Assembly (NCBI RefSeq): GCF_003018255.1
Contig: NZ_CP027440.1
Direction: 5' to 3' (one strand)
Source: Escherichia coli
GTDB lineage: Bacteria; Pseudomonadota; Gammaproteobacteria; Enterobacterales; Enterobacteriaceae
Length of the DNA stretch: 64,000 bases
The notes under the pieces were generated by a model. The model did no database searches. It saw nothing but the letters and a program-made list of their open reading frames with translations, and had not been told where the DNA came from. How positions within the stretch are numbered: position 1 is the stretch's first letter; each line of letters opens with the position of its first letter. The position numbers and the translations under genes were made by a program. This document shows positions 1 to 64,000 of this stretch, one piece after another.

Positions 1-59
1 ATTAAGTTGACTTTTAGCGCCCATATCTCCAGAATGCCGCCGTTTGCCAGAAATTCGTC

Positions 60-141
60 GGTAAGCAGATTTGCATTGATTTACGTCATCATTGTGAATT
101 AATATGCAAATAAAGTGAGTGAATATTCTCTGGAGGGTGTT
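60..141 (+). promoter_or_regulatory. carAB control region with two ARG-box-like palindromes (tgtgaattaatatgcaaa about 93-110; agtgagtgaatattctct about 115-132)
   Basis: Two TGAAT...ATTCA-type half-palindromes read directly upstream of carA; matches the known ArgR-repressed carAB P2 operator architecture. Confidence 0.6.
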
Positions 142-1290
142 TTGATTAAGTCAGCGCTATTGGTTCTGGAAGACGGAACCCAGTTTCACGGTCGGGCCAT
201 AGGGGCAACAGGTTCGGCGGTTGGGGAAGTCGTTTTCAATACTTCAATGACCGGTTATCAAGAAATCCTCACTGATCCTTCCTATTCTCGTCAAATCGTT
301 ACTCTTACTTATCCCCATATTGGTAATGTCGGCACTAATGACGCCGATGAAGAATCTTCTCAGGTACATGCACAAGGTCTGGTGATTCGCGACCTGCCGC
401 TGATTGCCAGCAACTTCCGTAATACCGAAGACCTCTCTTCTTACCTGAAGCGCCATAACATCGTGGCGATTGCCGATATCGATACCCGTAAGCTGACGCG
501 TTTACTGCGCGAGAAAGGCGCACAGAATGGCTGCATTATCGCAGGCGATAACCCGGATGCGGCGCTGGCATTAGAAAAAGCCCGCGCGTTCCCAGGTCTG
601 AACGGCATGGATCTGGCAAAAGAAGTGACCACCGCAGAAGCCTATAGCTGGACACAAGGGAGCTGGACGTTGACCGGCGGCCTGCCAGAAGCGAAGAAAG
701 AAGACGAGCTGCCGTTCCATGTTGTGGCTTATGATTTTGGTGCCAAGCGCAACATCCTGCGCATGTTGGTGGATAGAGGCTGTCGTCTGACCATCGTTCC
801 GGCGCAAACTTCTGCGGAAGACGTGCTGAAAATGAATCCAGACGGCATCTTCCTCTCCAACGGTCCTGGCGACCCGGCCCCGTGCGATTACGCCATTACC
901 GCCATCCAGAAATTCCTCGAAACCGATATTCCGGTATTCGGCATCTGCCTCGGTCATCAGCTGCTGGCGCTGGCGAGCGGTGCGAAGACTGTAAAAATGA
1001 AATTTGGTCACCACGGCGGCAACCATCCGGTTAAAGATGTTGAGAAAAATGTGGTGATGATTACCGCCCAGAACCACGGTTTTGCGGTGGATGAAGCAAC
1101 ATTACCTGCAAACCTGCGTGTCACACATAAATCCCTGTTCGACGGTACGTTACAGGGCATTCATCGTACCGATAAACCGGCGTTCAGCTTCCAGGGACAC
1201 CCGGAAGCCAGCCCTGGTCCACACGACGCCGCGCCGTTGTTTGACCACTTTATCGAGTTAATTGAGCAGTACCGTAAAACCGCTAAGTAA
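142..1290 (+). CDS. carA: carbamoyl-phosphate synthase small (glutaminase) subunit
   Basis: ORF 115..1290 translation contains the CarA glutamine amidotransferase sequence; mature start taken as TTG at 142 ([17 protein letters not shown]), as I recall for K-12. Confidence 0.93.
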
Positions 1291-1307
1291 TCAGGAGTAA
1301 AAGAGCC

Positions 1308-4529
<3,222 letters not shown>

Positions 4530-4582
4530 TAGCGTGTCATGGCGGATATTTTTCATCCGCTAATTTGATCGAATAACTAATA

Positions 4583-4610
4583 CGGTTCTCTGATGAGGAC
4601 CGTTTTTTTT
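4583..4610 (+). terminator. rho-independent terminator after carB (acggttctc-tgat-gaggaccg followed by a T8 run)
   Basis: Imperfect 8-bp stem, 4-nt loop and eight T residues read in sequence about 55 nt after the carB stop. Confidence 0.6.
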
Positions 4611-4789
4611 GCCCATTAAGTAAATCTTTTGGGGAATCGATATTTTTGATGACATAAGCAGGATTTAGCTCACACTTATCGACGGTGAAGTTGCATACTA
4701 TCGATATATCCACAATTTTAATATGGCCTTGTTTAATTGCTGCAAAACGAGTCATAGCCAGACTTTTAATTTGTGAAACTGGAGTTCGT

Positions 4790-5185
4790 ATGTGTGAAGG
4801 ATATGTTGAAAAACCACTCTACTTGTTAATCGCCGAATGGATGATGGCTGAAAATCGGTGGGTGATAGCAAGAGAGATCTCTATTCATTTCGATATTGAA
4901 CACAGCAAGGCGGTTAATACCCTGACTTATATTCTGTCGGAAGTCACAGAAATAAGCTGCGAAGTTAAGATGATCCCTAATAAGCTGGAAGGGCGGGGAT
5001 GCCAGTGTCAGCGACTGGTTAAAGTGGTCGATATCGATGAGCAAATTTACGCGCGCCTGCGCAATAACAGTCGGGAAAAATTAGTCGGCGTAAGAAAGAC
5101 GCCACGTATTCCTGCCGTTCCGCTCACGGAACTTAACCGCGAGCAGAAGTGGCAGATGATGTTGTCAAAGAGTATGCGTCGTTAA
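4790..5185 (+). CDS. caiF: transcriptional activator of the cai and fix operons
   Basis: C-terminal 131 aa of ORF 4685..5185 (MCEGYVEKPLYLLIAEWMMAENRWVIAREI...) match CaiF; the longer ORF is an upstream in-frame extension. Confidence 0.85.
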   Translation: MCEGYVEKPLYLLIAEWMMAENRWVIAREISIHFDIEHSKAVNTLTYILSEVTEISCEVKMIPNKLEGRGCQCQRLVKVVDIDEQIYARLRNNSREKLVGVRKTPRIPAVPLTELNREQKWQMMLSKSMRR

Positions 5186-5216
5186 TGTCGTTTCGTTGAT
5201 ACCGTGCGACCTGGTC

Positions 5217-5298
5217 GCCGGATGCGATGCTGGCGCATCTTATACGGCCTACGGTTCCTTTCCAGCCAGGTCGGATAAGGCGTTTACGCCGCATCCGG
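5217..5298. repeat. REP/BIME palindromic units (gccggatgcg...cggcctac and inverted partner)
   Basis: Characteristic REP consensus read between the convergent caiF and caiE ends. Confidence 0.7.
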
Positions 5299-5303
5299 AA
5301 AGA

Positions 5304-5894
5304 TCACCGTTTCGGCGTCACATCCGTCGTCCCCTGCAAACGGGGGCGATTTTCCTCCATTTGCCTCAGTGGCTGCGTTTCATGTAATGATGCATGACAG
5401 CGCCCGACAAGATCCTTATACTCTTTGGTATTCAACCGTTTCCAGTGTAACTCGTCGTCACTCACGCTGCGTACAGCGCGGGCTGGCGTACCCATCAACA
5501 ACTGGCGTTTCTCGCCGCGAAAGCCCGCTTTGACAAAGCTCATAGCGGCAACAATGCTCTCTTCGCCAATGATCGCGCCATCCATAATCACGCTGTTCAT
5601 CCCGACCAGTGCATCGCGACCAATCACACAACCATGCAGGATCGCTCCGTGCCCGATATGGCCGTTTTCCCCAACGATGGTGTCAGTGTCGCAGTAGCCA
5701 TGCATAATGCAGCCATCCTGAATATTGGCTCCCGCTTGCACGATCAACCGCCCGTAGTCACCACGCAGTGAGGCGAGTGGGCCGATGTAGACACCGGCTC
5801 CCACAATCACATCGCCAATCAATACTGCACTGGGATGGACAAACGCCGTCGGGTGAACCACCGGAATTAATCCCTCAAAGGCGTAATAGCTCAC
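5304..5894 (-). CDS. caiE: carnitine operon protein CaiE (hexapeptide-repeat acyltransferase-like)
   Basis: ORF 5304..5915 contains [31 protein letters not shown]...; start taken at the GTG preceding SYYAFEG (196 aa). Confidence 0.85.
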
Positions 5895-5899
5895 GGTTG

Positions 5900-6685
5900 T
5901 TAACGTCCTTTCCACACCGGATCGCGCTTCTCGGCAAACGCCAGCGGCCCTTCAATGGCATCTTCCGAATGCAGAACCGATGGATAGTGTTTCAACACGC
6001 CGCTGCGAATATAGCGATACGCTTCTTCTACCGGCATTTCGCTGGTGGTGCGGTAGATCTCTTTCAGCGCCGCAATCGCCAGTGGAGCGCTGTTAACCAG
6101 CTGCTGCGCCAGTTCGCGGGCGTTATCCATCAGTTCCGCCTGGCTAACCACGCGGTTGACTATCCCCCAACGCTGCGCCTCTTCTGCGCCCATTCGTCTG
6201 CCGGTCATCACCATTTCATTGACGATGGCAGGCGGCAGGATCTTCGGCAGACGCAGCACGCCGCCGCTGTCAGGAACGATGCCCAGTTTGGCTTCCGGCA
6301 GGGCGAAGCTGGCATTATCGGCACAAACAATAAAATCTGCCGCCAGCGCCAGTTCGAAACCGCCGCCAAAGGCGTAGCCGTTCACAGCTGCGATAACCGG
6401 TTTGTCGAGATTGAAAATTTCGGTTAATCCCGCAAAACCTCCCGGGCCAAAGTCAGCATCCGGTGCTTCGCCTTCTGCTGCCGCTTTTAAATCCCAGCCC
6501 GCGGAAAAGAATTTCTCTCCGGCACCGGTAATAATGGCGACACGTAATTGCGGATCGTCACGGAAATTTAGAAATACTTCGCCCATTTCAAAGCTGGTTT
6601 TTGCATCAATAGCATTCGCTTTTGGACGATCAAGGGTAATTTCCAGAATTGATCCATTGCGGGTCAGATGTAATGATTCACTCAT
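5900..6685 (-). CDS. caiD: carnitinyl-CoA dehydratase (crotonase family)
   Basis: ORF 5900..6793; enoyl-CoA hydratase fold sequence from [27 protein letters not shown]; start at 6685 preferred (261 aa), alternative upstream start at 6793. Confidence 0.85.
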
Positions 6686-6793
6686 TCCTTTTCTCCATTT
6701 TTGCTTTTTCAGGGACGACAACATCCCTGCAAAAAATGCATATTGTTTTAGAGCGTGATTATTAGCTGACAGGGTAGTTCCCTGCCGTTTCAT

Positions 6794-8347
6794 TTATTTC
6801 AGATTCTTTCTAATTATTTTCCCCGAGCAATTACGTGGCAGATCTTTTCTGATCTCCAGATAAGAGGGCACTTTAAATTTCGCCATATTCTGTTCACAGA
6901 AGCAGAAGAATTCCTCTTCGCTCAATGTTTCACCTTCATTCAGCACCACAAATGCTTTGATGGCTTCATCGCGAATCGAATCTTTAATACCCACAACCAC
7001 GATATCCTGAATTTTTGGATGGGTGGCGATGATATTTTCGAGCTCCACGCAGGAGACATTCTCGCCACCGCGTTTGATCATATTGCAGCGGCGATCGACG
7101 AAATAAAAAAAGCCCTCTTCGTCGCGGTATCCGGTATCGCCGGTATGTAGCCAGCCATCGGCTTCCAGCACTTTCGCAGTGGCTTTCGGGTTGAGAAAAT
7201 ACTCTTTGAAGATGGTTTTCCCTGGTACGCCTTTAATACAGATTTCACCGAGCTCACCAGCCGGGAGGGGACGATTGTGATCGTCGCGGATCTCCGCTTC
7301 GTAGCAAAAGCCCGCCCGACCAATCGACGGCCAGCGCCGTTTATCGCCAGGGCGATCGCCGATAATGCCCACAATGGTTTCCGTCATCCCATAAGACGTC
7401 AGCAAGCGAACGCTGAAGCGTTCACAAAACGCGTCTTTTTCCTGCTCCGACAGGTTGAGATAAAACATCACTTCCCGCAGGCAGTGTTGCCGATCGTTGG
7501 CTGAAGGCGGCTGCACCATCAACGTACGAATCATCATCGGAATACATTCGGTAATGGTGGCGCGGTACTTCTGCACCTGTCCCCAGAAGGCGCGGGCGCT
7601 GTATTTCTCGACCAGCACAAAGGTGGCCCCGGCAGAAAACGCCGCCATCGCCGCAGTACACTGGCAATCGATATGAAACGCAGGCATTACCGTCAGGTAG
7701 ACGTCATCGTCACGCAGTGCACACTGCCAGGCGGAGTAATATCCAGCGAAGCGCAGGTTGTAATGAGTTATCACCACCCCTTTCGGTCGGGAGGTGGTGC
7801 CGGAGGTGAAGAGAATTTCCGCCGTATCGTCAGTCGATAGCGGCGGTGCATAGCACAAGGTGGCAGGTTGTTGATTTTTCCGTTGAGTAAACGAACTCAC
7901 GCCATCATCAGCGGGAAGTACCATATCTGTCAGGCAAATGTGCCGCAACTGAGAGGCATCTTCCTGCTGAATCTGTTGATACATAGGATAAAATTGCGCA
8001 CTGGTCACCAGCAGGCACGCCTGGCTATTTTGCAGGATCCACGTGCTTTCTTCGCGCAACAGGCGGGCGTTAATCGGCACCATAATCGCGCCAATTTTTG
8101 CCAACCCGAACCAGCAAAAGATAAATTCCGGGCAGTTGTCGAGATGTAGAGCAACCTTGTCGCCTTTGCGAATCCCCAGCACATAAAACAGGTTTGCCGT
8201 GCGGTTAATCTCCTGATTTAACTCAAGATAACTATACCGGTTAACGACTCCGCTGCTGGATTCACAAATCAGCGCCGTTTTATGACCGTAAACGTCCGCC
8301 AGATCGTCCCACATTTGACGTAGATGTTGTCCGCCAATGATATCCAT
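6794..8347 (-). CDS. caiC: carnitine/crotonobetaine-CoA ligase (AMP-binding family)
   Basis: ORF 6794..8362; acyl-CoA synthetase motifs ([11 protein letters not shown]); start taken at [11 protein letters not shown]. Confidence 0.9.
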
Positions 8348-8419
8348 TGCACCTCTATCCATTTTGTTCGTTTGTTATTGAGCGGGCGCTAGTCAGGCAA
8401 GCTGACTGACGCCACGCGT

Positions 8420-9655
<1,236 letters not shown>

Positions 9656-9671
9656 TTATGTAGCGCATGAC

Positions 9672-9754
9672 TGCCGGATGCGGCGTAAACGCTTTATCCG
9701 GCCTACATTCGTGCTCCCGTAGGTCTGATAAGACGCGTCAGCGTCGCATCAGGC
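9672..9754. repeat. REP pair (BIME) in the caiB-caiA intergenic region
   Basis: tgccggatgcggcgtaaacgctttatccggcctac and taggtctgataagacgcgtcagcgtcgcatcaggc in inverted orientation. Confidence 0.75.
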
Positions 9755-9765
9755 AGCGCACGGAC

Positions 9766-10908
9766 TTAGCGGTATTGCTTCAGCACCGCGCGACCCAGCG
9801 TCAGGATCTGCATTTCGTCAGATCCCCCGGAAACGCGGTCTACACGCAGGTCACGCCAGAAGCGGCTGATGCGGTGGTTGCCCGCAATCCCGACACCGCC
9901 CAGCACCTGCATTGCGCTATCCACCACTTCAAATGCCGCATTGGCGCAGAAGTATTTGCACATCGCTGCATCGCCAGAGGTGATGGTGCCGTTGTCTGCT
10001 TTCCACGCTGCTTCATACAGCATGTTTTTCATGGAGTTTAATTTGATCGCCATGTGGGCGAATTTTTCCTGAATCAACTGGAAACGACCAATAGCCTCGC
10101 CAAACTGCACGCGCTGGTTGGCGTAGCGCGCCGCATCTTCAAAGGCGCACATCGCCGTACCGTAGTTGGTCAGGGCTACCAGGAAACGTTCATGGTCGAA
10201 CTCTTCTTTGACGCGGTTAAAGCCGTTACCTTCCCGACCGAACATGTCTTTCTCGTCCAGTTCCACGTCGTCAAAAGTGATTTCACAGCAGCTATCCATA
10301 CGCAGACCGAGCTTTTCAAGTTTGGTCACTTTGATGCCCGGTTTGCTCATATCAACAAACCATTCGGTGTAGACAGGTTTGTCCGGAGAAGCCCCGTCGC
10401 GCGCCATCACCACGATGTACGGGGTGTAGGCGCTACTGGTAATAAAACACTTACTACCATTAAGATAAATCTTACCATTTCTACGGGTATAAGTCGTTTT
10501 CAGGCTACCCACGTCGGAGCCTGCGCCCGGTTCGGTAATTGCTGAGTTCCACATCTGCTTACCGGTGCCGCGGAAAGCCATGATCTTGTCGATCTGCTCT
10601 TGCGTACCTTCACGCAGGAAGGTGTTAAACCCGCCCGGTAACTGATACAGCACGTAAGTTGGCGCTCCCAGACGACCCAGTTCCATCCACACGGCGGCGA
10701 GAGTAACAAACCCCGCGTCCAGACCACCGTGTTCTTCCGGGATCAGCAGACTGTCGATACCCATATCCGCCAGGGCTTTGACAAAACGTTCCGGGTAGAC
10801 GCTGTCACGGTCGCACTCGGCAAAATAGGCCTCCCAGTTTTCGCTGGCCATCAGTTCGCGGATACCGGCGACAAACAGTTCCTGCTCATCATTTAAATTA
10901 AAATCCAT
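9766..10908 (-). CDS. caiA: crotonobetainyl-CoA reductase (acyl-CoA dehydrogenase family)
   Basis: 380-aa [32 protein letters not shown]... with acyl-CoA dehydrogenase fold. Confidence 0.95.
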
Positions 10909-10938
10909 CTTTCAACCTCTTGATATTTTGGGGGTTAA

Positions 10939-12456
<1,518 letters not shown>

Positions 12457-12704
12457 TTAATTCCACTGTGAAAACGAATATTTATTTTGCGTTCCCGTTT
12501 GTTTTATTTTTGTTAACATTTAATATAATTATTATTAACCTCGTGGACGCGTTAATGGCTAACTCATAATGGGTATTCAATAAGCTGCATTCTGTGATTG
12601 TTATCACATTTTTGTTTCGGGTGAATAGAGGGCATTTTTTTCGTTAATTTTGATTATTAATCAGTTTGTTATGCTCTGTTGTGAGTAAAAAAATAGCATC
12701 TGAC

Positions 12705-12739
12705 TTTCAATATTGGTGATCCATAAAACAATATTGAAA
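12705..12739. promoter_or_regulatory. CaiF-type site: 11-bp inverted repeat tttcaatattg N13 caatattgaaa
   Basis: Perfect inverted repeat with 13-bp spacer read in sequence; matches the published description of CaiF sites (inverted repeat separated by 13 bp). Confidence 0.7.
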
Positions 12740-12761
12740 ATTTCTTTTTTCTACGCCATGT

Positions 12762-12796
12762 TTTCAATATTGGTGAGGAGCTTAACAATATTGAAA
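12762..12796. promoter_or_regulatory. second CaiF-type site, same 11-bp inverted repeat with 13-bp spacer
   Basis: tttcaatattg gtgaggagcttaa caatattgaaa; second copy about 57 bp after the first. Confidence 0.7.
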
Positions 12797-12820
12797 GTTG
12801 GATTTATCTGCGTGTGACAT

Positions 12821-12835
12821 TTTCAATATTGGTGA
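12821..12835. promoter_or_regulatory. third copy of the tttcaatattggtga box without an inverted partner
   Basis: Box sequence identical to the other two, about 59 bp after the second; no caatattgaaa partner follows. Confidence 0.5.
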
Positions 12836-12926
12836 TTAAAGTTTTATTTCCAAATTAAAGGGCGTGATATCTGTAATTAACACCACCGATATGAACGACG
12901 TTTCCTTCATGATTTCTGGAGATGCA

Positions 12927-13697
12927 ATGAAGATTATTACTTGCTATAAGTGCGTGCCTGATGAACAGGATATTGCGGTCAATAATGCTGATGGTTCATT
13001 AGACTTCAGCAAAGCCGATGCCAAAATAAGCCAATACGATCTCAACGCTATTGAAGCGGCTTGCCAGCTAAAGCAACAGGCAGCAGAGGCGCAGGTGACG
13101 GCCTTAAGTGTGGGCGGTAAAGCCCTGACCAACGCCAAAGGGCGTAAAGATGTGCTATCGCGCGGTCCGGATGAACTGATTGTGGTGATTGATGACCAGT
13201 TCGAGCAGGCACTGCCGCAACAAACGGCGAGCGTACTTGCTGCAGCCGCTCAGAAAGCAGGCTTTGATTTGATCCTCTGTGGCGATGGTTCTTCCGACCT
13301 TTATGCCCAGCAGGTTGGTTTGCTGGTAGGCGAAATCCTTAATATTCCGGCAGTTAACGGCGTCAGCAAAATTATCTCCCTGACTGCAGATACCCTCACC
13401 GTTGAGCGCGAACTGGAAGATGAAACAGAAACCTTAAGCATTCCGCTGCCTGCGGTTGTTGCTGTTTCCACTGATATCAACTCCCCACAAATTCCTTCGA
13501 TGAAAGCCATTCTCGGCGCGGCGAAAAAGCCAGTCCAGGTATGGTCGGCGGCGGATATCGGTTTTAACGCAGAGGCAGCCTGGTCAGAACAACAGGTTGC
13601 TGCGCCGAAACAGCGCGAGCGTCAGCGCATCGTGATTGAAGGCGACGGCGAAGAACAGATCGCCGCATTTGCTGAAAATCTTCGCAAAGTCATTTAA
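12927..13697 (+). CDS. fixA: electron transfer flavoprotein beta-subunit homologue (carnitine reduction)
   Basis: ORF 12864..13697; FixA sequence begins [18 protein letters not shown] at 12927 (256 aa). Confidence 0.92.
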
Positions 13698-13711
13698 TTA
13701 CAGGGGATGCT

Positions 13712-14653
13712 ATGAACACGTTTTCTCAAGTCTGGGTATTCAGCGATACCCCTTCTCGTCTGCCGGAACTGATGAACGGTGCGCAGGCTTTAGCTAATCA
13801 AATCAACACGTTCGTCCTCAATGATGCCGACGGCGCACAGGCAATCCAGCTCGGCGCTAATCATGTCTGGAAATTAAGCGGCAAACCGGACGAGCGGATG
13901 ATCGAAGATTACGCCGGTGTCATGGCTGACACTATTCGCCAGCACGGCGCAGACGGTCTGGTGCTGTTGCCAAACACCCGTCGCGGCAAATTACTGGCGG
14001 CGAAACTGGGTTACCGCCTTAACGCGGCGGTGTCTAACGATGCCAGCGCTGTTAGCGTGCAGGACGGTAAAGCGACAGTGAAACACATGGTTTACGGCGG
14101 TCTGGCGATTGGCGAAGAACGCATTGCCACGCCGTATGCGGTTCTGACCATCAGCAGCGGCACGTTCGATGTGGCTCAGCCAGACGCGTCACGCACTGGC
14201 GAAACGCACACCGTGGAGTGGCAGGCTCCGGCTGTGGCGATTACCCGCACGGCAACCCAGGCGCGTCAGAGCAACAGCGTCGATCTCGACAAAGCCCGCC
14301 TGGTGGTCAGCGTTGGTCGCGGTATTGGCAGCAAAGAGAACATTGCGCTGGCAGAACAGCTTTGCAAGGCGATAGGTGCGGAGTTGGCCTGTTCTCGTCC
14401 GGTGGCGGAAAACGAAAAATGGATGGAGCACGAACGCTATGTCGGTATCTCCAACCTGATGCTGAAACCTGAACTGTACCTGGCGGTGGGGATCTCCGGG
14501 CAGATCCAGCACATGGTTGGCGCTAATGCGTCGCAAACCATTTTCGCCATCAACAAAGATAAAAATGCGCCGATCTTCCAGTACGCGGATTACGGCATTG
14601 TTGGCGACGCCGTGAAGATCCTTCCGGCACTGACCGCAGCTTTAGCGCGTTGA
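13712..14653 (+). CDS. fixB: electron transfer flavoprotein alpha-subunit homologue
   Basis: 313-aa [28 protein letters not shown]...; 15 nt after fixA. Confidence 0.95.
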
Positions 14654-14703
14654 TCCACTCTGGCAGGGCTGCATTTTGGCCCTGCCGCTGACAGGGAGCT
14701 CTT

Positions 14704-15990
14704 ATGTCCGAAGATATCTTTGACGCCATCATCGTCGGTGCAGGGCTTGCCGGTTCGGTTGCCGCACTGGTGCTCGCCCGCGAAGGGGCGCAAGTGTTAG
14801 TTATCGAGCGAGGCAATTCCGCTGGTGCCAAGAACGTCACCGGCGGGCGTCTCTATGCCCACAGTCTGGAACACATTATTCCTGGTTTCGCTGACTCCGC
14901 CCCCGTAGAACGCCTGATCACCCATGAAAAACTCGCGTTTATGACGGAAAAGTCTGCGATGACTATGGACTACTGCAACGGTGACGAAACCTCACCATCC
15001 CAGCGTTCTTACTCCGTTTTGCGCAGTAAATTTGATGCCTGGCTGATGGAGCAGGCCGAAGAAGCGGGTGCGCAGTTAATTACCGGGATTCGTGTCGATA
15101 ACCTCGTACAGCGCGATGGCAAAGTTGTCGGCGTAGAAGCCGATGGCGATGTAATTGAAGCGAAAACGGTGATCCTTGCTGACGGGGTGAACTCCATCCT
15201 TGCCGAAAAGCTGGGGATGGCAAAACGCGTTAAACCGACGGATGTGGCGGTTGGCGTGAAGGAACTGATCGAATTACCGAAGTCGGTTATCGAAGACCGT
15301 TTTCAGTTGCAGGGTAATCAGGGTGCGGCTTGCCTGTTTGCGGGTTCCCCCACTGATGGCCTGATGGGCGGCGGCTTTCTTTATACCAATGAAAACACCC
15401 TGTCGCTGGGGCTGGTTTGTGGTTTGCATCATCTGCATGACGCAAAAAAATCGGTGCCGCAAATGCTGGAAGATTTCAAACAACATCCGGCCGTTGCACC
15501 GCTGATCGCGGGCGGCAAGCTGGTGGAATATTCCGCTCACGTAGTGCCGGAAGCAGGTATCAACATGCTGCCGGAGTTGGTTGGTGACGGCGTATTGATT
15601 GCCGGTGATGCTGCCGGAATGTGTATGAACCTCGGTTTTACCATTCGCGGTATGGATCTGGCGATTGCCGCCGGGGAAGCAGCAGCAAAAACTGTGCTTT
15701 CAGCGATGAAAAGCGACGATTTCAGTAAGCAAAAACTCGCGGAATATCGTCAGCATCTTGAGAGTGGCCCGCTGCGCGATATGCGCATGTACCAGAAACT
15801 ACCGGCGTTCCTTGATAACCCACGCATGTTTAGCGGCTACCCGGAACTGGCGGTGGGCGTGGCGCGTGACCTGTTCACCATTGACGGCAGTGCGCCGGAA
15901 CTGATGCGCAAGAAAATCCTCCGCCACGGCAAGAAAGTGGGCTTCATCAATCTGATCAAGGATGGCATGAAAGGAGTGACCGTTTTATGA
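14704..15990 (+). CDS. fixC: ETF-quinone oxidoreductase-like flavoprotein
   Basis: 428-aa ORF with N-terminal FAD-binding GxGxxG (IIVGAGLAGSVAA). Confidence 0.95.
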   Translation: MSEDIFDAIIVGAGLAGSVAALVLAREGAQVLVIERGNSAGAKNVTGGRLYAHSLEHIIPGFADSAPVERLITHEKLAFMTEKSAMTMDYCNGDETSPSQRSYSVLRSKFDAWLMEQAEEAGAQLITGIRVDNLVQRDGKVVGVEADGDVIEAKTVILADGVNSILAEKLGMAKRVKPTDVAVGVKELIELPKSVIEDRFQLQGNQGAACLFAGSPTDGLMGGGFLYTNENTLSLGLVCGLHHLHDAKKSVPQMLEDFKQHPAVAPLIAGGKLVEYSAHVVPEAGINMLPELVGDGVLIAGDAAGMCMNLGFTIRGMDLAIAAGEAAAKTVLSAMKSDDFSKQKLAEYRQHLESGPLRDMRMYQKLPAFLDNPRMFSGYPELAVGVARDLFTIDGSAPELMRKKILRHGKKVGFINLIKDGMKGVTVL

Positions 15991-16274
15991 CTTCTCCCGT
16001 CAATGTGGACGTCAAACTGGGCGTCAATAAATTCAATGTCGATGAAGAGCATCCGCACATCGTTGTGAAGGCCGATGCCGATAAACAGGCCCTGGAGCTG
16101 CTGGTGAAAGCGTGCCCCGCAGGTCTGTACAAGAAGCAGGATGACGGCAGTGTGCGCTTCGATTACGCCGGATGTCTGGAGTGCGGCACCTGTCGCATTC
16201 TGGGGCTGGGGTCGGCGCTGGAACAGTGGGAATACCCGCGCGGCACCTTTGGTGTGGAGTTCCGTTACGGCTGA
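15987..16274 (+). CDS. fixX: ferredoxin-like protein
   Basis: 95-aa ORF overlapping the fixC stop by 4 nt; cysteine cluster CLECGTC. Confidence 0.93.
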   Translation: MTSPVNVDVKLGVNKFNVDEEHPHIVVKADADKQALELLVKACPAGLYKKQDDGSVRFDYAGCLECGTCRILGLGSALEQWEYPRGTFGVEFRYG

Positions 16275-16332
16275 TGTTGGTTTGATACGTAATGCCGTAC
16301 TGACTCTCATTGCAAAAAAACAGGAATAACCC

Positions 16333-17664
16333 ATGCAACCGTCCAGAAACTTTGATGATCTTAAATTCTCCTCTATTCACCGCCGCATTTTGCTGTGGGG
16401 AAGCGGTGGTCCGTTTCTGGATGGTTATGTACTGGTAATGATTGGCGTGGCGCTGGAGCAACTGACTCCGGCGCTGAAACTGGACGCTGACTGGATTGGC
16501 TTGCTGGGCGCGGGAACGCTCGCCGGGCTGTTCGTTGGCACATCGCTGTTTGGCTATATCTCCGATAAAGTCGGACGGCGCAAAATGTTCCTCATTGATA
16601 TCATCGCCATCGGCGTGATATCGGTGGCGACGATGTTTGTCTCATCCCCCGTCGAACTGTTAGTGATGCGGGTACTCATCGGCATTGTCATCGGTGCAGA
16701 TTATCCCATCGCCACTTCGATGATCACTGAGTTCTCCAGTACCCGTCAGCGGGCGTTTTCCATCAGCTTTATTGCCGCGATGTGGTATGTCGGCGCGACC
16801 TGCGCCGATCTGGTCGGTTACTGGCTTTATGATGTGGAAGGTGGTTGGCGCTGGATGCTGGGTAGCGCAGCGATCCCCTGTTTGTTGATTTTGATTGGTC
16901 GATTCGAACTGCCTGAATCTCCCCGCTGGTTGTTACGCAAAGGGCGAGTAAAAGAGTGCGAAGAGATGATGATCAAACTGTTTGGCGAACCGGTGGCTTT
17001 CGATGAAGAGCAGCCGCAGCAAACCCGTTTTCGCGATCTGTTTAATCGCCGCCATTTTCCTTTTGTTCTGTTTGTTGCCGCCATCTGGACCTGCCAGGTG
17101 ATCCCGATGTTCGCCATCTACACCTTTGGCCCGCAAATCGTTGGTTTGTTGGGATTGGGTGTTGGCAAAAACGCGGCACTGGGGAACGTGGTGATTAGCC
17201 TGTTCTTTATGCTCGGCTGTATTCCACCGATGCTGTGGCTAAACACTGCCGGACGGCGTCCATTGTTGATTGGCAGCTTTGCCATGATGACGCTGGCGCT
17301 GGCGGTTTTGGGGCTGATCCCGGATATGGGGATCTGGCTGGTAGTGATGGCATTTGCGGTGTATGCCTTTTTCTCTGGCGGGCCGGGTAATTTGCAGTGG
17401 CTCTATCCTAATGAACTCTTCCCGACGGATATCCGCGCCTCTGCCGTGGGCGTGATTATGTCCTTAAGCCGTATTGGCACTATTGTTTCGACCTGGGCAC
17501 TGCCGATCTTTATCAATAATTACGGTATCAGTAACACGATGCTAATGGGGGCGGGTATCTCGCTGTTTGGCTTGTTGATTTCCGTAGCGTTTGCCCCGGA
17601 GACTCGAGGGATGTCACTGGCGCAGACCAGCAATATGACGATCCGCGGGCAGAGAATGGGGTAA
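16333..17664 (+). CDS. yaaU: MFS-family transporter
   Basis: 443-aa multi-helix membrane ORF in the position of yaaU. Confidence 0.9.
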   Translation: MQPSRNFDDLKFSSIHRRILLWGSGGPFLDGYVLVMIGVALEQLTPALKLDADWIGLLGAGTLAGLFVGTSLFGYISDKVGRRKMFLIDIIAIGVISVATMFVSSPVELLVMRVLIGIVIGADYPIATSMITEFSSTRQRAFSISFIAAMWYVGATCADLVGYWLYDVEGGWRWMLGSAAIPCLLILIGRFELPESPRWLLRKGRVKECEEMMIKLFGEPVAFDEEQPQQTRFRDLFNRRHFPFVLFVAAIWTCQVIPMFAIYTFGPQIVGLLGLGVGKNAALGNVVISLFFMLGCIPPMLWLNTAGRRPLLIGSFAMMTLALAVLGLIPDMGIWLVVMAFAVYAFFSGGPGNLQWLYPNELFPTDIRASAVGVIMSLSRIGTIVSTWALPIFINNYGISNTMLMGAGISLFGLLISVAFAPETRGMSLAQTSNMTIRGQRMG

Positions 17665-17771
17665 TTTGTTCAGATTTCTCTCTTTTCTGAATCAATATTA
17701 TTGACTATAAGCCGCGTGAATATATGACTACACTTTGTGGGAAAACAAAGGCGTAATCACGCGGGCTACCT

Positions 17772-18294
17772 ATGATTCTTATAATTTATGCGCATCCGTA
17801 TCCGCATCATTCCCATGCGAATAAACGGATGCTTGAACAGGCAAGGACGCTGGAAGGCGTCGAAATTCGCTCTCTTTATCAACTCTATCCTGACTTCAAT
17901 ATCGATATTGCCGCCGAGCAGGAGGCGCTGTCTCGCGCCGATCTGATCGTCTGGCAGCACCCGATGCAGTGGTACAGCATTCCTCCGCTTCTTAAACTTT
18001 GGATCGATAAAGTCTTCTCGCACGGCTGGGCTTACGGTCACGGCGGCACGGCGCTGCATGGCAAACATTTACTGTGGGCGGTGACGACCGGCGGTGGGGA
18101 AAGCCATTTTGAGATTGGTGCGCATCCGGGCTTTGATGTGCTGTCACAGCCGCTACAGGCGACGGCAATCTACTGCGGGCTGAACTGGCTGCCACCGTTT
18201 GCCATGCACTGCACCTTTATTTGTGACGACGAAACCCTCGAAGGGCAGGCGCGGCACTATAAGCAACGTCTGCTGGAATGGCAGGAGGCACATC

Positions 18295-18302
<8 letters not shown>
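17772..18302 (+). CDS. kefF: KefC ancillary protein / quinone oxidoreductase (flavodoxin-like)
   Basis: 176-aa [26 protein letters not shown]...; overlaps kefC start by 8 nt. Confidence 0.95.
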
Positions 18303-20828
<2,526 letters not shown>

Positions 20829-20851
20829 GTTTGTATAGAATTTACGGCTAG

Positions 20852-20895
20852 TGCCGGATGCGACGCCGGTCGCGTCTTATCCGGCCTTCCTGTAT
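20852..20895. repeat. REP element between folA and apaH
   Basis: tgccggatgcgacgccggtcgcgtcttatccggcc matches REP consensus. Confidence 0.7.
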
Positions 20896-20905
20896 CAGGC
20901 TGTGT

Positions 20906-21748
20906 TTAAGACGCCGCCGCTTCGCCCAAATCCTTATGCCGGTTCGACGGCTGGACAAAATAGTGTTTATCTTCCCAGCGCAGGCAGGTTAATGTACCAC
21001 CCCAGCAGCAGCCAGTATCCAGCGCGTAAATACCTTCCGGCGTACCTTTGCCTTCCAGCGATGCCCAGTGACCAAAGGCGATGCTGTACTCTTCAGCGAC
21101 AGGGCCAGGAATCGCAAACCACGGTTTCAGTGGGGCAGGGGCCTCTTCCGGCGATTCTTTGCTGTACATATCCAGTTGACCGTTCGGGAAGCAAAAACGC
21201 ATACGGGTAAAGGCGTTGGTGATAAACCGCAGTCTTCCCAGCCCCCGCAATTCCGGTGACCAGTTATTTGGCATATCGCCGTACATGGCATCAAGGAAGA
21301 AGGGGTAGGAGTCGCTCGACAGCACCGCTTCTACATCGCGCGCGCACTCTTTGGCGGTCTGTAGATCCCACTGTGGCGTGATCCCGGCGTGGGCCATCAC
21401 CAGCTTTTTCTCTTCGTCGATTTGCAGCAGAGGCTGGCGACGCAGCCAGTTAAGCAGCTCGTCGGCATCCGGCGCTTCCAGCAGCGGTGTCAGGCGATCT
21501 TTCGGTTTATTGCGGCTGATCCCGGCAAATACCGCCAGCAGATGCAGATCGTGATTGCCCAGCACCAGACGTACGCTGTCGCCTAAGGATTTCACATAGC
21601 GCAGAACATCCAGCGAACCCGGGCCGCGCGCGACCAGATCGCCCGTCAGCCAGAGGGTATCTTTCCCAGGGGTAAATTCTACTTTATGCAGCAATGCGAT
21701 CAGTTCATCGTAACAACCATGAACGTCGCCAATAAGGTATGTCGCCAT
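20906..21748 (-). CDS. apaH: bis(5'-nucleosyl)-tetraphosphatase (symmetrical)
   Basis: 280-aa [23 protein letters not shown]... (calcineurin-like phosphoesterase motif GDVHG). Confidence 0.95.
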
Positions 21749-21754
21749 ATTCTT

Positions 21755-22132
21755 TTAATGAATGAGTGTGGGAACGGCGAGTCGGAATACGGGAATGTCG
21801 ATGCTGAAAGGGACGCCATTTTCATCGATCATTTCGTAGTGACCCTGCATGGTGCCCAGCGGGGTTTCAATGATTGCACCGCTGGTGTACTGGTACTCTT
21901 CGCCAGGTGCGATAAGTGGCTGGACGCCAACCACTCCTTCGCCCTGGACTTCGGTTTCACGGCCATTGCCATTGGTGATCAGCCAGTAACGCCCCAACAA
22001 CTGCACTGGCGCTCGCCCCAGATTGCGTATGGTTACGGTATAAGCAAAAACGTAACGTTCATTATCAGGTGAAGATTGTGCCTCAATGTAGACGCTTTGA
22101 ACCTGAATACACACTCGGGGCGAATTGATCAT
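21755..22132 (-). CDS. apaG: ApaG (DUF525) protein
   Basis: ORF 21755..22186; start taken at [23 protein letters not shown] (125 aa). Confidence 0.9.
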
Positions 22133-22134
22133 CG

Positions 22135-25228
<3,094 letters not shown>

Positions 25229-25280
25229 ACTTTTTCCATTTCAATTAACCGCACTGCGGATTACGTGGTAAATCAACAAA

Positions 25281-27635
25281 TCACAAAGTGTTTTGATACG
25301 GCAGAATGTTCGAACGCAGCATCTCTTGCGTACCCAGACCGTAGTTGGAGCTCAGGCCGCGAAGTTCGATGTTAAAGCCGATTGCGTTGTCATATACCGC
25401 ATGTTGTTTATCGTTATCCCAACCGTTCAGCTTCCGCTCGTAACCGACGCGAATTGCATAGCAGCAGGAGCTGTATTGCACACCTAACATAGAGTCGGCT
25501 TGCTTGTTCGCATTGGTGTCGTAGTAGTAGGCCCCAACAATTGACCAACGATCGGCAATTGGCCAGCTGGCGACGGCACCTACCTGCGAAATACCATTCT
25601 TATATTGCTCAGCAGTGGAATAGTACTTAGGCAGCGTAGCCTGAATATATTCCGGGCTGGCGTAACGGTAATTCAGCTGTACCAGACGGTCTTCATCCCG
25701 ACGGTATTCAATGCTGGAGTTACTGGTCGCTACGTTATCCAGACGTGTATCGTACTGAATTCCGCCACGCAATCCCCAACGCTCTGAGATACGCCAGTAA
25801 GTATCGCCTGCCCACACCAGTGAGCCCGTTTTGTCGTCATTCTCCCATGTTATGTTGTCATCGCCAGTGCGAGACTCCGTGAAATAGTAGATTTGACCAA
25901 CGGAAATATTAAAACGTTCAACGGCAGCATCATCATATATGCGAGATGTGACACCGGTCGTCACCTGGTTAGCGGAGGCAATACGGTCAAGACCGCCGTA
26001 AGTCCGGTCCCGGAACAGGCCAGAGTAGTCAGATTGCAGCAGAGACGAGTCGTAGTTATAGATGTCGCTCTGATCGCGATACGGCACGTATAAATACTGC
26101 GCGCGCGGTTCCAGCGTTTGGGTATAACCCGGCGCCAGCATTTCCATATCGCGTTCAAAGACCATTTTGCCGTCAACTTTGAATTGCGGCATTACGCGGT
26201 TAACGGATTCGTCCAGCTTGGTTGTGTTTCTGGAGTTATACCAGTCAAGATTAGTTTGCTGATAATGGGTTGCCAGCAACTTCGCTTCGGTATTGATGCT
26301 GCCCCAGTTATTAGAGAGCGGCAAATTGATGGTCGGTTCCAGGTGAACACGGGTTGCTTCAGGCATGTCGTCTCTGGTGTTAACAAAGTGCACTGCCTGG
26401 CCGTAAATGCGTGTATCAAACGGACCAACATCATTCTGGTAGTAGTTAACGTCTAACTGCGGCTCTGCCGAGTAGCTACTGGTGTTCTGCTCGCTGAAGA
26501 CCTGGAACTGCTTGGTTGAAACGGTGGCATTGAAGTTTTGCACCGCATAGCCAACGCTGAATTTTTGCGTTGCGTAGCCGTCAGTACTGGAACCGTACTT
26601 GTTATCAAAATCATTGAAGTAGCTAGGATCGCTGACCTTGGTGTAGTCGACGTTGAAACGCCACACCTGATCCATGACCCCGGAGTGGTTCCAGTAGAAT
26701 AACCAACGACGTGAACTGTCATCGTTCGGGTGTTCATCTTCATAGACTTTATCTGAAGGCAGATAGTCCAGTTCCATCAAGCCAGCGCCCGCCTGGGAGA
26801 GGTAGCGGAATTCGTTCTCCCACATGATATTGCCACGACGATGCATATAATGCGGCGTGATGGTGGCATCCATATTTGGCGCGATGTTCCAGTAATATGG
26901 CAGGTAGAACTCAAAGTAGTTGGTGGTGGTGTACTTGGCGTTCGGGATCAAGAAACCAGAGCGACGTTTGTCACCCACCGGCAACTGCAAATAGGGGCTA
27001 TAAAAGATCGGTACCGGACCCACCTTAAAGCGGGCGTTCCAGATCTCCGCAACTTGTTCTTCGCGGTCATGAATAATTTCGCTGCCTACCACGCTCCAGG
27101 TGTCAGAACCCGGCAGACAGGAGGTAAAGCTACCGTTATCCAGAATGGTATAGCGGTTTTCGCCACGTTGTTTCATCAGGTCCGCTTTACCGCGACCCTG
27201 GCGACCCACCATCTGGTAATCACCCTCCCAGACGTTGGTATCTTTGGTGTTCAGATTCGCCCAGCCTTTCGGCCCTTTGAGGATCACCTGGTTATCGTCG
27301 TAATGGACATTACCGAGCGCATCAACGGTACGTACCGGCTCTGGTTGTCCTGGCGCCTCTTTTTGATGGAGCTGCACTTCGTCGGCCTGCAGACGGCTGT
27401 TACCCTGCATGATATCCACGCTGCCAGTAAACACGGCGTCATCCGGGTAGTCCCCTTTCGCGTGGTCAGCATTGATAGTCACGGGTAAGTCATTGGTATC
27501 GCCCTGTACCAGAGGACGGTCATAGCTTGGCACGCCCAACATGCACTGTGAGGCGAGGTCGGCTGCCAGTCCCTGTTGACTATAAAGGGCGGTGGCAATC
27601 ATGGTGGCCAGGAGAGTGGGGATACGTTTTTTCAT
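25281..27635 (-). CDS. lptD: LPS-assembly outer-membrane protein
   Basis: 784-aa [27 protein letters not shown]...; large beta-barrel OMP. Confidence 0.95.
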
Positions 27636-27889
27636 ACGTTGATTTTATTGTTCCATCATCGGTAACGTTGCGCGTGACAAACGGTCAGAGACTAACGTAC
27701 TCGTCATCTCTACGCTAGTGTTAATCCTGTCCGAATAGCGTCAGTGGTGTTAGGCACGGCATTGAATGACAGGTATGATAATGCAAATTATAGGCGATGT
27801 CCCACAATTGACCGCAGCCGGAAAACGGTAAAAGCACCTTTATATTGTGGGAGATAGCCCTGATATCCGTGTGTCGATTTGGGGAATAT

Positions 27890-28705
27890 ATGCAGTATTG
27901 GGGAAAAATCATTGGCGTGGCCGTGGCCTTACTGATGGGCGGCGGCTTTTGGGGCGTAGTGTTAGGCCTGTTAATTGGCCATATGTTTGATAAAGCCCGT
28001 AGCCGTAAAATGGCGTGGTTCGCCAACCAGCGTGAGCGTCAGGCGCTGTTTTTTGCCACCACTTTTGAAGTGATGGGGCATTTAACCAAATCCAAAGGTC
28101 GCGTCACGGAGGCTGATATTCATATCGCCAGCCAGTTGATGGACCGAATGAACCTTCATGGCGCTTCCCGTACTGCGGCGCAAAACGCGTTCCGGGTGGG
28201 AAAATCAGACAATTACCCGCTGCGCGAAAAGATGCGCCAGTTTCGCAGTGTCTGCTTTGGTCGTTTTGACTTAATTCGTATGTTTCTGGAGATCCAGATT
28301 CAGGCGGCGTTTGCTGATGGTTCACTGCACCCGAATGAACGGGCTGTGCTGTATGTCATTGCTGAAGAATTAGGGATCTCCCGCGCCCAGTTTGACCAGT
28401 TTTTGCGCATGATGCAGGGCGGTGCACAGTTTGGCGGCGGTTATCAGCAGCAATCTGGCGGTGGTAACTGGCAGCAAGCGCAGCGTGGCCCAACGCTGGA
28501 AGATGCCTGTAATGTGCTGGGCGTGAAGCCGACGGATGATGCGACCACCATCAAACGTGCCTACCGTAAGCTGATGAGTGAACACCATCCCGATAAGCTG
28601 GTGGCGAAAGGTTTGCCGCCTGAGATGATGGAGATGGCGAAGCAAAAAGCGCAGGAAATTCAGCAGGCCTATGAATTGATTAAGCTGCAGAAAGGGTTTA
28701 AATAA
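27890..28705 (+). CDS. djlA: DnaJ-like membrane co-chaperone
   Basis: ORF 27845..28705; DjlA from [22 protein letters not shown] with C-terminal J domain (HHPDK). Confidence 0.93.
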
Positions 28706-28713
28706 GTTTCAAC

Positions 28714-28802
28714 GTGTAGGCCTGATAAGACGCGGCCCGCGTCGCATCAGGCAATCGGCGCAAAATTGCCGGATGCGGCGTGAACGCCTTCTCCGGCCTA
28801 CC
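28714..28802. repeat. pair of inverted REP elements filling the djlA-rluA intergenic region
   Basis: gtgtaggcctgataagacgcggcccgcgtcgcatcaggc and tgccggatgcggcgtgaacgccttctccggcctacc. Confidence 0.75.
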
Positions 28803-28822
28803 GAACTTCGCCAGCGTGACTA

Positions 28823-29482
28823 TTAAAAATCCGCTGGTGCTTTAAACGTCATACTATTGCCATACGCCGGATGGGTAATCGTCAGCATCTCTGCATGTAG
28901 CAACAAACGTGGTGCCATTGCTCTCGCTTCTGGTGATGCATAAAAACGATCGCCGAGAATCGGATGACCCAGCGCCAGCATATGCACACGCAGCTGATGC
29001 GAACGCCCGGTAATCGGTTTTAACACCACTCTTGCCGTGTTATCCGCCGCATATTCCACCACTTCATACTCCGTCTGCGCAGGTTTACCTGTTTCGTAAC
29101 AGACTTTCTGTTTCGGGCGGTTTGGCCAGTCGCAAATCAGCGGCAGATCCACCAGACCTTCCGCAGGGGATGGATGCCCCCAGACGCGGGCCACATACTG
29201 TTTTTTAGGCTCGCGCTCGCGGAACTGGCGTTTTAACTCCCGCTCCGCGGCTTTGGTCAGCGCCACTACAATCACGCCGCTGGTAGCCATATCCAGACGA
29301 TGCACCGATTCTGCCTGCGGATAATCACGCTGAATGCGCGTCATCACGCTGTCTTTGTGCTCTTCCAGACGACCCGGCACAGACAACAAACCGCTCGGCT
29401 TGTTGACCACCATAATATGGTCATCCTGATACAGGACAACCAGCCAGGGTTCCTGCGGCGGATTGTAGTTTTCCATCCCCAT
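28823..29482 (-). CDS. rluA: 23S rRNA / tRNA pseudouridine synthase A
   Basis: 219-aa ORF with RluA-family motif HRLDMATSG. Confidence 0.95.
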   Translation of the reverse strand: MGMENYNPPQEPWLVVLYQDDHIMVVNKPSGLLSVPGRLEEHKDSVMTRIQRDYPQAESVHRLDMATSGVIVVALTKAAERELKRQFREREPKKQYVARVWGHPSPAEGLVDLPLICDWPNRPKQKVCYETGKPAQTEYEVVEYAADNTARVVLKPITGRSHQLRVHMLALGHPILGDRFYASPEARAMAPRLLLHAEMLTITHPAYGNSMTFKAPADF

Positions 29483-29493
29483 CTTCGGCTCCG

Positions 29494-32400
29494 TTACTGA
29501 TGCGTCACAACGATCAAACGCAGGGCATCCAGACGCCAGCCTGCCTGATCCAGGCTTTCCATTACCTGCTGACGGTTGCTCTCAATGGCGGTCAGTTCGT
29601 CGTCACGAATGTTCGGGTTAACTGCACGCAGCGCTTCCAGACGAGACAGCTCGGCAGACAGTTTTTCGTCGGCTTCGTTACGTGCGGCATCAATCAATGC
29701 ACGGGCAGATTTCTCGATCTGCGCTTCCCCCAGCTGAAGGATAGCGTGAACATCCTGCTGCACGGCGTTAACCAGCTTGCTGCCGGTGTGACGGTTAACC
29801 GCGTTAAGCTGGCGGTTAAAGGTTTCAAACTCTACCTGCGCCGCCAGGTTGTTGCCGTTTTTATCCAGCAGCATACGTACCGGCGTCGGTGGCAGGAAGC
29901 GGTTGAGCTGCAACTGCTTCGGAGCCTGGGCTTCAACCACATAAATCAGTTCCACCAACAGCGTACCTACCGGCAACGCTTTGTTTTTCAACAGTGAAAT
30001 CGTGCTGCTACCGGTATCGCCAGAAAGGATCAGATCCAGACCGTTGCGGATCAGCGGATGCTCCCAGGTAATAAACTGTGCATCTTCACGCGCCAGCGCC
30101 ACTTCACGGTCGAAGGTGATGGTGATGCCATCTTCCGACAGGCCAGGGAAGTCCGGCACCAGCATATGATCGGACGGCGTCAGCACGATCATGTTGTCGC
30201 CGCGATCGTCCTGATTGATACCGATAATATCGAACAGGTTCATGGCGAAGGCGATCAGGTTGGTATCGTCATCCTGCTCTTCAATGCTTTCTGCCAGTGC
30301 CTGGGCTTTTTCGCCACCGTTGGAATGGATTTCCAGCAGGCGGTCACGACCTTGTTCCAGCTGTGCTTTCAGCGCTTCATGTTGCTCGCGGCAGTTTTTG
30401 ATCAGATCGTCAAAGCCTTCGGTTTGATCCGGTGAAGCCAGATAGTTAATCAGATCGTTGTATACACTATCGTAAATAGTGCGTCCGGTCGGGCAGGTGT
30501 GCTCGAATGCATCCAGACCTTCGTGATACCAGCGCACCAGCACCGACTGAGCAGTTTTTTCCAGATAAGGCACATGGATCTGAATATCGTGCGCCTGACC
30601 GATACGATCCAGACGACCAATACGCTGCTCCAGCAGATCCGGGTTGAATGGCAGGTCAAACATCACCATGTGGCTGGCGAACTGGAAGTTACGTCCTTCA
30701 GAACCGATTTCCGAGCACAGCAGTACCTGCGCACCGGTGTCTTCTTCAGCAAACCAGGCGGCAGCGCGGTCACGTTCGATAATCGACATGCCTTCGTGGA
30801 ACACAGCAGCGCGGATACCTTCACGTTCGCGCAGTACTTGCTCCAGTTGCAGCGCAGTGGCAGCTTTGGCGCAGATCACCAGCACTTTCTGAGAGCGATG
30901 GCTGGTCAGGTAGCCCATCAGCCATTCAACGCGCGGATCGAAGTTCCACCAGGTGGCGTTATCGCCTTCAAATTCCTGATAAATACGCTCCGGGTAGAGC
31001 ATATCGCGAGCGCGATCTTCCGCACTTTTACGTGCGCCCATAATGCCGGAGACTTTAATAGCGGTCTGATACTGCGTCGGCAGTGGCAGCTTAATAGTAT
31101 GCAGCTCGCGTTTCGGGAAGCCTTTCACACCGTTACGCGTGTTACGGAACAGCACGCGGCTGGTGCCGTGGCGATCCATCAGCATCGAAACCAGTTCCTG
31201 ACGGGCGCTCTGGGCATCTTCGCTGTCGCTGTTTGCTGCTTGCAACAGCGGCTCGATATCCTGCTCGCCGATCATCTCACCGAGCATGTTCAGTTCATCA
31301 TTGCTCAGTTTGTTACCTGCCAGCAGCATGGCAACGGCGTCCGCAACCGGACGATAATTTTTCTGCTCTTCAACGAATTGCGCAAAATCGTGGAAACGGT
31401 TCGGGTCCAGCAGACGCAGACGGGCGAAGTGGCTTTCCATCCCCAGCTGTTCCGGGGTTGCGGTCAGCAGCAGAACGCCCGGCACGTGCTCTGCCAGTTG
31501 TTCAATGGCCTGATATTCGCGGCTCGGCGCATCTTCGCTCCACACCAGGTGATGGGCTTCATCGACCACCAGCAGATCCCATTCGGCTTCACAGAGATGT
31601 TCCAGACGCTGTTTGCTACGACGAGCAAAATCCAGCGAGCAAATCACCAGCTGTTCGGTATCGAACGGGTTGTAAGCATCGTGCTGAGCTTCGGCATAAC
31701 GCTCATCATCAAACAGAGCAAAGCGCAGGTTGAAACGGCGCAGCATTTCTACCAGCCACTGATGCTGTAAGGTTTCCGGGACGATAATCAGCACACGTTC
31801 AGCAGCGCCAGAGAGCAGTTGCTGATGCAGGATCATCCCGGCTTCAATGGTTTTCCCTAAACCCACTTCGTCAGCCAGCAGGACGCGCGGCGCGTGGCGG
31901 CGGCCAACATCATGAGCGATGTTGAGCTGGTGCGGGATCAGGCTGGTACGCTGACCGCGCAGGCCGCTGTACGGCATACGGAACTGTTCGCTGGAATACT
32001 TACGCGCGCGATAACGCAGCGCAAAGCGGTCCATACGGTCAATCTGCCCGGCAAACAGACGGTCCTGCGGTTTGCTGAACACCAGTTTGCTATCAAGGAA
32101 AACTTCACGCAGGGCTACGCCGGACTCTTCAGTATCCAGGCGAGTACCGATATAGGTCAGCAAGCCATTTTCTTCTTTTACTTCTTCGACTTGCATCTGC
32201 CAGCCGTCATGGCTGGTAATAGTATCACCAGGGTTGAACATCACGCGGGTCACGGGGGAATCACTGCGTGCGTACAGACGGTTTTCACCAGTAGATGGGA
32301 AAAGTAAAGTGACAGTTCGCGCATCCACCGCGACAACGGTTCCAAGTCCCAATTCGCTTTCTGTATCGCTGATCCAGCGTTGACCAAGTGTAAAAGGCAT
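29494..32400 (-). CDS. rapA: RNA polymerase-associated SWI2/SNF2 ATPase
   Basis: 968-aa ORF with helicase motifs ([13 protein letters not shown]). Confidence 0.96.
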
Positions 32401-32563
32401 ATGTGTTCGGCTCTATATCTTTAATTGCAGGCAATAACCACCCGCTACCGTGCTTATGAGGTAGTGGTGTTATTCAGGTCCAGGAATGGAAAGGGCGCTA
32501 TGGTACTGGATGGCAAAGCATTCGTCACGCATCAAAATGGTATCTGGCGAACTCTTTTTTTGC

Positions 32564-34915
32564 TCAAAATAGCCCAAGTTGCCCGGTCATAAGTGTAGCA
32601 AAATTATCCTCAATAAAAGGGAGTATTCCCTCCGCCACGGGTTGTAGCTGGCGGGTCAGATAGTGTTCGTAATCCAGCGGTGAACGTTGGTAGTCCAGCG
32701 GCTCCGGGCCGTTGGTGGTCCATACGTACTTAATGGAGCCGCGGTTCTGATATTGCAAGGGGCGACCGCGCTTTTGGTTTTCTTCATCGGCAAGGCGAGC
32801 GGCGCGTACATGAGGCGGAACATTACGCTGATATTCGCTCAGCGGACGGCGAAGGCGTTTACGGTAAACCAGCCGCGCATCCAGTTCGCCCGCCATCAGC
32901 TTGTCGATGGTTTCGCGCACGTATTCCTGATATGGCTCGTTGCGGAAGATACGCAGGTACAGCTCCTGCTGAAACTGCTGGGCCAGCGGCGTCCAGTCGG
33001 TGCGCACGGTTTCCAGCCCTTTAAATACCATCCGCTGTTTGTCGCCCTCCTGAATCAGTCCGGCGTAGCGCTTTTTGCTGCCGGTATCGGCTCCGCGAAT
33101 GGTTGGCATCAGAAAACGGCAGAAATGGGTTTCATACTCCAGTTCCAGTGCGCTGGTTAGCCGTTGTTTTTGCAGCGTTTCTGCCCACCAGGCGTTAACG
33201 TGCTGCACCAGTGCACGACCAATTTTCGCCGCTTCTTCTTCCGAATGTGCGCCTTTCAACCAGACAAACGTTGAGTCGGTATCGCCGTAGATCACGTCGT
33301 AGCCCTGCGCTTCAATCAACGCTTTGGTTTGCCGCATGATCTGATGACCACGCATAGTGATCGACGACGCCAGGCGCGGATCGAAGAAGCGGCAGGCGGT
33401 GGTGCCAAGCACGCCATAAAAGGCATTCATAATGATCTTCAGCGCCTGCGAAAGCGGCTTATTACCCTGACGTTTGGCTTCATCGCGCCCGTGCCAGATG
33501 TTAGTCACAATCTCCGGCAGGCAATGTTTTTCTCGCGAGAACCAGGCATCGAGAAAGCCTTCGGTGCTGTGCTCTGGATCAGGCTGCGCCATGCCTTCCA
33601 CCAGCCCGACGGGATCAATCAGAAAGGTGCGGATGATCGACGGGTACAGGCTTTTGTAGTCCAGCACCAGCACCGAATCATAAAGCCCAGGTCGCGAATC
33701 CATCACGTAGCCGCCAGGGCTGGCGTGCGGCGGCACTTCGCCGAGATTAGGCGCGACATAACCAGCGCGATGCATACGGGGAAAATAGAGATGACCAAAC
33801 GCTGCCACCGAACCGCCGTGTCGATCTACCGGCAGGCCGTTCACCGTCGCCCGTTCGAGCAAAAACGGCATGATTTCAGTTTTGTGGAAGATCTGCGTCA
33901 CCAGCTCGCAATCTTTCAGGTTATAAGTTGCCAGCGCAGGCTTATCTTCGGCGAAACGGCGGTCAATTTCGTCCATTCGATCCCACGGGTTATCGATAGA
34001 TTTTCCTTCGCCTAATAACTCCTGAGCGACGGTTTCCAGCGAGAATGAAGAGAAATTCCAGAACGCGGATTTCAGTGCCTCGATACCGTCGATAATTAGC
34101 CGACCTTTAACCTGAGCAAAAAACACACCGTTTTTAAAGCCGTGCTCGCGCCACTCCAGCTCGCTGTTATCGCGCCCCAGCCGCAGCGGAATACGGTAAC
34201 GCTCGGCATGTTTTTGCAGCATTCGCAGATCGAACTGCACCACGTTCCAGCCGATGATCACATCGGGATCGTGAGTCGCAAACCAGGCGTTGAGTTTTTC
34301 CAGTAGCTGCGGGCGGCTGGCGACGTACTCCAGTTCAAAATCGAGCGCGGAGGCGTCGCCATTCTCTGGCCCCAGCATATAAACGATGCGCTGCCCGCAA
34401 CCTTCCAGGCCGATGCAGTACAGCTCACCGTGGCGGGTGGTTTCAATATCAATAGAAACCCACTTGAGCGGCGGACGGTAGTCGGGATGCGGTTTCAGAC
34501 GGGCATTAACGATAGCGCCATTGCGTATATCACCCTCGACCCATACCGGTGAGGTGATAAACCGCTCCATCAGATAGCGTTCTGGCGGGCGCACATCGGC
34601 CTCGTAGACGGTAACGCCACCTTCACGCAGGCGCTTTTCGTAATTCATCAACTGGCGATGGGCGCGACAGTAAAGGCCATACACCGGCTGGCGATGAAAA
34701 TCCTTTAACGCCAGCGGCGTCAGGCGAAAGCCTTGCTCACCCTGCAAAATATGCTGGGCGCGGGGAACCTGATCGGCGGGAATAAACGCCACGGACTCTT
34801 GCGGCGCAAGCGTAACCTGCAACGGCCCGTTGTCCGTCGCTAACCAAAAGGAAACTTCGGTTCCTTGCGGGGTATCCCGCCAGTGTCGGGTTAAGATAAA
34901 ACCTGCCTGCGCCAC
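32564..34915 (-). CDS. polB: DNA polymerase II (B-family)
   Basis: 783-aa ORF, GTG start; B-family polymerase motifs (YGDTDS). Confidence 0.96.
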
Positions 34916-34971
34916 GCTGAAAATCCAATAAAAAACCAGGCTTGATTATAGCCTGGTTTCGTTTGATTGGC

Positions 34972-34986
34972 TGTGGTTTTATACAG
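34972..34986 (-). promoter_or_regulatory. SOS (LexA) box-like palindrome upstream of polB: ctgtataaaccacag on the minus strand
   Basis: CTG...CAG palindrome about 57-72 nt upstream of the polB start; polB is a known LexA-regulated gene. As read, the spacer is 9 nt, not the canonical 10. Confidence 0.6.
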
Positions 34987-34989
34987 TCA

Positions 34990-35685
34990 TTACTGCCCGT
35001 AATATGCCTTCGCACCATGCTTACGCAGATAGTGTTTATCCAGCAGCGTTTGCTGCATATCCGGTAACTGCGGCGCTAACTGACGGCAGAATATCCCCAT
35101 ATAAGCGACCTCTTCCAGCACGATGGCGTTATGCACCGCATCTTCGGCATTTTTGCCCCATGCAAATGGGCCGTGAGAATGGACCAGGACGCCGGGCATT
35201 TGTGCTGCGTCGATTCCCTGTTTTTCGAAGGTTTCTACGATGACGTTACCGGTTTCCCACTCATATTCACCGTTGATTTCTGCGTCGGTCATTTTGCGGG
35301 TGCAGGGAATGGTGCCGTAGAAATAGTCGGCGTGGGTGGTACCGGTTGCCGGAATTGACTGGCCCGCCTGCGCCCAGATGGTGGCGTGGCGCGAGTGTGT
35401 GTGCACAATGCCGCCAATGGACGGGAATGCCTGATAGAGCAGCCGGTGAGTTGGCGTGTCGGAGGAGGGCTTTTTCGTTCCTTCAACCACTTCACCGGTT
35501 TCGATGCTGACCACGACCATATCGTCAGCGGTCATGACGTTGTAATCGACGCCGGAAGGTTTGATCACCAAGACGCCGCGCTCGCGATCAACGGCGCTGA
35601 CATTGCCCCATGTGAGCGTGATCAGGTTATGTTTTGGCAGCGCCAAATTGGCTTCTAATACCTGGCGTTTGAGATCTTCTAACAT
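34990..35685 (-). CDS. araD: L-ribulose-5-phosphate 4-epimerase
   Basis: 231-aa [37 protein letters not shown]... Confidence 0.97.
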
Positions 35686-35698
35686 GTTGACTCCTTCG

Positions 35699-35862
35699 TG
35701 CCGGATGCGCTTTGCTTATCCGGCCTACAAAATCGCAGCGTGTAGGCCTGATAAGACGCGTCAGCGTCGCATCAGGCGGTGAATGCCGGATGCGCTTTGC
35801 TTATCCGGCCTACAAAATCACAGCGTGTAGGCCTGATAAGACGCGTCAGCGTCGCATCAGGC
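35699..35862. repeat. two tandem BIME units (85-bp period), each a REP plus inverted REP
   Basis: Unit tgccggatgcgctttgcttatccggcctacaaaatc(g/a)cagcgtgtaggcctgataagacgcgtcagcgtcgcatcaggc occurs at about 35699 and 35784. Confidence 0.85.
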
Positions 35863-35884
35863 GTTACACACCTGATGCGGCTAC

Positions 35885-37387
35885 TTAGCGACGAAACCCG
35901 TAATACACTTCGTTCCAGCGCAGCGCGTCTTTAAACGCTGGCAGGCGGGTATCGTTATCAATCACCGTGATTTCAATGTCGTGCATCTCGGCGAACTGGC
36001 GCATATCGTTGAGGTTCAGCGCATGGCTGAAAACGGTATGGTGCGCGCCACCAGCAAGGATCCACGCTTCGGAAGCAGTTGGCAGATCCGGTTGCGCTTT
36101 CCACAGCGCATTCGCCACCGGCAGTTTCGGCAGGGAGTGCGGTGTTTTCACCGTGTTGATGCAGTTAACCAGCAGACGGTAACGATCGCCGAGATCAATC
36201 AGGCTGGCGACAATCGCTGGACCGGTTTGGGTATTGAAGATCAGGCGGGCAGGATCGTCTTTACCGCCAATACCGAGGTGCTGAACGTCGAGGATCGGTT
36301 TCTCTTCCACAGCGATCGACGGACAGACTTCCAGCATGTGGGAGCCGAGCACCAGGTCATTGCCTTTCTCGAAGTGATAGGTGTAGTCCTCCATAAAGGA
36401 GGTGCCGCCCTGCAGACCGGTTGACATCACCTTCATGATGCGAAGCAGGGCGGCAGTTTTCCAGTCGCCTTCGCCCGCAAAGCCGTAACCCTGCTGCATC
36501 AGACGCTGTACGGCCAGACCAGGAAGCTGTTTCAGACCGTGCAAATCTTCAAAGGTGGTGGTGAACGCGTGGAAGCCACCTTGTTCCAGGAAACGCTTCA
36601 TCCCCAGCTCAATACGCGCCGCTTCCAGCACGTTCTGGCGTTTTTCGCCGTGGATTTGTGTGGCAGGCGTCATGGTGTAGCAGCTTTCGTACTCATCGAC
36701 CAGCGCGTTAACATCGCCATCGCTGATGGAGTTCACTACCTGCACCAGATCGCCAACCGCCCAGGTATTGACGGAGAAACCGAACTTGATCTGTGCGGCA
36801 ACTTTATCACCATCGGTGACCGCCACTTCACGCATGTTATCGCCAAAACGGCAGACTTTCAGATGACGGGTATCCTGTTTAGAGACCGCCTGACGCATCC
36901 AGGAGCCGATACGCTCATGGGCTTGTTTATCCTGCCAGTGACCGGTAACGACGGCATGTTGCTGACGCATACGCGCGCCAATGAAGCCGAACTCGCGACC
37001 GCCATGTGCAGTCTGGTTCAGGTTCATAAAGTCCATATCGATGCTATCCCACGGCAGCGCCGCGTTAAACTGGGTGTGGAATTGCAGCAACGGTTTGTTG
37101 AGCATAGTCAGGCCGTTGATCCACATTTTGGCCGGGGAGAAAGTGTGCAGCCACACTACCAGGCCAGCGCAACGATCGTCGTAATTCGCGTCACGGCAAA
37201 TAGCGGTGATTTCATCCGGCGTGGTGCCCAGCGGTTTCAGCACCAGTTTGCAGGGCAGTTTCGCTTCCGTATTCAGCGCATTAACGACGTGCTCGGCATG
37301 TTGGGTGACCTGACGCAGGGTTTCCGGGCCATACAGATGCTGGCTGCCAATTACAAACCACACTTCATAATTATCAAAAATCGTCAT
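35885..37387 (-). CDS. araA: L-arabinose isomerase
   Basis: 500-aa [30 protein letters not shown]... Confidence 0.97.
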
Positions 37388-37397
37388 TGTCGTGTCC

Positions 37398-39436
<2,039 letters not shown>

Positions 39437-40315
39437 ATGGCTGAAGCGCAAAATGATCCCCTGCTGCCGGGATACTCGTTTAACGCCCATCTGGTGGCGG
39501 GTTTAACGCCGATTGAGGCCAACGGTTATCTCGATTTTTTTATCGACCGACCACTGGGAATGAAGGGTTATATTCTCAATCTCACCATACGCGGCCAGGG
39601 GGTGGTGAAAAATCAGGGACGAGAATTTGTCTGCCGACCGGGTGATATTTTGCTGTTCCCGCCAGGAGAGATTCATCACTACGGTCGTCATCCGGAGGCT
39701 CGCGAATGGTATCACCAGTGGGTTTACTTTCGTCCGCGCGCCTACTGGCATGAATGGCTTAACTGGCCGTCAATATTTGCCAATACGGGTTTCTTTCGCC
39801 CGGATGAAGCGCACCAGCCGCATTTCAGCGACCTGTTTGGGCAAATCATTAACGCCGGGCAAGGGGAAGGGCGCTATTCGGAGCTGCTGGCGATAAATCT
39901 GCTTGAGCAATTGTTACTGCGGCGCATGGAAGCGATTAACGAGTCGCTCCATCCACCGATGGATAATCGGGTACGCGAGGCTTGTCAGTACATCAGCGAT
40001 CACCTGGCAGACAGCAATTTTGATATCGCCAGCGTCGCACAGCATGTTTGCCTGTCGCCGTCGCGTCTGTCGCATCTGTTCCGCCAGCAGTTAGGAATTA
40101 GCGTCTTAAGCTGGCGCGAGGACCAACGCATTAGTCAGGCGAAGCTGCTTTTGAGCACCACCCGGATGCCTATCGCCACCGTCGGTCGCAATGTTGGTTT
40201 TGACGATCAACTCTATTTCTCGCGAGTATTTAAAAAATGCACCGGGGCCAGCCCGAGTGAATTCCGTGCCGGTTGTGAAGAAAAAGTGAATGATGTAGCC
40301 GCCAAGTTGTCATAA
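39437..40315 (+). CDS. araC: arabinose operon AraC-family regulator
   Basis: ORF 39386..40315; AraC from [55 protein letters not shown] (292 aa). Confidence 0.97.
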
Positions 40316-40400
40316 TTGGTAACGAATCAGATAATTGACGGCTTGACGGAGTAGCATAGGGTTTGCAGAATCCCTGCTTCGTCCATTTGACAGGCACATT

Positions 40401-41165
40401 ATGCAAGCATTGCTGGAACACTTTATTACCCAATCCACCGTGTATTCATTGATGGCGGTGGTGTTGGTAGCCTTTCTGGAGTCGCTGGCGCTGGTCGGTT
40501 TGATTCTACCCGGTACGGTGCTAATGGCGGGACTGGGGGCGCTGATTGGCAGTGGCGAGTTAAGTTTCTGGCACGCCTGGCTGGCAGGGATCGTCGGTTG
40601 TCTGCTGGGCGACTGGATCTCCTTCTGGCTGGGCTGGCGTTTTAAAAAGCCGTTGCATCGCTGGTCATTTCTGAAGAAGAACAAAGCATTACTCGATAAA
40701 ACCGAACATGCGCTGCATCAGCACAGCATGTTCACCATTCTGGTCGGTCGCTTTGTTGGCCCGACGCGTCCGCTGGTGCCAATGGTGGCGGGAATGCTGG
40801 ATCTGCCGGTGGCAAAATTCATTACGCCGAATATTATCGGCTGCCTGCTGTGGCCACCGTTTTACTTCCTGCCAGGGATTCTGGCGGGTGCGGCGATCGA
40901 TATTCCAGCCGGAATGCAGAGCGGCGAGTTTAAATGGTTGCTGCTGGCGACGGCGGTATTTTTGTGGGTTGGTGGCTGGCTGTGCTGGCGGTTATGGCGC
41001 AGCGGTAAAGCGACTGACCGTTTGAGTCATTATTTGTCGCGCGGTCGTTTGTTGTGGCTGGCACCGTTAATTTCTGCCGTCGGTGTAGTGGCGCTGGTGG
41101 TGTTAATTCGCCACCCGTTGATGCCGGTGTATATCGATATTTTGCGTAAAGTGGTTGGGGTTTAG
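40401..41165 (+). CDS. yabI: DedA-family inner-membrane protein
   Basis: 254-aa membrane ORF in the yabI position. Confidence 0.9.
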   Translation: MQALLEHFITQSTVYSLMAVVLVAFLESLALVGLILPGTVLMAGLGALIGSGELSFWHAWLAGIVGCLLGDWISFWLGWRFKKPLHRWSFLKKNKALLDKTEHALHQHSMFTILVGRFVGPTRPLVPMVAGMLDLPVAKFITPNIIGCLLWPPFYFLPGILAGAAIDIPAGMQSGEFKWLLLATAVFLWVGGWLCWRLWRSGKATDRLSHYLSRGRLLWLAPLISAVGVVALVVLIRHPLMPVYIDILRKVVGV

Positions 41166-41184
41166 GGGATAGCCTTGTGCGGGT

Positions 41185-41272
<88 letters not shown>

Positions 41273-41278
41273 TGCATA

Positions 41279-41977
41279 CTAACCCGTAATCCCCAATATT
41301 GCCGAAGCACTCGCCTTACCGCTCAACAACTCATCGGTCATACCCTGCCAGGCGATGCGCCCGTCGGCGACCACCACCGAGCGCGTGGCGATCCGCGCCG
41401 CATCTTCCACACTGTGCGACACCATCAATAGCGTCATTTTTTGCTGTTGGCAGCTCGTGCTCACCAGCGTCAACATCTCCTGACGTAACGCCGGATCGAG
41501 CGCAGAGAACGGTTCATCGAGCAATAAAATCGGCTGTTCGCGCACCAGACAACGCGCTAACGCCACGCGCTGTCGCTGACCGCCAGAAAGCTCGCCCGGT
41601 AAGCGCGCCATTAAATTATCAATCCCCATCTGACGGGCAATCGCGTGCATTTTCTCCTGTTGTGCCGCGTTCAGCTTCAATCCTGGATTAAGCCCCAGCC
41701 CGATGTTCTGCGCGACCGTCAGGTGACTGAACAGGTTGTTTTCCTGAAACAGCATCGACACCGGACGGCGTGACGGCGGCGTCGTGGTGTGATCAACGCC
41801 GTCGATAGTCAGCGAACCGCTGGCTGGCGTCAGAAAACCGGCGATCAAATTCAGCAGGGTACTTTTACCCGCGCCGCTTGGCCCGAGGATCGCCACCTGC
41901 TCGCTGCGTTCCACCGTTAAGCTAAAACGCATCGGCAAATGGTGGTAAAGCCAGGTGATATCAGTCAGTTTTAACAT
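41279..41977 (-). CDS. thiQ: thiamine ABC transporter ATP-binding protein
   Basis: ORF 41279..41998; Walker [10 protein letters not shown] and ABC signature [13 protein letters not shown]; start taken at [13 protein letters not shown]. Confidence 0.93.
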
Positions 41978-43571
41978 TTCGCCCCGGTAGTTTTTCAATC
42001 ACGGTAAACAGCAGAAAACAGAGTAGCAGCAGAATTAACGCGGTGACCGCGCCGTCCTGGCTGCGATAGGAGCCAATTTGCTGGTAGAGATAAAACGGCA
42101 GGGTGCGGAAATCATCGTTACCGAACAACGCCACCACGCCAAAATCACCAATCGATAGCACACAAGCAAAGGCCAGTGCCTGCGCCAGTGGGCGTTTAAG
42201 GGCGCGCAGCTCCACCACTTTTAAGCGTGACCAGCCTTCAATGCCCAGCGACTGACACAACATACTGTAACGCGCGGTGATATCGCGCATCGGGTTTTCC
42301 AGCACTTTCAGCGCATAAGGGATCGCCATTAACGCATTGGTGAAAATCACAATGCCGTCAGCAGATTGTGGCAGGCCGATAGTGTTGTTGAGCAGTAAAA
42401 AGAAGCCGGTAGCCAGCACAATCCCCGGCATCGCGAGGATCAACATGCCGCTCATCTCCAGCGCCTGACCCGCCAGCATTTTCTGCCGCGCCCGCAGTTC
42501 GCGACTGCTCCATAGCAGCATCATGGTCAGCACTACGCATAATACGCCTGCCGCCAGCGCAATACGCAACGAGGTCCACAGCGCCTGCCACAGCACCGGC
42601 TGCGCCAGCACTTCCGGCAACTGGCGATTTATCCCATCGACGAGCACCGCCAGTAACGGTGGCAGCAACAGCAACAGCGCCAGCACAATTAACACCGTGT
42701 CGCAAATGCGGCTATGCAGACGATCGTCCGGGTCGCGCCAGCCTTGCAGCAGCGTAGTGCCGGGCGCAATGGCCTTACTCAATCGCTGACTCAACAGCAC
42801 CAGCCCAAGGCAACACACCATCTGGATCAGCGCCAGCATCGCCGCGCGGGCAGGATCGTAGTCGTAACTCAGCGCCTGATAAATAGCCAGCTCGATAGTC
42901 GTCGCTTGCGGACCGCCGCCCAGCGACAACACGGTGGCGAAGCTGGCGAAACAGAGCATAAAGATAAGCGCGGCAACCGGCGGGATTTGTCGCCGTAACC
43001 ACGGCCATTCGACGAAGCGGAAAAAATGCCAGCCGCGCATCCCAAGCTGGGCGGCAAGCTGACGTTGTTCCCCGGGAATGTTTTCCAGTGCCTGGAGTAA
43101 TAAGCGGCTCGCCATCGGCAGATTAAAAAATACATGCGCCAGCAAAATGCCTTGCAGGCCGTAGGGCGAAAACGTCCACTCCAGACCAAGCGATTGCCAG
43201 AGCGATGCCAGCCAGCCCTGGCGACCATAGACGCTAAGAATGCCGAAAACAGCAACCAGCACCGGGAGGATCAAGGTCATGGCACACAGACGCAACAGCG
43301 CCAGCCGTCCTGGAAAGCGCCTGCGGTAGAGGGCGCGGGCAAGGAATATCGCGGGCACGACAGAGAGCAGCGCCGAGAGAAACGCCTGCCAGAAGGAGAA
43401 GCGCACCACATGCCACAGGTAGCTGTCCTGCCAGATTGCCACCCAGTCACCCTGCGGCGCGTTCCACCACAGGGCGAGAAACGCAGCCAGTGCAACCGCC
43501 ACCACCAGCGTGGCGGCGCTTATTCCTGGAATTAACCAGCCGGGAATTAACGGCTGACGGCGCGTTGCCAT
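41961..43571 (-). CDS. thiP: thiamine ABC transporter permease
   Basis: 536-aa polytopic ORF overlapping thiQ and thiB. Confidence 0.93.
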
Positions 43572-44530
43572 TCGCTAATCCATGCCTGACGTTGTGCCGC
43601 CACTTCGGCTGGCGTGAACTCCAGCGTGGTTGCCGGTTTGGTCAATTGTTCAAAACCGGCAGGCAGCGTGACGTTTGCCACCGGATACATCCAGTTGCCG
43701 GTTGGGATCGCATTCTGAAAAGCCGGAGAAACCATAAACTGGAGAAATTTTTGCGCCAGCTCCGGCTGCTTGCTGGCAGCGGTGCGGGCGGCGACTTCCA
43801 CCTGCAGATAGTGACCTTCGCTGAAGTTTGCGGCGGCGTAGTTATCTTTCTTCTCTTCGAGAATGTGATAAGCCGGAGAGGTGGTGTAACTCAGTACCAG
43901 ATCGCTTTCACCTTTTAAAAACAGGCCGTAGGCTTCGCTCCAGCCTTTGGTGACCGTGACCGTTTTCTTCGCCAGTTTCTGCCAGGCTTGTGGGGCGTCA
44001 TCGCCATAGACTTTTTGCATCCACAACAGCAGGCCCAGCCCCGGCGTACTGGTGCGCGGATCCTGATAAATCACCCGCCAGTTTTGATCGCTCTCAACAA
44101 GCTCTTTCAGGCTTTGCGGCGGATTTTTCAGTTTGTTCTTGTCATAGACGAAGGCGAAATAGCCGTAATCAAACGGTACGAAAGTGTCATTTTTCCAGCC
44201 GCCGGGAACGTTAACGGCATCCGCTGCCACGCCGCTTTTGGCAAATAGTCCGGTTTTACTGGCGGCGTCTAACAGGTTGTTATCCAGCCCCAGCACCACA
44301 TCGGCTTTACTGTTTTTGCCTTCCATCCGCAGACGGTTGAGCAGCGAAACGCCATCTTCCAGCGCCACCAGTTTCAGTTCGCAGTTACAGTCGGCTTCAA
44401 AAGCTTTTTTGATCTTTGGACCAGGCCCCCAGTCGGCGGCGAAGGAATCGTAGGTATAAACAGTCAGAACGGGTTTAGCGAAAACGGGCGCTGTGCACAG
44501 CAACAGCAAGGGGAGACATTTTTTTAACAC
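43547..44530 (-). CDS. thiB: thiamine-binding periplasmic protein
   Basis: ORF 43547..44542; signal peptide LKKCLPLLLLCTAPVFA; GTG start assumed at 44530 (327 aa). Confidence 0.9.
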   Translation of the reverse strand: MLKKCLPLLLLCTAPVFAKPVLTVYTYDSFAADWGPGPKIKKAFEADCNCELKLVALEDGVSLLNRLRMEGKNSKADVVLGLDNNLLDAASKTGLFAKSGVAADAVNVPGGWKNDTFVPFDYGYFAFVYDKNKLKNPPQSLKELVESDQNWRVIYQDPRTSTPGLGLLLWMQKVYGDDAPQAWQKLAKKTVTVTKGWSEAYGLFLKGESDLVLSYTTSPAYHILEEKKDNYAAANFSEGHYLQVEVAARTAASKQPELAQKFLQFMVSPAFQNAIPTGNWMYPVANVTLPAGFEQLTKPATTLEFTPAEVAAQRQAWISEWQRAVSR

Positions 44531-44565
44531 TTTGCACCTCAAAAAAGAGTGGCAAAGGACTTGAG

Positions 44566-44658
44566 AAGGAGCCTCAAATCCCTTCGCCGGCGTTATCCGG
44601 ATCAGGTTCGACGGGTATTTTCTCAGCGCACGCGTCTGCGTGGCACCCCGTTGAGAAC
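44566..44658 (-). ncRNA. sroA: TPP riboswitch (THI element) in the thiBPQ leader; region of the SroA sRNA
   Basis: Minus strand reads ...ggggtgccacgcagacgcgtgcgctgagaaaatacccgtcgaacctgatccggataacgccggcgaagggatttgagg..., carrying the conserved CUGAGA and ACCUGAUC.GGAUAA.GCC.GCG.AGGGA thi-box motifs. Confidence 0.85.
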
Positions 44659-44693
44659 GGCGTTAGTGTAGTGATTTTGTTATCAACCAGCAA

Positions 44694-46349
44694 TCATGGA
44701 TCCGGCGGCGCAAACCACGCTGATTTAAAATCGAACCAGCCGAGGGTATTCATACGCAGGCCGCGCATACTGCGTTGCCCCTGAATGATCAGCCAGTGGT
44801 GGATAAGCGGCACCATTGCTTTGCTGGCGACCAGTTGCTGGCACCAGTTCGCCAGGTTTATTTCGCCATTGCGCCAGCGGGCGGCGTCGGCTTGCCAGTC
44901 GATCGGAATACAGTGTTGTAGCAGCGGCACCTCGCACAGGTGCGCGAATAGCGAAAAATCCAGCGGCAGCGTAAAGTTGGCGCTGTTAAGCCAGATATCG
45001 CTCTCGATCTCTCCTTCATGCCACTGATCGTAGCTGATCTCTTTGATTTCCAGCGTGACCTGGTGACTTGCCAGAATCTGCTGCATGATCCCGGCAATCA
45101 CCCTATGCTCACTGTGATCCTGATAAAAGGTCAGGGTGAGGCTTTCCAGACCAGCCGGTTTTTCGCTCTTTATGGTGCGGGTATGGTGCCAACGGGGAAG
45201 CAGCCCATAGGCCGGAAACCACAACTGCTGGTACTGTTCCTCGGCGAAATAAACCAGATTGGTCGGCGAAAGCACATAGCTTATCCAGTCTCTGACTTGC
45301 TGATTCGCCCCGCGATGGGTACGGCTGTCGAACAGTAAATAGTAACAACCTTCTTCAAGGCGGCTTTCAATCTCTTTTTCCTCGTCTTGCGGTCCTTTCA
45401 GCATCAGGCCTCCCGCGGGGTCATCAGCAATTTCCGGCAAGACCCAGACGTTAACTTCGTCGATTAATGCCCGATAACCAAAGAAGTCGTCGAATGCCTG
45501 AATTTTCAGTTGATTGCTGCTGTTGCGGATCACCGCATAAGGACCCGTTCCGATGGGATGGCTGGCAAAGTTGCTGAGGGTTTCCCATTCGCGCGGCAGG
45601 ATCATCGCCGGAACTTGCCCCAGCAGTAACGGTAACCAGCGGTCCGGTTGCGTGAGATGGATATCCAGCGTCCAGGGCGTCGGCGACACAATGTCAGCAA
45701 TATGCGAATAGAGCGGCAGCGTATTGATTCGTTTTAAAGAGGCGATCACGTCGTCCATTTCCAGTTCACGACCATGATGAAAATGGACTCCTGGACGCAA
45801 AAAGAAACGCCAGTGAAGCGGTAAAATTTGCTGCCAGTGGTGGGCGATGTCCGCTTCCAGTTCCCCATTTTCCTCATTTATGCGCGTTAGCGAACTGAAG
45901 ATTTGCCGGGCGATATGGGTTTCGGAACGACGCAATGCACTGCCGGGCAGCAGATTACGCAACGGACGATAGTAGAGAACGCGCAGGATGTGCCGCCCCT
46001 GGCGGAAGCTGCGTCCCAGATGAGAAACCAACATTTGCCGCACAGCCGCTTTGTCGCCAACCAGTTGCACCAGTTGATCGATACGATCCTGCTCCAGCAG
46101 GTCCTCTGCTCGCTGTTGCTGAAGCGCCAGCCCGGTATAGAGGAATGTCAGACGCGAGCGTTTGCCGCGCCCGACTTCCGCTTCCCACGTCAGCCAGCCG
46201 CGATCCTGCATGGTGTTGAGCAGGGTGCGCATATGACGACGCGAGCAGCTCAATAACGCTGCCAGTTCGTTGAGCGTCGTGTCCTGCGATTTACCCTCGC
46301 AGCATTGCCACAGGCGGATGAACTGTTGTTGCAGACGAGCAGATGGCAT
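44694..46349 (-). CDS. sgrR: transcriptional activator of sgrS (solute-binding-protein-like domain with N-terminal HTH)
   Basis: ORF 44694..46370; start taken at [33 protein letters not shown] (551 aa). Confidence 0.93.
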
Positions 46350-46416
46350 AAAAGGGGAACTCCTGCGCAAAAGACAGCAATTTTATTTTCCCTATATTAA
46401 GTCAATAATTCCTAAC

Positions 46417-46646
46417 GATGAAGCAAGGAGGTGCCTCATGCGTCAGTTTTATCAGCACTATTTTACCGCGACAGCGAAGTTGTGCTGGTTGCGTTGGTTA
46501 AGCGTCCCACAACGATTAACCATGCTTGAAGAACTGATGCAATGGGAGGGGAGTCATTCTGACTACTGATTTGCGGACATCATGTGTGACTGAGTATTGG
46601 TGTTAATCGCCACGCCAGCAGTGATTATCTGCTGGCTTTTTTCTTT
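46417..46646 (+). ncRNA. sgrS: dual-function small RNA SgrS (glucose-phosphate stress)
   Basis: Begins gatgaagcaagg...; contains the sgrT ORF, the conserved ptsG-pairing region (gtgtgactgagtattggtg) and a terminal hairpin gccagcag-tgattat-ctgctggc plus T-run. Confidence 0.85.
46438..46569 (+). CDS. sgrT: 43-aa peptide encoded within SgrS
   Basis: C-terminal 43 aa of ORF 46270..46569, MRQFYQHYFTATAKLCWLRWLSVPQRLTMLEELMQWEGSHSDY, preceded by aggag. Confidence 0.85.
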   Translation: MRQFYQHYFTATAKLCWLRWLSVPQRLTMLEELMQWEGSHSDY

Positions 46647-46676
46647 TTGGCGATTGAGTGCCGGACGGTGTACAAA

Positions 46677-48693
<2,017 letters not shown>

Positions 48694-48695
48694 GA

Positions 48696-51358
<2,663 letters not shown>

Positions 51359-51404
51359 GGTTTGGGTCCTTGTCTCTTTTTGAGCGCCTCGCTTCGGGCA
51401 TAAA

Positions 51405-51433
51405 AAAACCCGCGCAATGGCGCGGGTTTTTTG
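51405..51433 (-). terminator. leu attenuator terminator hairpin (cccgcgc-loop-gcgcggg flanked by T runs)
   Basis: GC-rich stem-loop followed by a U-run on the minus strand, between leuL and leuA. Confidence 0.8.
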
Positions 51434-51450
51434 TTTGACTGAGTGCTGAC

Positions 51451-51537
51451 TTAATTCTGAATGCCGCTCACCAGTCTACCGCGCAAAGAAGATGCGTTTA
51501 GTAGTAGTAGACCGATAAAGCGAACGATGTGAGTCAT
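51451..51537 (-). CDS. leuL: leu operon leader peptide (four consecutive Leu codons)
   Basis: Last 28 codons of minus ORF 51451..51642: [28 protein letters not shown]. Confidence 0.85.
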
Positions 51538-52195
51538 TAAATCAGCTCCAGATGAATGCGATATGCTTTTAGAGTTACTGGATACCAAAACGGATGTCAA
51601 CCCTGATGCAACAAAAACGTCCAGCCAGCGTGAGTTCTGCATCCGTCAAATTAGCTAATTGTGCTGCGGTGGTTAAAACAAGCGATATTAATTTCTGCTT
51701 AACCACCGCCGCTTTTCATCGGTTGACATATTTCAGAATAAATTTTTGCATCTAATCGACGAGGGAAAGGGGGATAAAATGCACGCGTTACAAAACCTAT
51801 CCTGATGATTTGTATTGAATTATATGTATTGCGAATTTTTTGATATTCATTTGGTGAATATTATTGATCAATTAATGTTAAGAATTAAAACATTAAACAT
51901 ATAAATTAATTATTAAAAAAGCACATTTAATCCATTTTGTGGATGATTGAGTATTCGTGGTAGTTATGATTAGATTGTTTTCGCAACAAAAACATTATGG
52001 ATTATTATGCTGTGGTAAATGACGCTTTCCACGGCAATGGATTCTGTTTTTATCAGAACCCGTATCTTTATGTTTTCCTAATTTTACTCATTTTCCTTTT
52101 TCTTATTTTATATGCATGATAAATCATATTCTCGAGGATTATTTCTCTGCATTCCAATAAGGGAAAGGGAGTTAAGTGTGACAGTGGAGTTAAGT
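51538..52195. promoter_or_regulatory. AT-rich leuL-leuO intergenic region (divergent promoters)
   Basis: About 660 bp with long A/T tracts (e.g. ttaatgttaagaattaaaacattaaacatataaattaattattaaaaaag); this locus is a known H-NS-silenced region. Confidence 0.6.
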
Positions 52196-53140
52196 ATGCC
52201 AGAGGTTCAAACAGATCATCCAGAGACGGCGGAGTTAAGCAAGCCACAGCTACGCATGGTCGATCTCAACTTATTAACCGTTTTCGATGCCGTGATGCAG
52301 GAGCAAAACATCACCCGTGCCGCTCATGTTCTGGGAATGTCGCAACCTGCGGTCAGTAACGCTGTTGCACGCCTGAAGGTGATGTTTAATGACGAGCTTT
52401 TTGTTCGTTATGGCCGTGGTATTCAACCGACTGCTCGCGCATTTCAACTTTTTGGCTCAGTTCGTCAGGCATTGCAACTAGTACAAAATGAATTGCCTGG
52501 TTCAGGTTTTGAACCCGCGAGCAGTGAACGTGTATTTCATCTTTGTGTTTGCAGCCCGTTAGACAGCATTCTGACCTCGCAGATTTATAATCACATTGAG
52601 CAGATTGCGCCAAATATACATGTTATGTTCAAGTCTTCATTAAATCAGAACACTGAACATCAGCTGCGTTATCAGGAAACGGAGTTTGTGATTAGTTATG
52701 AAGACTTCCATCGCCCTGAATTTACCAGTGTGCCATTATTTAAAGATGAAATGGTGTTGGTAGCCAGCAAAAATCATCCAACAATTAAAGGCCCGTTACT
52801 GAAACATGATGTTTATAACGAACAACATGCTGCGGTTTCGCTCGATCGTTTCGCGTCATTTAGTCAAACCTGGTATGACACGGTAGATAAGCAAGCCAGT
52901 ATCGCGTATCAGGGCATGGCAATGATGAGCGTACTTAGCGTGGTGTCGCAAACGCATCTGGTCGCTATTGCGCCGCGTTGGCTGGCTGAAGAGTTCGCTG
53001 AATCCTTAGAGTTACAGGTATTACCGCTGCCGTTAAAACAAAACAGCAGAACCTGTTATCTCTCCTGGCATGAAGCTGCCGGGCGCGATAAAGGCCATCA
53101 GTGGATGGAAGAGCAATTAGTCTCAATTTGCAAACGCTAA
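52196..53140 (+). CDS. leuO: LysR-family global regulator
   Basis: ORF 52112..53140; LeuO from [33 protein letters not shown] (314 aa). Confidence 0.93.
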
Positions 53141-53457
53141 CTGAATGCAGAATAGGTCAGACATTAATGTCTGGTTTATTCTGCATTTTTTATTGAATAT
53201 AGAATTTTATTCTGAATGTGTGATCTCGCTATTTTAGGATTAATTAAAAAAATAGAGAAATTGCTGTAAGTTGTGGGATTCAGCCGATTTATTATCAATT
53301 TAATCCTCTGTAATGGAGGATTTTATCGTTTCTTTTCACCTTTCCTCCTGTTTATTCTTATTACCCCGTGTTTATGTCTCAGGCTGCCAATTGCTTAAGC
53401 AAGATCGGACGGTTAATGTGTTTTACACATTTTTTCCGTCAAACAGTGAGGCAGGCC

Positions 53458-55182
53458 ATGGAGATGTTGTCTGGAGCCGAGATGGTCGTCCGATCGCTTA
53501 TCGATCAGGGCGTTAAACAAGTATTCGGTTATCCCGGAGGCGCGGTCCTTGATATTTACGATGCATTGCATACCGTGGGTGGTATCGATCATGTTTTAGT
53601 TCGTCATGAGCAGGCGGCGGTGCATATGGCCGATGGTCTGGCGCGCGCGACCGGGGAAGTCGGCGTCGTGCTGGTAACGTCGGGTCCAGGGGCGACCAAT
53701 GCGATTACTGGCATTGCCACCGCTTATATGGATTCCATTCCCTTAGTTGTCCTTTCCGGGCAGGTAGCGACCTCGTTGATAGGCTACGATGCCTTTCAGG
53801 AGTGCGACATGGTGGGGATTTCTCGCCCGGTGGTTAAACACAGTTTTCTGGTTAAGCAAACGGAAGACATTCCGCAGGTGCTGAAAAAGGCTTTCTGGCT
53901 GGCGGCAAGTGGTCGTCCTGGACCCGTGGTCGTTGATTTACCGAAAGATATTCTAAATCCGGCGAACAAATTACCCTATGTCTGGCCGGAGTCGGTCAGT
54001 ATGCGTTCTTACAATCCCACGACCTCCGGGCATAAAGGGCAAATTAAGCGCGCTCTGCAAACGCTGGTGGCGGCAAAAAAACCGGTTGTCTATGTAGGCG
54101 GTGGGGCAATCACGGCGGGCTGTCATCAGCAGCTAAAAGAAACGGTGGAGGCGTTGAATCTGCCCGTTGTTTCCTCATTAATGGGGCTGGGGGCGTTTCC
54201 GGCAACGCATCGTCAGGCACTGGGCATGTTGGGAATGCACGGTACCTACGAAGCCAATATGACGATGCATAACGCGGATGTGATTTTTGCCGTCGGGGTA
54301 CGTTTTGATGACCGAACGACGAACAATCTGGCGAAGTACTGCCCAAATGCCACGGTTCTGCATATCGATATTGATCCTACTTCCATTTCTAAAACCGTGA
54401 CTGCTGATATCCCGATTGTGGGGGATGCTCGCCAGGTCCTCGAACAAATGCTTGAACTCCTGTCGCAAGAATCCGTCCATCAACCGCTGGATGAGATCCG
54501 CGACTGGTGGCAGCAGATTGAACAGTGGCGCGCTCGTCAGTGCCTGAAATATGACACTCACAGTGAAAAGATTAAACCGCAGGCGGTGATCGAGACTCTT
54601 TGGCGGTTGACTAATGGGGACGCTTACGTGACGTCCGATGTCGGGCAGCACCAGATGTTTGCTGCGCTTTATTATCCATTCGACAAACCGCGTCGCTGGA
54701 TTAACTCTGGCGGCCTCGGCACGATGGGTTTTGGTTTACCTGCGGCACTGGGCGTCAAAATGGCGTTGCCAGAAGAAACCGTGGTTTGCGTCACTGGCGA
54801 CGGCAGTATTCAGATGAACATCCAGGAACTGTCTACAGCGTTGCAATACGAGTTGCCGGTACTGGTGGTGAATCTCAATAACCGCTATCTGGGGATGGTG
54901 AAACAGTGGCAGGACATGATCTATTCCGGCCGTCATTCACAATCTTATATGCAGTCACTACCCGATTTCGTTCGTCTGGCGGAAGCCTATGGTCACGTCG
55001 GGATCCAGATCTCTCATCCGCAAGAACTGGAAAGCAAACTTAGCGAGGCGCTGGAACAGGTGCGCAATAATCGCCTGGTGTTTGTTGATGTCACCGTCGA
55101 TGGCAGTGAGCACGTCTACCCGATGCAGATTCGCGGGGGCGGAATGGATGAAATGTGGTTAAGCAAAACGGAGAGAACCTGA
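53458..55182 (+). CDS. ilvI: acetolactate synthase III large subunit
   Basis: ORF 53368..55182; start taken at [28 protein letters not shown] (574 aa), TPP-enzyme family. Confidence 0.95.
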
Positions 55183-55184
55183 TT

Positions 55185-55676
55185 ATGCGCCGGATATTAT
55201 CAGTCTTACTCGAAAATGAATCAGGCGCGTTATCCCGCGTGATTGGCCTTTTTTCCCAGCGTGGCTACAACATTGAAAGCCTGACCGTTGCGCCAACCGA
55301 CGATCCAACATTATCGCGTATGACCATCCAGACCGTGGGCGATGAAAAAGTGCTTGAGCAAATCGAAAAGCAATTACACAAGCTGGTCGATGTCTTGCGC
55401 GTGAGCGAGTTGGGGCAGGGCGCGCACGTTGAGCGGGAAATCATGCTGGTGAAAATTCAGGCCAGCGGTTACGGGCGTGATGAAGTGAAACGTAATACGG
55501 AAATATTCCGTGGGCAAATTATCGATGTCACACCCTCGCTTTATACCGTTCAATTAGCAGGCACCAGCGATAAGCTTGATGCATTTTTAGCATCGATTCG
55601 CGATGTGGCGAAAATTGTGGAAGTTGCTCGCTCTGGTGTAGTCGGACTTTCGCGCGGCGATAAAATAATGCGTTGA
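55185..55676 (+). CDS. ilvH: acetolactate synthase III small (regulatory) subunit
   Basis: ORF 55155..55676; start taken at [33 protein letters not shown] (163 aa). Confidence 0.95.
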
Positions 55677-55687
55677 GAATGATCTCA

Positions 55688-55774
55688 ATGCGCAATTTGC
55701 AGCCCAACATGTCACGTTGGGCTTTTTTTGCGAAATCAGTGGGAACCTGGAATAAAAGCAGTTGCCGCAGTTAA
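55688..55774 (+). CDS. fruL: small ORF upstream of cra (28 aa, [28 protein letters not shown]); possibly the annotated leader peptide
   Basis: Short ORF read by hand (below the ORF-track cutoff); I recall a K-12 annotation fruL at this position but cannot verify it. Confidence 0.3.
55701..55729 (+). terminator. rho-independent terminator after ilvH (agcccaacatgtcacgttgggct plus T7)
   Basis: 8-bp stem (gcccaacg / cgttgggc) with 7 Ts read about 25 nt after the ilvH stop. Confidence 0.75.
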
Positions 55775-55855
55775 TTTTCTGCGCTTAGATGTTAATGAAT
55801 TTAACCCATACCAGTACAATGGCTATGGTTTTTACATTTTACGCAAGGGGCAATT

Positions 55856-56860
55856 GTGAAACTGGATGAAATCGCTCGGCTGGCGGGAGTGTCGCGGACC
55901 ACTGCAAGCTATGTTATTAACGGCAAAGCGAAGCAATACCGTGTGAGCGACAAAACCGTTGAAAAAGTCATGGCTGTGGTGCGTGAGCACAATTACCACC
56001 CGAACGCCGTGGCAGCTGGGCTTCGTGCTGGACGCACACGTTCTATTGGTCTTGTGATCCCCGATCTGGAGAACACCAGCTATACCCGCATCGCTAACTA
56101 TCTTGAACGCCAGGCGCGGCAAAGGGGTTATCAACTGCTGATTGCCTGCTCGGAAGATCAGCCCGACAACGAAATGCGTTGTATCGAGCATCTTTTACAG
56201 CGTCAGGTTGATGCCATTATTGTTTCGACGTCGTTGCCACCTGAGCATCCTTTTTATCAACGCTGGGCTAACGACCCGTTCCCGATTGTCGCGCTGGACC
56301 GCGCCCTCGATCGTGAACACTTCACCAGCGTGGTTGGTGCCGATCAGGATGATGCCGAAATGCTGGCGGAAGAGTTACGTAAGTTTCCCGCCGAGACGGT
56401 ACTTTATCTTGGCGCGCTGCCGGAGCTTTCTGTCAGCTTCCTGCGTGAACAAGGTTTCCGTACTGCCTGGAAAGATGATCCTCGCGAAGTGCATTTCCTT
56501 TATGCCAACAGCTATGAGCGGGAGGCGGCTGCCCAGTTATTCGAAAAATGGCTGGAAACGCATCCGATGCCGCAGGCACTGTTCACAACGTCGTTTGCGT
56601 TGTTGCAAGGGGTGATGGATGTCACGCTACGTCGTGACGGCAAACTGCCTTCTGACCTGGCAATTGCCACCTTTGGCGATAACGAACTGCTCGACTTCTT
56701 ACAGTGCCCGGTGCTGGCAGTGGCTCAACGTCACCGCGATGTCGCAGAGCGTGTGCTGGAGATTGTCCTGGCAAGCCTGGACGAACCGCGTAAGCCAAAA
56801 CCTGGTTTAACGCGCATTAAACGTAATCTCTATCGCCGCGGCGTGCTCAGCCGTAGCTAA
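55856..56860 (+). CDS. cra: catabolite repressor/activator (LacI family)
   Basis: 334-aa ORF, GTG start, [34 protein letters not shown]... Confidence 0.96.
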
Positions 56861-57380
56861 GCCGCGAACAAAAATACGCGCCAGGTGAATTTCTCTCTGG
56901 CGCGTTGAGTACGGGAATGGACATCAATATCCTTAAAGTAAATAAGACTATTCCTGGCTATTATTGATAAATGCTTTTAAACCTGCCCGTTAATTACCTC
57001 ACCAGCTGAAATTCACAATAATTAAGTGATATCGATAGCGCGTTTTTGCATTATTTTGTTACATGCAGAGATGAATTGCCGATTTAACAAACACTTTTCT
57101 TTGCTTTTGCGCAAACCCGCTGGCATCAAGCGCCACACAGACGCAACAGGGACTGTTAACCGGGGAAGATATGTCCTAAAATGCCGCTCGCGTCGCAAAC
57201 TGACACTTTATATTTGCTGTGGAAAATAGTGAGTCATTTTAAAACGGTGATGACGATGAGGGATTTTTTCTTACAGCTATTCATAACGTTAATTTGCTTC
57301 GCACGTTGGACGTAAAATAAACAACGCTGATATTAGCCGTAAACATCGGGTTTTTTACCTCGGTATGCCTTGTGACTGGC

Positions 57381-57442
57381 TTGACAAGCTTTTCCTCCGC
57401 TCCGTAAACTCCTTTCAGTGGGAAATTGTGGGGCAAAGTGGG
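57381..57442 (+). promoter_or_regulatory. mraZ promoter (-35 ttgaca at 57381) and MraZ operator: three direct gtggg repeats at 10-bp spacing (57418, 57428, 57438)
   Basis: Consensus -35 hexamer and triple gtggg repeat read directly upstream of mraZ; matches published MraZ autoregulation sites. Confidence 0.7.
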
Positions 57443-57461
57443 AATAAGGGGTGAGGCTGGC

Positions 57462-57920
57462 ATGTTCCGGGGAGCAACGTTAGTCAATCTCGACAGCAAA
57501 GGGCGCTTATCAGTGCCTACCCGTTATCGGGAACAGCTGCTTGAGAACGCTGCCGGTCAAATGGTTTGCACCATTGACATTCATCACCCGTGCCTGCTGC
57601 TTTACCCCCTGCCTGAATGGGAAATTATCGAGCAAAAATTATCGCGTCTGTCGAGCATGAACCCGGTTGAGCGCCGTGTGCAGCGCCTACTGTTAGGTCA
57701 TGCCAGCGAATGTCAGATGGATGGCGCAGGTCGATTGTTAATCGCGCCAGTACTGCGGCAACATGCCGGGCTGACAAAAGAAGTGATGCTGGTTGGACAG
57801 TTCAACAAGTTTGAGCTGTGGGATGAAACAACCTGGCATCAACAGGTCAAGGAAGATATCGACGCAGAGCAGTTGGCTACTGGAGACTTATCGGAGCGAC
57901 TGCAGGACTTGTCTCTATAA
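57462..57920 (+). CDS. mraZ: division/cell-wall cluster transcriptional regulator
   Basis: ORF 57426..57920; start taken at [27 protein letters not shown] (152 aa). Confidence 0.95.
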
Positions 57921-57921
57921 A

Positions 57922-58863
57922 ATGATGGAAAACTATAAACATACTACGGTGCTGCTGGATGAAGCCGTTAATGGCCTCAATATCCGTCCTGATGGCATCT
58001 ACATTGATGGGACTTTTGGTCGCGGTGGTCACTCACGTCTGATCCTCTCGCAGCTTGGCGAAGAGGGGCGTTTGCTGGCGATCGATCGCGACCCGCAGGC
58101 TATCGCCGTTGCGAAGACTATTGATGATCCGCGCTTCTCCATCATCCACGGACCTTTCTCCGCGCTGGGCGAATACGTTGCCGAGCGCGATCTTATCGGC
58201 AAGATCGACGGCATTCTCCTCGATCTTGGCGTCTCTTCACCGCAACTTGATGATGCTGAACGCGGCTTTTCCTTTATGCGCGATGGTCCGCTGGACATGC
58301 GTATGGACCCAACCCGTGGGCAGTCAGCCGCTGAATGGCTACAAACCGCAGAAGAAGCCGATATCGCCTGGGTATTGAAAACCTATGGTGAAGAGCGTTT
58401 TGCCAAACGCATTGCCCGCGCCATTGTCGAGCGTAACCGCGAACAGCCGATGACCCGCACCAAAGAACTGGCGGAAGTCGTGGCTGCTGCAACGCCGGTG
58501 AAAGATAAGTTTAAACATCCCGCGACCCGTACCTTCCAGGCGGTGCGCATTTGGGTAAACAGTGAACTGGAGGAGATAGAGCAGGCGCTAAAAAGCTCGC
58601 TCAACGTGCTGGCCCCGGGTGGGCGGCTTTCGATCATCAGCTTCCACTCGCTGGAAGACCGTATTGTGAAACGTTTTATGCGTGAAAACAGCCGCGGTCC
58701 GCAAGTTCCGGCAGGGTTACCGATGACTGAAGAGCAGCTCAAAAAACTGGGTGGCCGTCAGCTGCGAGCACTAGGCAAGTTAATGCCGGGTGAAGAAGAG
58801 GTGGCTGAGAACCCTCGTGCCCGTAGTTCAGTTCTGCGTATTGCAGAGAGGACGAACGCATGA
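57922..58863 (+). CDS. rsmH: 16S rRNA (cytosine1402-N4)-methyltransferase
   Basis: ORF 57793..58863; start taken at [38 protein letters not shown] (313 aa). Confidence 0.95.
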
Positions 58864-59225
58864 TCAGCAGAGTGACAGAAGCTCTAAGCAAAGTTAAAGG
58901 ATCGATGGGAAGCCACGAGCGCCATGCATTGCCTGGTGTTATCGGTGACGATCTTTTGCGATTTGGGAAGCTGCCACTCTGCCTGTTCATTTGCATTATT
59001 TTGACGGCGGTGACCGTGGTAACCACGGCGCACCATACCCGTTTACTGACCGCACAGCGCGAACAACTGGTGCTGGAGCGAGATGCTTTAGACATTGAAT
59101 GGCGCAACCTGATCCTTGAAGAGAATGCGCTCGGCGACCATAGCCGGGTGGAAAGGATCGCCACGGAAAAGCTGCAAATGCAGCATGTTGATCCGTCACA
59201 AGAAAATATCGTAGTGCAAAAATAA
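58860..59225 (+). CDS. ftsL: cell division protein FtsL
   Basis: 121-aa ORF overlapping the rsmH stop; single TM segment and coiled coil. Confidence 0.93.
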
Positions 59226-59240
59226 GGATAAACGCGACGC

Positions 59241-61007
59241 ATGAAAGCAGCGGCGAAAACGCAGAAACCAAAACGTCAGGAAGAACATGCCAACTTTATC
59301 AGTTGGCGTTTTGCGTTGTTATGCGGCTGTATTCTCCTGGCGCTGGCTTTTCTGCTCGGACGCGTAGCGTGGTTACAAGTTATCTCCCCGGATATGCTGG
59401 TAAAAGAGGGCGACATGCGTTCTCTTCGCGTTCAGCAAGTTTCCACCTCCCGCGGCATGATTACTGACCGTTCTGGTCGCCCGTTAGCGGTGAGCGTGCC
59501 GGTAAAAGCGATTTGGGCTGACCCGAAAGAAGTGCATGACGCTGGCGGTATCAGCGTCGGTGATCGCTGGAAGGCGCTGGCTAACGCACTCAATATTCCG
59601 CTGGATCAGCTTTCAGCCCGCATTAACGCCAACCCGAAAGGGCGCTTTATTTATCTGGCGCGTCAGGTAAACCCTGACATGGCAGAGTACATCAAAAAAC
59701 TGAAACTGCCGGGGATTCATCTGCGTGAAGAATCTCGCCGTTATTATCCATCCGGCGAAGTGACCGCTCACCTCATCGGCTTTACTAACGTCGATAGTCA
59801 GGGGATTGAGGGCGTCGAGAAGAGTTTCGATAAATGGCTTACCGGGCAGCCGGGTGAGCGCATTGTGCGTAAAGACCGCTATGGTCGCGTAATTGAAGAT
59901 ATCTCTTCCACCGACAGTCAGGCGGCGCACAACCTGGCGCTGAGTATTGATGAACGCCTGCAGGCGCTGGTTTATCGCGAACTGAACAACGCGGTGGCCT
60001 TTAACAAAGCTGAATCTGGTAGCGCCGTGCTGGTGGATGTCAACACCGGTGAAGTGCTGGCGATGGCTAACAGCCCGTCATACAACCCAAACAATCTGAG
60101 TGGCACGCCGAAAGAGGCGATGCGTAACCGTACCATCACTGACGTGTTTGAACCGGGTTCAACGGTTAAACCGATGGTGGTGATGACCGCGTTGCAACGT
60201 GGCGTAGTGCGGGAAAACTCGGTACTGAATACCGTTCCTTATCGAATTAACGGCCACGAAATCAAAGACGTGGCACGCTACAGCGAATTAACCCTGACCG
60301 GGGTATTACAGAAGTCGAGTAACGTCGGTGTTTCCAAGCTGGCGTTAGCGATGCCGTCCTCAGCGTTAGTAGATACTTACTCACGTTTTGGACTGGGAAA
60401 AGCGACCAATTTGGGGTTGGTCGGAGAACGCAGTGGCTTATATCCTCAAAAACAACGGTGGTCTGACATAGAGAGGGCCACCTTCTCTTTCGGCTACGGG
60501 CTAATGGTAACACCGTTACAGTTAGCGCGAGTCTACGCAACTATCGGCAGCTACGGCATTTATCGCCCACTGTCGATTACCAAAGTTGACCCCCCGGTTC
60601 CCGGTGAACGAGTCTTCCCGGAATCCATTGTTCGCACCGTGGTGCATATGATGGAAAGCGTGGCGCTACCGGGCGGCGGCGGCGTGAAGGCGGCGATTAA
60701 AGGCTATCGTATCGCCATTAAAACCGGTACCGCGAAAAAGGTCGGGCCGGACGGTCGCTACATCAATAAATATATTGCTTATACCGCAGGCGTTGCGCCT
60801 GCGAGTCAGCCGCGCTTCGCGCTGGTTGTTGTTATCAACGATCCGCAGGCGGGTAAATACTACGGCGGCGCCGTTTCCGCGCCGGTCTTTGGTGCCATCA
60901 TGGGCGGCGTATTGCGTACCATGAACATCGAACCGGATGCGCTGACAACGGGCGATAAAAATGAATTTGTGATTAATCAAGGCGAGGGGACAGGTGGCAG
61001 ATCGTAA
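59241..61007 (+). CDS. ftsI: peptidoglycan transpeptidase PBP3
   Basis: 588-aa ORF with penicillin-binding motifs STVK, SSN, KTG. Confidence 0.96.
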
Positions 61008-62481
61008 TTTGCGCGACCTTCTTGCTCCGTGGGTGCCAGACGCACCTTCGCGAGCACTGCGAGAGATGACACTCGACAGCCGTGTGGCTGCGGCGGGCGA
61101 TCTCTTTGTAGCTGTAGTAGGTCATCAGGCGGACGGGCGTCGATATATCCCGCAGGCGATAGCGCAAGGTGTGGCTGCCATTATTGCAGAGGCGAAAGAT
61201 GAGGCGACCGACGGTGAAATCCGTGAAATGCACGGCGTACCGGTCATCTATCTCAGCCAGCTCAACGAGCGTTTATCTGCACTGGCGGGCCGCTTTTACC
61301 ATGAACCCTCTGACAATTTACGTCTCGTGGGCGTAACGGGCACCAACGGCAAAACCACGACGACCCAGCTGCTGGCGCAGTGGAGCCAACTGCTTGGCGA
61401 AACCAGCGCGGTAATGGGCACCGTTGGTAACGGCCTGCTGGGGAAAGTGATCCCGACAGAAAATACAACCGGTTCGGCAGTCGATGTTCAGCATGAGCTG
61501 GCGGGGCTGGTGGATCAGGGCGCGACTTTTTGCGCAATGGAAGTTTCCTCCCACGGACTGGTACAGCACCGTGTGGCGGCATTGAAATTTGCGGCGTCGG
61601 TCTTTACCAACTTAAGCCGCGATCACCTTGATTATCATGGTGATATGGAACACTACGAAGCCGCGAAATGGCTGCTTTATTCTGAGCATCATTGCGGTCA
61701 GGCGATTATTAACGCCGACGATGAAGTGGGCCGCCGCTGGCTGGCAAAACTGCCGGACGCGGTTGCGGTATCAATGGAAGATCATATCAATCCGAACTGT
61801 CACGGACGCTGGTTGAAAGCGACAGAAGTGAACTATCACGACAGCGGTGCGACGATTCGCTTTAGCTCAAGCTGGGGCGATGGCGAAATTGAAAGCCATC
61901 TGATGGGCGCTTTTAACGTCAGCAACTTGCTGCTGGCGCTGGCGACGCTGCTGGCGCTGGGCTATCCGTTGGCTGACCTGCTGAAAACTGCCGCACGCCT
62001 GCAGCCGGTTTGTGGACGTATGGAAGTGTTCACTGCGCCAGGCAAACCGACGGTAGTGGTGGATTACGCGCATACACCGGATGCACTGGAAAAAGCCTTA
62101 CAGGCGGCGCGCCTGCACTGTGCGGGCAAGCTGTGGTGCGTCTTTGGCTGTGGTGGCGATCGTGATAAAGGCAAACGTCCACTGATGGGCGCAATTGCTG
62201 AAGAGTTCGCTGACGTGGCGGTGGTGACGGACGATAACCCGCGTACCGAAGAACCGCGTGCCATCATCAACGATATTCTGGCGGGAATGTTAGATGCCGG
62301 ACATGCCAAAGTGATGGAAGGCCGTGCTGAAGCGGTGACTTGCGCCGTTATGCAGGCTAAAGAGAATGATGTGGTACTGGTCGCGGGCAAAGGTCATGAG
62401 GATTACCAGATTGTTGGCAATCAGCGTCTGGACTACTCCGATCGCGTCACGGTGGCGCGTCTGCTGGGGGTGATTGCATGA
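60994..62481 (+). CDS. murE: UDP-MurNAc-L-Ala-D-Glu:meso-diaminopimelate ligase
   Basis: 495-aa Mur ligase ORF ([11 protein letters not shown]). Confidence 0.96.
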
Positions 62482-63836
62482 TTAGCGTAACCCTTAGCCA
62501 ACTTACCGATATTCTCAACGGTGAACTAAAAGGGGCAGATATCACCCTTGATGCTGTAACCACAGACACACGAAAACTGACGCCGGGTTGCCTGTTTGTT
62601 GCCCTGAAAGGCGAACGTTTCGATGCCCATGATTTTGCTGACCAGGCGAAAGCTGGCGGTGCGGGTGCACTACTGGTTAACCGTCCGCTGGATATCGATC
62701 TGCCGCAGGTAATCGTCAAGGATACTCGTCTGGCGTTTGGTGAACTGGCTGCATGGGTTCGCCAGCAAGTTCCGGCGCGCGTGGTTGCTCTGACCGGTTC
62801 CTCCGGCAAAACCTCCGTTAAAGAGATGACGGCAGCGATTTTAAGCCAGTGTGGCAACACGCTTTATACGGCAGGCAATCTCAACAACGACATCGGTGTA
62901 CCGATGACGCTGTTGCGCTTAACGCCAGAGTACGATTACGCAGTAATTGAACTTGGCGCGAACCATCAGGGCGAAATTGCCTGGACTGTGAGTCTGACTC
63001 GCCCGGAAGCGGCGCTGGTCAACAACCTGGCAGCGGCGCATCTGGAAGGTTTTGGCTCGCTTGCGGGTGTCGCGAAAGCGAAAGGTGAAATCTTTAGCGG
63101 CCTGCCGGAAAACGGTATCGCCATTATGAACGCCGACAACAACGACTGGCTGAACTGGCAGAGCGTAATTGGCTCACGCAAAGTGTGGCGTTTCTCACCT
63201 AATGCCGCCAACAGCGATTTCACCGCCACCAACATCCATGTGACTTCGCACGGTACGGAATTTACCCTGCAAACCCCAACCGGTAGCGTGGATGTTCTGC
63301 TGCCGTTGCCGGGGCGTCACAATATTGCGAATGCGCTGGCAGCCGCTGCGCTCTCCATGTCCGTGGGCGCAACGCTTGATGCTATCAAAGCGGGGCTGGC
63401 AAATCTGAAAGCTGTTCCAGGCCGTCTGTTCCCCATCCAACTGGCGGAAAACCAGTTGCTGCTCGACGACTCCTACAACGCCAATGTCGGTTCAATGACC
63501 GCAGCAGTCCAGGTACTGGCTGAAATGCCGGGCTACCGCGTGCTGGTGGTGGGCGATATGGCGGAACTGGGCGCTGAAAGCGAAGCCTGCCATATACAGG
63601 TGGGCGAAGCGGCAAAAGCAGCTGGTATTGACCGCGTGTTAAGCGTGGGCAAACAAAGCCATGCTATCAGCACTGCCAGCGGTGTTGGCGAACATTTTTC
63701 CGATAAAACTGAGCTTATCGCGCGTCTTAAATCACTGATTGCTGAGCAACAGGTAATTACGATTTTAGTTAAGGGTTCACGTAGTGCTGCCATGGAAGAG
63801 GTAGTACGCGCTTTACAGGAGAATGGGACATGTTAG
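62478..63836 (+). CDS. murF: UDP-MurNAc-tripeptide:D-Ala-D-Ala ligase
   Basis: 452-aa Mur ligase ORF (LTGSSGKTS). Confidence 0.96.
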
Positions 63837-64000
63837 TTTGGCTGGCCGAACATTTGGTCAAATATTATTCCGGCTTTAACGTCTTTTCCTATCTGACGTT
63901 TCGCGCCATCGTCAGCCTGCTGACTGCGCTGTTCATCTCATTGTGGATGGGCCCGCGCATGATTGCTCATTTGCAAAAACTTTCCTTTGGTCAGGTGGTG
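63830..64000 (+). CDS. mraY: phospho-MurNAc-pentapeptide translocase, 5' portion only (runs off the window)
   Basis: Hand translation from atg at 63830: [57 protein letters not shown]. Confidence 0.9.

Follow-up and report, generated by a model that had tools for sequence, protein, structure and literature searches.

The 64,000-nucleotide window analyzed here, a stretch of the Escherichia coli contig NZ_CP027440.1, carries the divergent caiT and fixA genes and the gene for the regulator CaiF. The caiT coding sequence, first gene of caiTABCDE, occupies positions 10939-12453 on the minus strand and is delimited by its ORF and by the annotation of matching E. coli genomes, the fixA coding sequence occupies positions 12927-13697 on the plus strand, as supported by its translation and by the same annotation, and caiF is found as an ORF encoding a 131-residue protein at 4790-5185, likewise on the plus strand. 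CaiF has been reported to bind two sites, F1 and F2, each of the form 5'-TTTCAATATTG-N13-CAATATTGAAA-3' (Buchet 1999, Mol Microbiol 34:562, via PMC12083890 and PMC3680233), and these two are the only CaiF sites named in the available text of the secondary literature (PMC12083890, PMC3680233). In the window, three modules with CaiF-type boxes sit between caiT and fixA, and the 501 bp around them are matched in 5394 of 5426 complete E. coli genomes. The comparison with the K-12 caiT-fixA region that the initial annotation had proposed places the same three modules at positions 42181, 42238 and 42297 of MG1655, with identical boxes throughout, including both arms of F1 and F2. A search against Rfam at permissive thresholds returned chance matches only, far under the gathering scores, so that no known RNA element accounts for the conservation described below.

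The exact 11-mer TTTCAATATTG occurs five times within 127 bp, at 12705 (plus), 12729 (minus), 12762 (plus), 12786 (minus) and 12821 (plus), and a motif search recovers no further exact copy in the 64-kb window; when one mismatch is allowed, the observed count of matches is equaled in none of 100 dinucleotide shuffles. Four of the five copies form two perfect inverted repeats with gaps of 13 nt each, at 12705-12739 and, identical in type, at 12762-12796, which match the described CaiF architecture as the initial annotation had held; by this match both palindromes are the known CaiF sites F1 and F2. The fifth copy, hereafter box 3, spans 12821-12831 as an 11-mer and 12821-12836 in its extended form, lies on the plus strand and was delineated by motif search, promoter scan and conservation. 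The left-arm repeat unit common to the three modules is the 16-mer TTTCAATATTGGTGAT, found at 12705, at 12762 with one mismatch and at 12821, and its start-to-start spacings of 57 and 59 bp bear out the pitch of about 58 bp that had been proposed for three modules in the cai/fix control region. Box 3 is also a true half-site, as first described: its 11-bp arm is identical to the four arms of F1 and F2, both of which have an inverted partner at N13, and the position at which its own partner is expected reads TATTTCCAAAT, with 4 of 11 bases matching. The right arm of F2 and box 3 together form another perfect inverted repeat, with a gap of 24 nt. Past the left arm, the F1 and F2 units are 79% identical over 29 nt, and Tandem Repeats Finder reports no array in the region because the three units have only the box in common, F1 and F2 additionally sharing the right arm and about 18 nt. 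Elsewhere in the window, a CaiF arm with one mismatch (TTTCGATATTG) is found at 4888-4898, within the caiF coding sequence itself, most likely by chance.

The spacers of both palindromes hold CRP-like sequences, namely GGTGA-N6-AAACA at 12715-12730 in F1 (center 12722.5) and GGTGA-N6-TAACA at 12772-12787 in F2 (center 12779.5), and each palindrome is, to judge from this nested element, a CaiF-CRP-CaiF composite. The corresponding stretch at box 3 reads GGTGA-N6-TTTTA, in which the right half retains 2 of 5 bases and a complete CRP site is absent. F2 is the one palindrome kept in every lineage that has any. On the cai side, a consensus CRP-type site, TGTGATTGTTATCACA, whose half-sites are conserved in the E. 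coli clade, lies at 12593-12608 (center 12600.5), which corresponds to -41.5 relative to the presumed cai start. The putative cai -10 hexamer, CATTAT (ATAATG on the plus strand), maps to 12566-12571 on the minus strand within a block conserved in 15 Escherichia, Citrobacter and Salmonella-group sequences, and would imply a cai start near 12559. This geometry agrees with the sites quoted for the cai promoter at -41.5 and -90.5, the latter being the FNR site, in the accessible part of the literature (PMC3680233). The quoted FNR site at -90.5 (PMC3680233) coincides with an AT-rich FNR/CRP-like sequence, TTAATTTTGATTATTAATCAG, at 12644-12665, of which AATCA alone is conserved across the E. coli clade.

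Within the presumed cai promoter spacer, a candidate fourth CaiF-like box, ATTCAATAAGC (12575-12585), was rejected, as the E. coli clade conserves only GGGTATTCA. The latter is invariant in that clade at 12571-12585 and in E. coli runs on as ATTCAATAAGC, which agrees with the CaiF arm at 7 of 11 bases; the equivalent stretch in Serratia, Hafnia and Edwardsiella is TTCAATAATCCGTGA and looks like the box with GTGA after it. What is conserved here could be a CaiF box that has diverged within the cai core promoter.

On the fixA side, a consensus scan identifies a single sigma-70-like promoter on the plus strand of the intergenic region, GTGACA-17-TAAAGT, with the -35-like hexamer GTGACA at 12814-12819 and the -10-like hexamer TAAAGT at 12837-12842, the latter also delineated by the clade alignment. 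A single T and the 16-mer box 3 make up the entire 17-bp spacer of this predicted fixA promoter, and the placement of box 3 between -35 and -10 holds for the predicted GTGACA-17-TAAAGT arrangement, conserved in the E. coli clade. An alternative -10-like hexamer on the same strand, TTTTAT at 12842-12847, emerges from the cross-genus conservation of T(T/A)TTAT and lies 5 nt downstream of the E. coli-clade candidate; given the two -10 candidates, box 3 could span either -28 to -13 or about -33 to -18. RegulonDB v8 places the CRP pair of fixAp like that of acsP2. From the predicted promoter and the K-12 coordinates, transcription of fixA would start on the plus strand at 12849, give or take a few nucleotides (about 42325 in K-12), that is, about 7 nt past TAAAGT, which sets the nested CRP sites at -69.5 and -126.5. 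The register of this start is supported by the acsP2-like placement of the CRP pair, by the cai sites at -41.5 and -90.5 and by the distance between the mapped cai and fix starts, which we take to be 289 bp. Further downstream, a fix leader element, GCGTGATATCTGTAATTAACAC (12862-12883, plus strand), was recognized by the pattern rTGrTAnnTnTAT, conserved across genera; the pattern returns equally far downstream of the lone box in each of the 20 genera compared, and in those with long leaders it takes the form GAATCATGGTATTTCTATT.

Within E. coli, 5313 of 5389 genomes (98.6%) have exactly the same sequence over positions 12811-12850, which cover the box and core promoter, whereas for a control 40-mer taken elsewhere in the intergenic region an identity of 99% or more is reached in only 11 of 4734. 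A similar picture is obtained from an alignment of 15 caiT-fixA sequences from Escherichia, Citrobacter, Salmonella, Phytobacter and related genera, referred to here as the E. coli clade, in which most of the spacer is scrambled and full or nearly full conservation is limited to a few blocks: the cai -10 region, the CRP site, F1, F2 and a continuous block that reads TGTGACA, T, box 3 and TAnnGT. In this last block TGTGAC is invariant in all 15 sequences and followed by A in 13, box 3 carries single-base changes in only two, and the -10 element reads TAnnGT in 14 and CAATGT in one Citrobacter. The fixed first T, A and final T around a variable middle are the pattern expected of a real -10 element. 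The -35-like hexamer is absent outside the E. coli clade.

To extend the comparison, a genome scan with CaiT yielded 80 loci, from which 69 caiT-fixA intergenic regions were extracted; together with that of the window they make 70, of which 55 belong to Enterobacterales. A partnerless TTCAATATTGGTGA pointing at fixA is present in 54 of these 55 regions (with at most two mismatches, and in most cases none), and the sole exception, Entomohabitans, has a decayed box at the expected place. In Enterobacteriaceae and Morganellaceae the lone box lies 91-108 bp before the fixA start codon, with 138 bp in Providencia heimbachae. The number of complete palindromes that accompany it, by contrast, varies from none to three: two in the E. 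coli clade, one in Pluralibacter, Atlantibacter, Yokenella, Trabulsiella and Providencia, three in Proteus and none in Serratia, Leminorella, Hafnia, Edwardsiella, Limnobaculum and Budvicia, where the lone box stands alone. Among the 55 regions, no genus has a right-arm partner at the box 3 position. With 20 genera represented by one sequence each, the 14-mer box carries 1.92 bits per position, and exactly 6 nt after it the hexamer T(T/A)TTAT carries 1.76, as compared with 0.44-0.69 in the flanks. The distance from F2 to box 3 stays within 59-61 bp in almost every genus, and the gap to the right arm of F2 drifts between 24 and 26 nt. When about 400 kb of sequence from these loci was searched for the box with at most one mismatch allowed, 140 matches were obtained, every one of them between caiT and fixA, and the Shewanella, Ferrimonas and Campylobacter loci had none. 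No other cis element of the cai-fix region is as conserved or phylogenetically as widespread as the lone box.

Several lineages depart from the arrangement seen in E. coli. Nine Proteus loci carry three palindromes and the lone box at 282, 223, 164 and 105 bp before fixA, four modules in exact 59-bp steps that constitute the largest array found and suggest that it grew as one 59-bp unit was duplicated in tandem. In the six genera that have the lone box only, its distance to fixA is 263-348 bp, with about 230-310 nt of patchily conserved non-coding sequence between the module and the gene; in Serratia, Hafnia and Edwardsiella, where this stretch is about 230 nt long, no conserved small ORF was found, and the long separation would call for either a long leader or a second, fixA-proximal promoter. 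Budvicia aquatica carries a direct tandem of two complete lone-box modules (TTCAATATTGGTGAT-N5-GTATT), which lie 338 and 311 bp before fixA, 27 bp from each other, an arrangement found in no other genus compared. Consensus promoter scans of the Edwardsiella and Proteus regions returned no more sites than shuffled sequence.

The CaiF protein encoded in the window scores 28.5 bits with the Pfam family PF07180 (CaiF_GrlA), for which the cut-off is 25, and in the PDB GrlA is its sole relative (4kt5, E = 0.001). Edwardsiella, the sole lone-box genus examined for CaiF, encodes a PF07180 orthologue that is 50% identical to the CaiF of the window (E = 2e-49) and retains four of the residues reported to be needed for the CaiF response (PMC12083890), namely Y11, N43, Y47 and R75; such a conserved reading head fits the invariant box. 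Upstream of the Edwardsiella caiF gene, a degenerate box with two mismatches (TGCAATATTCGTGA, locus L083, 3080-3093) was treated as a chance match, as the downstream hexamer is missing. It lies 59-72 bp before caiF, between that gene and a divergent hydrolase gene, and could hint at autoregulation. GrlA, in turn, is described in the available text of three studies (PMC4856446, PMC4730234, PMC10877973) as an activator that acts at the LEE1 P1 promoter from a non-dyad site within the 18-bp spacer between -35 and -10, in a manner called MerR-like. We confirmed the P1 sequence, TTGACA-18-TACACA, upstream of ler in O157:H7. GrlA at LEE1 P1 would thus be an in-family precedent for a partnerless CaiF box in a promoter spacer.

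Taking these observations together, we lean toward a reading in which box 3 is a functional single-protomer CaiF site in the fix core promoter, with F1 and F2 acting as upstream CaiF-CRP composites. One CaiF protomer, together with its co-activator crotonobetainyl-CoA, would bind TTCAATATTGGTGA between the positions of the fix promoter -35 and -10 and aid RNA polymerase by direct contact or by reshaping the spacer, as proposed for GrlA at LEE1 P1. At F1 and F2, two inverted CaiF boxes would each clamp a weak CRP site, centered at about -126.5 and -69.5, respectively, and so provide an upstream activating array common to the divergent cai promoter. This array would be the evolutionarily variable part of the system, as the lone box is constant in 54 of 55 loci and the palindromes number from none to three. 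Box 3 is then probably the promoter-proximal working site of CaiF; we infer from sequence that CaiF occupies the box, in which direction it acts there, how it activates and where exactly transcription begins.

Several considerations weigh against this reading. The two-site literature, as far as its available text goes, implies that the original footprints had no third site, at least for CaiF alone, that is, without the CoA co-activator or RNA polymerase. CaiF by itself may fail to occupy an isolated box in vitro, and crotonobetainyl-CoA was identified as a co-activator after those footprint experiments. Furthermore, the predicted fix spacer already has the optimal length of 17 bp, so that a realignment of the GrlA/MerR type would be unneeded, and a constraint unrelated to CaiF could account for the invariant GGTGA extension. 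The two possible registers of the box, given the -10 candidates 5 nt apart, and the distance of 263-348 bp to fixA in the lone-box genera, where consensus promoter scans did no better than chance, likewise count against it.

Among the alternatives, box 3 could extend the array as an auxiliary co-operative site that stabilizes CaiF and CRP at F2, for example via oligomerization or DNA wrapping, with no direct role toward the polymerase. The regular pitch (57/59 bp in E. coli, 59/59/59 in Proteus), the spacing of 59-61 bp to F2 in nearly all genera and the perfect inverted repeat formed with the right arm of F2 across 24 nt all speak for such a role, which we nevertheless consider unlikely: in six genera the lone box has no palindrome beside it with which it could co-operate, the box is locked at 6 nt to the downstream hexamer rather than to upstream features, and its gap to the right arm of F2 drifts over 24-26 nt where the palindromes keep a strict N13. 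The term auxiliary, offered in the initial annotation, therefore understates an element that lies in the predicted fixA core promoter and, in six genera, is the only box of the CaiF type. The other term offered there, vestigial, is contradicted by the 1.92 bits per position over 20 genera, the presence in 54 of 55 loci and the 98.6% identity in E. coli. Indeed, that box 3 should be the functionless relic half of a decayed third palindrome, as the missing right arm might suggest, strikes us as extremely improbable, given that the box is near-invariant while the neighboring intergenic sequence is saturated with change, that its identity in E. coli stands against polymorphic flanks and that an intact palindrome at the third position, the undecayed state, is present in no genus compared.

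Sites inside a core promoter occupy the classical position of repressors, and box 3 could accordingly be a negative or limiting operator at which CaiF competes with RNA polymerase and thereby caps fix expression relative to cai or sets a threshold. In Proteus, a TTGAAC-18-AATAAT sequence directly upstream of the box would even place it at the start site; the consensus scan of that region is, however, no richer in sites than shuffled sequence. The lack of a -35 hexamer outside the E. coli clade is what one expects of an activator-dependent promoter, the fix promoter is in use as a positive, CaiF-dependent biosensor, and the homologue GrlA activates from a spacer in the available accounts, all of which makes a limiting role quite improbable. 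It is also conceivable that box 3 is not a CaiF target at all and is instead a stretch of core promoter or spacer that is conserved because RNA polymerase, or some other factor such as CRP at the half-site GGTGA, reads it. The identity of its arm would in this case stem from the duplication history of the ~58-bp unit, as the 79% identity of F1 and F2 over 29 nt suggests a tandem duplication, and sigma-70 has been reported to sense spacer sequence and conformation; moreover, the secondary literature, in its available text, names F1 and F2 only (PMC12083890, PMC3680233). Against this, the 14 nt invariant in 20 genera are those of the proven CaiF arms, which is hard to attribute to polymerase preference, the motif is confined to caiF-type loci, and the right half of a CRP site is absent (TTTTA, 2/5). 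A spacer is ordinarily under less constraint than any other part of a promoter, and we judge it very doubtful that box 3 escapes CaiF altogether.

F1, F2 and CaiF itself are already known, and the sequence of the control region is that of K-12; what appear to be new are the partnerless box within the predicted fixA core promoter and its status as the most conserved and widespread element of the cai-fix region. Its placement and conservation suggest, by analogy, that CaiF may act at the core promoter in the manner of GrlA. A bolder proposal, which we put forward tentatively and hold to be possible though doubtful, is that the partnerless box is the ancestral and primary CaiF operator, that binding of a single protomer in the core promoter would be the family-wide mode of CaiF and GrlA, and that F1 and F2 would be later CaiF-CRP-CaiF enhancers added in Enterobacteriaceae and Morganellaceae. 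The current picture of CaiF with two palindromic sites underlies RegulonDB-type annotation and the design of carnitine biosensors based on the fix promoter. If box 3 acts as we suggest, the minimal CaiF-responsive promoter would consist of the box and a -10 element, far smaller than assumed and useful for biosensor engineering, and a common mechanism would extend to the small and poorly understood CaiF/GrlA family, including the master virulence activator of EHEC and EPEC, in a form testable in K-12. The natural series of none, one, two or three palindromes before one lone box furthermore offers a model for how upstream activating arrays join promoters.

Box 3 can finally be set beside the known systems closest to it, beginning with F1 and F2 themselves. 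All three modules have the same TTTCAATATTG arm and the same GGTGA extension of the left arm, lie on one strand of one intergenic region and follow a pitch of about 58 bp; box 3 differs in that it has neither an N13 partner nor a complete CRP site and lies in the predicted core promoter instead of at about -70 or -127. Operators of the MerR family (MerR, CueR, SoxR) likewise place an activator site between -35 and -10, yet they are dyad-symmetric, have spacers of 19-20 bp and bind dimers of an unrelated fold, and box 3, with no dyad, a 17-bp spacer and a regulator outside the MerR family, fits none of these features. Should the hexamer at 12842-12847 be the true -10, box 3 would span about -33 to -18 and resemble activator sites that overlap or replace the -35 element, such as class II CRP sites at -41.5 and the pho boxes of PhoB, as most genera would then have no -35 hexamer, the situation at activator-dependent promoters. 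Those sites, however, are dimeric or tandem and centered farther upstream, whereas box 3 is a single unit of 14-16 bp that reaches within 6 nt of the -10.

A further parallel is LEE1 P1 of EHEC and EPEC under GrlA (Islam et al. 2011, Mol Microbiol 79:468). The spacer of LEE1 P1 is a suboptimal 18 bp, the shortening of which reportedly bypasses GrlA, as against the 17 bp of the predicted fix spacer, and the two spacer sequences have no convincing resemblance to each other. Unlike CaiF, GrlA is also described in the available text with neither upstream palindromes nor a partnership with CRP. GrlA and CaiF nevertheless belong to one Pfam family, CaiF_GrlA, and the GrlA target, as described in that text, lacks dyad symmetry like box 3 and lies between a TTGACA -35 hexamer and the -10, where the predicted fix promoter, with GTGACA, would place box 3 as well.

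Follow-up and report, generated by a model that had tools for sequence, protein, structure and literature searches.

Introduction

REPs of E. coli are imperfect palindromes that form hairpins and carry a GTAG foot, which reads CTAC on the inverse copy (PMC3333891). They have been described as stabilizers of mRNA 3' ends, as transcription terminators or attenuators, and as sites for gyrase, Pol I and IHF (PMC3333891). In BIME-2 (Bachellier et al., via PMC3333891), z2 and y REPs lie in inverse orientation, joined by a short linker, and the elements are described as tandem copies flanked by s, l or r motifs. naRNA4 takes its definition from a single repeat of REP325, where units of two REPs are clustered (PMC4550694). 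A 2026 preprint attributed a dual role to REP325, as a partly Rho-dependent terminator and as a stabilizer, reported that about 30% of E. coli convergent gene pairs hold REPs and show higher expression, and stressed that the effects of REPs depend on context (bioRxiv 10.64898/2026.03.23.713779). REPs also receive mobile elements. The natural target sequence of IS621, which moves by a bridge-RNA recombinase, is given in PMC11208160, and IS1397 is specific for the palindromic units of BIMEs according to the works cited in PMC3333891 (refs 10-11).

Here we describe a pair of REPs between the convergent genes djlA and rluA in a 64-kb stretch of E. coli DNA, hereafter called the window. The pair resembles BIME-2 in its z2 and y REPs in inverse orientation, its short linker, its GTAG/CTAC feet, its extragenic position at gene 3' ends, and the variation of REP number at djlA-rluA among strains; it differs from BIME-2, described as tandem copies, in that a single unit is present. 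It also shares with REP325 its form, a hairpin of two REPs, and its place in a 3' untranslated region, and it matches the naRNA4 covariance model. However, REP325 is a six-repeat cluster inside the yjdMN operon, between tandem genes, whereas the djlA-rluA pair is one unit between convergent genes. The islet that carries yabP-yabQ in K-12 and espY1 in O157:H7 occupies the same chromosomal position between the same flanking genes. Unlike the REP pair, it is a low-GC, acquired segment with a transposase remnant; the window lacks it, and no sequence is common to it and the spacer found there. In other strains, IS621 (PMC11208160) and IS1397 (PMC3333891) are inserted in this same z2 REP, whereas the window copy carries the IS621 target ATCAGGCCTAC unoccupied.

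Results

Structure of the djlA-rluA spacer

A first-pass annotation, made from the sequence alone, had named the two genes djlA and rluA, and both names proved correct. In the ORF list, the gene for the co-chaperone DjlA extends over 27890-28705 on the + strand and ends with the stop codon TAA at 28703-28705, and the gene for the pseudouridine synthase RluA extends over 28823-29482 on the - strand, with its stop codon at 28823-28825 (TTA on the + strand). The region 27000-30500 had 100% identity with strain JNE23-011 and 98-99% with other E. coli, and lptD, djlA, rluA and rapA are annotated there in RefSeq. The spacer between the two stop codons covers 28706-28822 and has 117 nt with 61% GC. 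Two 21-codon ORFs that overlap the spacer both run into the flanking genes and were not taken as genes.

Read from the djlA stop codon, the spacer begins with 10 nt of unique sequence (28706-28715) that lead to the GTAG of a z2-type REP. This REP (REP-a), GTAGGCCTGATAAGACGCGGCCCGCGTCGCATCAGGCA, has 38 nt (28716-28753); its consensus sense lies on the - strand, and its GTAG is found on the + strand at 28716-28719. A 13-nt linker, ATCGGCGCAAAAT (28754-28766), which is conserved among Escherichia species, joins it to a y-type REP (REP-b), TGCCGGATGCGGCGTGAACGCCTTCTCCGGCCTAC, of 35 nt (28767-28801), which lies on the + strand as an iREP and has its CTAC at 28798-28801. Another 21 nt of unique sequence (28802-28822) separate the y REP from the rluA stop codon. 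The annotation had reported two inverted REP units between the convergent genes, in agreement with the inverse orientation of REP-a and REP-b. It had also described the spacer as 118 bp of REP sequence; the REP pair is indeed present, but the length is 117 nt and 31 of these (10 + 21) are non-repeat flanks. Without the linker, the two REPs add up to 73 nt of the 117; with it, the BIME has 86 nt.

Identification of the REP pair

The palindrome of REP-a has arms at 28720-28735 and 28737-28752 that are 88% complementary, and that of REP-b has arms at 28768-28781 and 28784-28797 that are 79% complementary; the two blocks are also complementary to one another. Typing was based on the z2, y and z1 reference sequences quoted in PMC11208160. 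REP-a, read on the - strand, aligned to the z2 consensus with 35 matches, 2 mismatches and 1 gap, and REP-b agreed with the y consensus at 33 of 35 positions, whereas the remaining REP types gave far poorer scores for both. A search of the 64-kb window with the pattern GATGCG, 6-24 nt, TCMGGCCTAC revealed 8 sites, against 0.00 expected from shuffled sequences.

Both units are thus repeated in the window, lie extragenically between two stop codons, belong to a consensus type, have a GTAG/CTAC foot, and form a hairpin palindrome within the 20-40 nt given for REPs (30-40 nt in E. coli). Their combination, z2 and y in inverse orientation around a short linker, has the composition of BIME-2, and by the definitions in PMC3333891 the djlA-rluA pair is one BIME-2-like unit. 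The tandem copies of BIME-2 were not seen at djlA-rluA, where the window has a single unit.

The Rfam model RF02564 (naRNA4) matched the - strand at 28719-28798, spanning the BIME as an RNA model, with 77.3 bits (gathering score, 59.5; E = 4e-14). On the + strand of the BIME the match reached 47.7 bits, which is under the gathering score. The naRNA4 label is a model match to a BIME-type two-REP unit and gives no firm indication of function.

Several other sites in the window were recorded in the same searches. Four REPs in alternating orientation form a tandem BIME cluster at 35704-35858; within it, the naRNA4 model matched 35745-35810 with 59.6 bits, just over the gathering score of 59.5. Single REPs were present at 9677-9706 and 41190-41222. 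Rfam matches above the gathering score at 42-94, 44561-44660, 46417-46643 and 51402-51551 corresponded to the ES003 sRNA, a TPP riboswitch, SgrS and the leucine operon leader, respectively, which are expected for this region of the E. coli chromosome.

The K-12 junction and its relation to espY1

In MG1655, the djlA-rluA spacer is 1507 bp long and contains yabP and yabQ along with an N-terminal transposase fragment of the IS4/Tn5 family that is frameshifted (RefSeq annotation). The net difference from the window spacer is 1390 bp, close to the 1.4 kb with yabP/yabQ that the annotation had ascribed to K-12. That K-12 might itself lack yabP/yabQ, a case the annotation had raised against its own claim, was checked and does not hold, since MG1655 has both. 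The other such case, a yabP/yabQ homologue hidden at 28705-28823, was searched for by blastn and tblastn, and none was detected there; with the islet and EspY1 as queries, neither islet DNA nor EspY1-like coding sequence was matched anywhere in the 64-kb window.

The K-12 islet has 44% GC, compared with 53% for the window. No REP motif was found in the K-12 spacer, and it showed no similarity to the 117 nt, with which it shared only 7-8-mers at chance level. On the left, homology breaks inside the djlA stop codon (TTTAAAT-AA in the window, TTTAAAT-GA in K-12); on the right, homology with K-12 restarts precisely with the TTA that forms the rluA stop codon. By this alignment, the BIME is replaced outright in K-12, and the two states are alternative fillings of the entire spacer, not a REP-flanked insertion. 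The annotation's view of the difference as a REP-bounded indel was consequently abandoned, because the K-12 spacer is free of REPs and its breakpoints lie at the djlA and rluA stop codons.

At the same position, O157:H7 and 042 carry an intact gene annotated as the T3SS effector EspY1, and in strain S1-ESP-03-A the annotation of the equivalent gene names a pentapeptide repeat-containing protein. YabP and residues 1-192 of EspY1 have 87% identity; EspY1 is ECs0061 in strain Sakai (PMC4269881). Searches of Pfam and NCBIfam with EspY1, YabP and YabQ gave no family match, and the effector identity of EspY1 is drawn from the RefSeq annotation and PMC4269881, not from a profile match. On this homology, yabP/yabQ of K-12 is a copy of espY1, a T3SS effector gene, that is split and frameshifted. 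For what the annotation termed the yabP/yabQ pseudogenes, frameshifted espY1 (ECs0061) is the better name, the gene being intact in O157:H7 and 042. Six 15-nt tandem repeats were observed in espY1/yabP (L001 2765-2875), and their number varies among strains.

Both ends of the islet are identical in K-12, O157:H7, 042 and S1-ESP-03-A. Identical ends in four diverse strains point to an origin of the islet in a single event. Among these four strains, divergence was 2-4% in the non-coding parts of the islet and 5-9% in espY1, compared with 1-2% in djlA/rluA, which indicates that the islet is old. The djlA stop codon is TGA in three of the four islet alleles. A hairpin-plus-T-run site resembling a terminator is located in the islet, 50-70 nt beyond the rluA stop (L001 3343-3364).

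A repeat search revealed no terminal inverted repeats spanning both ends that would tie the islet to the IS4/Tn5 remnant, and no target-site duplication was visible at the islet. A CTGTA pentamer common to both ends, noticed by eye, was judged to be due to chance. The first 58 nt of the K-12 islet (L001 1907-1964) recur with 91% identity beside the yjhR pseudogene (L087 3001-3058) in many E. coli genomes, and in both places this repeat lies at the boundary between unrelated sequences. It was considered as an account of the insertion and set aside, because the similarity stops there and the insertion is not explained.

Comparison with related species

One genome per species was scanned with DjlA, and djlA and rluA were located and EspY1 was looked for in each of the resulting 80 loci; the set is without E. 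fergusonii and without genomes labelled E. marmotae or E. ruysiae. None of the 80 loci gave an EspY1 match. Wherever rluA was downstream of djlA, the spacer was short, with the exception of two Pluralibacter loci. The REP pair was found in E. whittamii (116 nt) and Escherichia sp. MOD1-EC7003 (117 nt), three REPs in the divergent E. coli SCPM-O-B-8794 (149 nt), and four REPs in E. albertii (169 nt). Alignment of the Escherichia spacers with the window is base for base and extends through the REPs and the linker. REPs were also present in Salmonella arizonae (75 nt) and diarizonae (58 nt) and in most of the Citrobacter spacers, which range from 53 to 193 nt and among which C. werkmanii differs; the REP order in Salmonella and Citrobacter is different from that of the window pair. 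Because the short junction is the only state in the outgroups examined and the Escherichia spacers align base for base, the comparison indicates that the REP junction is ancestral for Escherichia, that the islet is a gain within E. coli, and that the K-12 state is derived.

Other fillings of the spacer were observed outside Escherichia. Enterobacter and relatives have about 30-50 nt (30-32 nt in Enterobacter) with a single hairpin between an A-run and a T-run. In the loci of this group (L029, L032 and others), the G+C-rich hairpin in a spacer of about 30 nt resembles a two-way intrinsic terminator, at the place where Escherichia, Salmonella and most Citrobacter have REPs. The spacers of C. werkmanii (L012) and C. 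amalonaticus (L016) hold an element of about 125 nt, which we take to be ERIC/IRU-like, in place of or beside the REPs.

Distribution among E. coli strains

The short, REP-only junction was detected in 3179 of 5426 complete E. coli genomes, with a 317-nt query across the window junction covered to at least 80% in one piece. The islet junction, counted where at least 80% of the K-12 spacer was covered, was present in 2080 genomes, and about 170 had neither. The collection is skewed to clinical and laboratory strains, and these proportions are not population frequencies. The annotation had called the yabP/yabQ segment missing from the window strain, which implies a loss; the short junction is the state of 3179 genomes against 2080 with the islet and the only state in the outgroups, so that K-12 is the derived form. 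Three genomes with neither junction were sampled: one had IS621 in a REP junction, and two had the islet with IS1 or IS1414. In these two, EC529 (IS1, L096) and MINF_8D (IS1414, L097), the insertion lies between the transposase remnant and rluA.

Among reference strains, CFT073 (phylogroup B2) has a REP-only spacer of 117 nt identical to the window. SMS-3-5 (F) has a REP-only spacer of 117 nt, and IAI1 (B1), HS (A) and REL606 (A) have REP-only spacers of 116 nt. IAI39 (F) has the REP junction with IS1397, and K-12 (A), O157:H7 (E) and 042 (D) have the islet. Both states are thus present within phylogroup A. This patchy distribution of the islet is best explained, we infer, by exchange of alleles through homologous recombination in the flanks.

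Variation at the REP pair

The statement of the annotation that REP-bounded sites vary between strains was confirmed as far as the REPs themselves are concerned, in REP copy number, insertion of IS621 and IS1397, and a deletion, all at djlA-rluA. Two, three or four REPs were counted at this junction in other strains and species; the 149-nt junction with three REPs is that of the type strain ATCC 11775 and of several hundred further genomes. The exact IS621 target in the z2 REP of the window lies at 28716-28726, and further exact targets were found in the window at 35742-35752, 35827-35837 and 41212-41222. In strains Eco_70239 (L006 1820-3100) and E20 (L095), IS621 is inserted at GTAG^GCCTGAT in the z2 REP. 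In IAI39, IS1397 lies in the loop of the z2 REP with GGC duplicated (L089 10980-12420), and the junction is otherwise that of the window; the position agrees with the published specificity of IS1397 for BIME palindromic units. In strain 23556, a microhomology deletion extends from one copy of the octamer GGCGTGAA, inside djlA, to a second copy in the y REP (L005 600-660). It removes the djlA 3' end, where the J-domain region of the C terminus is encoded, together with most of the BIME, and djlA is annotated as a pseudogene there in RefSeq.

Predicted RNA structure of the spacer

The spacer RNA was predicted to fold with -51.2 kcal/mol on the + strand (z = -3.6 against shuffled sequences) and with -51.3 kcal/mol on the - strand (z = -3.0). 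On either strand, the predicted structure is a long hairpin formed by both REPs. A simple scan of both strands over 28400-29100 revealed no stem-plus-T-run terminator; stems were present without a T-run. No promoter-like site was found within or near the spacer.

Discussion

The 117-nt spacer is very probably a single BIME-2-like unit at the 3' ends of convergent genes, in the ancestral and commonest layout of this junction. The opposite history, in which an ancestor of the window strain carried the islet and yabP/yabQ (espY1) was later deleted, is very unlikely. Such a loss would gain some plausibility from the age of the islet, whose non-coding parts differ by 2-4% between strains, and from its presence in phylogroups A, D and E, which exposes many lineages to it. 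However, a deletion could not recreate the BIME. The window spacer is identical to that of CFT073, shows base-for-base collinearity with the E. whittamii and Escherichia sp. MOD1-EC7003 spacers, and has no remnant of the islet; since a BIME identical to that of CFT073 cannot be rebuilt by deletion, simple deletion of the islet is excluded for the window strain. The djlA stop codon is also TAA, as in the aligned REP-only junctions of E. coli and E. albertii, and not the TGA of three of the four islet alleles. Only homologous recombination with a REP-only donor could bring the short junction back, by replacing the allele, and the sequence would still be the ancestral allele. An exchange of the two layouts by REP-mediated excision or insertion, through RAYT or recombination between BIMEs, hardly deserves belief. 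The number of REPs does vary here (2, 3 or 4), a type of change attributed to TnpA-REP (PMC3333891), but neither end of the islet alleles has a REP or half-REP, the breakpoints fall at two stop codons and not at REP or CT cleavage sites, and the IS4/Tn5-family transposase remnant in the islet suggests a different vehicle.

The match to RF02564, which exceeds the gathering score, could also be taken as the sign of a gene dedicated to a small RNA of the naRNA4 family, which would bind HU and condense the nucleoid. Most REPs are transcribed, and naRNA4 of REP325 condenses DNA with HU (PMC4550694). Nevertheless, we regard this as extremely unlikely. The type locus of the Rfam model, REP325, is itself a cluster of two-REP repeats (PMC4550694), the second match in the window (35745-35810) also falls within a y/z2 REP cluster, and the spacer and its surroundings have no promoter-like site. 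Furthermore, the 2026 preprint, from the same group, reported no measurable nucleoid compaction by REP325/naRNA4 and reassigned REP325 to local regulation in the 3'UTR (10.64898/2026.03.23.713779).

For the BIME-2-like unit, the lack of a stem-plus-T-run terminator in the spacer, together with the published roles of REPs, suggests a function at both 3' ends. Transcription from either side would let the REP pair fold into a stable hairpin. By analogy with described REPs, this hairpin may stop 3' exonucleases and, in part by way of Rho, attenuate read-through, so that the BIME may serve both djlA and the rapA-rluA transcript as a 3'-end element that works in two directions. An effect on translation may be confined to one side. 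According to Liang et al. 2015, as cited in PMC12306157, ribosomes stall and translation is reduced where a REP lies less than 16 nt past a stop codon. The z2 REP begins 10 nt past the djlA stop, inside this limit, so that, by the same analogy, synthesis of DjlA may fall; the y REP is 21 nt from the rluA stop, and no such effect is expected on rluA. As DNA, the pair would in addition be a target of REP-specific mobile elements.

The BIME and the espY1 islet might further be alleles of an ancient polymorphism of single origin that recombination has shuffled among phylogroups and that differ in function, a reading we consider rather unlikely. On this reading, the BIME allele alone has a REP 10 nt past the djlA stop and could give less DjlA and a two-way 3'-end structure, and under the islet allele djlA could have a long 3' region of a different kind and rluA could end at a classical terminator. 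If it were true, the dosage of the DjlA co-chaperone would differ systematically between strains.

All components of the locus are already described, namely REPs and BIMEs, espY1/yabPQ, and the targeting of REPs by IS621 and IS1397. The junction is real but ordinary and matters little beyond correct annotation. The correction it brings is that K-12, not the window strain, is the odd one out. The REP-only junction is the normal layout of Escherichia, and K-12 yabP/yabQ is a decayed espY1 that was brought on a small acquired islet that replaced the REP pair. The locus is also a small example of how one REP pair gathers variation, through copy number, IS621, IS1397, microhomology deletion and replacement. 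Since strains with and without the BIME exist even inside phylogroup A, it could serve as a natural test of the effects of REPs on convergent genes.

Follow-up and report, generated by a model that had tools for sequence, protein, structure and literature searches.

A two-unit BIME-2-type REP array between araA and araD of Escherichia coli, and its copy-number alleles

Intercistronic REPs, such as those of malE-malF and hisJ-hisQ, are said in the work of Higgins, Newbury and Stern to stabilise the mRNA that lies upstream of them. REPs also occur in composite elements. According to the accounts of Gilson (1991) and Bachellier (1994) as relayed in PMC3333891, BIME-2 elements consist of z2 and y REPs with a short S linker and stand in multiple tandem copies, the number of which varies among strains. 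Six tandem Y+Z2 units make up the REP325 BIME-2 array at the yjdM-yjdN locus, and one Y+Z2 unit of that array is represented by the naRNA4 model (Qian et al., 2015; PMC4550694). Paired inverted REPs are also found in the REPIN/RAYT system of Pseudomonas, where their mobility is attributed to a domesticated Y1 (HUH) transposase (PMC3116915; PMC2817692). The Pseudomonas REPINs, however, belong to another REP sequence family and usually occur as scattered doublets instead of tandem arrays tied to one locus (Bertels and Rainey, 2011; Nunvar, 2010). The ara locus itself has been used in such work: partial BIMEs from araD-A of E. coli MG1655 (oligos B315/B316) were substrates of the REP-associated transposase TnpA_REP in vitro, being cut at an iREP-II site, which lies within CTAC, and at a site in the linker, with formation of strand-transfer products (Ton-Hoang et al., 2012; PMC3333891). 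These substrates were single-stranded, and the authors describe the mechanism and its frequency in vivo as unknown (PMC3333891). Both the unit-wise copy-number polymorphism of BIMEs in general and the behaviour of the K-12 araD-araA BIME as a TnpA_REP substrate are known already, and the array described here is of a familiar type, at a locus that has been studied before.

The stretch of E. coli DNA analysed here, referred to as the window, is 64,000 nucleotides long. In it, a spacer of 199 bp (35686-35884) separates araD from araA, both of which were identified by NCBIfam profiles (Table 1). The araBAD genes form a single operon transcribed from P_BAD. A preliminary description had placed in this spacer two near-identical 85-bp units with a single g/a difference, each made up of a REP and an inverted REP, and had proposed a dot-plot-type check for the 85-bp periodicity; location, composition and periodicity were all confirmed. 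Tandem Repeats Finder returned a single tandem array within 35000-36500, at 35699-35863, with a period of 85, 1.9 copies, 98% match, no indels and a score of 323. A separate repeat search gave two copies of 85 nt each, at 35699-35783 and 35784-35868. In the 79-nt core a single position distinguishes the two copies (35735 G, 35820 A), and three further mismatches (35779, 35781 and 35782 against 35864, 35866 and 35867) fall among the final seven positions, at which copy 2 diverges from the repeat. Two 85-nt copies with a single core mismatch cannot have arisen by chance. The extent first given for the array, 35699-35862, holds for the two units and omits a degenerate half-REP beside araA.

Read on the plus strand, each unit is composed of a Y REP (29 nt), a 13-nt linker, an inverted Z2 REP (36 nt) and a 7-nt linker, which together make 85 nt. 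Y and Z2 REPs face in alternating directions, with their GTAG/CTAC tails intact. The CTAC of the half-REP remnant directly adjoins the araA stop codon, and the remnant was present in every E. coli allele examined. At the opposite end of the array, only 3 nt separate the first Y stem from the Shine-Dalgarno sequence of araD, so that the spacer consists of BIME sequence except for some 13 nt of ribosome-binding site.

Table 1. Features of the araD-araA spacer and the flanking genes in the window
Feature	Position	Strand	Evidence or remark
araD, L-ribulose-5-phosphate 4-epimerase, downstream cistron	34990-35685	-	231-aa ORF; NCBIfam TIGR00760, 447.5 bits vs cut-off 389.1
araD Shine-Dalgarno, AGGAG on the transcript	35691-35695	-	read from sequence; putative RBS
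Y-type REP, unit 1, short-loop variant, 29 nt (GCCGGATGCGCTTTGCTTATCCGGCCTAC), ends CTAC	35700-35728	+	regex census
Tail-to-tail short linker (S-like), unit 1, AAAATCGCAGCGT, with 35735 G	35729-35741	.	13 nt
Z2-type REP, unit 1, 36 nt, consensus orientation on minus/transcript strand	35742-35777	-	regex census
Head-to-head linker between units, GGTGAAT	35778-35784	.	7 nt
Y-type REP, unit 2	35785-35813	+	regex census; naRNA4 alignment
Tail-to-tail short linker, unit 2, AAAATCACAGCGT, with 35820 A	35814-35826	.	
Z2-type REP, unit 2	35827-35862	-	first full REP on the transcript, 22 nt past araA stop
Linker GTTACAC and degenerate, internally deleted half-REP (ACCTGATGCGGCTAC, 35870-35884)	35863-35884	.	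inverted repeat; predicted MFE structure
araA, L-arabinose isomerase, upstream cistron	35885-37387	-	500-aa ORF; NCBIfam NF002795, 896.9 bits
araA stop codon	35885-35887	-	
araB	37398-39098	-	ORF

Four full matches to the REP pattern GCC[G/T]GATG...ATC[C/A]GGC with a CTAC/GTAG tail, an imperfect, GC-rich palindrome of about 30-40 nt, were found in the array. REPs are dispersed and extragenic in the window, which holds 12 of them at six intergenic sites against 0.16 expected from shuffles. When a 601-nt query containing the array was searched against 5,425 E. coli genomes, the median was 10 matching places per genome. The five other REP/BIME sites of the window (5217-5252, 9673-9754, 20853-20889, 28716-28801 and 41186-41270) are two single REPs and three Y+Z pairs, in which all Y REPs have the standard 34 nt, and tandem amplification is absent at all five.

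Assignment to BIME-2 within the REP elements follows from composition, linkers and copy number. The ara REPs are of the y and z2 types by G/C versus T/A at the diagnostic stem position, and they are joined by 13-nt tail-to-tail and 7-nt head-to-head linkers, with no long L linker. No match to the IHF consensus WATCAANNNNTTR was found in the spacer, so the array is not a BIME-1. There are two units here, three in K-12 and one to four across strains. Alternating y and z2 REPs, a short S linker, tandem arrangement, extragenic position and a strain-variable number are therefore common to the BIME-2 family and the ara array. The array differs from the family in its y REP, a 29-nt short-loop variant unlike the standard 34-nt y, and the hairpin of this variant is predicted to be weaker (-12.9 kcal/mol, compared with -19.2 kcal/mol for the standard form). 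Because of this non-canonical Y, curated lists might file the ara element as an 'atypical BIME' and not as BIME-2. Nothing contrary to the identity of the array was met. Taken as a whole, the feature is very probably a BIME-2-type Y/Z2 array whose unit number is near-neutral and changes, by gain or loss, in steps of one unit.

The short-loop Y was also considered as a private marker of the ara locus, and this was rejected. In the genome collection, a 36-nt short-loop-Y probe matched between 1 and 7 places per genome, with a median of 4. A K-12-type genome had 5 places for its 3 ara units, an O157 genome 4 for 2, and a genome with the 168-bp allele 3 for 1. The probe is not locus-specific, since about two of its matching copies lie outside the ara locus in most E. 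coli genomes.

The orthologous BIME of K-12 MG1655 shares its Y/S/Z2/linker unit, its flanks and its remnant half-REP with the array of the window. In that genome araD (65855-66550) and araA (66835-68337) are separated by 284 bp, which accommodate three units, whereas the 199 bp of the window accommodate two. The alignment of the two spacers contains a single clean gap of 85 nt, and the earlier statement that the K-12 intergenic region is longer by exactly one unit was thus correct. Otherwise the spacers differ by a few SNPs in linkers and REP loops and in the remnant, which reads CCTGATG in the window and CCGGATG in K-12 and O157 (T/G at 35873). The flanks of K-12 differ from those of the window by 4.0% (left) and 2.7% (right). 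In unit-to-unit distances, unit 3 of K-12 is nearest to unit 1 of O157; these distances show a mosaic and not a clean within-strain homogenisation.

The number of units was surveyed in 59 complete E. coli genomes with full coverage, sampled so as to be spread over the BLAST ranks. The query consisted of two 300-nt coding flanks, and the span of the match gave the spacer length. Five length classes were found, of which one example each was read, so that the content assigned to four of the five classes rests on a single sequenced example each: 114 bp, one unit (8 genomes); 168 bp, boxC and one unit (18 genomes); 199 bp, two units (11 genomes); 284 bp, three units (21 genomes); and 423 bp, boxC and four units (1 genome). 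The GTDB representative of E. coli has a spacer of 369 bp with four units. The copy-number variability that had been proposed for the array is therefore real, and amounts to one to four units among the 59 strains and the GTDB representative.

In the 168- and 423-bp classes, a 57-nt element takes the place of TCG beside the araD Shine-Dalgarno sequence (equivalent to about 35696-35698 of the window). By regular expression, this element is an exact match to the consensus of boxC/TMECO, a potential intrastrand-triplex element (PMC4666352). A boxC with these araD junctions is carried by about 29-32% of complete E. coli genomes, and boxC is itself dispersed, occurring at a median of 12 sites in each genome. 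No boxC copy was found in the 64 kb of the window.

Stability within clones was assessed in the 60 genomes whose flanks are most like those of the window, grouped by flank identity. Spacer length was uniform in each flank group, being 199 bp in 3 of 3 genomes with identical flanks and 168 bp in 41 of 41 and 16 of 16 genomes of the two groups next in identity. Similarly, all sampled O157:H7 genomes had 199 bp, and all K-12 derivatives 284 bp. This uniformity within flank groups and lineages indicates a lineage-stable polymorphism and not a hypermutable switch. Over longer distances the number does change. The one-unit allele occurs in JJ1886 and the three-unit allele in S88 and Nissle, all three being strains of phylogroup B2, and the presence of both alleles within B2 suggests recurrent events of unit gain and loss. 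A single unit and remnant identical to the araA-proximal 103 nt of the window were found in strain 2016C-3878, and a check for a recombination breakpoint within the array gave 40 and 39 differences per 1.8 kb between this strain and the window on the two sides. The lineage of the window in this region (33886-37684, polB-araD-araA-araB) is rare: its 600-nt flanks are common to 3 of 5,426 complete genomes (DETEC-S792, JNE23-011 and JNE112863), and on either side the next-best genome is about 2.2% divergent across 1.8 kb.

Orthologous spacers of other species were extracted after a DNA-pattern scan for the AraA C-terminus. Escherichia albertii has one unit (114 bp) and one cryptic-clade Escherichia three units (284 bp). 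The spacers of Salmonella and Citrobacter are about 95 bp long and hold one or two REPs, with no tandem array in either genus, and one Citrobacter spacer measures only 11 bp. In Pseudocitrobacter, Kluyvera and a Buttiauxella MAG the spacers hold boxC-like palindromes, and the exact boxC consensus is present in five spacers. The spacer of Kluyvera ascorbata combines boxC-type elements with one Y REP. In Atlantibacter and Franconibacter the spacer measures 57-60 bp; its hairpin, GGCCAGC...GCTGGCC, is unique and runs into 6-7 T, so that it resembles an intrinsic terminator just before the araD RBS. By genus, the spacer content is thus REP/BIME in Escherichia, Salmonella and Citrobacter, boxC in Kluyvera, Pseudocitrobacter and part of E. 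coli, and a hairpin with a T-run in Atlantibacter and Franconibacter. As the outgroup spacers examined were without a tandem array, amplification of the 85-bp unit in tandem is specific to Escherichia among the genera compared.

Units would be gained and lost singly by misalignment of the 85-bp direct repeats, through replication slippage or unequal recombination. TnpA_REP (RAYT), the REP-associated Y1 transposase, may provide an alternative route; evidence for its cleavage and recombination activity comes from the K-12 version of the ara locus and was obtained in vitro only. The iREP-II cleavage consensus GGCC/TACA (CC/T within GGCC/TAC[ACG], the slash marking the cleavage point) has four matches in the array of the window, two on each strand. 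On the DNA, the array may also be a candidate gyrase site by analogy: a subset of BIME-2 elements has an excess of gyrase cleavage sites, and the excess is greater for y than for z2 (PMC6379681). The main text of that study does not name the ara locus.

On the transcript strand, the spacer of the window is predicted to fold with -99.8 kcal/mol, compared with -74.3 +/- 4.5 kcal/mol in shuffles (z = -5.6). Each REP in the araBAD mRNA would fold as a stable hairpin, the predicted energy of the Z2 hairpin being -21.4 kcal/mol. A further hairpin of 12 bp, starting 5 nt past the UAA of araA, is predicted to form between the remnant half-REP and the 5' arm of the unit-2 Z2 REP (-20.6 kcal/mol); this hairpin and the canonical unit-2 Z2 hairpin are mutually exclusive in the predictions. 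The G form at 35873, as found in K-12 and O157, weakens the predicted remnant hairpin. When six natural alleles were folded, each unit added about 42-51 kcal/mol of predicted structure. In all six, the araD Shine-Dalgarno sequence had a predicted probability of being unpaired of 0.40-0.47, and the AUG was equally accessible. The araD SD/AUG context is also identical across all non-boxC alleles. Given this equal accessibility of SD and AUG in the folded alleles, the number of units is most likely near-neutral, the context of the araD RBS and its predicted accessibility being unaltered.

No promoter-like site was found in the spacer, and no terminator-like site (GC hairpin with T-run) in 35400-36200, so that the array would be read through as part of the araBAD mRNA; readings of the element as a terminator or an internal promoter were rejected on the same grounds. 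The ara REPs resemble those of malE-malF and hisJ-hisQ, which likewise lie as hairpins between the genes of a single operon and have no terminator T-run. By analogy with these, the REP hairpins may slow the 3'-to-5' decay of the upstream araB-araA message relative to araD. An effect on translation is described by the rule of Liang, Rudd and Deutscher, as given in PMC12306157, by which a REP hairpin located no more than 15 nt past the upstream stop codon leads to translational down-regulation. The first canonical REP of the ara array lies outside this distance, at 22 nt past the araA UAA. The predicted remnant hairpin, at 5 nt past the stop, falls inside it and may have a similar translational effect.

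Against the reading of the locus as a near-neutral BIME-2 array, three other explanations were weighed. One of these treats each unit as an independent small-RNA gene like naRNA4, whose product would be an HU-binding nucleoid-associated RNA released by processing of the operon transcript. Qian et al. report transcription of about 80% of REPs and find that HU-mediated condensation depends on the hairpin structure and not on the sequence (PMC4550694), and the Rfam model naRNA4 (RF02564) aligns to 35745-35810 on the minus strand, covering both hairpins, with 59.6 bits, just at the gathering score of 59.5. However, a model that represents a single Y+Z2 BIME-2 unit will give a score to every pair of this kind. 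The second copy reaches 35-37 bits, far under the threshold, and the opposite strand 42.4 bits. In the alignment the ara Z2 is nearly perfect, whereas the apex of the ara Y is 5 nt and the inter-unit linker 6 nt shorter than in naRNA4. The same longer Y apex and linker distinguish REP325 from the ara array, and a nucleoid/HU function has been shown for REP325 only. The missing promoter-like site also speaks against separate genes. Transcription of araBAD, moreover, requires induction by arabinose. The match is a sign of common BIME-2 ancestry and not of a demonstrated sRNA; with the Rfam hit so explained, the small-RNA-gene reading is highly improbable and was rejected. The probability is negligible that the difference from K-12 is an assembly artefact, in which an array of three units was collapsed to two. 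Tandem repeats can indeed collapse in short-read assemblies, but this array is less than 300 bp in total, the identical 199-bp allele is present in three independent complete genomes, two-unit alleles with other internal SNPs occur in O157:H7 and other strains, and the length classes are consistent within clones. It is the independent genomes with the identical allele, together with the O157:H7 two-unit allele of different sequence, that make a collapse unlikely.

The remaining explanation is that copy number is an adaptive tuning knob for the araBA:araD expression ratio, with lineage-specific set-points under selection, acting through a stronger barrier to 3' exonucleases, more spacing, or slower or uncoupled translation. 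An imbalance between the two enzymes encoded on either side of the array does cause harm, araD mutants being arabinose-sensitive through accumulation of L-ribulose-5-phosphate, and the amount of predicted RNA structure added by each unit is large. The spacers of other genera also mostly hold a strong hairpin of an unrelated family, 9 of 12 outgroup spacers folding better than shuffles (z -2.5 to -7.5). Yet palindromic repeats are structured by nature, so that structured outgroup spacers are not independent evidence of selection; 3 of the 12 are no more structured than shuffles, and in one Citrobacter the spacer is only the 11 bp noted above. The araD SD/AUG context and its predicted accessibility, as described, do not depend on copy number, and a length that is fixed within clones and varies between them is what would be expected of a slowly drifting neutral marker. 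Tuning by copy number is accordingly considered improbable. A broader version holds that the araA-araD junction is under selection for some strongly structured element of any family. If this were true, the AraBA:AraD ratio, or else the degree to which supercoiling is relieved locally in induced transcription, would be determined by how many 85-bp units are present, but little probability is attached to it.

For the near-neutral BIME-2 array favoured here, the additions to existing knowledge are descriptive, and their significance goes little beyond bookkeeping. They comprise the allele spectrum (one to four units, with or without boxC), the stability within clones, the remnant half-REP beside the araA stop codon and the cross-genus turnover of structured repeats in the spacer. 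In the engineering or PCR-typing of araBAD, spacers of 114-423 bp are to be expected. With its several alleles and its stability within clones, the spacer makes a convenient marker, and its alleles form a natural series for testing the number of REP hairpins against relative cistron expression within an operon.

Follow-up and report, generated by a model that had tools for sequence, protein, structure and literature searches.

What occupies the interval between sgrR and the thiamine transport genes on the minus strand of this Escherichia coli window (the whole stretch of 64,000 nucleotides that was analysed), and is thiamine transport controlled by an RNA encoded there? A preliminary description had proposed a TPP riboswitch ahead of thiBPQ, recognized by a THI-box string (ggggtgcc ... 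ctgaga ... acctgatccggataacgccggcgaaggga) and to be checked by an Rfam covariance-model scan of the minus strand. The string was found on that strand exactly as described, and the scan was positive, with the score given below. The element is almost certainly the E. coli thiB (tbpA) TPP riboswitch, the 5' leader of thiBPQ, which is the operon for the thiamine/TPP ABC transporter; beyond being similar to the K-12 thiB/tbpA riboswitch, it is that very element. It is already known and annotated in public genomes, and there is no new biology in it; the preliminary description had itself called it established biology, and RefSeq/PGAP already labels the identical sequence as a TPP riboswitch. Its value for annotation is that it places a structured regulatory RNA between sgrR and thiB, with thiamine/TPP import under direct metabolite control; ORF calling misses the riboswitch, but PGAP and Rfam both catch it.

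The aptamer and its genomic setting

The whole 64-kb window was searched by cmscan against 4227 Rfam families, and six matches were obtained at the gathering threshold. The sole TPP match in the window is RF00059 (TPP riboswitch aptamer) at 44660..44561 on the minus strand, with a score of 66.1 bits against the curated gathering score of 54.3 bits and E = 9.1e-11. The alignment covers the model over its full length (positions 1-105 of 105). It has a deletion in place of the P3a arm, an extension that is missing from all Enterobacterales thiB leaders, and the remainder is aligned with high posterior probability. The pyrimidine-sensing arm (CUGAGA) and the pyrophosphate-sensing arm (ACCUGAUCYGGNUAAYRCCRGCGNAGGGA) are both found verbatim, and helices P1, P2, P3, P4, and P5 can form around a three-way junction, all listed pairs being standard. 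As the preliminary description had noted, this structured RNA lies outside the ORF calls: no ORF of at least 100 aa in the window ORF list overlaps the aptamer, and the plus strand opposite it gave no match to any of the 4227 Rfam families. In the PGAP annotation of strain 104, exactly the same 100 nt are labelled "TPP riboswitch" and are followed by thiB, thiP, and thiQ.

The predicted position ahead of thiBPQ was borne out by equivalog matches to ThiB, ThiP, and ThiQ downstream on the same strand, where all three genes are intact. The 3' end of the aptamer is 31 nt from the GUG of thiB (tbpA; 43547..44530, minus), which encodes a periplasmic thiamine/TPP-binding protein of 327 aa (TIGR01276, 643.5 bits, cut-off 317), followed by the permease gene thiP (41961..43571, minus, 536 aa; NF006953, 1195 bits, cut-off 970) and by thiQ for the ATP-binding subunit (41279..41977, minus, 232 aa; NF008039, 448.8 bits, cut-off 298). 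On the upstream side lies sgrR (46349..44694, minus; NCBIfam equivalog SgrR, 1120 bits, cut-off 476) with its TGA stop codon at 44694-44696.

The transcription start (+1, a G) can be placed at 44658 on the minus strand by homology with the K-12 sroA 5' end at 75608, which is 128 nt upstream of the G of the thiB GUG in leaders that align gap-free; the start lies about 36 nt past the sgrR stop codon. In Salmonella, the start was mapped by 5' RACE to a point about 129 nt ahead of the start codon. A putative -10 hexamer, TACACT (44665..44670, minus; -12..-7 relative to the inferred start), and a putative -35 hexamer, TTGCTG (44688..44693, minus; 3/6 match, 17 nt from the -10 box), were read from the sequence, and the -10 hexamer is invariant in the sampled E. 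coli and E. albertii leaders. A consensus promoter scan of 44300-45000 reported no sigma-70 site, and TTGCTG-17-TACACT was placed from the mapped K-12 transcription start, not from the scan. It is likely the thiB/sroA promoter, and a weak one; a promoter falling below the consensus scan fits the low natural-promoter expression reported by Grondin et al. (PMC11487190). The putative -35 box directly adjoins the sgrR stop codon (44688-44696, minus). A minus-strand scan of 44300-45000 found no terminator-like site between sgrR and the riboswitch, so sgrR read-through transcripts would carry the riboswitch with a long 5' extension. We take it that EcoCyc lists sgrR-sroA-thiBPQ as a transcription unit.

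Other structured RNAs were detected in the window by the same scan. The SgrS small RNA (46417-46643, plus; RF00534, 221.8 bits) is divergent from sgrR, has the sgrT ORF at 46438-46569, and shows a 5-nt deletion near its 5' end relative to the Rfam consensus. The leucine operon leader (51402-51551, minus; RF00512, 143.1 bits) is upstream of leuABCD, an ES003 sRNA match (42-94, plus; 87.4 bits) is identical to the consensus, and two naRNA4/REP-type matches (28719-28798 and 35745-35810, both minus) scored 77.3 and 59.6 bits, the latter just above the gathering score. The window is without setA: from the end of SgrS at 46643 to the leuD stop codon at 46677 there are about 33 nt, whereas in K-12 setA (77621-78799) is located between sgrS/sgrT and leuD. 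The contiguous sgrS-leuD junction occurs in 2159 of 5426 complete E. coli genomes, and the window sgrS allele is about 89% identical to that of genomes with a non-contiguous junction, for example the BL21(DE3)-derived Nico21. This level of sgrS identity between the junction types suggests two old haplotypes.

Architecture and operation of the leader RNA

Positions in the leader are counted here from +1 = 44658, and all features are on the minus strand; the numbering of Berman et al. (PMC10578472) begins two bases further upstream, at 44660. The RF00059 match spans 44561..44660, and the aptamer extends from P1 to P1 at 44573-44655. The P1 5' strand CUCAA (positions 4-8, 44651..44655), invariant in eight Enterobacterales leaders, pairs with the P1 3' strand UUGAG (positions 82-86, 44573..44577), and the latter is shared by P1 and the anti-P1 hairpin. 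P2 consists of positions 9-12 with 44-47, plus U14-A41. The P3 stem-loop (positions 15-33, 44626..44644) pairs 15-21 with 26-33 with one bulged C and carries the apical loop AGAC at 44634-44637. The CUGAGA junction follows at positions 33-38 (44621..44626) and includes G35. The P4/P5 arm occupies positions 53-78 (44581..44606), with P4 formed by 53-55/76-78 and P5 by 59-62/69-72.

The moving part of the switch is the strand UCUCAAGUCCUUUGCC (positions 93-108, 44551..44566), which in the ON state pairs with positions 71-87 as the anti-P1/antisequestering hairpin, and in the OFF state pairs through its 3' part (from 102) with the Shine-Dalgarno (SD)/GUG region. The anti-P1 core is a 10-bp helix of 93-102 with 78-87 (-12.2 kcal/mol). 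The extended anti-P1 helix of 71-87 with 93-108 (-21.3 kcal/mol; all pairs Watson-Crick or G-U wobble) uses up the CUUUGC segment together with the 3' strands of P1, P4, and P5. The sequestering hairpin (44530..44557; 102-107 with 124-129 and 110-112 with 119-121; -11.6 kcal/mol) encloses the SD sequence GAGG (positions 119-122, 44537..44540) and the first base of the GUG start codon (positions 129-131, 44528..44530, from the RefSeq annotation of the identical sequence). Its lower stem CUUUGC/GCAAAG ends on the G of the GUG and is invariant in the eight leaders. All OFF- and ON-state helices form with standard pairs in the window sequence, and mutually exclusive P1, anti-P1, and sequestering helices that involve the SD and the start codon are present. 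The functional unit is the stretch from the transcription start at 44658 to at least the GUG (44528). The span of 44545-44680 given in the preliminary description brackets the aptamer, but its ends are not the functional boundaries: the upper end runs into the promoter, past the transcription start (44658) and the -10 box (44665-44670), and the lower end omits the SD (44537-44540) and the GUG (44528-44530), which are the regulated targets.

In the proposed mechanism, the first ~86 nt would fold into a TPP aptamer of P1-P5 with a short P3 and no P3a arm. TPP binding would stabilize P1, and the conserved UCCUUUGC segment would be freed to pair with the SD and GUG region. With TPP, the strand UCUCAAGUCCUUUGCC would be free, its CUUUGC pairing with GCAAAG at the start codon, and the closed hairpin would bury the SD GAGG and the GUG, leaving no 30S binding and translation off. 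Without TPP, the same strand would invade P1 and P4 to form the anti-P1/antisequestering hairpin, which would destroy the aptamer, remove the 5' half of the sequestering stem, and allow translation. Loss of translation would then bring about a secondary, smaller fall in thiBPQ mRNA. Sensing would take place during transcription, between RNA polymerase pause sites. The aptamer match, helices, gene context, near-identity to K-12, and conservation are from the present analysis, and TPP binding, switch mutants, pausing, and toeprints are from published K-12 work.

The statement in the preliminary description that thiamine transport is riboswitch-controlled is supported by experiment, since the K-12 version, with two loop bases different, represses thiB with TPP: a K-12 thiB reporter is repressed by TPP, and the binding-site mutants G17C (Berman numbering, PMC10578472) and G35C (Grondin numbering, PMC11487190) are constitutively on, G35C abolishing TPP regulation in K-12 (PMC11487190). 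A mutation weakening the sequestering stem also breaks TPP control in K-12. Deletion or randomization of linker nts 95-99 results in a constitutively OFF state (PMC10578472); these nts are UCUCA, window 44566-44562, the same as nts 5-9 on the 5' side of P1. With G121C both expression and regulation are lost, and U130A inactivates translation (PMC11487190). The K-12 landmark residues are in place in the window: G35 at 44624, G121 at 44538, and U130 at 44529, in the middle of the GUG.

Cotranscriptional SHAPE-Seq detected the antisequestering stem at transcript length 100, and the folding paths with and without TPP diverged by length 131-142 (PMC10578472). RNA polymerase pauses at 104, 117, and 136, corresponding to window 44555, 44542, and 44523; complexes at 104 and 117 bind TPP well, while at 136 the anti-P1 stem has folded and binding is poor, the anti-P1 hairpin limiting the sensing window (PMC8609307). 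TPP binding by the K-12 leader was measured with a Kswitch of ~362 nM in EC-117, together with smFRET folding (PMC8609307, PMC11487190), and TPP is sensed more efficiently during transcription than afterwards (PMC11487190). In toeprints TPP prevents 30S subunit binding (PMC11487190). A reporter assay classed an Enterobacter thiBPQ riboswitch as translational.

Equilibrium folding gives a different picture of the leader from that of an open and a closed state. In ensemble folding of 44528-44660 the SD core (G119-G121) is paired with a probability of at least ~0.98 whether the aptamer is enforced or left free, and both the anti-P1 core and the sequestering hairpin occur in the unconstrained MFE structure. 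The open ON state of the window leader was reproduced by neither MFE nor ensemble folding, and ON and OFF were not separated; we therefore claim no thermodynamic switch. The thiB switch is kinetic according to the published cotranscriptional model on which this reading rests, and our own folding agrees with it. An SD that is paired at equilibrium is consistent with the published finding of a basal expression ~6-fold lower with the riboswitch than with the promoter alone, to which TPP adds repression of only ~2.3-fold to 3.9-fold (PMC11487190). The fold energy of the leader is unremarkable against shuffled sequences (z = -1.64) and was not used as evidence.

A different reading would put the main action on transcription, with premature termination (intrinsic or Rho-dependent) in the leader or early thiB taking the place of control of translation initiation. 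In its favor, ChIP-qPCR gave a Rho termination score of 3.0 for thiB, and transcriptional lacZ fusions were repressed by TPP 1.6-fold to 3.9-fold even with an inactive start codon (PMC11487190). The intrinsic form can be rejected: the minus-strand scan of 44300-45000 showed no intrinsic-terminator-like site, the sequestering hairpin is followed by UUAAAAAAAUG, not by a U run, and the K-12 leader, transcribed in vitro in a single round, yielded only the full-length product at all TPP levels. Against the Rho-dependent form, bicyclomycin left TPP repression unchanged, albeit in a short construct, and toeprints show that 30S binding is blocked directly; Grondin et al. considered that the mRNA effect possibly comes from translation inhibition or RNase E and may need codons 5-12 (PMC11487190). 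A mainly transcriptional action is unlikely on this evidence, although Rho dependence of the secondary mRNA-level effect is disputed, with published evidence on both sides.

It has also to be considered whether the main output of the locus is a stable ~93-nt SroA RNA (44566-44658) acting in trans, with cis control of thiB being secondary. The K-12 annotation records the same stretch as the ncRNA sroA (b4762, 75516-75608) between sgrR and thiB, and the window equivalent (44566..44658, minus, via the gap-free alignment) matches this annotated 93-nt RNA in sequence and coordinates with two mismatches; its 3' end at 44566 falls inside the loop of the anti-P1 hairpin. In Salmonella, tigecycline or tetracycline causes a ~100-nt species to build up while tbpA mRNA shows no corresponding change, and deletion of this species reduces survival in a manner complemented from a plasmid, with targets such as pspA/pspB being predicted only. 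Possible multi-level roles were noted by Chauvier 2021 (PMC8609307). However, there is no validated target, the species is not induced by tigecycline in E. coli, and the aptamer and cis switch explain all conserved sequence features, cis regulation having been shown directly in K-12. We consider a predominant trans role quite improbable, and such a role would add to the riboswitch, not replace it.

Conservation and allelic variation

Many RefSeq complete genomes match a 311-nt query around the leader at 100% identity, and the feature line there reads riboswitch, thiB, sgrR. The 133-nt leader (44660-44528) is present in 5398 of 5426 complete E. coli genomes, at an identity of at least 99% in 2885 and of 95-99% in 2513; the commoner allele among complete genomes is that of the window or one within one base of it. 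Between the window and K-12 MG1655, 231 bases align gap-free and the transcribed leader differs only at 44637 and 44636, leaving 129 of 131 leader bases (+1 through GUG) identical. These two positions are the first two bases of the P3 apical tetraloop, which is AGAC in the window and GUAC in K-12. We infer from the K-12 sequence, different at these two P3-loop bases only, that the window allele would bind TPP, and the two-base difference is presumably neutral for function. In the sampled E. coli leader RNAs variation is confined to the P3 apex (AGAC, GUAC, AAAC in two strains, and a 10-nt deletion), and outside it the leader is invariant in the sampled E. coli and E. albertii. The deletion is found in E. 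coli strain H2 (NZ_CP028733.1, locus L125, 183-272), where it removes most of P3 (GGGGUGC/CGUGCGCUGAGA), and PGAP still annotates a TPP riboswitch of 90 nt there. The thiB riboswitch is at present used as a model of a translational riboswitch under kinetic, cotranscriptional control, and natural alleles such as that of the window could serve as ready-made variants for work on cotranscriptional control.

The comparison across genera was based on a MAFFT alignment of eight leaders (two E. coli alleles, E. albertii, Enterobacter, Superficieibacter, Rosenbergiella, and two Photorhabdus). Pairing across the eight leaders is kept at 97.3% for the OFF structure and 98.4% for the ON structure, against 27-58% for controls slid by 1-3 columns, a comparison that favors the structure because it was derived from one of the aligned sequences. 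Counting of pairs in the eight leaders found no compensatory double changes in the expression-platform helices, which are conserved by invariance or by single wobble changes. What these helices display is conserved pairing potential, as judged from sequence, and not proof of covariation, and their comparative support is weaker than that for P3. P1, P2, P4, and P5 never vary among the eight leaders and hence are silent on covariation. P3 changes in both length and sequence between genera with pairing kept (E. coli, E. albertii, Enterobacter, Rosenbergiella, and Photorhabdus), the compensatory pairs having been read by eye because MAFFT does not align P3 structurally. Covariation across the whole RF00059 family is established by Rfam curation.

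Two departures from the common layout were observed among thiB leaders. In Photorhabdus caribbeanensis and P. cinerea (loci L065 and L095) the anti-P1 strand lies ~70 nt further away from the P1 3' strand. These leaders nevertheless keep the switching segments UCCUUUGC and GCAAAGUG, along with the anti-P1 and sequestering strands, and the anti-P1 hairpin would enclose a large loop or additional structure. Citrobacter werkmanii NBRC 105721 (BBMW01000015.1, locus L053, 9750-10001) carries an insert of 139 nt (9766-9904) at the P3 apex, which breaks up its thiB aptamer. As a long hairpin (-65 kcal/mol), this insert makes up a giant P3 extension closed by P2/P3 in the whole-leader MFE structure. 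It looks similar to an ERIC/IRU-type repeat, and the match supporting this is a sub-threshold one to Rfam V_AS5 (51.8 bits vs 96). The insert cuts the TPP score to 50.1, below 54.3, so that the riboswitch would go unnoticed in standard annotation; the anti-P1 strand, the sequestering strand, the SD, and the GUG of C. werkmanii are intact.

A wider survey was made with a DNA pattern of the aptamer core, which matched at least 120 loci across many phyla in species-representative genomes. This pattern is too general and retrieves TPP aptamers of all kinds, and the loci were filtered by tblastn with the window ThiB. A ThiB homologue was found at 34 of the at least 120 loci listed, and in about 28 of them the aptamer core is upstream on the same strand, with 49 to ~210 nt between core and thiB homologue gene in these about 28 among those listed. 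The thiB-linked loci among the matches listed include some from Enterobacterales, Rhizobiales, Paracoccus, spirochaetes, Actinomycetota, Chloroflexota, and Bipolaricaulota, and their counts are those of a sample, not a census. Full-length TPP matches above the Rfam gathering score (54.6-79.8 bits) were obtained for 15 of the 16 thiB-linked loci scanned, and Enterobacterales thiB leaders with a short P3 and no P3a score 65-80 bits.

The confinement of E. coli variation to the P3 apex bears on a joint proposal, namely that the P3-apex polymorphism might tune the speed of cotranscriptional folding and, through it, the TPP set-point of thiamine import between lineages and that the aptamer-containing SroA fragment might act in trans. 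The P3-apex polymorphism and the K-12 sroA annotation are the sole points in its support, and we regard the combination as very improbable. As for a reading of the match as a THI-box look-alike that has decayed or arose by chance and is now functionless in the window strain, the score only ~12 bits above the gathering score and the missing P3a arm of the model could be cited for it, but it is practically inconceivable and is excluded by statistics and conservation: E = 9e-11 for the whole window, a leader carried by 5398 of 5426 genomes and, apart from the P3 apex, unchanging across the sampled E. coli and E. albertii, an intact thiBPQ, and a short P3 without P3a that is common to all Enterobacterales thiB leaders, including the equally short K-12 version, which is functional.

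Comparison with known TPP riboswitches

E. coli has three TPP riboswitches, and the thiB riboswitch is one of them. The closest known system is the K-12 thiB/tbpA riboswitch (SroA; PMC10578472, PMC11487190, PMC8609307), which has the same locus, genes, and transcription start as the window element; the two do not differ in P1, the anti-P1 strand, the sequestering stem, the SD, or the GUG, but in two adjacent P3 apical-loop bases (GUAC in K-12, AGAC in the window). The E. coli thiM riboswitch, for which there is a crystal-structure model, is translational with Rho termination inside the ORF. It belongs to the same aptamer family and resembles the thiB element in the sequestration of the SD upon TPP binding and in an mRNA effect that needs part of the coding region, but its P3 is longer and its expression platform is different: thiB displaces P1 with a strand that repeats the P1 5' sequence (UCUCA). 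The E. coli thiC riboswitch, under dual translational and Rho-dependent control, shares with thiB the TPP aptamer, pause-delimited cotranscriptional sensing, and anti-P1 competition; it differs in being larger and in having Rho-binding determinants within the riboswitch, with a Rho score of 12 vs 3.0 for thiB.

Among the thiB-linked riboswitches of other bacteria (Enterobacter, Superficieibacter, Rosenbergiella, Photorhabdus, Rhizobium, Paracoccus, spirochaetes, Actinomycetota, and Bipolaricaulota), the aptamer is likewise directly upstream of the gene on the same strand, while the length and sequence of P3 vary and linker lengths are between 49 and ~200 nt. The expression platforms resist alignment outside Enterobacterales, whereas within this order the anti-P1 and sequestering strands are also conserved.

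What the first reader, a model, noticed from the sequence alone, without database searches (positions are those of the whole stretch)
46349..46677. sgrS abuts a convergent leuD; the setA gene found after sgrS in K-12 is absent
In the K-12 gene order as I remember it (sgrR, sgrS, setA, leuD) the sugar-efflux gene setA follows sgrS and is co-transcribed with it. Here the SgrS terminator hairpin ends about 30 bp from the leuD stop codon and no transporter ORF is present. This changes what the SgrS transcript can read through into.
Basis: partly seen in the sequence, partly recalled or inferred. Interest (0 to 1): 0.4.

Follow-up and report, generated by a model that had tools for sequence, protein, structure and literature searches.

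The report
Ordinary setA-less sgrS–leuD junction
This E. coli strain has no setA sugar-efflux gene between the small RNA gene sgrS and leuD, but that is the usual layout in about 40% of E. coli genomes and in sister Escherichia species, and it is already published, so K-12 is the variant here.

Summary
SgrS lies at 46417-46643 (+). It is a full-length Rfam match with sgrT intact. Convergent leuD ends at 46677, 33 nt later. No SetA-like sequence occurs anywhere in the 64 kb window. K-12 has a 1179-nt setA at this position.

The arrangement is not unusual. The contiguous junction is present in 2159 of 5426 complete E. coli genomes, and setA is present in 3241; the two counts are complementary. 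Reference strains of phylogroups B2, D, E and F lack setA, while A and B1 have it. E. albertii, E. whittamii and two other Escherichia lineages share the same 31-33 nt spacer, so this is one old deletion.

In every sampled non-Escherichia genus with enough downstream sequence to judge, setA follows sgrS, so the linkage is ancestral for the family. The K-12 allele differs sharply from the window, at 76-80% identity from inside sgrT to 81 nt inside leuD. The same allele is 98-100% identical in a lineage whose sgrR is 8% diverged. This suggests setA was regained in A/B1 by allelic replacement.

Two papers already cover this: PMC6896753 (setA gain in A/B1) and PMC2760817 (the two SgrS types and setA synteny). 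It is already known and of low interest. An antisense effect of read-through on leuD is plausible but untested.

The parts
44694..46349 (-). sgrR, the transcriptional activator of sgrS, transcribed divergently from it
   Evidence: tblastn gives 97.6% identity to K-12 SgrR over residues 1-551. It is annotated sgrR in the 100%-identical strain 104 record.
46350..46416 (.). sgrR-sgrS divergent control region containing the sgrS promoter
   Evidence: It differs from K-12 at a single base. A promoter-like site AAGACA-16-TATATT lies at 46371-46398 (+) and is identical in K-12.
46417..46643 (+). SgrS small RNA, complete
   Evidence: Rfam RF00534, 221.8 bits, E = 3.5e-62, model positions 1-232 of 232.
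46438..46569 (+). sgrT ORF (43 aa) inside SgrS, CFT073-type allele ending WEGSHSDY
   Evidence: Translation. It is identical to CFT073 SgrT, whereas K-12 SgrT ends WDDRNSES. It is annotated sgrT, WP_001248768.1.
46584..46603 (+). conserved SgrS core 20-mer in the conserved 3' region that Horler and Vanderpool assign to base pairing
   Evidence: GTGTGACTGAGTATTGGTGT is identical in K-12 and gave exact matches in 48 Enterobacteriaceae genomes. The conserved 3' base-pairing region is described in PMC2760817.
46614..46648 (+). SgrS intrinsic terminator: 8-bp stem, 7-nt loop, then T6-C-T5
   Evidence: Terminator scan. RNA fold gives -15.5 kcal/mol, z = -3.7, against -13.2 kcal/mol for K-12. Most other genera share the same T6-C type.
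46644..46676 (.). 33-nt spacer that occupies the position of setA; this is the deletion junction
   Evidence: It aligns base for base, with a 2-nt indel, to E. albertii, E. whittamii, Escherichia sp. E1V33 and strain SCPM-O-B-8794. No setA remnant is present. No terminator-like site for leuD is found on the - strand.
46677..47282 (-). leuD, the last gene of leuABCD, convergent with sgrS
   Evidence: ORF list. tblastn gives 98.5% identity to K-12 LeuD. Annotated leuD in strain 104.
46548..46757 (.). allele-specific patch where the setA-less and K-12-type haplotypes diverge sharply
   Evidence: Identity to K-12 is 76% over 46542-46638 and 80% over the last 81 nt of leuD. The same 100-nt profile gives 99% just left of the patch and 91-97% over the next 200 nt to its right; the two long alignments over 16 kb average 95.8% and 96.8%. 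The edges given here are approximate.

Best explanation
The window carries the genus-typical, setA-less allele of the Escherichia sgrR-sgrS-leuD locus. Here SgrS/SgrT is a self-contained, SgrR-activated gene with its own intrinsic terminator. It sits 33 nt from the end of convergent leuD, and the glucose-phosphate stress module lacks its SetA arm.

The inferred history has three steps. First, sgrS-setA-leuD was the ancestral order in Enterobacteriaceae. Second, setA and the hairpin after leuD were deleted once, before E. albertii and E. coli diverged. Third, the ancestor of E. coli phylogroups A and B1, which include K-12, regained setA by homologous replacement. The replaced segment ran from inside sgrT to about 80 nt inside leuD and came from a deeper, still unidentified Escherichia-like lineage.

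What is shown: the absence of setA, how widely that state is distributed, the shared junction, and the sharp edges of the haplotype. What is inferred: the direction of the events (loss, then regain), and that SgrS read-through here produces RNA antisense to leuD.
For: - **Window content.** SgrS is complete and no SetA-like sequence exists in the window.
- **Frequency in E. coli.** The window junction is 100% identical to E. coli strain 104. It is contiguous in 2159 of 5426 complete genomes and split in the other 3240 matching genomes. setA is found in 3241 genomes, 3228 of them at 99% identity or more. The counts are complementary, so setA-less genomes do not carry setA elsewhere.
- **Phylogroups.** No setA in CFT073 (B2), 042 (D), O157:H7 (E) or IAI39 (F). 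setA is present in K-12 (A) and IAI1 (B1).
- **Other Escherichia.** E. albertii, E. whittamii, sp. E1V33 and SCPM-O-B-8794 lack setA. They share the same spacer and the same SgrS 3' end as the window.
- **Other genera.** Every non-Escherichia locus with enough downstream sequence to judge has setA starting 87-253 nt after the SgrS core. These include Citrobacter, Salmonella arizonae and diarizonae, Klebsiella, Raoultella, Enterobacter, Atlantibacter, Siccibacter, Pluralibacter and Superficieibacter.
- **Divergence of the K-12 allele.** It is 76-80% identical to the window inside the patch, against 99% just left of it and 91-97% just right of it.
- **Transfer between lineages.** The K-12-type patch plus setA is 98-100% identical in Escherichia sp. 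MOD1-EC7003, whose sgrR is only 92% identical to K-12.
- **Origin of the K-12 setA.** It is 77-80% identical to Citrobacter and Salmonella setA, like sgrR at 78-81%. The K-12-type leuD tail is closest to Escherichia species at 81-85%, against 70-79% for other genera.
- **Literature.** PMC6896753 states that the A/B1 sublineage acquired setA. PMC2760817 reports K-12 versus CFT073/O157 SgrS at 88% identity and draws setA in its synteny figure.
Against: - The donor of the K-12-type cassette was not found.
- The haplotype distances rest on short stretches (about 100 nt of sgrS and 81 nt of leuD). The sgrT 3' end evolves quickly in all genera.
- Phylogroup assignments of the reference strains come from general knowledge and were not computed here.
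- The complementarity of the two counts was verified genome by genome for only one example (NZ_CP169026.1).
Confidence: 0.85

Rival explanations
1. setA-positive is the vertical, ancestral state of E. coli. Under this reading the setA-less allele entered phylogroups B2, D, E and F by recombination from other Escherichia species.
For: setA follows sgrS in every sampled non-Escherichia genus with enough downstream sequence to judge, so retention in some Escherichia line is required in any scenario. The locus clearly does recombine between lineages.
Against: Inside the patch the K-12-type allele is further from the window (76-80%) than E. albertii or E. whittamii are (about 88-98%). A vertical E. 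coli allele should not be an outgroup to other species. setA diversity is very low, with 3228 of 3241 genomes at 99% or more. The K-12-type allele is near-identical across an 8% species gap, which points to recent spread of that allele. The setA-less flanks diverge between species roughly as neighbouring genes do.
Confidence: 0.1
2. This is a recent, strain-specific deletion of setA, or an assembly artefact, in the window's genome.
For: None beyond the bare difference from K-12.
Against: The same junction occurs in 2159 complete genomes and in four other Escherichia lineages. The window is 100% identical to a finished chromosome. No setA remnant or repeat scar is present.
Confidence: 0.01
3. 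setA has moved to another chromosomal site in setA-less strains.
For: None.
Against: 3241 genomes carry setA and 2159 carry the contiguous junction. Together these account for the 5399 genomes that match. setA occurs once per genome and, where checked, lies directly after sgrS. Paralogues below about 85% DNA identity, such as setB and setC, would not be seen by megablast and are a separate matter.
Confidence: 0.02

Closest known systems
E. coli CFT073 / O157:H7-type sgrR-sgrS-leuD locus (Horler & Vanderpool 2009, PMC2760817)
   Same: The SgrT protein is the same as in CFT073 and IAI39 (WP_001248768.1). The SgrS 3' end and terminator type are the same, and there is no setA.
   Different: CFT073 also carries an IS200C element inserted immediately after the six Ts of the SgrS terminator. 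O157:H7 has a mutated sgrT start codon according to PMC2760817. The window has neither change.
E. coli K-12 sgrR-sgrS-setA-leuD locus (the sgrS-setA operon)
   Same: It shares sgrR, the promoter region, the 5' two-thirds of SgrS/sgrT (99% identity), the base-pairing core and the leuABCD operon.
   Different: K-12 has setA 27 nt after SgrS, expressed by terminator read-through (PMC4509938, PMC9765468). It has a GCCCGGTC-AAAT-GACCGGGC hairpin after leuD and a T8 terminator tail. Its SgrT C-terminus differs (WDDRNSES). A K-12-specific stem-loop sequesters the sgrT ribosome-binding site (GGGGGTGCCCC there, GGAGGTGCCTC here) (PMC2760817).
sgrS-setA(-leuD) synteny in other Enterobacteriaceae (Citrobacter, Salmonella, Klebsiella and others)
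   Same: sgrR is divergent from sgrS and the SgrS core is identical. The terminator is of the same CTGCTGGC-T6-C type as the window. Citrobacter LeuD ends in the same ...FMR*.
   Different: All of them keep setA directly downstream of sgrS. The window and most Escherichia lineages have lost it.

Membership tests
SgrS small RNA (Rfam RF00534) | Full-length covariance-model match above the gathering score | tested here: met
   221.8 bits against a gathering score of 37, model positions 1-232 of 232.
SgrS small RNA (Rfam RF00534) | Divergently transcribed sgrR immediately upstream | tested here: met
   sgrR lies at 44694-46349 (-), 97.6% identical to K-12 SgrR.
SgrS small RNA (Rfam RF00534) | Dual function: an intact sgrT ORF, a conserved 3' base-pairing region, and a Rho-independent terminator | tested here: met
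   43-aa SgrT. The core 20-mer is identical to K-12. The terminator hairpin folds at -15.5 kcal/mol and is followed by a T tract. Regulation of ptsG itself was not tested.
sgrS-setA operon (K-12 type) | A setA (MFS sugar efflux) ORF directly downstream of the SgrS terminator on the same strand | tested here: not met
   Only 33 nt separate SgrS from the leuD stop codon. tblastn with SetA finds nothing in the window (best E = 3.8).
sgrS-setA operon (K-12 type) | Read-through of the SgrS terminator yields a translatable downstream mRNA | not testable with these tools
   This needs RNA data. The only downstream + strand ORF (46647-46913) is antisense to leuD and is not conserved.
setA-less Escherichia allele (CFT073 type) | The same 31-33 nt spacer and SgrS 3' end as other setA-less Escherichia | tested here: met
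   Alignment with E. albertii, E. whittamii, E1V33, SCPM-O-B-8794 and CFT073. The junction is contiguous in 2159 complete E. coli genomes.

The most novel reading that the evidence does not exclude
In setA-less Escherichia the deletion also removed the hairpin that follows leuD in K-12. Convergent sgrS and leuABCD are then separated only by the one-directional SgrS terminator. Two effects could follow. Leaky SgrS read-through would be antisense to leuD. Unterminated leu transcripts would carry the complement of the SgrS seed and terminator, and could act as a sponge or as transcriptional interference. This would couple sugar-phosphate stress to leucine biosynthesis in a way that K-12 cannot show. 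Nothing here demonstrates either effect.
Probability: 0.1. Interest if true: 0.4.

Novelty: already known. Interest (0 to 1): 0.1.

Why it matters
The practical value is as a caution. K-12 is not representative at this locus, and the SetA arm of the glucose-phosphate stress response is missing from roughly 40% of sequenced E. coli. The missing group includes the reference strains of phylogroups B2, D, E and F checked here (CFT073, 042, O157:H7, IAI39) and most sister species sampled. Results on sgrS-setA co-transcription and on terminator read-through reporters therefore do not transfer directly to those strains.

The evolutionary detail added here is modest. It consists of family-wide sgrS-setA linkage, one old loss in Escherichia, and a probable regain in A/B1. 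That regain also swapped the SgrT C-terminus and the SgrS terminator. It does not open a new question.

Tried and rejected
- **SetA protein search.** The search against the 5.8-billion-protein set was meant to find intermediate-identity SetA proteins and so the donor. The best 120 hits were all about 100% identical E. coli SetA, so it was uninformative.
- **The one 94%-identity hit (P0001, 416 aa).** Its contig, L054, is an ordinary K-12-type E. coli locus. It carries short duplications of about 64 and 78 nt, probably an assembly artefact, and is not a divergent allele.
- **Sun & Vanderpool 2011 (PMC3019967).** The paper is not held in the library.
- **Reference strains.** UMN026 (NC_011751.1) is not in the collection. 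The APEC O78 record starts at a different origin, so the requested coordinates missed the locus.
- **setA remnant in the spacer.** I looked for a setA remnant, or a remnant of the setA-leuD intergenic hairpin, in the 33-nt spacer. Only chance 7-8-mers matched. A weak resemblance of TGCCGGA to the Citrobacter GCCGGATG...CATCCGGC hairpins is not convincing.
- **The 88-aa + strand ORF at 46647-46913.** I considered it as something SgrS read-through might translate. I rejected it because it is antisense to leuD, has no evident ribosome-binding site, and has its frame broken by a 2-nt indel in three sister lineages.
- **SgrS terminator as a bidirectional terminator for leuD.** On the - strand the hairpin is followed by GUGGCGAUUAAC with no U run, and the scan finds no - strand site.

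Full report
**What is in the window**

The interval 46349-46677 is the whole space between the start codon of sgrR (44694-46349, - strand) and the stop codon of leuD (46677-47282, - strand). Rfam finds a full-length SgrS at 46417-46643 on the + strand, scoring 221.8 bits against a gathering score of 37 and covering model positions 1-232 of 232. Inside it, sgrT (46438-46569) is intact and encodes MRQFYQHYFTATAKLCWLRWLSVPQRLTMLEELMQWEGSHSDY.

The conserved core 20-mer sits at 46584-46603. The terminator is an 8-bp stem with a 7-nt loop at 46614-46636, followed by TTTTTTCTTTTT. It folds at -15.5 kcal/mol with z = -3.7.

Only 33 nt (46644-46676) separate the SgrS 3' end from the leuD stop codon. 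tblastn with K-12 SetA finds nothing anywhere in the 64 kb window (best E = 3.8), and the spacer contains no setA remnant. K-12 MG1655 has sgrR, sgrS, a 1179-nt setA and leuD in that order.

Two mechanical + strand ORFs over 60 aa overlap the interval. One, at 46270-46569, is an upstream extension of the sgrT frame. The other, at 46647-46913, is antisense to leuD and is frame-broken in sister species. Neither is a transporter.

**How common the arrangement is**

The 701-nt junction (46200-46900) is 100% identical to E. coli strain 104, a chicken isolate. It aligns as one contiguous place in 2159 of 5426 complete E. coli genomes. In the remaining 3240 matching genomes it splits exactly at the SgrS 3' end (query position 443, window 46642). 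A place can join pieces up to about 850 nt apart, so genomes with a small insertion such as the IS200C of CFT073 may be counted as contiguous.

K-12 setA is found in 3241 genomes, 3228 of them at 99% identity or more, and with one copy per genome in nearly all. The two sets are complementary, so setA-less genomes do not carry setA at another site.

Reference strains behave as follows:
- **No setA:** CFT073 (B2), 042 (D), IAI39 (F) and O157:H7 (E).
- **setA present:** K-12 (A) and IAI1 (B1).

The phylogroup labels come from general knowledge and were not computed here.

**Relatives outside E. coli**

An exact scan of one genome per species with the SgrS core 20-mer returned 48 loci. Every non-Escherichia locus with enough downstream sequence to judge has a setA homologue starting 87-253 nt after the core, usually followed by convergent leuD. 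These loci cover Citrobacter, Salmonella enterica subsp. arizonae and diarizonae, Klebsiella, Raoultella, Enterobacter, Atlantibacter, Siccibacter, Pluralibacter and Superficieibacter. The sgrS-setA linkage is therefore ancestral for the family.

Within Escherichia the picture differs. E. albertii, E. whittamii, Escherichia sp. E1V33 and the divergent strain SCPM-O-B-8794 all lack setA. They align base for base with the window through the SgrS 3' end, the terminator, the 31-33 nt spacer and the leuD tail. This is one old deletion inherited across the genus, not a feature of this strain.

**The two alleles**

Over 16 kb the window and K-12 are 95.8-96.8% identical in the two long alignments. 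Identity is 99% across 46442-46541. It then falls to 76% across 46542-46638 and to 80% over the last 81 nt of leuD, and recovers to 91-97% over the next 200 nt.

The K-12-type allele is therefore a block with sharp edges. It comprises the sgrT C-terminus (WDDRNSES instead of WEGSHSDY), the terminator (T8 tail), setA, a hairpin after leuD, and the leuD tail (…FMN* instead of …FMR*). Inside this block the window is nearly identical to E. albertii and E. whittamii, so the K-12-type allele is an outgroup to the whole set.

The same K-12-type block is 98-100% identical in Escherichia sp. MOD1-EC7003, whose sgrR is only 92% identical to K-12. The cassette has therefore moved between lineages by homologous recombination.

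K-12 setA is 77-80% identical to Citrobacter and Salmonella setA, similar to sgrR at 78-81%. The K-12-type leuD tail is closest to Escherichia species, at 81-85% against 70-79% for other genera.

The most economical history is loss in the Escherichia ancestor, followed by regain in the A/B1 ancestor from a deeper Escherichia-like lineage that had kept setA. I rate this direction of events at about 0.65-0.7. The donor was not identified.

**Function**

In K-12, setA is expressed by read-through of the SgrS terminator, and termination is enhanced under stress (PMC4509938). Deleting the terminator raises a setA-lacZ fusion only 1.6-1.8-fold, so the terminator is leaky (PMC9765468).

In the window any read-through RNA would be antisense to leuD. 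The scan finds no terminator-like site on the - strand between leuD and sgrS. K-12 has a stable hairpin there, GCCCGGUC-AAAU-GACCGGGC at -17.4 kcal/mol. Overlapping convergent transcripts are therefore conceivable, but nothing here shows that they exist or matter.

The window also lacks the K-12-specific stem-loop that sequesters the sgrT ribosome-binding site. It reads AAGGAGGTGCCTC where K-12 reads AAGGGGGTGCCCC. This matches the report that only 3 of 15 strains have that stem-loop (PMC2760817).

**What is already known**

Horler & Vanderpool 2009 (PMC2760817) described the K-12 and CFT073/O157 SgrS types at 88% identity, and drew setA in their synteny figure for the tbpA-leuD interval. González-Alba et al. 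2019 (PMC6896753) state that the A/B1 sublineage of E. coli acquired setA. The presence/absence polymorphism is therefore published.

This analysis adds a few modest details:
- counts across 5426 genomes;
- the junction shared with other Escherichia species;
- family-wide sgrS-setA linkage;
- approximate recombination edges inside sgrT and leuD.

**Verdict**

The finding is ordinary and already known, so interest is low.

Noticed in passing
L051 (CFT073) about 1955-2680; corresponds to window 46643: In CFT073 an IS200C element (tnpA at L051 2078-2536) lies between sgrS and leuD. The alignment departs from the window immediately after the six Ts that follow the SgrS terminator stem, so the insertion truncates the U tract that Hfq-binding small RNAs need.
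   Followed up: partly
window 46429-46437, compared with L001 7380-7388: The sgrT leader reads AAGGAGGTGCCTC here and AAGGGGGTGCCCC in K-12. The K-12-specific stem-loop that hides the sgrT ribosome-binding site (PMC2760817) is weakened here and the Shine-Dalgarno sequence is stronger. sgrT is therefore probably translated more readily in this strain.
   Followed up: partly
window 44842-45041 and 45342-45441 (inside sgrR): Patches of only 84-86% identity to K-12 sit within a gene that is otherwise 92-100% identical in 100-nt windows. sgrR looks mosaic, presumably through recombination.
   Followed up: no
window 46605-46611 and 46649-46655: An outer inverted repeat, AATCGCC / GGCGATT, brackets the SgrS terminator and its T tract. 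On the - strand RNA (the leuD 3' side) it extends the hairpin to -23.4 kcal/mol, z = -3.1. E. albertii has one mismatch in it and Citrobacter lacks it. This may be chance.
   Followed up: partly
L052 16289-16858 (IAI39) and L055 7759-8328 (042); window about 44661-44693: The type III secretion effector gene espY2 is inserted between the thiB TPP riboswitch and sgrR in IAI39 and 042. It is absent from the window, K-12, strain 104 and IAI1.
   Followed up: no
L048 (Escherichia sp. MOD1-EC7003) 13009-13690: This divergent Escherichia lineage has sgrR about 92% identical to E. coli, yet carries the K-12-type SgrS 3' end and setA at 98-100% identity. That indicates recent exchange of the cassette between lineages.
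   Followed up: partly
window 42-94; 28719-28798; 35745-35810; 44561-44660; 51402-51551: Other Rfam matches above the gathering score: ES003 small RNA, two naRNA4 (REP-derived) copies, the thiB TPP riboswitch, and the leu operon leader. All are expected for this part of the E. coli chromosome.
   Followed up: no
L054 4663-5524 (GCA_000619105.1 contig JHGJ01000003.1): A 416-aa 'SetA' at 94% identity comes from short duplications of about 64 and 78 nt in a 7.1-kb draft contig. This is most likely an assembly artefact rather than a divergent allele.
   Followed up: yes

Follow-up and report, generated by a model that had tools for sequence, protein, structure and literature searches.

The C-terminal tail of SgrT differs between two haplotypes of the Escherichia coli sgrS-leuD region

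The small RNA SgrS carries within it an open reading frame for the protein SgrT, and the question raised by the sgrS locus described here is why an SgrT that matches the K-12 protein over most of its length should end in a different tail. The locus lies in a stretch of E. coli DNA of 64,000 nucleotides (contig NZ_CP027440.1), which we call the window and whose numbering is used throughout. In the scheme we favour, SgrR would induce SgrS under sugar-phosphate stress, the 3' seed of the RNA would pair, aided by Hfq, with ptsG and other mRNAs, and its 5' part would be translated into SgrT, which would block the PtsG (EIICB-Glc) transporter. Our analysis makes it very probable that the window holds a normal, presumably functional sgrS/sgrT locus with a common CFT073-type allele, that the SgrT tail is a weakly constrained appendage and that it is unlike K-12's because the chromosomal block to which it belongs exists in E. 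coli as two old haplotypes that do not recombine.

SgrS itself is of full length. It matches the whole RF00534 model (1-232 of 232) with 221.8 bits against a gathering score of 37 (E=3.5e-62; Rfam covariance model), folds with a predicted minimum free energy of -81.3 kcal/mol (z=-3.4) and is divergent from sgrR, in the same arrangement as annotated in strain 104 and CFT073. The SgrR encoded here is 97.6% identical in amino acids to K-12 SgrR over residues 1-551 (tblastn) and, between the sgrR start codon and SgrS +1, a single substitution separates K-12 from the window. To judge by the K-12 literature (PMC2760817), this interval would hold the promoter and the SgrR-binding region. The features of the locus are as follows.

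44694-46349, minus strand: sgrR, gene of the SgrS activator (551 aa from the RefSeq-type ATG at 46349), divergent from sgrS
46350-46416, no strand: sgrR-sgrS intergenic control region, putative promoter and SgrR-binding region by homology
46417-46643, plus strand: SgrS sRNA, 227 nt
46425-46433, plus strand: sgrT Shine-Dalgarno sequence AAGGAGGUG, its GGAGG 6 nt upstream of the AUG
46438-46545, plus strand: sgrT codons 1-36, the conserved core ending ...LMQW
46546-46569, plus strand: sgrT codons 37-43 (EGSHSDY) and stop, the variable tail
46578-46603, plus strand: seed (base-pairing) region for ptsG and other targets, CATCATGTGTGACTGAGTATTGGTGT
46614-46648, plus strand: Rho-independent terminator and Hfq-binding module, GCCAGCAG-7 nt loop-CUGCUGGC, then U6-C-U5 (terminator scan and Rfam 3' hairpin)

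Within the 5' part of SgrS, upstream of the seed and behind its own Shine-Dalgarno sequence, sgrT (46438-46569, plus strand) runs from an ATG at 46438 to a TGA at 46567-46569 and is intact over its 43 codons, the product being MRQFYQHYFTATAKLCWLRWLSVPQRLTMLEELMQWEGSHSDY. A sequence-only reading of the window had already described this ORF as intact and as having a good ribosome-binding site, a description borne out by the start and stop codons, by the strong Shine-Dalgarno sequence, by the RF00534 match to the RNA around it and by a match of the protein to Pfam PF15894 (SgrT; 50.0 bits against a cut-off of 27, E=2.4e-13, residues 3-37). The Shine-Dalgarno sequence AAGGAGGUG is presumably a 9-nt match to the anti-Shine-Dalgarno sequence of 16S rRNA. 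PF15894 rates both alleles alike (49.6 bits for K-12 SgrT), while neither the window protein nor that of K-12 was matched in NCBIfam, a library without a usable HMM for this family.

That the C-terminus differs from the K-12 version had been claimed in the same reading, and translation of the MG1655 reference locus (b4662) confirms it: K-12 SgrT ends ...TMLEGLMQWDDRNSES and the window protein ...TMLEELMQWEGSHSDY. The K-12 tail given there agrees exactly with this translation, so that a misquoted reference is rejected as the source of the difference. Rather than being identical on alignment, the two proteins differ by seven amino acids (residues 32, 37, 38, 39, 40, 42 and 43) and are the same over residues 1-31 and 33-36, so that the thirty N-terminal residues read as conserved are indeed so. 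The same holds for the ptsG-pairing sequence at 46578-46603, which is identical in K-12 and in CFT073, and the two seed residues whose mutation abolishes ptsG regulation in SgrS (PMC2760806) are both G in the window (G176 at 46592, G178 at 46594). A frameshift as the origin of the window tail is rejected, since the alignment of the two alleles has no indel and their stop codons coincide. At the DNA level, codons 1-31 are the same as in K-12 (0 of ~18 synonymous sites differ) and only 3 positions differ between the sgrR start and sgrT codon 31; codons 32-43 have 12 nucleotide differences, 10 of them in codons 37-43. According to the multi-species alignment, E32G is confined to the K-12 lineage and the synonymous CAA at codon 35 to that of the window.

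The window variant is a known one. An identical protein, WP_001248768.1, is named 'glucose uptake inhibitor SgrT' by RefSeq both in CFT073 and in strain 104, whose DNA matches the window at 100% from 46380 to 46660, and the CFT073/O157-type SgrS, 88% identical to K-12's, was described in 2009 with 'EcCFT' as a distinct entry in the SgrT alignment (Horler & Vanderpool 2009, NAR 37:5465, PMC2760817). The significance that the sequence-only reading attached by implication to the tail variant is thus not supported, the allele being common (~40%), RefSeq-annotated and long published. CFT073 SgrS differs from the window's at 3 of 227 nt (one in the leader, two synonymous), shares its seed and terminator stem and likewise has no setA downstream. 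Between its sgrS and leuD, however, CFT073 carries IS200C, where the window junction is clean; the transposase gene of this element lies at 4078-4536 of the retrieved CFT073 locus. K-12 MG1655 (SgrS/SgrT, b4577/b4662), for its part, shares with the window the lengths of RNA and protein (227 nt, 43 aa), the promoter-proximal region, codons 1-31 and 33-36, the seed, the terminator stem and the divergent sgrR, and is unlike it in E32G and six of the seven tail residues, in diverged spacers and terminator loop, in a U8 tract instead of U6-C, and in having both a GC-rich hairpin at the ribosome-binding site that limits SgrT synthesis and a downstream setA.

What, then, could a tail of this kind do? 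We propose that SgrT activity sits in the core, residues ~3-36 ending LMQW, and that the seven residues beyond W36 would be a weakly constrained appendage. In an alignment of 25 SgrT sequences, twelve residues are invariant (F4, Y8, F9, A11, T12, W17, L18, L30, L33, M34, Q35 and W36) and all of them are present in the window, while no column is conserved after W36 and tail lengths range from 1 to 25 residues. The multi-species alignment that the sequence-only reading had proposed as a check therefore ends in an absence of conservation past W36. Salmonella and Citrobacter SgrT (40 aa) conserve the core ...QRLKMLEELMQW and have E at residue 37 as in the window, but their tails are shorter (EATD, EVTA) and setA is kept downstream. 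The SgrT of Citrobacter sedlakii seems to end at E37, right after LMQW, and would be a natural near-tail-less form. Among the lineages with a window-type tail, species differ from one another at 1-2 of the 7 tail residues, per residue roughly double the rate seen in the core, which suggests that the tail is weakly constrained but not free. In support of a dispensable tail, SgrTs with unrelated tails complement E. coli, that of Salmonella being functional there (PMC2760817, PMC2760806). SgrT-3HA is reported to retain full function and EIICB-Glc to recruit SgrT-GFP (PMC3901232), both tags being C-terminal to judge by the construct names. From the identity of the core and from complementation by more distant homologs, we infer that the window SgrT would inhibit PtsG as K-12's does; a search of the accessible literature found no experiments on this exact allele, although the CFT073 type was aligned in 2009.

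In the multi-species alignment, the allele boundary falls directly after the W36 codon, and from there onwards codons 37-43, the spacer from stop codon to seed, the spacer from seed to terminator and the terminator loop are all heavily diverged, with seed and stem untouched. Divergence continues beyond sgrS through the following features.

46644-46676, no strand: setA-less junction, the sgrS terminator being directly followed by the leuD stop codon; in K-12 a 1179-bp setA lies there
46677-47080, minus strand: 3' part of leuD within the divergent block, its right edge being approximate (between ~46880 and ~47080)

Identity of leuD to K-12 is 82-88% over the last ~100 nt of the gene, then patchy and then 100%, and its synonymous divergence from K-12 falls accordingly, from a dS of 0.53 (codons 151-201) via 0.38 (codons 101-150) to 0.077 (codons 1-100). 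Since divergence spans the tail and reaches into leuD, the variable tail forms, from 46546 on, the leftmost part of a diverged haplotype block within which the setA indel lies. We reject gradual, relaxed drift within E. coli as the main source of the tail difference: the onset after W36 is abrupt, the divergence goes on into leuD, codons 1-31 have 0 synonymous differences and the window-type tail stays stable from one Escherichia species to the next. A dN/dS analysis of the ORF, another check proposed by the sequence-only reading, is underpowered with 7-12 codons, and its ratio for the tail would rest on ~6 synonymous sites, so that we give counts only (8.5 non-synonymous and 3.5 synonymous changes between the haplotypes); what it brings out is a recombination-type boundary and not a steady drift of the tail. 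To judge by these patterns of divergence, the block probably arose by homologous recombination or introgression.

With an RNA that is at once message and regulator, an alternative scenario deserves thought in which the sequence after W36 is shaped mainly by what SgrS needs for its own folding, for access of Hfq and RNase E and for seed spacing, the amino acid changes being by-products. Both the Rfam consensus and minimum free energy folds pair the start-codon region with codons ~32-37 as well as the 5' end (GAUG..GCAAG) with UUGC...CAUC just past the stop codon, and the paired nucleotides are kept in both alleles where their unpaired neighbours differ. No compensatory pairs came to light within the tail codons, however, the folds of the two alleles are similar in energy but not in local structure, and the whole block, including the coding sequence of leuD, has diverged, for which haplotype replacement suffices. 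To our minds, RNA constraint as the main force is therefore improbable.

How the two haplotypes are distributed was profiled with a 281-nt query around sgrS (window 46380-46660) against 5426 complete E. coli genomes. The locus was found in 5399 of these and falls into two classes, 2158 genomes with 95% or more identity to the window and 3241 with 80-95%. A window-type tail together with the sgrS-leuD junction is present in 2157/5426 genomes (~40%), whereas setA is present in 3241 and the K-12 tail, terminator and setA start are physically contiguous in 3242 (~60%), at an identity of at least 99% in 3240. Linkage is complete: the K-12 tail always stands beside setA, the window tail always goes with an sgrS abutting leuD, and recombinant configurations are absent from the 5399 genomes with the locus (2157 + 3242 = 5399). 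The exceptions are secondary events, among them the IS200C of CFT073 and, in strain HH97, damage to setA. Hardly any variation exists within the K-12-type block, and the window-type one is more diverse (836 genomes at 99% or more, 1318 at 95-99%). These data are consistent with a model in which E. coli would harbour two old haplotypes that do not recombine over the block that begins at sgrT codon 37, takes in the 3' end of sgrS and reaches into the 3' part of leuD, a K-12-type one with setA (~60%) and a window-type one without it (~40%), the latter being common to most other Escherichia sampled. We found no discussion of the linkage between tail type and setA in the searchable literature, and this strict linkage within a divergent block is the only mildly new element of our findings.

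For outgroups, a pattern scan with one genome per species gave 47 loci. Tails of the window type without setA occur in E. albertii (EGSDSDY), E. whittamii (EGSDSDY), Escherichia sp. E1V33 (EGSDSEY) and 'E. coli' SCPM-O-B-8794 (EGSHFEY), giving the pattern EGS[HD][SF][DE]Y, so that four of the five non-coli Escherichia lineages sampled have it and K-12's tail is the minority form in Escherichia. Only in Escherichia sp. MOD1-EC7003, among those sampled, are the K-12 tail (DDRNSES) and setA both present; identity to K-12 there is 99% over the block and only 83-97% per 100-nt window in sgrR. In every other genus sampled (Citrobacter, Salmonella, Klebsiella, Raoultella, Enterobacter, Pluralibacter, Siccibacter and Superficieibacter), setA follows sgrS. 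This suggests that setA beside sgrS is ancestral for the family and that, in Escherichia, a haplotype without setA became the common one. We reject the idea that the K-12-type block came from another genus: the 3' end of K-12 leuD is closer to each Escherichia species, the window included (87-91% identity), than to Citrobacter, Salmonella and other genera (76-82%). More plausibly, part of E. coli would have acquired, or kept, a K-12-type block that stems from a diverged lineage at the Escherichia level.

Complete linkage to the presence or absence of setA in 5399 genomes may also be seen as a sign of adaptation, the tails tuning the affinity or specificity of SgrT for PtsG or being co-adapted with whether or not the SetA efflux pump is there, so that the window allele would act otherwise than that of K-12. 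That the tail substitutions are mostly non-synonymous and that the window-type tail is kept with few changes across several Escherichia species would fit with such a role. Adjacency within one recombination block accounts for the linkage without selection, though, and tails that share no conserved position across genera and vary from 1 to 25 aa, together with heterologous SgrTs that complement E. coli and a tagged SgrT that works, speak against tuning by the tail. Moreover, most of the genera bearing setA have tails unlike K-12's. We hence regard adaptive tails as quite improbable and retain two old haplotypes with a weakly constrained tail as the preferred explanation.

If the tail is of little consequence, the leader upstream of sgrT may be of more. 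In K-12, a leader hairpin occludes the sgrT ribosome-binding site, as shown genetically, its weakening (C19/C21 to U or A) leads to more SgrT, and K-12 makes little SgrT (Wadler & Vanderpool 2009, PMC2760806). Only 3 of 15 E. coli strains have this occluding hairpin (Horler & Vanderpool, PMC2760817). Its K-12 sequence GGGGGUGCCCC is GGAGGUGCCUC in the window (46427-46437), and the predicted energy of the local hairpin is -1.8 kcal/mol in the window and -0.4 in CFT073 versus -6.0 in K-12. The Shine-Dalgarno match, too, is better in the window than in K-12. SgrT may thus be made more readily in the window than in K-12, because the hairpin occluding the ribosome-binding site is absent. Relative to CFT073, C20U (46436) is found only in the sub-lineage of the window. 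The idea that G13A and C20U form a compensatory pair keeping the hairpin is unsupported, since G13A stands alone in CFT073 and both leaders are predicted to form no more than a weak hairpin.

Carriers of the window haplotype do not all make SgrT. O157:H7 Sakai has this haplotype, with a window-type 3' end, no setA and 96.8% identity over the tail-to-leuD junction, but its sgrT start codon has changed from ATG to ATT (a mutation noted in PMC2760817) and no SgrT is made, whereas the window keeps its ATG. That sgrT in the window is likewise a decaying or non-translated ORF, its tail changes reflecting lost constraint, is most improbable: strains of the same haplotype did lose the start codon and K-12 itself makes little SgrT, yet here the ATG is intact, the Shine-Dalgarno sequence strong and the frame free of shifts and early stops, none of the 12 residues invariant in the family is missing, CFT073 and strain 104 encode the very same protein, and the inhibitory hairpin is absent.

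The allele as such matters little, its variable tail lying outside the conserved core that defines the family. What it does bring to light is that K-12 is an atypical E. coli at the sgrS locus, with a tail that is a minority form in Escherichia, an unusual translation-blocking hairpin and an extra setA. Conclusions drawn from K-12 on the share of SgrT in sugar-phosphate stress may hence not carry over to B2/D/F-like strains, CFT073 for example. One may go further and see in the SgrT tail the mark of an old two-haplotype system, in which the setA-bearing block would be an introgression from a diverged Escherichia-level lineage and in which ~40% of E. coli, lacking both SetA and the occluding hairpin, would lean in glucose-phosphate stress more on SgrT and less on efflux than K-12 would lead one to expect; we offer this tentatively, as a possibility that is rather doubtful at present.

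The terminator differs between the alleles as well. Its stem of 8 bp, GC-closed and with 6 GC pairs, is unchanged against K-12 and CFT073, while the U-tract at 46637-46648 reads U6-C-U5 in the window versus U8 in K-12, an unbroken run shorter than K-12's. We do not regard the interrupted tract as a defect, as the U6-C form is the majority across genera: most of the other genera have it on the same stem, and the U8 of K-12 is the outlier.

Upstream of the block, sgrR (44694-46349) is patchy against K-12, at 83-100% identity per 100 nt with the low stretches in its 3' two-thirds. This is above the divergence typical of an E. coli core gene and suggests further recombination tracts nearby. Where mechanically called longest ORFs begin at TTG codons, at 46350-46370 for sgrR (558 aa) and at 44531-44542 for thiB (331 aa), the extensions past the RefSeq starts (551 and 327 aa) are an artefact of ORF listing and reflect no sequence feature. 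The window is 100% identical to E. coli strain JNE112863 over 36000-60000. Beyond SgrS, the window has the following Rfam matches above gathering score, all of them expected in this part of the E. coli chromosome.

42-94: ES003 sRNA
28719-28798 and 35745-35810: naRNA4 (REP-derived), two elements
44561-44660: thiB TPP riboswitch (SroA region)
51402-51551: leu operon leader

Follow-up and report, generated by a model that had tools for sequence, protein, structure and literature searches.

The fruL reading frame between ilvH and cra of Escherichia coli as a probable chance frame over a terminator and conserved non-coding DNA

The 28-codon reading frame that follows ilvH in Escherichia coli, annotated as fruL or the 'fruR/shl operon leader peptide', is very probably a chance frame lying across two sets of non-coding signals, with ilvIH transcription terminating at a hairpin and U-run and cra making use of its own upstream signals; we hold this explanation with high confidence. 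RNA polymerase arriving from ilvIH would produce a GC-rich stem-loop followed by the U-run and terminate there, and the segment would begin as the ilvIH 3' UTR and continue as the control region that precedes cra. In that region, three short conserved blocks would most likely be promoter or regulator sites for cra, succeeded by the cra ribosome-binding site and its GTG start codon, and the reading frame would be a by-product of the terminator and of the conserved non-coding DNA that it happens to cross. Translation of the frame to any useful extent is probably absent. The window referred to below is the whole stretch of 64,000 nucleotides of E. coli DNA that was analysed, and its relevant features are collected in Table 1.

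Table 1. Features of the ilvH-cra region, in window positions; identity values refer to the majority base in the alignment of 79 species.
Feature	Position	Strand	Basis or remark
ilvH	55185-55676	+	RefSeq annotation and tblastn with IlvH
ilvH stop codon TGA	55674-55676	+	Sequence, RefSeq annotation, tblastn with IlvH
Escherichia-specific 9-bp hairpin, GCGUUGAGA-AUGA-UCUCAAUGC	55670-55691	+	MFE structure, dG -12.5 kcal/mol
28-codon ORF (fruL, 'fruR-shl operon leader peptide')	55688-55774	+	Judged most likely not a gene
Predicted ilvIH intrinsic terminator stem-loop, AGCCCAAC-ATGTCAC-GTTGGGCT	55701-55723	+	Scan, fold, conservation, covariation
Terminator T-run, 7 T in Escherichia, 8 or 9 in most other genera	55723-55729	+	Sequence; alignment columns
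Conserved non-coding block 1, ATAAAAGCAGTTGCCG, containing a -35-like TTGCCG	55752-55767		In the 3' third of the ORF; identity 0.91
Conserved non-coding block 2, TTTCTGCGCTTAGATGTTAA	55776-55795		Identity 0.91; TTAGAT 0.99
TTAACC	55801-55806		17 bp upstream of TATGGT (55824-55829); identity 0.71
Conserved block 3, GGCTATGGT, with TATGGT as a possible -10	55821-55829		Identity 0.86
cra ribosome-binding site AAGGGG and GTG start at 55856	55844-55858	+	0.95 conserved; anti-SD -6.8 kcal/mol

The reading frame, its name and its start signals

The genes are arranged in the order ilvI-ilvH-cra-mraZ, and the spacer between ilvH and cra is 179 nt long (55677-55855). A first-pass annotation had reported a 28-aa ORF starting 12 nt past the ilvH stop and spanning the stem-loop and T-run of an ilvH terminator. 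Its coordinates and translation were confirmed, the ATG at 55688 being the 12th base past the ilvH TGA, with 11 nt between, and the stop codon being the TAA at 55772-55774, and the terminator call is now backed by conservation and covariation. The frame is also open further 5', where ATG 55679, only 2 nt beyond the ilvH stop (UGAGAAUG), would give a product of 31 aa and TTG 55673 one of 33 aa. It sits in the ilvH 3' UTR, and the 'FF' of its 28-aa product is the terminator T-run, while the C-terminal third is conserved block 1.

The segment was matched by megablast in 5399 of 5426 complete E. coli genomes, and every RefSeq (PGAP) E. coli record among the matches listed has a CDS here under the name 'fruR/shl operon leader peptide' (WP_001303787.1), in line with the name fruL given in the first-pass annotation. 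The fruL entry is b0079, carries the UniRef name 'Putative fruR/shl operon leader peptide', and is identical to the ORF in sequence and position. In the protein collection, the cluster to which the ORF product belongs contains 35 near-identical variants from E. coli or Shigella only, and neither NCBIfam nor Pfam has a model matching the 28-aa peptide; the fruL name seems to propagate by near-exact protein matches, with no family definition behind it. In the curated record of K-12 MG1655 (NC_000913.3), ilvH (b0078) is followed directly by cra (b0080). A 14-aa protein, YabR (b4726), does have an entry in the same record, encoded on the minus strand in the interval from leuO to ilvI (85467-85511 in K-12, about 53295-53339 in the window); thus, very small genes have been accepted in this neighbourhood, and fruL has not. 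The name fruL, or 'fruR-shl operon leader peptide', dates from early sequence inspection and has since been dropped from the curated K-12 annotation.

In the searchable papers, fruL or b0079 is mentioned for E. coli a single time, in one microarray table, where fruL of O157:H7 (ECs0083) was down 2.06 log2 at stationary-phase entry (2007 O157:H7 microarray table). This signal is that of RNA from the ilvIH 3' end or from cra and not that of a peptide. The main texts of three small-protein and Ribo-seq surveys mention neither fruL nor ilvH nor cra. Taken as an annotation, fruL is already known, and the 'leader peptide' function contained in its name is unsupported by any feature tested. This is a matter of annotation hygiene, as the CDS is named across the RefSeq E. 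coli records listed with neither a family model nor a sign of coding selection, and pangenome, small-protein and leader-peptide surveys risk being misled if fruL is counted as a gene or if its name is taken as a mechanism for cra.

The length of the ORF is no more than chance gives. When the spacer was shuffled 5000 times with its dinucleotides preserved, an ATG ORF of at least 28 codons arose on the + strand in 22.7% of cases, and one of at least 31 codons in 17.2%; in the 64-kb window itself, 229 ATG ORFs of 28-59 codons are found on the two strands. As for translation start signals, the anti-SD duplex amounts to -2.7 kcal/mol at ATG 55688 and +0.6 kcal/mol at ATG 55679, compared with -6.6 kcal/mol for ilvH, -6.8 kcal/mol for cra, and a median of -2.4 kcal/mol for the 1041 ATGs of the window, and by these pairing energies no Shine-Dalgarno sequence was found at either ATG.

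A second short ORF of 26 aa, also on the + strand (55789-55869), begins in conserved block 2 (TTAGATGTTAA) and crosses the cra GTG in another frame. It is open in Escherichia, Salmonella, and most Citrobacter, is closed in Klebsiella by a stop at codon 3 (ATG TTA TAA), and is absent from Kluyvera. It has no Shine-Dalgarno sequence (+1.3 kcal/mol) and is probably another by-product of conserved non-coding DNA.

The ilvIH terminator and the hairpin over the ilvH stop codon

The hairpin and U-run are predicted to be the ordinary Rho-independent terminator of ilvIH, selected as a structure. The stem comprises 8 bp, five of them G-C pairs, around a 7-nt loop (dG -12.9 kcal/mol) and begins 25 nt past the ilvH stop, on the same strand (+) as this last gene of the operon. 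The fold of the surrounding 121 nt has a z of -3.6, and none of 200 shuffles folds equally well. In 74 of 79 species, the T-run is directly preceded by an uninterrupted stem of at least 6 bp, and RNAalifold recovered the 8-pair stem from an alignment of 20 sequences, with double compensatory changes at six of the eight pairs and hardly any pair broken; for instance, A-U is replaced by G-C at two adjacent stem positions, in 7 and 9 sequences. Across the 79 species, the mean identity to the majority base is 0.79 and 0.87 in the two arms, 0.36 in the loop, and 1.00 in the T-run, whose aligned columns are 100% conserved and whose length is 7, 8, or 9 nt in 16, 52, and 11 species, respectively. Transcription would be expected to end at 55729, give or take a few nucleotides.

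Variation at and around the terminator takes several forms. On 68 contigs, a TTT->TGT change at window position 55728, which corresponds to F14C at codon 14 of the ORF, interrupts the T-run (TTTTTGT) and, if real, should weaken ilvIH termination in those strains. In loci of Citrobacter and Kluyvera (L029, L030, L033, L037, L047, L056, and L059), insertions of 70-90 nt lie between the ilvH stop and the terminator; they carry REP-like palindromic units (GCCGGATG.../...CATCCGGC, GCCTGATAAG) and result in a spacer of about 250-264 nt. A weak terminator stem is seen in L029, L030, L033, and L037, as well as in L031, where there is no such insertion.

In Escherichia, another hairpin covers the end of ilvH. 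The ilvH UGA lies in its 5' arm, AUG 55679 in its loop, and AUG 55688 in its 3' arm. Its stem is identical in all six Escherichia loci, the sole change being one in the loop of L003. Outside Escherichia this hairpin is not alignable, and several other genera have unrelated small hairpins in its place.

Two readings other than a chance frame bear directly on these structures. A genuine leader peptide, as the name of fruL implies, would act by translation of the ORF over the 5' arm of the terminator hairpin, which would block the terminator and make read-through into cra, by transcripts of ilvIH or of an ilvH-internal promoter, dependent on translation. The overlap of the ORF with the terminator and the historical name agree with this reading. 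Nevertheless, we consider it extremely unlikely, as the ORF lacks a Shine-Dalgarno sequence and its candidate AUGs are held in the -12.5 kcal/mol hairpin, the 28-aa product contains no run of regulatory codons, and both the MFE and the centroid folds consist of two independent hairpins with no alternative pairing to the terminator 5' arm, of which manual inspection near the ORF likewise revealed no upstream complement.

The second reading makes the ORF irrelevant and supposes that a 3'UTR-derived sRNA of about 54 nt, from the stop codon to the terminator end, is released from the ilvIH mRNA. Two stable hairpins and a terminal U-run do resemble the 3' end of an Hfq-type sRNA, and the segment is well conserved within Escherichia. 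However, it matches no Rfam family (the best match, with E = 2, scores 15 bits where the gathering score is 50), any seed would have to come from the sequence 5' of the terminator, which is unconserved between genera (0.42), and no support was found in the literature searched; we consider this reading, too, extremely unlikely.

Fate of the frame and substitution pattern across species

One genome per species was searched with the Cra protein, which yielded 80 Enterobacteriaceae loci and an alignment of 79 species. In every locus that reaches that far, ilvH lies directly upstream of cra, with a spacer of 145-304 nt (79 species). The frame of the ORF was found in Escherichia only, where it is open in E. 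coli, E. albertii, and E. whittamii; in Escherichia sp. E1V33, a CAG->TAG change makes codon 5 a nonsense codon, and in Escherichia sp. MOD1-EC7003 the ATG at 55679 is lost. A homologous ORF is absent in Salmonella, Citrobacter, Enterobacter, Klebsiella, and others. Among the 74 non-Escherichia species, 51 have no ATG-ORF across the T-run, and in the other 23 an ORF passes over it in frame 0, 1, or 2, beginning and ending at unrelated sites. In ten Salmonella enterica loci, ATG is missing both from the terminator and from the sequence that precedes it, and no gene call has been made there; eight of these loci have a T-run of 8 nt and two have one of 9 nt. Such differences of 1-2 nt in T-run length would place a frameshift inside the supposed coding sequence.

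The first-pass annotation had left two alternatives, a non-coding artefact or a leader-type peptide coupled to termination, and had proposed conservation of the frame across relatives as a check. The frame is not conserved, owing to the nonsense codon of E1V33, the ATG loss of MOD1-EC7003, the missing homologues in other genera, and the T-run indels; these disruptions in close relatives support the artefact and not the leader peptide. A genuine leader peptide is also at odds with the absence of the ORF outside Escherichia, where the terminator, cra, and their spacing are nonetheless conserved, and with a nonsense mutation inside the genus.

As a separate observation, ilvH of Citrobacter koseri NCTC10786 (L020) matches in frame for residues 1-87 only and continues in another frame; in this assembly it appears to be frameshifted, through either a sequencing error or decay to a pseudogene.

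The pattern of substitution points in the same direction as the loss of the frame. At codon positions 1/2/3, the mean identity to the majority base over the 79 species is 0.93/0.98/0.57 in the last 30 codons of ilvH and 0.99/1.00/0.71 in the first 29 codons of cra, whereas in the ORF it is 0.69/0.73/0.68, and in its reliably aligned part, 3' of the T-run, 0.77/0.77/0.70. The ORF is thus without codon periodicity, unlike the flanking ilvH and cra. Between E. coli and E. albertii, E. whittamii, and E1V33 (L004-L006), the ORF codons show 4 synonymous and 9 non-synonymous changes, the nonsense change included, a count that sums three species and in which some differences are shared, hence not independent events; against E. 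albertii, the ratio of synonymous to non-synonymous changes is 37:1 in ilvH and 88:2 in cra. The other Escherichia species and other genera were used because variation in E. coli itself is too scant for a test of selection, a 141-nt segment being at least 99% identical in 5326 of 5399 E. coli genomes. Single-residue variants of the ORF occur in E. coli and Shigella, including radical ones (W21R, V18E, F14C, S17L, and R10G). The marks that purifying selection on the 28-aa peptide would be expected to leave, namely a bias by codon position, an excess of synonymous changes, and a frame that is kept, are not found in these comparisons.

The spacer is under some constraint within Escherichia all the same. 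The 24 nt from the ilvH stop to the terminator hairpin, which contain the candidate starts, are 0.42 conserved and essentially unalignable between genera; within Escherichia, this genus-specific stretch 5' of the terminator has 0-3 positions changed. The whole Escherichia spacer (55677-55855) diverges by 3.4-4.5% from that of E. coli, compared with 0.36-0.56 at synonymous sites of ilvH and cra, which makes it about 10 times as conserved as the flanking synonymous sites, including the part that is unalignable in other genera. Some constraint on the 5' part of the ORF in Escherichia is therefore not obviously explained by the terminator or by a promoter. Since it is not codon-shaped, it does not rescue the reading as a peptide; rather, it suggests that the stop-codon hairpin or the 3' UTR stretch may matter in Escherichia, for example for mRNA stability.

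Another reading is low-level translation confined to Escherichia, in which ribosomes that have completed ilvH would start again at AUG 55679 or 55688 (UGAGAAUG...AUG) and produce a young micro-peptide, or noise, of no conserved function. The 2-nt distance between stop (55674-55676) and start (55679) suits reinitiation, which is possible with no Shine-Dalgarno sequence, and the hairpin over the AUGs would already have been opened by a ribosome terminating at ilvH; three named species of the genus keep the frame open, and, in Escherichia, conservation of the 5' part of the spacer exceeds that of synonymous sites. Against this, most ilvIH transcripts should stop at the terminator inside codon 14 and leave a non-stop message, MOD1-EC7003 has lost one of the two AUGs and E1V33 carries a stop at codon 5, the codon changes are mainly non-synonymous and radical variants circulate in E. 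coli, and the ORF is missing from a curated K-12 annotation that does list the nearby 14-aa YabR. We judge such translation to be unlikely.

A more elaborate version, again restricted to Escherichia, is that ribosomes would reinitiate 2 nt past the ilvH UGA (UGAGAAUG), their translation reaching into the terminator 5' arm, with read-through into cra being tied to the coupling of translation and transcription. This we consider very unlikely; if true, it would explain the roughly tenfold conservation of the genus-specific 5' part of the spacer and would constitute a young, genus-specific link between the synthesis of branched-chain amino acids and Cra, the global regulator of carbon flux.

Conserved blocks upstream of cra and likeness to known systems

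Downstream of the terminator, the interpretation as a chance frame assigns the conserved DNA to cra, whose start codon is GTG in all loci. A spacer of exactly 17 bp and of variable sequence separates TTGCCG (55762-55767) from TTAGAT (55785-55790), both of them almost unchanged across the 79 species; the pair resembles a promoter or a bipartite protein-binding site for cra, but is a poor match to the sigma-70 -10 consensus. A scan for sigma-70 promoters on the + strand from 55400 to 56100 returned none above threshold, and neither of the two 17-bp pairs passes. The cra promoter to which the literature search led is an engineered pBAD-Cra construct and has no bearing on this region. No conserved RNA structure was found in 55730-55860, where alifold gives -1.4 kcal/mol over 71 distinct sequences. 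Blocks 1 and 2 also lack codon periodicity. With no conserved RNA fold and no Rfam family, the blocks look like DNA signals and are probably candidate cra promoter or regulator-binding sites. Their interpretation as a 5'-leader riboregulator was rejected on the lack of conserved RNA structure in the same interval, and comparison by eye showed no fit to the consensus of a Cra operator or of sigma-E, sigma-28, or sigma-54 sites.

In the transcription start site (TSS) table of Kim et al. 2012 (PMC3415461), a 2-read TSS within ilvH (K-12 87663, about 55491 in the window) is assigned to fruR (cra). It lies 365 nt upstream of the cra start codon and gives a very weak hint of an ilvH-internal promoter, whose transcripts would need to cross the terminator. 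Since no promoter passes the scan and the sole published TSS found is this 2-read one inside ilvH, the promoter role of the blocks is one that we infer. The same weak TSS could be cited in favour of the leader peptide set out above; the conserved blocks and ribosome-binding site that cra has of its own speak against it.

Two strains show rearrangements in this part of the region. In E. coli ECONIH5 (NZ_CP026202.1), the match ends at query base 378 (about 55777) beside an IS1634-like ISSpu7 transposase; an IS has entered the DNA that follows the terminator and precedes cra, where the cra control region is presumed to lie. In strain Yu5 (NZ_CP200247.1), the segment matches at two places in the record, at one of which only the second half of the 141 nt is matched.

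The analysis as a whole maps the elements of the ilvH-cra spacer that are under selection, namely the terminator and three short DNA blocks, the latter being the natural places to look when the transcription of cra is mapped. When set beside the attenuation leaders trpL, ilvL, ivbL, leuL, hisL, thrL, and pheL, the ORF is alike in being short, in adjoining or overlapping a terminator hairpin, and in lying upstream of the gene presumed to be regulated. Attenuation leaders, however, are located downstream of the operon's own promoter, have a ribosome-binding site, runs of cognate codons, and alternative antiterminator and terminator pairings, and are conserved across genera, and for the ORF neither the ribosome-binding site, nor the codon runs, the alternative pairings, or the conservation across genera was found. 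As to position, the ORF lies in the ilvH 3' UTR, with no + strand promoter-like site passing the scan in 55400-56100 and with the 2-read start inside ilvH as the one published TSS found.

The likeness to enterobacterial Rho-independent terminators at operon 3' ends is closer, as the ilvIH hairpin has the same GC-rich stem, here of 8 bp, with a 7-nt loop and a tract of 7-9 U, and nothing about it is unusual except the extra, Escherichia-specific hairpin over the ilvH stop, 5' of it. As for the ORF, it resembles the spurious short ORFs spread by homology-based annotation in being named with no family model behind it and in being confined to one genus. Unlike them, fruL has both a gene name of long standing and an entry in UniRef, and so looks better supported than is warranted.

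Follow-up and report, generated by a model that had tools for sequence, protein, structure and literature searches.

A conserved second promoter and a positionally fixed DNA block upstream of mraZ in the cra-mraZ spacer of Escherichia coli

Introduction

How the output of the dcw operon, which runs from mraZ through ftsZ, is matched to growth in Escherichia coli is still debated. To our knowledge, models of the head region of this operon use only the promoter Pmra and the regulator MraZ. In the window analysed here, a 64,000-nucleotide stretch of E. coli contig NZ_CP027440.1, cra ends at 56860 and the ATG of mraZ lies at 57462, so that the intervening spacer (56861-57461) measures 601 bp, one fewer than the 602 bp given by a previous inspection of the letters alone (the sequence-only reading). 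The K-12 spacer likewise measures 601 bp (K-12 coordinates 89033-89633), and the conversion between K-12 and window coordinates was checked base by base.

The sequence-only reading described the spacer as mostly unassigned. This holds for annotation, since neither K-12 RefSeq nor the identical strain FDAARGOS_497 annotates any feature in it, but not for published high-throughput data, which already contain a Cappable-seq start and a reporter-mapped promoter there. That reading placed the inverted repeat behind cra, the two open reading frames, Pmra and the triple GTGGG repeat correctly (Table 1).

Table 1. Features of the cra-mraZ spacer, in window coordinates.
Feature	Position	Strand	Description
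Hairpin	56876..56905	+	ACGCGCCAG / CTGGCGCGT; 16 nt past the cra stop codon
Fast-evolving, length-variable part	56906..57045		Identity 0.15-0.5 versus neutral 0.48
ORF	57026..57229	+	67 aa; intact in 1 of 78 species, E. coli only
Block A	57046..57066	+	TTGCATTATTTTGTTACATG; specific to Enterobacteriaceae
Distal promoter P2	57145..57185	+	-35-like CTGTTA 57153-58, 18-bp spacer, -10 TAAAAT 57177-82
Block B	57171..57215	+	ATGTCCTAAAATGCCGCTCGCGTCGCAAACTGACACTTTATATTT; spans -10, discriminator and first ~27 transcribed nt
P2 transcription start	57188	+	5 nt past the -10, with the G+C-rich discriminator GCCGC in between; the mraZ ATG follows 274 nt downstream
Block C	57264..57302		TTTTTTCTTACAGCTATTCATAACGTTAATTTGCTTCGC; core TCA-N5-TTAAT 57281-57293, midway between P2 and Pmra
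ORF	57281..57499	-	72 aa; spacer-internal part stop-free in 20 of 78 species
Pmra, known main dcw promoter	57381..57410	+	-35 TTGACA 57381-86, 18-bp spacer, -10 TAAACT 57405-10
MraZ operator	57418..57442	+	Three GTGGG direct repeats, 10-bp period, from the Pmra start site

Results

Conservation across the spacer

Identity to E. coli was determined across 78 species of Enterobacteriaceae and set against a neutral baseline, for which four-fold degenerate sites in the two flanking genes, cra and mraZ, were taken from these species. The neutral mean identity is 0.48, and none of 100,000 resamples of 20 such sites exceeded 0.75. The first ~290 bp of the spacer evolves at or below neutral conservation, and three blocks upstream of Pmra, designated A, B and C, lie well above it. 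Conservation beyond neutral expectation, on which the sequence-only reading had made its proposal of hidden functions depend, is thus found in these three blocks. The same reading had assigned an obvious role to the last ~80 bp only, which proved too narrow: constraint begins ~310 bp upstream of mraZ, with weaker conservation up to ~415 bp. The functional part of the spacer is its downstream ~310 bp and not its last 80 bp.

The upstream part is variable: the distance from the cra stop codon to the distal -10 element ranges from 261 to 449 bp, and 12 of the 13 single-nucleotide differences between K-12 and the window in the spacer fall before 57150. The whole spacer is at least 99% identical in only 707 of 5423 E. 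coli genomes. A Cappable-seq start at 56971 (K-12 89143, score 6.2) lies in this variable part, behind a weakly conserved TATTAT (56959-64). Block A, with an identity of 0.76 over a 20-nt window against a neutral resample maximum of 0.75, includes a -10-like TATTTT at 57052-57 and, at 57065 (K-12 89237), a Cappable-seq start with a low score of 2.1; the cross-genus alignment did not find it in Erwinia and more distant genera.

A hairpin directly downstream of cra

The inverted repeat behind cra consists of two fully complementary 9-nt arms (56876-56884 and 56897-56905) around a 12-nt loop, giving a perfect 9-bp stem in which 7 of 9 pairs are G-C. In context, it folds with -21.5 kcal/mol (z = -1.87), and 9 of 200 shuffles were equally good. 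A hairpin with dG at or below -8 within 40 nt of the cra stop codon is present in 76 of 78 species, its position kept and its sequences unrelated. In some genera it is followed by a canonical T-tail, as in Enterobacter soli (GGGCCGTGAAAACGGCCC-TTTTTT). The E. coli stem is followed by TGAGTACGGG, a U-tract is absent 3' of it, and the terminator scan returned no terminator-like site. Furthermore, cra does not appear in the Term-seq tables, which list the stronger ends only, and these tables give no 3' end around K-12 8906x-8910x. The structure is most likely the 3' terminator of cra or a stabilising stem-loop. On the opposite strand, the stem is followed by a T-run (ATTTTTGTT).

A second active promoter upstream of Pmra

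Block B contains an invariant TAAAAT, from which a transcription start at about 57189-57191 was predicted before the Cappable-seq data were looked up. The published start was found at window position 57188 (K-12 89360), with a score of 9.4 compared with 27.2 for Pmra. Reporter tiling by Urtecho et al. independently defines two minimal promoters of 41 bp each for the mraZ operon, at K-12 89317-89357 (+) and 89547-89587, and the corresponding figure legend states that the mraZ region 'shows two distinct promoters'. The first of these is equivalent to window 57145-57185 and runs from a CTGTTA element to the TAAAAT. Since the Cappable-seq start and the reporter-mapped minimal promoter both match these elements, a second promoter, termed P2 here, lies ~230 bp upstream of Pmra. 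The suggestion of additional promoters by the sequence-only reading was borne out in this respect, with one conserved block being an active promoter in two independent published datasets.

The elements of P2 differ in strength. Its -10, present in 77 of 78 species, matches the consensus in 5 of 6 positions (7.8 bits), and its -35-like element matches in 3 of 6, too few to pass the cut-off of the consensus scan. Nevertheless, 63 of 77 species have the CTGTTA sequence exactly 18 nt upstream of the -10, and the spacing between the two elements is 18 bp in all species, with no indel and with the spacer sequence itself free to vary. Transcription starts at a T, only 5 nt past the -10. Block B as a whole has an identity of 0.95-0.97 (77 species), and TAAAATGCCGC..CGTCGCA is preserved in Erwinia and Pantoea. 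Of 5423 E. coli genomes, 5379 (99.2%) have the block once and without a single mismatch, and no further copy was found elsewhere in the 64-kb window or in the 5,423 E. coli genomes. A position weight matrix (PWM) scan for a minus-strand promoter that could explain the blocks gave nothing convincing.

Two less sensitive start-site maps call Pmra only and not 57188, which indicates that the distal promoter is minor under those conditions; the SMRT-Cappable-seq table has no mraZ entry. In strain 4/4, a viable human isolate, an IS5 element is inserted at CTAA 57176-79 and parts the -35 region of P2 from the -10, so P2 in its native form is dispensable. A literature search returned no paper with the block sequences and none with the cra-mraZ term. 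P2 is already present in high-throughput data, and its conservation and fixed spacing appear to be undescribed.

Relation of P2 to Pmra and the MraZ operator

The start of Pmra maps to K-12 89589/89590 (window 57417/57418) in three datasets. From there, GTGGG repeats begin at 57418, 57428 and 57438, or -44, -34 and -24 from the mraZ ATG, and these repeats (57418-57442) are the MraZ operator. The established basis for assigning them to MraZ is reportedly the 2014 work of Eraso et al.; descriptions of MraZ in published papers also underlie the assignment. The GTGG repeats are kept across Enterobacterales, and none of the blocks A-C contains GTGGG repeats. Concerning other regulators, a published PdhR probe maps to the -35 area of Pmra (57361-57404), outside blocks A-C, mraZ is listed by name only in CRP genomic SELEX, and the PPTP-seq paper mentions it only as a lost sgRNA.

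P2 resembles Pmra (mraZ1p) in strand, target operon, sigma-70-type layout, 18-bp spacer and 41-bp minimal promoter. In contrast to Pmra, P2 lies 230 bp further upstream, has a weak -35, a G+C-rich discriminator and about one third of the Cappable-seq signal, and carries no GTGGG repeats of its own. Furthermore, Pmra is conserved in the whole of Enterobacterales, but P2 only in Enterobacteriaceae and Erwiniaceae. In 79 species, 202-207 bp separate the distal -10 and the Pmra -35.

A conserved block at a fixed distance from Pmra

Block C has an identity of 0.85-0.90 to E. coli. Its core is preserved in Yersinia, Serratia, Pectobacterium, Dickeya, Photorhabdus, Erwinia and Pantoea, and in each of 85 Enterobacterales examined, from several families, 99-102 bp separate it from the Pmra -35 downstream. 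The block C residues that are invariant throughout the order, TCA-N5-TTA, are specified positions of the IHF consensus WATCAANNNNTTR. The E. coli site ATTCATAACGTTA matches 7 of 9 specified positions and the Yersinia site TATCATGACGTTA 8 of 9, and matches of such quality are expected by chance in 600 bp. A rough PWM estimate gives the E. coli core ~8 bits, a value expected several times by chance in the same length. A T6 run at 57264-69 lies 11 nt upstream of the core TCA, and an A/T run of at least 4 nt is found 10-16 nt upstream of the TCA in 10 of 10 aligned genera. Literature combining mraZ, IHF and ChIP contained no relevant IHF binding data. Block C is most likely a DNA binding site for an architectural or regulatory protein, and judged by its resemblance to the consensus, IHF is our best guess for the putative binder. 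The invariance of block C extends past the IHF core, and that of block B reaches 27 nt into the transcript; a promoter and a bend site do not account for this additional conservation.

Several other candidates were discarded. Conservation is lacking for a DnaA-box-like TTTTCCACA on the minus strand (57218-26) and for a CRP-like TGTGACTGGCTTGACA at 57371-86, and the conserved positions of blocks A-C are not known to fit the consensus sites of any of PurR, Cra, TrpR, ArcA, OmpR, Fur, Zur, LexA, CpxR, RcsB, Fis, DnaA, SlmA and PhoB.

Alternative readings of the conserved blocks

Blocks B and C could instead pair with each other as a long-range helix in the P2 leader, which would then act as a cis-regulatory RNA for mraZ-dcw. 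The pairings GCG/CGC, GCAAA/UUUGC and UGAC/GUUA would close a ~113-nt 5' domain, in a leader that may be likened in position and length to the UpsM leader of Rhodobacter. These pairings do occur in the minimum-free-energy fold of E. coli 57188-57320 and in that of nearly all other species; 93.8% of the cells of the helix are paired, the pair 57190:57302 appears as G-C (14), G-U (13) and A-U (5), and on the plus strand every change restricted to one side still allows a wobble pair. However, the closing helix is equally frequent with shuffled interiors (0.81 vs 0.81), two-sided changes affect only 2 of 12 pairs, one of them in a single sequence, and the helix measures, for a structure derived from one of the tested sequences, were reached by 7 to 33 of 500 shuffles. 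The leader fold is no more stable than its shuffles (z -0.83 and -0.40), and RNAalifold found no consensus structure in 35 representative sequences (-0.62 kcal/mol, 4 local pairs). In favour of a regulatory leader, folding predictions for 64 of 77 species make the ribosome-binding region of mraZ less accessible in the long transcript than in the short one (0.24 vs 0.35), in a comparison made without a length-matched control. The phylogenetic distribution speaks against pairing, as Erwinia and Pantoea keep both blocks but have lost the UUUGC partner, and Yersinia, Serratia, Pectobacterium, Dickeya and Photorhabdus keep the block C core without block B. The constant distance between block C and the Pmra -35 is moreover a property of DNA, and we regard the helix as unlikely. 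The same letters can be written as an inverted repeat, GCAAAYTRAC, at 57195-57204 on the plus strand and 57288-57297 on the minus strand with centres 93 bp apart, so that blocks B and C might be operators of one sequence-specific regulator that loops the DNA and silences P2. Consistent with this, the 64-kb window holds just these two copies, block B spans +1 to +27 of P2, a typical repressor position, and the distal -10 and the block C core are kept 102-105 bp apart. But two or more matches arose in 22 of 100 shuffles, so the pair is not unusual, and the repeat, which amounts to the RNA helix in another form, suffers from the same weakness, with the block C copy lost in Erwiniaceae. No similar site was found elsewhere in the 5,423 E. 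coli genomes, and we know of no regulator whose consensus fits GCAAAYTRAC. Looping of this kind seems improbable to us.

It appears very improbable that P2 drives a free-standing sRNA or a small protein encoded in the spacer (e.g. MTMRDFFLQLFITLICFARWT, 57250..57315), even though the promoter and start site at 57188 are genuine and the frame through block C shows a hydrophobic FFLQIF(I/M)TLIC core in many genera, with several conservative substitutions. A search of 56500-57800 against Rfam 15 gave zero matches at E<=10, the loci of seven other species gave zero matches at the gathering score, the terminator scan found no intrinsic-terminator-like site between 57188 and mraZ, and Term-seq lists no 3' end between K-12 83641 and 89783. 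The unannotated sRNA considered by the sequence-only reading is therefore unsupported, and RNAalifold gave no consensus structure for it either. For a small protein, the reading frames are poorly kept: the 57250..57315 frame is intact in 4 of 78 species, and a 44-aa frame (57181..57315) in 2 of 78, with an ATG (57181) that precedes the start site. Enterobacter lacks start codons for the block C frame, and 1-nt indels inside the block break it in Buttiauxella and Trabulsiella. Within block C, third codon positions vary no more than first and second ones, compared with an identity of 0.48 at neutral four-fold sites, which places the constraint on the nucleotides. A hydrophobic 21-aa peptide across block C was rejected by this evidence from frame, start codons and synonymous sites. 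The two open reading frames that the sequence-only reading listed do not behave as genes either (Table 1), and no Pfam match above threshold was obtained for the small frames.

Discussion

The data show that a second promoter exists in the cra-mraZ spacer and is active, that the blocks are conserved and that their spacings do not vary. We consider it likely that this promoter is of the sigma-70 type and serves mraZ, together with a DNA site, block C, between the two promoters. The observations of the sequence-only reading were accurate and its interpretation half right, so that it is partly supported. In the proposed arrangement, the 3' hairpin of cra is followed by ~290 bp of nearly unconstrained DNA and then by P2 (CTGTTA, 18 bp, TAAAAT, GCCGC), which fires toward mraZ at about one third of the Pmra signal. 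As no terminator was found downstream of P2, transcription probably reads through into mraZ, and an mraZ-dcw transcript with a 274-nt leader should be added to the short-leader transcript from Pmra. Rho-dependent termination within the untranslated P2 leader is possible. Block C, in its fixed position relative to Pmra, would bind the architectural or regulatory protein, plausibly IHF, between the promoters.

A more far-reaching reading, which we hold to be doubtful, treats the ~204 bp that separate the distal -10 and the Pmra -35 as one conserved regulatory device, invariant in length and free in half of its sequence. A protein-induced bend at its midpoint, in block C, would set the promoters face to face and switch between short-leader and 274-nt-leader dcw mRNA. 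The long leader would sense growth rate or the stringent response, and its invariant first 27 nt might serve as a further control point at the RNA or operator level. If this were true, the essential division operon of the enterobacteria would gain an input coupling it to growth, for which the search has lasted decades.

Comparison with known systems helps to frame these proposals. The rrnB P1 promoter is stringently controlled and combines a G+C-rich discriminator (TATAAT-GCGCC) with a non-optimal spacer and an imperfect -35. P2 is similar in its TAAAAT-GCCGC discriminator, non-optimal spacer length and imperfect -35 (TTGTCA/CTGTTA type), but it lacks an UP element, being G+C-rich and unconserved upstream of the -35, its spacer is 18 and not 16 bp, and its activity is modest. 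Its discriminator rich in G+C, together with the weak -35 and a spacer of 18 bp, suggests that P2 may be under stringent or growth-rate control. The E. coli ilvGMEDA operon has tandem promoters (ilvPG1/PG2) ~70 bp apart, with demonstrated IHF binding. It likewise combines two promoters in the same direction with an upstream IHF-type bend site, which in the spacer might set their relative use; here, however, the promoters are 230 bp apart, the site lies at the midpoint, and the candidate IHF assignment comes from a match of 7-8 of 9 positions.

A known counterpart of the leader is UpsM of Rhodobacter sphaeroides, which is also a long 5' leader of mraZ, with 268 nt compared with a predicted 274 nt, transcribed from a promoter well upstream of the gene (PMC5089854). 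Transcription of UpsM stops within the leader, at a Rho-independent terminator, and the product builds up as an sRNA that depends on Hfq; such leaders were described as restricted to Rhodobacteraceae, with E. coli having a short leader only (Weber et al. 2016, PMC5089854). In contrast, the P2 leader has no detected terminator-like site or 3' end and no sequence relationship to UpsM. In Rhodobacter no mraZ promoter other than that of the long leader was assayed in that work, whereas P2 in E. coli is a minor second promoter.

The practical value of these findings is modest but real, and they do not amount to a new kind of biology. P2 merits a name and annotation, block C is a precise target for footprinting, and constructs that delete or replace DNA within 310 bp of mraZ lose conserved elements. 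As a whole, the second promoter represents an unexplored control input atop an essential operon, with features resembling those of stringent promoters. It has been conserved through the whole history of Enterobacteriaceae and Erwiniaceae, next to a block C that is older than P2 itself and has been held fixed ~100 bp from Pmra.

Layout and occurrence of the cra-mraZ spacer

The spacer between cra and mraZ, the head of the dcw division cluster, contains no feature annotated in RefSeq and is 100% identical to that of E. coli strain FDAARGOS_497. Every feature named in the sequence-only reading was found where it had been placed, and the observation as a whole is confirmed. Of its interpretation, the additional promoters stand, one of them conserved and functional; the sRNA gene and the small ORFs find no support. 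A single copy of the spacer is present in 5,422 of 5,426 complete E. coli genomes. Three matches in the E. coli genome search sit on plasmid-labelled records although the spacer is chromosomal, and probably reflect mislabelled or chimeric assemblies.

Features of the cra-mraZ region, with identity to E. coli for the conserved blocks
Feature	Window position	Strand	Remarks
cra	55856-56860
cra-mraZ spacer	56861-57461		601 bp; equal length in K-12 (89033-89633)
Perfect 9-bp inverted repeat	56876-84 / 56897-905
ORF	57026..57229	+
Block A	57046-57066		identity 0.76
Block B	57171-57215		identity 0.95-0.97, equal to Pmra
Block C	57264-57302		identity 0.85-0.90
ORF	57281..57499	-
Pmra (main dcw promoter)	57381-57410		TTGACA-18-TAAACT
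GTGGG repeats (MraZ operator), n=3	57418, 57428, 57438
mraZ	starts 57462

Conservation against the neutral rate

A MraZ scan of species-representative genomes yielded 80 Enterobacteriaceae loci, of which the 77 with cra directly upstream of mraZ were analyzed (spacer length 553-733 bp, median 601); two loci without cra sequence and one with only a partial cra match were left out. In these genomes, the four-fold degenerate sites of both genes served as a neutral yardstick; their identity to E. coli averages 0.48, and none of 100,000 resamples of 20 sites exceeded 0.75. The sequence-only reading had proposed conservation beyond neutral expectation as a check, and by this measure the spacer divides sharply. 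Positions 56861-57040 are at or below the neutral level (identity 0.15-0.5) with numerous indels, whereas blocks A, B and C lie above the resample maximum, and Pmra, the operator and the ribosome-binding region reach 0.8-0.98. Within E. coli, K-12 and the window differ at 13 positions, 12 of them before 57150, and 5,379 of 5,423 genomes share an identical block B, while the whole spacer is at least 99% identical in only 707.

Immediately downstream of cra, 76 of 78 species have a hairpin of -8 kcal/mol or lower within 40 nt of the stop codon; the hairpin sequences are unrelated, and in several genera a canonical T-tail follows. Terminators and 3' stabilizers conserve position, not sequence. 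Since the E. coli hairpin lacks a U-tract and shows no end in the Term-seq tables searched, it is at best a non-canonical terminator or stabilizer. Upstream of cra, RefSeq for an identical strain (L002 328-414) carries an 87-nt 'fruR/shl operon leader peptide' CDS (55688-55774, plus strand), dropped from the present K-12 record, which overlaps the ilvH terminator hairpin and T-run at ~55700-55730.

A conserved distal promoter in block B

In the alignment, a conserved CTGTTAAY is followed by ten free bases, without an indel in any species, and then by invariant sequence that opens with ATGTCC-TAAAAT-GCCGC. This is the signature of a -35 element, spacer and -10 element, so a start at ~57189-57191 was predicted ahead of any look at expression data. 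The Cappable-seq table lists K-12 plus-strand starts at 89143 (score 6.2), 89237 (2.1), 89360 (9.4) and 89590 (27.2). With the coordinate offset verified base by base, 89590 is the Pmra start and 89360 is window 57188, five bases past TAAAAT. The supplementary table of the tiling reporter study (Urtecho et al.) gives minimal promoters of the mraZ operon at 89317-89357 and 89547-89587, the former corresponding to window 57145-57185, which opens shortly before CTGTTA and closes shortly after TAAAAT; in the paper's figure legend, the mraZ region 'shows two distinct promoters'. The suggestion of additional promoters is thereby borne out: block B is a promoter, a conserved element matching both a Cappable-seq start and a reporter-mapped minimal promoter. 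Because two shallower start-site maps call Pmra alone, the distal promoter, though real, is a minor one under the conditions tested. Two public high-throughput datasets already contain it, yet it is unnamed, unannotated and, as far as we searched, undiscussed in the literature.

A GC-rich discriminator, an 18-bp spacer and a weak -35 are traits of ppGpp- and growth-rate-sensitive promoters; the distal promoter, with its GCCGC discriminator, 18-bp spacer and weak -35, may by analogy share this sensitivity. In the human faecal isolate 4/4 (L003), IS5 lies at CTAA 57176-57179 in the -10 region of the distal promoter (junction ...CACCTTCC|CTAAAATGCC) and parts the -35 region from the -10, the only such case among the matches listed from 5,423 genomes. 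Since this strain is viable, the native distal promoter is not essential.

Elsewhere, block A ends at a weak start (57065) and holds a -10-like TATTTT, and the sequence surrounding the start at 56971 is poorly conserved. Inside mraZ, window 57611 (K-12 89783) is a plus-strand Cappable-seq start (score 1.7) also entered as a Term-seq 3' end, class internal to mraZ; Kim et al. assign a further start, 89701, to rsmH.

Fate of the distal transcript and the small ORFs

An unannotated sRNA had been proposed for this region and finds no support: Rfam gave no match in the window spacer or in the loci of seven other species, a scan detected no terminator-like site anywhere in the spacer, and the Term-seq tables searched hold no 3' end between K-12 83641 and 89783. 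On the simplest reading, the distal transcript would continue through Pmra into mraZ with a predicted 274-nt leader. In Rhodobacter sphaeroides, the dcw cluster is headed by a 268-nt leader that includes the sRNA UpsM, and the authors of that study set it against the short leader of E. coli (Weber et al. 2016, PMC5089854).

The two ORFs considered as possible genes fare no better, the forward one being intact in one of 78 species (E. coli only) and the spacer-internal part of the reverse one stop-free in 20 of 78. A 44-aa ORF covering blocks B and C (57181..57315) is intact in two of 78, and its ATG lies upstream of the transcription start. Its last 21 codons (57250..57315, MTMRDFFLQLFITLICFARWT) keep a FFLQIF(I/M)TLIC core in many genera. 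As a peptide, this frame was rejected: it is intact in only 4 of 78 species, lacks start codons in Enterobacter, is frameshifted by one-base indels within block C in Buttiauxella and Trabulsiella, and is as invariant at third codon positions as at the others; Pfam gave no match above threshold for the small ORFs. The constraint acts on nucleotides, not on protein.

Block C as an RNA partner or a DNA site

The sequences at 57190-57204 in block B and 57288-57302 in block C are complementary, and a helix between them could conceivably close a ~113-nt leader RNA domain. Minimum-free-energy folds of nearly every species contain it, and one pair occurs as G-C, G-U and A-U. Against this, RNAalifold returned no consensus structure, the fold is no more stable than shuffles, the helix is equally frequent with a shuffled interior, and the shuffle controls are marginal only. 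In a deeper sample, we aligned the upstream regions of Yersinia, Serratia, Pectobacterium, Dickeya, Erwinia, Pantoea and Photorhabdus. Erwinia and Pantoea retain TAAAATGCCGC..CGTCGCA at equal distance, but the UUUGC partner is gone from their block C. No block B is recognizable in the remaining five genera, all of which retain the block C core; the core is therefore independent of block B.

In each of the 85 species examined, 99-102 bp of poorly conserved DNA separate the core, TCA-N5-TTA(A/T)T, from the Pmra -35 hexamer downstream of it. In 79 species, the distal -10 is 102-105 bp from the core and 202-207 bp from the Pmra -35, while its distance from the cra stop ranges over 261-449 bp. The two promoters thus bound a module of invariant length with block C at its midpoint, and a fixed distance to a promoter element, being a property of DNA, favours block C as a candidate protein-binding site. 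The IHF consensus is WATCAANNNNTTR, and strong IHF sites have an A/T run upstream. The order-wide invariant residues of block C coincide with the specified positions of this consensus, and an A/T run lies 10-16 nt upstream of the core in every aligned genus. Yersinia TATCATGACGTTA matches at 8/9 and E. coli ATTCATAACGTTA at 7/9, a quality expected by chance in 600 bp. A candidate IHF site is accordingly a lead rather than a test; the literature searched yielded no report of IHF binding upstream of mraZ.

In Yersinia, Serratia, Pectobacterium and Dickeya (L084-L087), an opposite-strand alaE gene (L-alanine exporter, PF06610) separates cra from mraZ, so that a divergent region of ~870-920 bp precedes mraZ; alaE is absent from this place in Enterobacteriaceae, Erwiniaceae and Photorhabdus. 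Between blocks B and C, TTTTCCACA (57218-57226, minus strand) fits the DnaA-box consensus TTWTNCACA and is unconserved outside Escherichia. Overlapping the Pmra -35, TGTGACTGGCTTGACA (57371-57386, plus strand) resembles a CRP site (TGTGA-N6-TCACA, 9/10), with its TGTGA half unconserved in Klebsiella and Yersinia; CRP genomic-SELEX targets include mraZ, and a weak PdhR gel-shift probe spans this area. In many genera outside the Escherichia-Citrobacter-Klebsiella group (L056, L084-L090), the stretch from the third operator repeat to the mraZ ribosome-binding site (~57445-57450) is ~10 bases longer, giving 91 bp from the Pmra -35 to ATG versus 81 bp in the window.

Two features go beyond what a promoter and an IHF core would account for: in Enterobacteriaceae the conserved part of block C is wider than such a core, and the conservation of block B reaches 27 nt into the transcript. 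What appears to be new, within biology of a familiar kind, is that the distal promoter is conserved, that block C is deeply conserved and that the 100/204-bp geometry is invariant.
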